A program made the translations under genes and the position numbers. From Utricularia gibba (lineage: Eukaryota; Plantae; Magnoliophyta), in the NCBI GenBank assembly GCA_002189035.1, contig NEEC01000170.1, positions 1 through 19,823 of the forward strand: 19,823 nucleotides of DNA. Reading direction: 5' to 3'. Positions 1-19,823 of the stretch are shown here, piece by piece. The notes below the pieces were generated by a model, which had not been told where the DNA came from, ran no database searches, and saw only the letters and a list, made by a program, of their open reading frames with translations. Position 1 is the stretch's first letter; every line of letters starts with the position of its first letter.

Positions 1-100
1 CTCTTGTTTTCACTTGAGGAAGTTTTTGTATTACTGTTCGCGAGTTGCAAAAACTTTCTTTTCCAGTGCATCGGAATCGATTATTTGCTGCTTTCACCGG

Positions 101-1308
101 ATGGCCATGGCCAGGATTGTGCCGCTATCTATACCCAGAGCTCTTATGCGGCTACCGAGGGCTTTAATCGGCCACCGATCCTTCAAGACCCACCGCGCGC
201 AGCTCATCGAAGTGGACCTCGAATCCCCTGATTCTGTCGCCGAAGTGATCAATTTTGAAATTAATAGGCTTGAGGATGCGATCCAAGGGATAATCGTGCG
301 CCGTGCTGCGCCCACTTGGTTGCCCTTTCTCCCAGGTATTTCGTACTGGTGCCGCCGAGAACCTCCACCTCACGCAATCATCGCGCTGCGGGTTTGATTG
401 AAGTGATTGGTGAATTGGGTTCTTCGGGGCAGTTGAGGAATCTGGGTGTAACGGAGGAGTTGTCGGAGGAGCAGAAGATGTCGCTTACTTCCAGCAAGGG
501 ATGGCCTTCGTCGGTTTTTTTCATCGGAGGTTATTGATGATTTAATTGGGGCTGCTTGGCATCATTTTTTTCTTCTCTTCGGTTGGGCAAAGGGTTGTGT
601 AATTGCTTTTGGTTACTTGCTTTTCGATTTTTACGATGCATTCATTGATTCTTACCGATGATATTATCTTAACCGTTATCAGCCTTTAAGTATTATTCAT
701 TACATTAGCATCAAATGGTTCTTGCTGCTGGCTAATCATGTTTTTGTGTACTGAGACATTTTCAAGTTTGGACCTTTTAGCAGTATTCTGTTGCTTAAGC
801 ATACGTGAGTTAGTAATCAAAGTTGATTATGTTGCTTTGATTACACTTACGAGGAGGCCTGTAAAGCCCTCTCATTTGCTGTAACAAAGTGCCCTTAAAT
901 ATTAGAAACCTTGTATGAGATCTCGCCCTTGTTCTACAAGGCCTTCTTTCTTTTCCTACCATTGGCATGCTACAAGTACAAGTCACATTTGAAAGTACCC
1001 TTCTTGAGCATCTTCCATCACTCTAGACATGTTCTTATGTCATTGTTTCAATAACTATACATGGTATCATGTTTTTTTTTTTCAAGCGGGATGTTGGCTT
1101 GTCGAAGATCCTCTCGAATCTACGAATCTTGTCTGTCATTGTGTAATAACTTAGAGGGGTTGCTTGTGATTATCCTGCTATAACAAGGCATGATGTTTTA
1201 CCAACAGGTTCTCCACCCCTTCATCCTTCCATATCTGTGGAGATGGAGGTGAAGGTACAAGATAACGATGAACGCACAGATGGCTCATCGAACCCGGACA
1301 ACATGTAA
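101..1308 (+). CDS. Uncharacterised plant-specific protein (WLPFxPGxSYWVPP ... GWPSS family), 2 exons (101-529, 1208-1308), about 176 aa once an apparent -1 frameshift at about 348-350 is corrected
   Basis: ATG at 101 opens a basic N-terminus resembling an organellar transit peptide (MAMARIVPLSIPRALMRLPRALIGHRSFKTHRAQLIEVDLES), then RLEDAIQGIIVRRAAPTWLPFLPGISYW. The next frame continues VPPRTS...LIEVIGEL...LSEEQKMSLTSSKGWPSSVFFIG. Intron GT at 530 to AG at 1207 (phase 1). Exon 2 reads GSPPLHPSISVEMEVKVQDNDERTDGSSNPDNM-TAA(1306-1308). Exon total +1 nt = 531 = 177 codons. Family recognised from memory only; function unknown. Confidence 0.75.
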
Positions 1309-2243
1309 ACCTGAAGCTCTGTTTTGCCTCAAGGGTGAGTCCTCATCTAAGAAACACCCTTCCCTCACGATCTCCATCATGCATTGCTCCTCTCTGAAAC
1401 TGCTACTCTCTTGTGGTGAGGTCTCGAAGGCTTCTGCCCCTGTAGATATCGAAGTCGGGGCAATGAAGAAGCTCGAACCGGAGGCGATGACCAACCAGAG
1501 GAGGTGGAAGGCAAGACAAAGATGAAGCATTCCTGAAATCACCGTTGGTAACACAAGCTCCAGTGTTAGATGGAATATGTGCATTATTTGAAGTCATGCT
1601 GTTGTCTTCCTGTAGCCTTAGCTTAAAGTTAATTAAATAAAACGTCTTCAAATATTGAAAAATTAAACTCCAGAGTCCAAAAATCACAAATTGCCCCCTC
1701 GGGGTGTTTTTGAGTTTTCGAGATTCTTGAAGGGTTCCCGTGGATAATAAAATAAAATAAAAATAAAAAACGGAAGCCACGTTCAATGCAGCTGGATACC
1801 TTAAGCTCCACGTGCCGCTGCCAGCGAGTGAGATTCAAATTCTTCTCTTAAAAAAATAATTGAATAAAAAAAATAAAGAAGATAATATATTTTTTACATT
1901 TTTACATTAAAAAATACTTATCAACTAATAATGATCCAACTGTAGAATGTAACCCAATCGGATCTGCGCACGTGGGGGAATTGTTGCAATTAACTCGTGT
2001 TCCATTAGCCCGCCCGCCGCGTAGAACAACAACACGATGGATAAGATTTTAGTGGTCAGTATGAAATCTAAAATACCTTGATTTAAAAAAAATTATAATA
2101 AAAATAATTTTTTGAAAAAAAAAACAGATATAAACGCACACATGATCGAAATTAGAGTGAAAAAAAATAAAATAAATGCAATAATAGATTTAAAAAGGCA
2201 ATTAAAAATGGGAGCAACTGGGAAAGGGAGGGACGAAAATGGC

Positions 2244-2370
2244 GATGAAGAGGCTGACATGATAGGTGAAGAGCGAGGTGTAGCCAAGGACAACTTGCCG
2301 GGGGGCCGGCCGCCGCCGATGCCATGCCGGCAAATCATCCTTGGCTGCAATCCGCTCTCCTCCCCTTCAT
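2244..2370 (-). ncRNA. MIR169: MIR169 precursor stem-loop; mature miR169 at 2347->2327, miR169* at 2299->2279
   Basis: Reverse complement of 2327-2347 is CAGCCAAGGAUGAUUUGCCGG, one substitution from canonical CAGCCAAGGAUGACUUGCCGG. Reverse complement of 2279-2299 is GGCAAGUUGUCCUUGGCUACA, a typical miR169* sequence. They pair over positions 2-19 (three G:U) with 2-nt 3' overhangs. The lower stem continues through 2268-2278/2348-2360, with a further ATGAAG/CTTCAT pairing at 2244-2249/2365-2370. Confidence 0.93.
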
Positions 2371-3741
2371 GAAAGGCTCTCCGATCGACCGGAGCACTTG
2401 GAGGTCGATGCTGGGGGAGAAGAAGGGAATTGCCAGAAATGGAGGATGCGCCGGAGATTTTATTGTGTGCTTTTGGGAATTAAATATTATTTTACCCGGT
2501 CAACTTTCCAAAACCAGCACCCCGGCGCATCTTCTCTTACCATCGATTTGTTTTTTATATTTTTTTCGGAGTTCGTAAATCTTTTTCCCCGAAATAGTAT
2601 TTATTTAATTAATTTAAATATTTATTAGTAAATTATCATTCCGAAACTGATAATTAGATCTCAGCACGTTTCACACGGGTGATTAGAAATGTATTTTAAA
2701 ATTAATCATTTAATCGAAAAAAGAAAAAAAAAAAGAGAACAAAACAAACCTGCACCTCCAGCTGTGCTGCCCTTCCTCGGGTCCGCCATATCTTGAAGAT
2801 ACGCCTGAATGGACCCCGCCACCGACCTCAATTAATTCGATTTCTTTTTAAACATTTTTTTCATTATTCCGTCTTATGTAATTATATTAAAAAATTAATT
2901 TATGTGGATATAAATAAAAAAAGATGTAAATAAAGCATTTTTTATATAATATTTAATTAATATATTACTGGATTAAATAAAATAATGGAAGAGGATATAT
3001 TTTAATATATTCTGCTCAATAGAATTAAATAAATTCATTCATATCAATTTATTTAAATTTACTAGTGTAATATACTTTATAATACTAATATTTCATAATT
3101 TCATCAACTAAACACGTTTAATAACCAGTCCTAGATTACAACACCTGGCACATGTTTGGCAAATGAAAGAATATCGAATCATTTAAAAAAATAATCACTG
3201 TCATATTTTCTCTCACATACTTAATTAAAAAAATACATGTAGACTAGTTATTTTTTCATACAATATTTAATATATGGCTAAATTTATAATTCATACGAGA
3301 ATTCCCAATTAGAACGAGTGATTTAAAAATTGGATTACTTTTAATATATTTTTTAATCTTAATGTAGTTGAGAAAATATGAAAATCATCGAATTTATAAA
3401 TGATTGTAGAAATAAAATAAAAGTATTTTAAATTAAAAAAATCAAGATGTGGACTTCTCAAAAGGCTTTGTTTATATGAAAGGAAACAAGACATATTTTG
3501 GATTTTTTTTAATTATGAGATTTTAAACTTTATAAATACCTTCTATAAGCAATCACTTTATTTTTTTATTGTTCTATTTATTTTTTGTTACTATATTTTC
3601 AAGTGGGGCATTTTTCTTTGGATCCGAACCCGTTTAGGATCCGGTTGGACCATAAAGCACCCCACCGCACCGCACCGCATGCAACTGCTGCATGGAAGAC
3701 CCTAGAGCGTTGTATTAGCTGGACACTAGTGGCTTTCTTCA

Positions 3742-3774
3742 CACGCGCCACCCAAGTATTTCGCACGCGCCACC
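3742..3774 (+). promoter_or_regulatory. Tandem CGCG-box (CAMTA-type) elements in the XTH proximal promoter
   Basis: Exact 11-mer CACGCGCCACC at 3742-3752 and 3764-3774. ACGCGC fits the vCGCGb CAMTA consensus. The second copy ends 13 nt upstream of the TATA box. Confidence 0.5.
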
Positions 3775-3786
3775 GTCCCCTGCCTC

Positions 3787-3794
3787 TATAAATA
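3787..3794 (+). promoter_or_regulatory. TATA box of XTH
   Basis: CTATAAATA consensus (TATAAATA 3787-3794) about 105 nt upstream of the XTH ATG. Confidence 0.7.
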
Positions 3795-3898
3795 TCATCC
3801 ATCCGCTCAGTAGTCGAAAGCATCATTCAAATATATCCCGTCTTTCAGCTTCCACGACCGTATTGCAAGTCCGGTAGGCCGCTTCTTAGAGATAGAGG

Positions 3899-4905
3899 AT
3901 GATTCACCGATCAGTCTCTCCCCGACGTCTGTCTGTCTCCCTGCTTCTCATTTTGTGGGGCTTTTTCCCGGCAGCTTTCGCCTCCGATTTCCACCAAAAT
4001 TTCGAAATCACGTGGGGCGACGGCCGTGCGCAGATTCTCGACAGCGGAGACCTTCTAACGCTGTCGTTGGACCGAGCATCGGGATCAGGATTCCAGTCCA
4101 AGAACGAGTACTTGTATGGGAAGATTGACATGCAGATAAAACTTATACCCGGTAATTCTGCAGGCACAGTTGCCGCCTATTATGTAAGTGGAAGTTACAT
4201 TCTTGTCTTTTCAGATCCAAATTTTGCATCTTACTTTGCATCTTTGCATCTTTGCCGCTGCAGTTTTCGTCCTCGGGGCGAATCACGACGAGATCGACCT
4301 CGAATTCCTGGGGAATCAAAGCGGGCAGCCTTACACTCTGCATACGAATGTATTCACACAGGGCAAAGGCGAGAGGGAGCAGCAGTTTCATCTCTGGTTT
4401 GATCCTACCAGCGACTTCCACACCTACTCCATCGTATGGAATCCTCAGCTCACCATGTACGAAGATCAAAGTGTCTAAACTGTAAAAAAGTAAACTTTCT
4501 GTGATCAGATGTTAGAGCTGACAACTTATGTGAAGCAGATTCATGGTAGATGGGACTCCGATCAGGCAGTTCAAGAACTTGCAATCAAGAGGAGGGCAGT
4601 TTCCGTCGAACCAGCCAATGCGAATCTACTCGAGCCTGTGGAACGCCGACGACTGGGCGACGAGAGGCGGTCTCGTTAAGACAGATTGGAGCCAGGCGCC
4701 GTTCACAGCCTCCTTCAGGAACTTCAACGCCTTGTCATGCAGCAATTCCAATTCCTGCACACAGAACTCCTGGTTCTCACAATCCTTGGACAACTGGGGA
4801 CAGCAGAGGCTGAAATGGGTGCAGAGTAATTATATGATTTACAACTACTGCACTGATCCCAAACGCTCCCCACAGAACTCCCCTGCTGAATGCTACGATG
4901 CTTGA
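3899..4905 (+). CDS. XTH: Xyloglucan endotransglucosylase/hydrolase (GH16; group I/II, TCH4/XTH22-25-like), 3 exons (3899-4183, 4264-4456, 4539-4905), about 281 aa once a -1 frameshift at 4275-4278 is corrected
   Basis: Signal peptide ([17 protein letters not shown]), [43 protein letters not shown], catalytic [58 protein letters not shown]-terminal YNYCTDPKR...PAEC. Canonical GT-AG introns at 4184-4263 and 4457-4538. Confidence 0.95.
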
Positions 4906-5851
4906 TCAGCTGAGTTCGGGCCTTCTGCAGATTTTCCATCACAAATCTTCATGAAAATAGACAACTTGATGGCTTAATCTTGTACAAGAACAGGCCCTTA
5001 GTATCTCTAATGTATATATACAATGCAATTGGCAGGCATGATCCAAGGAAACCAAGACAACAAGCACTTTACCGAACACTTGGAAGTCTTATCAAAATCT
5101 TTCTTGTCCACATGGGTATGAGAGTAACATGATCACTGTACAGTAACATAAACTCATTGAATTCCAAAACAAAAGTCTAACCTTGCGCCATCTGAGACCA
5201 ACAGCAGATTTTCTAGTTTCAAGTAACGCAATTTGACTTTTCCCTAAACATTTCAGCCTTCAAATCGATATACACTGCACTATTTACCAGTCTGAAAAAA
5301 GAAATATGTACCTAATCGCAACCCGTTCTTGAATTTACCCAGAGATTTCACAAGATTTTCGAAGAGGCTTTGTCGCCGAGACAAACGTCTCCGACTTCTT
5401 CTTCTTCGATTCATCATCCGGGAAAAATTTCAGGTGATATTTTCACAGAAATTGATATTTTAAATTTCAATTTATATATTAAGTTATTTTTAAAAATTAA
5501 GAAATCTACACTTATAAATGTATTTTTTTTTTTTGAGCTTGTGTAGCTTTATTTATATTTCTATAGAAACTAATATTTTCTTACAAGCTACATTTGTTTT
5601 GAAAGATGAGCAAATTATCGTTTTAAAATATATGATTTTTTTGTATTTGATCAAATAATTTTTATAAAGAGTTATTTTTAAAAAATATTAATTTTGTATG
5701 GTTACTTTTACTTTTGCAATACATTAAATTCAATTACATATTTAAACCCAGAAATGGGATTGTAGTCTCTTTTACAGCATTGGAATTTGGACCCAAACTC
5801 TACAAAATACTCTTTTACTTGTGTAAATTGGACACACGTTGCTCAAACCTT

Positions 5852-6291
5852 TCAAACCCTAGTTTTTTGCAGGAGGCTCGGATTGAAGCCAAGAGAAGAA
5901 TGCTCTCGACACAGCAAGTTTTTCAATTTCCTCAGTCCCGCCACGTCCTCTATCGTCTTCGTGAACTCCTCCAGCTCCAGCTTACTGAACCTCTCCTCAT
6001 CAGCCTCCAGGAGCCGCATGATCGCCTCGAAAACATCCGGTTCGCACGGCAACACCAGCCCGCCGGCGCCGAGAACCCGTACTCCTCCTCCGCCATCTCC
6101 AGCAACTCCGCGAACACAGGGTAGTTGAGAAACCTCGTCGGAATCACGAAGCGGATGCGGTCCGGGCCGATGTAGATCGCCATCGAGCCCGACCGGACTC
6201 GGCAGCTCCCCTCCTCGGTGCGGCCAGCCAGGCTCCGGGTCTTCCACCGCTGAACCACCTGACGGAGGCGCACGATCTTGCTGATCATCAT
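5852..6291 (-). CDS. SAUR: Small auxin-up RNA (SAUR) family protein, intronless, about 146 aa once a -1 frameshift at about 6059-6064 is corrected
   Basis: MMISKIVRLRQVVQRWK...GSMAIYIGPDRIRFVIPTRFLNYPVFAELLEMAEEEYGF in one frame and GGLVLPCEPDVFEAIMRLLE...TRV-stop in the next. Together these form the SAUR core. 440 nt + 1 = 147 codons. Confidence 0.93.
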
Positions 6292-6356
6292 TCTCGCGCT
6301 GGGGGACCGCCGGAGAGTGGAGGAAGAGATGAACTGGCTTGATCAGGTGAAGAGAG

Positions 6357-6394
6357 TGTCGGGTGTATTTATAACGGGATCGCCGCCGTGTCTC
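6357..6394 (-). promoter_or_regulatory. SAUR core promoter: TATA box flanked by auxin-response elements
   Basis: Minus-strand TATAAATA at 6373->6366, about 75 nt upstream of the ATG. TGTCTC at 6389-6394 and TGTCGG at 6357-6362 (plus strand) are both established ARF-binding hexamers. Confidence 0.6.
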
Positions 6395-7635
6395 TGACTA
6401 CAATTTTTTTCAATGGCCCGCGTGTCTTTGACTATTGGCTTAAAAAAAGAAAGAAACACCTAGGGGTAAATAAGTAAATGACTTGTCCTCCTTGACTTCA
6501 GATTACCGTAAGAATCTCAAATTCAGATTTAGTCAGTAAAAATGTTTCCTTTTTATGTACAATTTATAATAAATTAAACTTATTTATATATACAATCTAA
6601 TTATATCCCGTGTTGAATCTAATTAAATTTCAATTTGTGGCCATATTTTCTTGAAACCCAAAGACTTTGATTTTGTCATCAAGTGACAAAAAGGCTTAAA
6701 AGCAACATTTATTGGTCTTTGGTGCGCATGGTTTATGGTTGATGTGAATATTTGATTATTTTCGAGTCTCCAACTTTGATCAGTGAAAATAATTAATAAT
6801 TTATTATAAGTTAAAAAAAATGTATCTCATTATTAAATAAGAATACCTCCCACTATCTAAACCATTCCTTATATCATGAAGATCAACGCAATAAGATCAA
6901 AATTTTATGATGTTATACCATACTAATCCATGCAATCAAAGTATGGTCATACTTTAATCACTCTAATTTCTTCAAAATAGCAATGCTAGAGGCATGATCA
7001 ATGTCAATTAAATTGAACCAATCGTCGATAAAAGGAACGATGCGATTGATGGACTCAACCCCAAGGTCGTTCCTATATGATTTTAACGACTTTCTCGACT
7101 TGTCGCACCAACTCTAACTCTAATATCTAATGGTTGTTGTTATATACAAATTTCATATGATATATGTGTTACTTTCACGTACTTAATATTACAATATGAA
7201 AGCTCGTATCAAATTTTCTATCTTAGCGAAATGATCTACTTCACCACAATTGTAATGATTCCATATGCATTCTTTCATAATATGTATAGATTTTTAATTG
7301 TGATAATTTAAATGTATACTATTAAAATTAGAATTATCACAATTTCTAGCATCATATTGACATAATTTGCATTGTACTCATAAATTGATAATAAATATAA
7401 TTTAACTATTCAATTTTAAATCCATTAAAATTCTGGGTTTTTTTTTTACTTTTTTATTTAATTTGACCAGCAAATACAATATTCAGATAAATGCATTAAT
7501 TATCCTAACCGCGGTTGGGTGAGTGGATAGTCCAAAAGGCACACTTCTCCTTTGCCTGATGAAATTATAATTGGTTTTGGAAGTTTCCGCTTACCAAAAT
7601 CAATTTACTGTTGACCGCGTTTAAGACACCAAATT

Positions 7636-7779
7636 ACGTGTCAAATTTCGCTGTAATGAAATGGATTAATGGCGCCACGTAGTCGTATTTTACTAGCCGT
7701 TAGAACGCGTCCAATCAGGGAAAACCACTGCGCCATTTGAATTGCGCTGTAGACCGTAGGATCCTCCCGTGTCCAATCA
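7636..7779. promoter_or_regulatory. Dense cis-element cluster (ABRE/G-box-like, MSA, CCAAT repeats), putative distal enhancer between the divergent SAUR and GALAK genes
   Basis: ACGTGTC 7636-7642; GCCACGT 7674-7680; AGCCGTTAGA 7695-7704 (reverse complement TCTAACGGCT, an MSA consensus); GTCCAATCA twice (7709-7717, 7771-7779); ATTTGAAT 7735-7742. The cluster is a GC-richer island in an AT-rich spacer. Motif match only. Confidence 0.4.
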
Positions 7780-8116
7780 CAACCGGACACCATCCAACAT
7801 CTCGCCCACAACGTAAATAATGGTGATTAGTTTAGCTTGTTCTAAACTGATTCCCCTAATTTGGTATCCATTCCGACATTCAATTCTAATCCCGACCCAA
7901 AATCTCAAATGATAAGTTTAAGGGTCGATTCGAAATAACGTAATCCGAAATCGTTTCCTGATTTGGTTCGATTCCATGTATTATAATGAATTTTAGGTGG
8001 AACTTGATTGTTAGTATGATTATTGTATGTTTTGATTATGATTTAATTGAAATTTAAAATATATTAACAATTATTTAATTTAAAAATTGAGAATTTAGAA
8101 AATCACAGAATTTAAT

Positions 8117-8623
8117 GGTAATTGAAAGTTGGGTCAAATTCTATATTAAGTAGAAGCCCAATAGCCTGTTTAGGTTAATACTGCCCGATAGCCTATTTTG
8201 TGGTTGGGGTTCTTGATAAGGCGCTGCTACGTCGCTTTTTCTTCCAATTCGCTGATTTTATTTGCATTTGCCTCTGATTTCGCGTTGCTTTGAAGGTGGG
8301 TGTTGAGAAATTTTATTGTGTTTCATGTTTCTTGCACCTGCCAAATCACATTGTACATCTTCGTGGTCACTGGTAGTAAGCCACACTGTTTCATAGAATG
8401 AGATCAAAGAAAAGGAAATAGAATGCAAAGTCACTTCAGTGAATGGGCTACATTTTTGCATCCAACTGTAATGTTTTTAATGGCTTATTTTTTCTCCAAA
8501 ATTTTTAGTCACTGGATTAAACATTCTTCGTTGATCTTGATCCAAGTTGTCTGAGGTCTTTATCGGCTTAGATGTATATGCATGTGAATTTTTGTTATGC
8601 TTGATATCAGAATGAAAGAGGAA
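8117..8623 (+). repeat. Rearranged partial duplicate of the SART1 5' region (promoter, 5'UTR exon, intron 2, first 13 nt of the next exon)
   Basis: Exact blocks: 8119-8144 = 12243-12268 (26 nt); 8153-8166 = 12292-12305; 8201-8213 = 12354-12366; 8274-8302 = 12419-12447 (29 nt); 8321-8339 = 13910-13928; 8404-8441 = 13992-14029 (38 nt); 8608-8623 = 14277-14292. The blocks are collinear, same strand, with about 1.45 kb of the original missing between the fourth and fifth. Confidence 0.92.
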
Positions 8624-8773
8624 GTATCACTTTTGAACTCAACAACCGCTTTGAAAGGGTCCAATGACAATGACACCTGAGCCACAAGTTTGGTGTTGAT
8701 TCATGTTCACTTTTTTTGTTGACTACATTTGATGAAGACACACACAAAACCCCACCTGATTACCAATAGAATC

Positions 8774-8783
8774 TATATAAATA
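8774..8783 (+). promoter_or_regulatory. Candidate proximal TATA box of GALAK
   Basis: TATATAAATA about 40 nt upstream of the GALAK ATG (8822), implying a very short 5'UTR if used. Confidence 0.5.
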
Positions 8784-8821
8784 TGCGATTCATTGGCTAG
8801 GCTTTTGTTTCAACCGGCTCA

Positions 8822-11800
8822 ATGGCTTGGCCGACTCAGTTAGAGGTATAGATTGGTTCATATTACGCTGCTATTTGTTTTATGTTCTGATTTCCTTAAA
8901 ATGAGGTTGGATCGGCCGCTTTCACTTTGGAAAAATCATGTTTTTGCAGTTACAAGTGATCAAAACAAAGGTGTCTGAAATGTCTGGTAGAGATTGTAGT
9001 GAGGTTCGTGTTGCTGCTGCCCCCTATAGGATTTGTCCTCTCGGTGCTCACATTGACCATCAGGTTTGTATTCTTTGCATGGTGCTTAGTAGATGTTTAT
9101 GCATTGATGTGGAGAAGTGATCAATCAAGTAAACGGGTAGAGTGTATTATTTGTTAAGGTGCAATTTGAATCTTGATTAGTTTTTATGATAAGGAAAAGA
9201 ACATTGCATTTTTTGCTAGATTTGTGAGGTATTCTGAGTTGTAAGACATTCCATAGGGTGGAATTGTTTCAGCCATGACAATCAACAAGGGAGTACTTCT
9301 TGGTTTTGTTCCTTCTAAGGATTCCGAGGTACTATTTTACTGATCAGTAACTCGAATTTGCTTGCCTCTTGTTAAACCTTTGTGCATGTTCAGTAATTGT
9401 ATACAGGACAAACCTTATATGTTAGTTGATGTAGAAATGACTTAAAGTTTCCTTTTTCTATCTTCGCAGGTCATTATACAATCAGGACAGTTCAAGGGAG
9501 AAGTTAAATTTAGGTGATGGTTACATTCCTTTTGTTGCTGTTATCATAATTTGTGGTCTATAGCATGTTTGTTTGCATAACAGAGTAGATGAGGATCAAA
9601 CACTTGAGAAGGATGTCGAACTAAATAATGGTTGGGGTAATTACGCTCGGGGAGCAGTTTATGCATTAAAAAGCAGAGGCAACCCTTTAAAAAAGGTCTG
9701 CTGATGCATATGCAATGTATATGTTATATAATAGCATTTTTTAGCAATTTTTGAGACAATGATCGTTAATGGTTTTGAAAATTTAGATGTGAACAGATGA
9801 TGCATGTTTGATAAAATAGAAGAAAAAACTCTTTATTAGTTTTGGGAAGTGTTAGTGCTTTTTTGTGGATTTAAAAGGTAAACTTACACGCATTTTTTAA
9901 ATTAATAAAATGATAAGAAATTAGTAAAGAATTGGGGTCTTTCTAGAGTTTGGAAAATATACTAAAAAGCATATGAGAAAACCATGTAGTAATCACACTT
10001 AGTGTAATATTTTACTGTTGGCAGGGGATAATTGGATATATATGTGGTGTGGAGGGGCTTGATAGTTCGGGTCTCAGTTCCTCAGCTGCTGTAAGTATCT
10101 TTCTCTTTTTTTTTTTTCATATTGGTTTGATGTTTTTCTTTTGAATTTAGAATTGGAAACTAATTTCCCTACACAACTTTCTTGTTCATTTATAGTAATA
10201 TCATTTTTGGCTTCTCGTTTCCCTCTTTATGATAGGTGGGGGTGGCTTACCTGCTTGCTTTTGAAAGTGCAAACAAACTCATAGTATCTCCTTTAGAAAA
10301 TATCGAGTATGATAGGTAAGACTCACTTGATACATGGCATTCTAATTCGAATAAACTTGGAGCAGTTCCCCTTAGTTTTTACAGATCTTGGGCTCATCAA
10401 GTGTTTCATCTACTTTTCTTACCATTCAAATTCTCAGTGCTCTTTCTTATTTCACATGAAGGTTAATTGAAAATGAGTATCTCGGATTAAAAAACGGAAT
10501 CCTCGATCAATCTGCTATACTTCTTTCAAGCTATGGTTGCTTAACTTGCATGAACTGCAAGGTGATTCTTGAGTTTTGCTGTGAGGGGTTTACTTTTGTT
10601 ATCTTTTTTGAGAGGAAATTGCTTCATTACAGACGAAAGAGTCAGCCTTATTCGCCCTCCAGATGATGTAACAACAAAGAAGTTCAAGATCTTGCTAGCA
10701 TTTTCTGGCTTGAAGCAAGCTCTGATAAAAAATCCAGGCTATAATAGTCGAGTCGAAGAATGTCAGGAGGGAGCCAAGTCACTGCTTCGGTAAAATTCTT
10801 GAGAGTCTTATCATTTTTTTATGTCTAATTCTTTCATCCTAAAGAACGCACTCCTGGCAGGGCTTCTGGTAATCCTGGGTTGGAACCTCTCCTATCCAAT
10901 GGTAACTATATAGCCTAAGATCTTGTTAAACCTGAAGACAAAAAAAAAAAAAAAAAAACAATCCTACCAAAAGATCACATAGTTTGTCTATTTTAGCATC
11001 CGAAAAGTAATGATAAACCTTTTTTTGTCGATATTATATATTCCTGACTCATTTTTTGACTCCCGGTGTGACGCTTATCCTTCTTGAGACTCTTGATTTT
11101 GCTAAAAGGCTATTTGAAAACTATCAAAATATTATTCCTTTACTTTCTAGTCTTTTATGAATTTCACATTTCTGTCAAATGAATGCAGTTGAGCCAGAGG
11201 TTTATGAGGAGTATAAGGTGAGTCATGACAAGTTTGATTCTTGAACCATTTCTTTTCTTTTGAAATCTCACTAATATTGTATTCTTTTGCAGCGGATCTT
11301 GAGACCAAATCTGGCTAGAAGAGCAGAGCATTACTTTTCAGAAAACAAGAGAGTTCTCAAAGGACTTCAAGCATGGGGTTCTGGCAAACTTGATGAATTT
11401 GGGCAACTGATAACTGCATCCGGTTTGAGTTCCATTCACAACTACGAAAGTGGTACGTTTTTCCCAAACTATATTCACATTATAAATGTTAGTGCCAATT
11501 CACATGAGAGTGTTGGATTCTTATCTTGATCAATGTAAAACTCTTGGTAAAACCAGAAAGGCCATAGTCAGAAGGCTACCCTTTAAAATCCTGCATGCGT
11601 AACATAGTCATCTTTCCATCTGATGTGAGACAACATAAGATTCATGCCATGTGATACACAGGTTGTGAACCACTGATTCAGCTGTACGAGATTCTACTCA
11701 AAGCTCCGGGAGTTCTTGGAGCTCGTTTCAGCGGCGCCGGATTCCGGGGTTGCTGCATAGCATTAGTCGACGCCGAGCATGCCGATAACGCAGCGGCGTT

Positions 11801-11903
11801 CGTCACAGAAGAGTACGAGCGGATTCAACCCACATTGGCTGCACAGGTGAAGGGAAAAATGGTCTTGATGTGTGATCCTGGTGATTGTGCTCGTGTCATC
11901 TGA
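8822..11903 (+). CDS. GALAK: Galacturonokinase (GHMP kinase family), 13 exons: 8822-8845, 8950-9063, 9257-9328, 9470-9513, 9584-9695, 10025-10090, 10236-10315, 10462-10561, 10633-10789, 10861-10901, 11189-11217, 11293-11452, 11662-11903; about 413 aa once a -1 frameshift at 10641 is corrected
   Basis: MAWPTQLE start, APYRICPLGAHIDHQGG, WGNYARGAVYAL, GLDSSGLSSSAAVGVAYLLA, NGILDQSAILLS, KILLAFSGLKQAL..NPGYNSRVEECQ, ARRAEHYFSEN, GARFSGAGFRGCC, VLMCDPGDCARVI-stop. These match recalled Arabidopsis GALAK throughout. All introns are GT-AG with consistent phases; exon sum +1 = 1242 nt. Confidence 0.95.
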
Positions 11904-12278
11904 GATAAGCACCAACTTCAAACTTGTTCATCTTTGTCCAGGGGGTGATCAGCCTCTCATTCTTGAATGGTTTCTCTATTTTTCCATCATTTTTTTTTAT
12001 TTAAATCTACATTCATATTGAAACACAAATATATTTATTGGATGGCTTACTTAATTCTATTATGATAAAGTATAATATAAATCTTATTATTTCAAAAAAA
12101 AATCCCTATAATTTTCTATTATGCACATTTTAATAATATTTTATATAAATATAATAATTATTTATTTTGTGTAAATTAATCTCAATGTTATTTAATATTG
12201 AACAAATTAAGATCAAGCACTTGAAGAGTTGGTAATTGTATTTAATTGAAAGTTGGGTCAAATTCTATTTTAAAATGA

Positions 12279-12307
12279 GGCCCAATAAGTGGAAGCCCAA
12301 TAGCCCA
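12279..12307 (+). promoter_or_regulatory. Site II (GGCCCA/AGCCCA, TCP-type) cluster in the SART1 promoter
   Basis: GGCCCA 12279-12284, AGCCCA 12294-12299 and 12302-12307, upstream of a pyrimidine-rich 5'UTR-like stretch. This arrangement is typical of housekeeping gene promoters. Confidence 0.55.
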
Positions 12308-12440
12308 TGTCTGTCTCAGGTGGCCGCCCAAGGAATCGATTTCTTTTAAAGATTGGTTGGGGTTCTCTGTTATGACGCTGCTGAGCTTCGTTCTCTTCCA
12401 ATTCGCTGCTTCTCTTGGCTGATTTCGCGTTGCTTTGAAG

Positions 12441-12872
12441 GTGGGTGCTGAGAAAGATTTTGTATTTCTAGCGTTTTTATCTATTTCGAACTATTTGTTG
12501 TGAAATTCATTTACGCTTGAACCCTATGTCAAAAGGTTGTTGTCTGGTGATGTGTTGCGGGATTGGTAAACGATGCTAAAATGTTCTTCTTTCTGGGTTT
12601 ATCACGTTCATTTGAGAATGAGGATTAACTACTGCCAGCTTCGAGTCTATGAAGTTCAAAGGTTTTCTTTTAACTTGATTATCTGGTGGCTTCAAACATT
12701 TTTCATGTTGCACTCGGCGGGATCTCTTCGTCGATCCCCATATATTTTTCTGCAGTATTCCCTGTTCTCTACTTCTTTATATTGCTTCCGATAGATGGTA
12801 TATATGGTTAAGATACTGGGAACGGGTAGATTCTGAAGGCATTTATTCTTATTTCATTTTTATTGTATGCAG
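12441..12872 (+). other. Predicted 5'UTR intron of SART1
   Basis: Donor GAAG|GTGGGT at 12441 and T-rich acceptor TTGTATGCAG| at 12872, 74 nt upstream of the ATG at 12947. Inferred from splice signals, not from transcript data. Confidence 0.6.
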
Positions 12873-12946
12873 GTGCTGCTGTGAGCCTGCTTTATTCAGT
12901 CCCGTTTTTTGATACTAGACTCTGCGGGGAGTTTTTGCGTTTCAAC

Positions 12947-15900
12947 ATGGGAGAGGACTATGCTGGCTCTGGGTATGGTAGAAGTTCTGAGATAGATTCA
13001 AAAGATGGCATGCCTTCTGGTGAAAGGCGGGGAAGGCACCTTGATGATTCTGAAGAAATTGAGCATGGTGAATTGCAGGAATCAGGTAGGCATCATAAGT
13101 CCAACAAAAGTGGGCAAAAGGAGGAGAAAGAGTACAGGAGTAGGGATCAGGAACGGTCAAAATCTTCAGGTGCTCCTAGGGAGAAGAAGGACCCTGATAA
13201 AGACGGAAATTCTAGTAGGGATCAACGTAAGGATGACAGAGATGAACGAGAAAAGGATAAACATAGAACTAAAGACCGTGGAAAAGATTCTGGTCGAGAG
13301 AAACACAGGGAACCCAGTAGGGATAAAGATCGCAAGGATCGCGAGAATGAGAGGGATAGTGAACATAGGAGGGATAAAAAATATGGAAAGGATGGTGATC
13401 TGAAAAGGGATAAAGATAAGGAAAGGGAGAAGATCAGAGGAAAGGAAAAAGATAGGGAGAAGGAGAGGGATAGAAAGAAAGACAGGGAGCCAGAAATCCA
13501 CAAAGAGAAGGACAGGGCAAGGGAATATGGTAGAGATAGGGGTAGAGATTCTGCAGAAAGAGAGAAATTTAGAGATAGGAATAAGGAGAATGAAATGCAT
13601 GTAGATCAACCAGTAAACCGGGAGAATGACAGGCATGGAAGCACTCACACCCAAAGGGATGGAAGTAATGGAAGGAACGAGGATATTGATAAATATGGTT
13701 TGTCTAAACTGGAAGATGATTTTTCTCGAGATAAGCAGCCACTTGTAGAGCCAAGTGATAACTCTTCTTTTGAACCTGAGACAAGGATTGTGAGTAAAGA
13801 AGAGAAATCCGACACTAACACTCGAACATCAACATCTGAGATAGAGGAGCGCATTCAAAGGTTAGATAAATGCCTCAATTTTTAATCCCATTTTTGTCAT
13901 CCCGTTTCCTTTCATGTTTCTTGCACCTTCCAAATCACATGGTACATCTTCATGGTCACTGGTATAAGTCTGATTGAGTCATCAAATGAGGTCAAAGAAA
14001 AGGAAATAGAATGCAAAGTCACTTCAGTGCGTAGGTTACATTCTTGCATTCAACTGTAATGTTTACAATGGCTTTATTTTTCTCTGAGTTTTTTAGTACG
14101 TGTGAGAATGATTTCTACCCCCTTTTTATCACTGGATTAAACAGTCTTGATTGATCCTCATCCATGTGGTTTGAGGTCTTTATCTTAGCTTCTGCATACT
14201 GGGAAACATTTCCTGTGTGCTGAAAGGGATATCACCTTCGATGTATATGCATGTGAATTTTTGTTATACTTGATACCAGAATGAAAGAGGAAAGATTGGC
14301 GAAGTCATCAGAAGGTGCTTCTGAGGTTCTATCCTGGGTAAGTAAAAGCCGGAAACTTGAGGACAAAATGAAAGCTGAGAAGGAAAAGGCCTTGAGACTT
14401 TCGAAAACTTTTGAAGAACAGGTGATTCTTTTAAATTTTTCCACCTAAAAAATTCGGGCTCTTGTGTGTGTGTGTTTGCTGATGAGGAAGGATTCTTTTT
14501 TCTCCTTACAGGACAACATCAATGATGAGGAAAGTGACGAGGAGGCACCACAAACAGGTATGCCACTTTCTTTTATATTTTCTTTGAGCATTTACATTGT
14601 TTAATGAACCATTTTCTGTATTCATGTGAAGATGGAAAATTAATTTTTTGTGATTCTGATCCATTAAGAAGGCCTCTAACATGCATTTATTTCATGATCT
14701 GTTGAACCTGATACATGCAAGTCCATTAGGACTCCTATGGGAAGTTATTGTTATTTGTTGTAGCCTATGGATGTGATTTGCACAGTTCCATTTATCAAGC
14801 TTGTTTTTTATGGATCATAAATAAGATCTTGGCGGGGTCAGAGTTCTGCAGCATGGTTTAGAGAGAGTAGCCGAAGGTGGGGCGATTGTCCTTACGCTCA
14901 AAGATCAGAGCATACTGGCTGATGGAGATATCAATCAAGGTACCTATTTAGTGGTATTTTTTTTCTCCATTTCCAGCTTTTCTTCTGATTTTTCATCCAT
15001 TTGGTATTTTATGGAATCAGATATCCTAAGGTGACGTTAAAATTGTATATACCAGAGACAGATGTGCTGGAAAATGTGGAAATTGGAGAGCAGAAGCGAA
15101 GGGAGGAAGCTTACAAGGCTGCAAAAAAGAAAACAAGTCTTTATGATGACAAGTACAATTTTCCTGCCATAGGTGTTGATTATCTTCTGTGGGTAAAATG
15201 CGATCAAATTTGTTTCCTATCACCTATTTACAGGTTCAATGATGAAGCTGCTAACGAGAAGAGAATATTACCGCAGTATGATGACCCAGTTGTTGATGAG
15301 GTTTATGTTACACAAATCTTGGATGTCTTCTTCCGTGAACTCACCTTCATTATATCCCTATTCATTGCTTCTTTCCTCCTGACAGTGGATGACCCTCGAT
15401 TCAAGTGGTCGTTTCACTGCTGAAGCTGACAGGAAACTGGAAGAGGTAACTTGATTTCTCTTGTGTTTTTGAATTATCTCACATGGTGTCTAAAATTCGT
15501 TTTTTAGTAATGCCACAGCATTTTTATGATTTTTGAGAATATGTTAACAGCTTAGGAAAAGACTCCATGGAGCGTCCACTAGATTCAAGGGTGAAGACCT
15601 CAACTTTTCTACCAAGGTGTCATCAGATTATTATACTGAAGAAGAAATGGTTGCAAAGTTCAAAAAGCCAAAAAAAAAGAAAGCTATGAGGAAGAAGGAG
15701 AAGTTGGACCTTGATGCACTTGAAGCAGAGGCAATAATTTCTGGATTAGGCTCTAATGATCTTGGTTCACGGGACGATGGAAGAAGGCAAAACCTTAGAG
15801 AAAAAGAAGAAATGATTCACGCTGAGATGAAAAATAAAGCTTACCAGTTAGCATATGCTAAAGCAGATGAAGCATCTAAAGCACTTCGACTGATGCAAGG

Positions 15901-17422
15901 GACTCACACTCAAGGAAAAGAAGACGATGATCTTGCATTTGCTGATGATGATGATGACCTTCAGAAATCATTGCAAAGGGCTAGAAAAATAGCCCTTGAA
16001 AAGAAACCAGAGAATGAAAAACCTCCGCTGTTGATAAATATACTTTCAGCTACCTCTTCCAGCAATTTAGAAGCCAATAATTTGAGTATGGGTGGGGGGG
16101 ATCAACAGGAAAACAAGGTTGTCTTCACAGAGATGGAAGAGTTTGTCTGGGGCCTCCAGCTTGATGAAGGTTTTGTAGCCTTCCAAATCACATATTTTCC
16201 AACCGAATCACTCCTTCTATCCATCACCTTAATAGGGATCTTCATTTTTTTTTTTTTTATCATGATTCAATTCATTTATAGCTGTTCCATCCAGCATTTT
16301 CTAATAAAAATTGAATGTCTTCATGTTTCTATTCATATTTTTGCCAATTTTGGTAGGCTTACTGTGGATTTTCTTACTCCAACAGAAGAGAATAAGCCCA
16401 AGGGTGAAGATGTTTTCATGGAAGAGGACGAGAAACCCATCATAGCTAGTGATGGTGATGCGATGGAGGTGGAGGATGAGAGTAGCAAGTGGGAAAAGGT
16501 AACAGAAACCGCCCAGGAGGCTCCTGCTGAAAGCAAAGAAGAGGTGATCCCTGATAGTACCATTCATGAAGCATCAGTTGGGAAGGGTCTGGCAGGTGCT
16601 CTTAAATTGCTGAAAGATAGAGGGACACTCAAGGAAAATGTTGAATGGGGTGGTAGAAACATGGACAAAAAGAGAAGTAAACTCAGTGAAATTCATGGCA
16701 GTGATGAAGCTAGGGAAATACGCATTGAGAGGACAGATGAGTACGGCCGAACAGTAAGTCAACTTCTTTTGATGATTCGTTGGATGTCTCTCCCTTCGTA
16801 ATTCGCCTGTCTATAAAACCTGGTCTGCTGCCTGTTTAGATATGCCCAAGTGTGTGCCGAACAGCAACACACCAACCTGCTTTCATCCTGACTTTCTTCA
16901 CCTGTGTTCAACAGATGACACCAAAGGAGTCTTTTAGGCAGCTCTCCCATAAGTTCCATGGAAAGGGTCCTGGGAAAATGAAGCTAGAAAAGCGAATGCG
17001 GCAGTATCAAGAGGAATTAAAGGTGAAAAGAATGAAGAATGCTGATACACCATCTCTTTCGGTAGAGAGGATGAGGGAAGCTCAAGCTAAATTGCAGACA
17101 CCGTATCTTGTTCTCAGCGGTCATGCTAAACCCGGGTATGATCCTGTTTCAATTGTTCATCTTTCTTGCTTGCAATCATACTGGGAATAAGGTGTTAAGA
17201 ATTTGATTATTCCAGGCAAAGTAACGATCCTGGTAGCTTTGCACCTGACGACTTTTCTGGAGGATTGACCCCCATGCTGGGTGACAAAAAGGTGAGCATT
17301 AGACTTGTAAAATGCATACTCGTTTCCCCACACAGCATCTGCCTTCTACATTTTCGTATTGGCTTCCCCTTGGTTTTCAGGTAGAGCACTTCTTGAACAT
17401 AAAGCGCAAGCCGGGGCCATGA
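12947..17422 (+). CDS. SART1: SART-1 / Snu66 / DOT2 U4/U6.U5 tri-snRNP-associated protein, 12 coding exons: 12947-13860, 14280-14421, 14512-14557, 14826-14939, 15056-15152, 15234-15300, 15386-15445, 15551-16169, 16386-16753, 16915-17135, 17216-17291, 17381-17422; 921 aa, frame intact
   Basis: Charged RD/RE/KD low-complexity N-terminus, then [161 protein letters not shown]. Exons sum to 2766 nt = 922 codons with consistent GT-AG phases. Confidence 0.95.
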
Positions 17423-17667
17423 ATGAGCACTTCTAATGCCCTACTGTGAAATTTGGAGGCATGGGGACATACACTAATTCCAAATTTGCAGTACCACATT
17501 GTGTCCTACAATTTGATACGGCTGTTTTGAAAAAACTTGTAAGATCCTTAAAAATGAAAAACAGACCACCCTCCAAAAAAGAGGTTCTCTTTCAATCCAG
17601 ATATTGGTTTCAATCAGGAAAACACACCCGTAAAGGAGAAGAGGACTGTTGCTGGCCACCAGAACAA

Positions 17668-17723
17668 GTTGTATGCAGAGCAGAGGCGGCGGAAGTATTT
17701 GAAGCCAGCCCTGGAGGCGAGGG
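17668..17723 (-). pseudogene. Short remnant of an O-methyltransferase 3' end (paralogous to 18833-18888)
   Basis: 50/56 nt identical to 18833-18888. Minus strand reads LASRAGFKYFRRLCSAYN versus [18 protein letters not shown] in the neighbouring OMT. Flanks lose similarity and an in-frame TAA lies a few codons upstream. Confidence 0.8.
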
Positions 17724-18802
17724 CCTCCCGATGATCCCATTACTGCAAACCACCTTCAAGTTCTGCTTCCGATACTGAAATGGCTGTGGAGTTTGGGACC
17801 CACAGAGACAAAAATTTGTGAAATATTTGGTTGAAGCATAAATCAATGGAAAACAAGTGGAATTCATACTAAAATTAGAATGCAAATTAATGTGGACCGG
17901 TTTCCAATTTTGGGCCCGGCCGCTCTCCAGAATTACTGAAAATGGGCCTAGGCCAAATATAATTCATTACAAGCGGCCCGTTTTGGCGATTTTCTCGCTC
18001 CTAAACGTAGGGAGATATGGGTATTTTCATACCTGATTTTAATAAAATAATAATTTATCCTAATTATCTAATTTTATTTAATTATCATAATTATTTATTT
18101 TAAGACAAATAATTAATATTGATACTGTAGAAAACGAGATTAATAAAATAATAAATGTATATTAAACTATATAAAGTGTTCTTTATAATATTAAATACAA
18201 AAGTGTCATATTATCCAAATAAATTAAATTCACATACTAAACATTATTTTTCATATAAAATTAACAAAAAAGCGAATTAAATAGTTATTATTTTTCGTGC
18301 TCCAATTCATTGCAATACTCTGCCCATGGGAACCTCATATTTGGCTGGTGTTTTCTCTTGCAATAGAAACGCTTCTTTTGCAAGTTCGTTTGGGTATTTT
18401 TTTTCAATATATTATTTTTATATATTTTTAAACCATTTTTATTTTGAAAAATAAATCTTATTTTTTTAATATATGTGAGGATAACAAGGACATTGTAATA
18501 CATATTCTTTAAAACTATAGACCAATTAGTTAAAAGCATATATTTAGTTTGAAAATAAACATTTTAAATATATTATTATTTAAAGTAAAACAATTATATG
18601 AATATGTTTTGGTAGGCCAATTTGTGTCAAATCAACAGAAGCTTTCCATTTAATGCATTCGAGCAAGGTGTGGTGATGGTCGCCGGTAAGTAGTTTTGGG
18701 GAGGTACATCCACCCACTCCGAGCAGAACAAAATAAAGACATGTCAGAAAAAGGACACCGGAAAGGTAAAGACGACTGACCGTTGCTTCCCCCATTTGGG
18801 TT

Positions 18803-19305
18803 TCATTTGGTGAGCTCCATGACCCAGAGGAGGTTGTACGCAGAGCAGACTCGCCGGAAGTGTTTGAAGCCAGCCCTGGCGGCGAGGGTGCGGAACTCCT
18901 CTTCTGTCCTCTCCTTGCCGCCCGGGAAGAGCCCGAGCATGATGATAACGAGGTTGGCGACCTTCTGGGTGGCCAGGGAGAGGTCAGGGGCGTCGGGGAG
19001 AATGGAATCCACCACGATCACTTTCCCGGACGGGGGGATGGCTTCGTAGCAGTTCTTGAGCAGCTTTTCGCAGTGGGCGTCGCTCCAGTTGTGGAGGATC
19101 CACTGCATGTGAATCAGGAGACCTAATTTAGAATGAACCCAACTCGACGCTGTAGGGATTGAGAAGCAGTGTCTAACCTTGAGGAAGATGGCGTCTCCTT
19201 TAGGGACGCTGAAGAAAATGTCGCCGACCACGTTTGGATACGTAGATAAGATGGCGTCCCGCGGAGGACGTGCTCCAGGTCGAGGATGACGCCCTGTAGG
19301 TGAGA
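18803..19305 (-). CDS. Class II (COMT-like) SAM-dependent O-methyltransferase, C-terminal third only (exons about 19305/19293->19178 and 19102->18803); -1 frameshift at about 19233; 5' part not found in the window
   Basis: [20 protein letters not shown] (cf. PHIKGINFDLPHV), [18 protein letters not shown] | [36 protein letters not shown]...[19 protein letters not shown]...WVMELTK-stop. GT-AG intron at 19177->19103 in the conserved K|W position. Confidence 0.85.
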
Positions 19306-19823
19306 TATGTGAAGAACACCATGCATCTTTGAATCTACTACTATAATAACTCACACATGCAACTTGAAGCCACATTGGGCAACTTGCCCTGTTACTAGAA
19401 CATAATGTTACTGGATACTATGTTTTTCTGGGCATAAATCTGATCTCATGGAGTTCAAAGAAACAATACTGTATCACGATCAAGTACAAAATCAAAATAT
19501 CAAGGCATGGCACATAGAACTGTTGAGGTGACATTGTTACAATTTGCCTTGAAAGATTTGAAGGTCAAGCTGAAGCCAACTCCCACTCTACATTGCGATA
19601 ACATGAATGACTTGCATCTTACTATAAATCCAATATCGGAGTAAGCATGTTGAAATCTACCATCATTTTGTATAGAAGAGAGTAGCATTGGGTTATTTGG
19701 TGACTAGTCACATTCCAACTCACCACCAAATTGTTGATTAATTTACAAAGAGGATCTCCTCACAGCGAATGATATTTATTAGAGTCAAACTTGGCCTCAA
19801 CCCATGGCCTAGTTGGAGAGAGG

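Follow-up and report, generated by a model that had tools for sequence, protein, structure and literature searches.

Does GALAK, a metabolic gene, use a promoter that was copied from its neighbour SART1? The question is raised by the 505 bp at 8119-8623 of the window (the whole 19,823-nt stretch of DNA analysed here), which are a collinear, same-strand copy of two pieces of the 5' end of SART1 (12243-12468 and 13910-14292) and lie upstream of GALAK. The earlier note read this arrangement as the capture of a promoter by an unrelated gene.

The two genes and their upstream DNA

The window is gene-dense plant DNA. Its genes were identified with Pfam and by homology, each exon or ORF being searched separately, and the matches of GALAK and SART1 are those of individual exons. 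The following genes were found:

3899-4905, plus strand: XTH gene
5950-6291, minus strand: intronless SAUR gene
8822-11903, plus strand: GHMP-kinase gene (GALAK)
about 12350 to about 17420, plus strand: SART-1 family gene
18803-19375, minus strand: COMT-like O-methyltransferase gene

The closest relatives of the SAUR protein all belong to Lamiales and share at most 60% identity with it. In addition, a precursor of a MIR169-family microRNA is located at 2268-2358 on the minus strand (Rfam RF00645, 71.7 bits for a gathering score of 50, E 5e-19).

The parent of the copy had been labelled SART1, a U4/U6.U5 tri-snRNP protein, and it deserves this label, as 15617-16801 matches Pfam PF03343 well above the cut-off (E 2.3e-25, 89.8 bits versus 31.5). 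The Arg/Asp/Glu/Lys-rich exon 2 and exon 3 of SART1 have no Pfam match of their own and were assigned by their position, their open frame and what is known of Arabidopsis DOT2. The 5' end of the gene can be divided as follows:

12243-12440, plus strand: promoter and predicted non-coding exon 1, with site II boxes at 12279, 12294 and 12302 (12279-12307)
12354-12440, plus strand: predicted exon 1, non-coding and pyrimidine-rich, with the donor GAAG/GTGGGTG
12441-12873, plus strand: predicted intron 1 (leader intron), 433 nt
12874-13860, plus strand: first coding exon (exon 2), ATG at 12947
13861-14279, plus strand: intron 2
14280-14422, plus strand: exon 3, of which the first 13 nt (14280-14292) were copied
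12469-13909, plus strand: segment without counterpart in the copy (rest of intron 1, first coding exon, 49 nt of intron 2)

The presence of a leader intron in SART1 is supported by the site II boxes, the pyrimidine patch and a GT donor followed by an ATG-rich, intron-like stretch of 433 nt. With this predicted intron (12441-12873), SART1 transcription would start within the stretch that was copied.

GALAK, located between the copy and its parent, comprises the following parts:

8624-8821, plus strand: proximal upstream DNA, without homology to anything else in the window
8822-11903, plus strand: GALAK (galacturonokinase, GHMP kinase), with exon 1 at 8822-8845 (MAWPTQLE) and intron 1 at 8846-8949
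from 8950, plus strand: exon 2; the stop codon of the gene is at 11901-11903

The identification of GALAK as an unrelated metabolic gene, already proposed in the earlier note, is borne out by a GHMP_kinases_C match (E 5e-10) and by the last exon, which shares 61-72% identity with plant protein fragments named galacturonokinase by JGI and NCBI. The galactokinase signature, searched on a single exon, is weak and below the cut-off (E 3e-4). The start exon (MAWPT...) presumably resembles the N-terminus of the Arabidopsis galacturonokinase, and the ATG is at 8822, not 8823. The proximal DNA harbours CCAAT motifs near 8661 and 8763 and a TATA-like box, CTATATAAATA, at 8773-8783, where a TATA had indeed been placed (at 8774). 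Both this box and the N-terminal exon are intact. Judged on these elements, transcription of GALAK most likely still relies on its own promoter, a CCAAT/TATA one located at about 8773-8810. On the other hand, use of the TATA at 8773 would give GALAK a very short leader (about 10-20 nt).

Structure of the copy

The homology between 8119-8623 and SART1 (79-92% identity, BLAST E down to 3e-53) was recovered alike by repeat search, blastn and MAFFT. The aligned segments, all on the same strand, are:

8119-8163 with SART1 12243-12287: 89% identity
8201-8324 with SART1 12354-12468: 79% identity, gapped
8321-8509 with SART1 13910-14097: 86% identity, E 3e-53
8502-8564 with SART1 14123-14184: 86% identity
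8561-8623 with SART1 14230-14292: 92% identity

These segments are collinear, as had been claimed on the basis of seven exact blocks of 13-38 nt, although the blocks of this size number at least ten. Likewise, a span of 8117-8623 had been proposed: its right edge is correct, whereas the homology starts at 8119. Both edges are sharp, as shuffle tests detected no similarity past 8119 and 8623 (z <1). Within these borders, four parts can be distinguished:

8119-8200, plus strand: copy of the upstream promoter of SART1 (12243-12353; 83.5% identity, 6 gap events)
8201-8295, plus strand: copy of the non-coding exon 1, 84% identity to 12354-12440 with a 9-nt insertion (8265-8273)
8296-8610, plus strand: chimeric intron-like stretch of 315 nt, ending at the intron-2 acceptor CAG
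8611-8623, plus strand: first 13 nt of SART1 exon 3 (A ATG AAA GAG GAA), identical to 14280-14292 and followed by a GT at 8624

The retention of a site II motif, of the pyrimidine-rich leader and of the exon-1 donor, reported previously, is found again here: the copy carries a box AGCCCA at 8155-8160, the pyrimidine patch and, at the donor, 29 exact nucleotides shared with the parent (CTGATTTCGCGTTGCTTTGAAG/GTGGGTG). The box at 8155 is the only one kept of the three present in SART1. A second, degenerate box (GCCCGA, 8183) is the product of an internal repeat of 27 nt, a spaced direct repeat that occupies 8156-8198 (GCCCAATAGCCTGTTT and GCCCGATAGCCTATTT). In SART1, the site II unit is itself repeated in tandem at 12269-12299 (15-nt repeat), so that the boxes of both loci seem to be renewed and lost through small tandem duplications.

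The chimeric stretch consists of the donor of intron 1 and about 25 nt that follow it, joined to the last 370 nt or so of intron 2. The intron-2 part (8321-8610) begins at the 50th base of this intron and has been shortened by deletions of 32 and 49 nt. With an AT content of 0.65, the chimeric stretch is similar to the real introns of the window. An estimate of about 1.45 kb had been given for the DNA that is missing; the gap amounts to 1,445 nt and includes, as stated, the rest of intron 1 and the whole first coding exon, together with the first 49 nt of intron 2, which had been overlooked. As also described before, the copy stops 13 nt into the next exon (exon 3), 199 nt before the ATG of GALAK.

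The copy cannot encode the SART1 protein, as the first coding exon (12874-13860) and everything past 14292 are absent. From the ATG at 8612, the longest ORF has 22 codons and ends at a stop at 8678-8680.

A 20-nt inverted repeat (80% complementary) links the exon-1 donor region of the copy (8288-8307) to 8638-8657, just past its end. It is probably due to chance, because similar pairs are common in the AT-rich DNA found here.

Age and origin of the copy

The copy is a DNA-level duplicate, since both the promoter and intron 2 of the parent were copied. A retrocopy is ruled out: the sequence of intron 2 and the start of intron 1 are retained, and the copy was thus made from genomic DNA. In the part derived from the promoter and exon 1, the Kimura two-parameter distance (K2P) to the parent is 0.183 (27/167 substitutions) with 9 indel events; in the intron-derived part, it is 0.134-0.141 (37/289 substitutions) with 4 indel events. 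The substitution rates of the two parts do not differ significantly (Fisher p 0.33), while indels are commoner in the promoter part (p 0.018). Overall, copy and parent show 13-18% divergence and about 13 indels. With the substitution rates in common use for plants, between 7e-9 and 1.5e-8 per site and per year or generation, a K of 0.13-0.18 translates into some 4-13 million years.

That the assembly was joined wrongly here or contains a false duplication is barely conceivable, as duplications created by assembly are near-identical, whereas the two sequences differ at 13-18% of their aligned sites and by some 13 indels that include gaps of 32, 49 and 1,445 nt. The stretch at 8119-8623 is therefore a real, old and eroding partial duplicate of the SART1 5' end, and the region from -200 to -700 of GALAK is SART1-derived.

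Gene fragments that keep introns and lack exons are typical of transposons that capture pieces of genes, such as those of the Pack-MULE, Helitron, CACTA or Harbinger type, and the structure of the copy would fit such a capture. However, 8119-8623 is not flanked by terminal inverted repeats, target-site duplications or Helitron-type ends; the only repeats found were short, AT-rich and due to chance. Moreover, the donor gene lies next to the copy and has the same orientation, and no further copies of 8119-8623 are present in the window. An origin by transposon capture is thus extremely improbable. As for evidence from RNA or related species, exact-pattern scans of metagenome contigs with blocks common to both copies gave 0 matches. 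Seven ORFs of the window, two of them across junctions specific to the copy, had no exact match in the collection, but this says little, as control ORFs were absent from it as well.

The earlier proposal that a local duplication and an internal deletion placed promoter-like and leader DNA of SART1 before an unrelated gene agrees with the homology, the borders and the 1,445-nt gap. In the parent, this gap is bounded by TTTC repeats (12465-12468 and 13910-13913), of which a single TTTC remains in the copy (8321-8324). Similarly, the 49-nt gap within the intron 2 copy is bounded in the parent by a 4-nt repeat, TATC, and the 32-nt gap sits between imperfect TTTTTA repeats. The large indels all shorten the copy, which is 104 nt shorter than the aligned segments of the parent. 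The flanks of these gaps look like the signature of microhomology-mediated deletion (illegitimate recombination).

Combining these data, the following history of the copy can be drawn, the order of its steps being inferred. The 5' end of the neighbouring SART1 gene would have been duplicated locally at the DNA level, without any recognisable transposon. This could have occurred by two routes. In the first one, a tandem duplication would have covered GALAK together with at least the 5' end of SART1, and the surplus copy of GALAK would later have been lost along with most of the additional SART1 sequence. In the second one, a patchwork filler copy would have been made during the repair of a double-strand break, with a template switch at TTTC. 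Deletions flanked by microhomologies would then have eroded the copy; the largest, of 1,445 nt at TTTC, would have taken the first coding exon, and about a quarter of the original 2.05 kb would remain. A simple tandem duplication of the 5.67 kb at 8624-14292 was considered and rejected, as it needs a copy of GALAK upstream of 8119 and survives only with an extra deletion; neither blastn nor tblastx detected a remnant of GALAK in 6292-8118.

Both routes have counterparts in known systems. Partial duplications that copy the 5' end of a gene beside other sequence are well documented (PMC4069613). As in the partial tandem or local duplications of 5' ends described in Drosophila (PMC4069613; reviewed in PMC3449122), the copy has one boundary within a coding exon and one in non-coding DNA, and the copied 5' end now borders a formerly unrelated sequence, into which its ATG reads (22-codon ORF). 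Unlike the Drosophila-type cases (PMC4069613), the copy studied here is old and eroded and has lost its coding exon, and the downstream gene, GALAK, is complete and has its own promoter, so that no chimeric protein is evident. Repair of double-strand breaks with filler DNA is documented as well (PMC3445842). According to this source, which refers to Wicker et al. 2010, gene fragments can be inserted at a double-strand break by synthesis-dependent strand annealing. As in the filler DNA considered there (PMC3445842), two patches from a nearby template, 12243-12468 and 13910-14292, meet at a 4-nt microhomology, at a non-coding site and without transposon ends. In contrast with that filler DNA (PMC3445842), the structure of the copy is equally explained by a duplication followed by a deletion, and with 15% divergence no clear microhomology is seen at its insertion junctions.

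A second relic of a gene fragment is located at 17659-17723 (65 nt, about 240 nt past the SART1 stop). It is 86% identical to 18824-18888, at a distance of 1.16 kb in the 3' end of the COMT-like gene, whose orientation it shares; its minus-strand reading is ...ASRAGFKYFRRLCSAYNLFW. This relic, about as diverged as the SART1 copy, shows that such leftovers are common here.

This kind of event is already well known in plants and animals (PMC4069613, PMC3527215, PMC3449122), and the copy is most likely what an unremarkable local duplication has left behind. On current evidence, it mainly illustrates how deletions flanked by microhomologies wear down local or tandem duplicates in a plant genome that is dense in genes.

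Does the copy drive GALAK?

If the promoter capture were true, the copy would be an active alternative promoter of GALAK, the chimeric stretch (8296-8610) would be a new leader intron and GALAK would acquire a SART1-like expression linked to proliferation. There is a precedent in plants, the PEP1 locus of Arabis alpina, which likewise carries a partial local duplicate: a full and a partial tandem copy give two transcripts, the partial duplicate, with its promoter and first exon, supplying the second transcription start (PMC3527215). However, the PEP1 duplicate belongs to the same gene and its expression was shown (PMC3527215), whereas the copy of SART1 lies upstream of an unrelated gene, for which it is a putative promoter.

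Several features of the copy are consistent with such a capture. One site II box and the pyrimidine patch have been kept, the donor is perfectly conserved and the acceptor is intact. A random deletion would leave a clean intron, with both donor and acceptor intact, with a chance of only about 0.09, and the deletion that occurred is a clean exon-skipping one. The exact run at the donor (29 nt; 36/37 identical) is longer than evenly spread mismatches predict (simulation P ~0.015), although constraint on the parent alone would suffice to explain it. CpG is not depleted in the promoter part (observed/expected 0.99, 7 CpGs). There is therefore no signature of decay by methylation, which would fit open, promoter-like chromatin.

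Other features point in the opposite direction. Site II motifs (TGGGCY) are described as redundant in their action and as acting with partner elements (PMC3022908). Two of the three boxes are gone from the copy, and no telo-box that could partner the remaining one is found near it or, for that matter, near the parent. Furthermore, a promoter that is maintained should be the better-kept part of the copy, yet this part is no better kept than the intron, which suggests that the promoter has not been maintained. Selection does not appear to have kept its motifs: in addition to the loss of boxes, the promoter part has decayed at least as fast as the intron DNA, is no less diverged from the parent and shows more indels. 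GALAK, for its part, has retained its own core promoter and start exon. The argument would also require that SART1 transcription starts within the copied stretch, which is itself deduced from the predicted leader intron.

The leader that would result raises a further difficulty. A transcript that started in the copy and lost the chimeric intron, but was otherwise unspliced up to GALAK, would contain six upstream ATGs (8612, 8664, 8670, 8703, 8732 and 8783), all of which meet a stop before 8822; the first one would open the 22-codon ORF as a uORF. A productive mRNA could be obtained by leaky scanning, by reinitiation or if the 13-nt piece of exon 3 were spliced from 8624 to 8949. In the latter case, splicing from the donor GT at 8624 to the acceptor of GALAK exon 2 at 8949 places the ATG at 8612 in frame with exon 2 (MKEE, then LQVIK...), which favours the capture. 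The plant donor consensus is AG/GTAAGT, and by eye the donor at 8624 (GAA/GTATCA) looks weak in comparison. The leader would thus be poorly compatible with translation of GALAK, as its six upstream ATGs would be avoided solely via this apparently weak donor.

Taking both sets of observations together, the sequence leans against a productive captured promoter, and a true capture is rather unlikely. The copy probably has no promoter function for GALAK. At most, it might retain a residual TCP-type site II element or drive a weak upstream transcription yielding uORF-laden, poorly translated RNAs.

The copy might also be an independent, short, non-coding unit, i.e. an orphan 5' stub of a gene that acts on GALAK by transcriptional interference. 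It would be transcribed and spliced, and its transcription would then terminate or read into the GALAK promoter without supplying any mRNA. The retained promoter and splice features would fit such a unit, as would the fact that the sole ORF starting from the retained ATG has 22 codons, so that any transcript would be non-coding. Against it, the copy shows neither a known RNA family nor an unusually stable fold, and only one of the three site II boxes is left; this reading is very unlikely. A host of an intronic small RNA or snoRNA, whose expression would explain why promoter, splice sites and intron persist, was also considered and rejected, since Rfam gave no match at E up to 10 over 8000-8900 and the two copies share no stable fold. 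On three of the four strands, the folding of the best-conserved 133 nt gave z scores of 0.2-0.6; the value of -2.7 obtained for the minus strand of the parent alone is not shared by the copy.

On balance, the copy is thus probably a functionally neutral or near-neutral relic in decay. A much broader reading can be formulated, in which this compact genome repeatedly copies modules made of a promoter and a leader intron to neighbouring genes. GALAK would in that case possess, in the SART1 module, a second promoter that works, a functional new leader intron would derive from the exon-skipping deletion, and a kinase of pectin salvage would be tied to the TCP/site II proliferation programme. This is clearly unlikely. 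If modules were repeatedly copied in this way, this would be a general means of renewing regulatory DNA under strong deletion pressure. If the copy itself were active, it would show in nature how a local partial duplication can rewire regulation, with a leader intron born from two different introns.

Whatever its activity, the 700 bp upstream of GALAK are largely foreign DNA, which matters when the GALAK promoter has to be defined. Farther upstream, the AT-rich spacer between SAUR and GALAK contains a GC-richer island (7500-7810; 45% GC, CpG observed/expected 1.2), which has no ORF of more than 56 aa and no Rfam match. It carries a CG[C/T]GTCCAATCA motif twice (7706 and 7768) and one CCACGTAG element, and it might serve SAUR or GALAK as a regulatory module.
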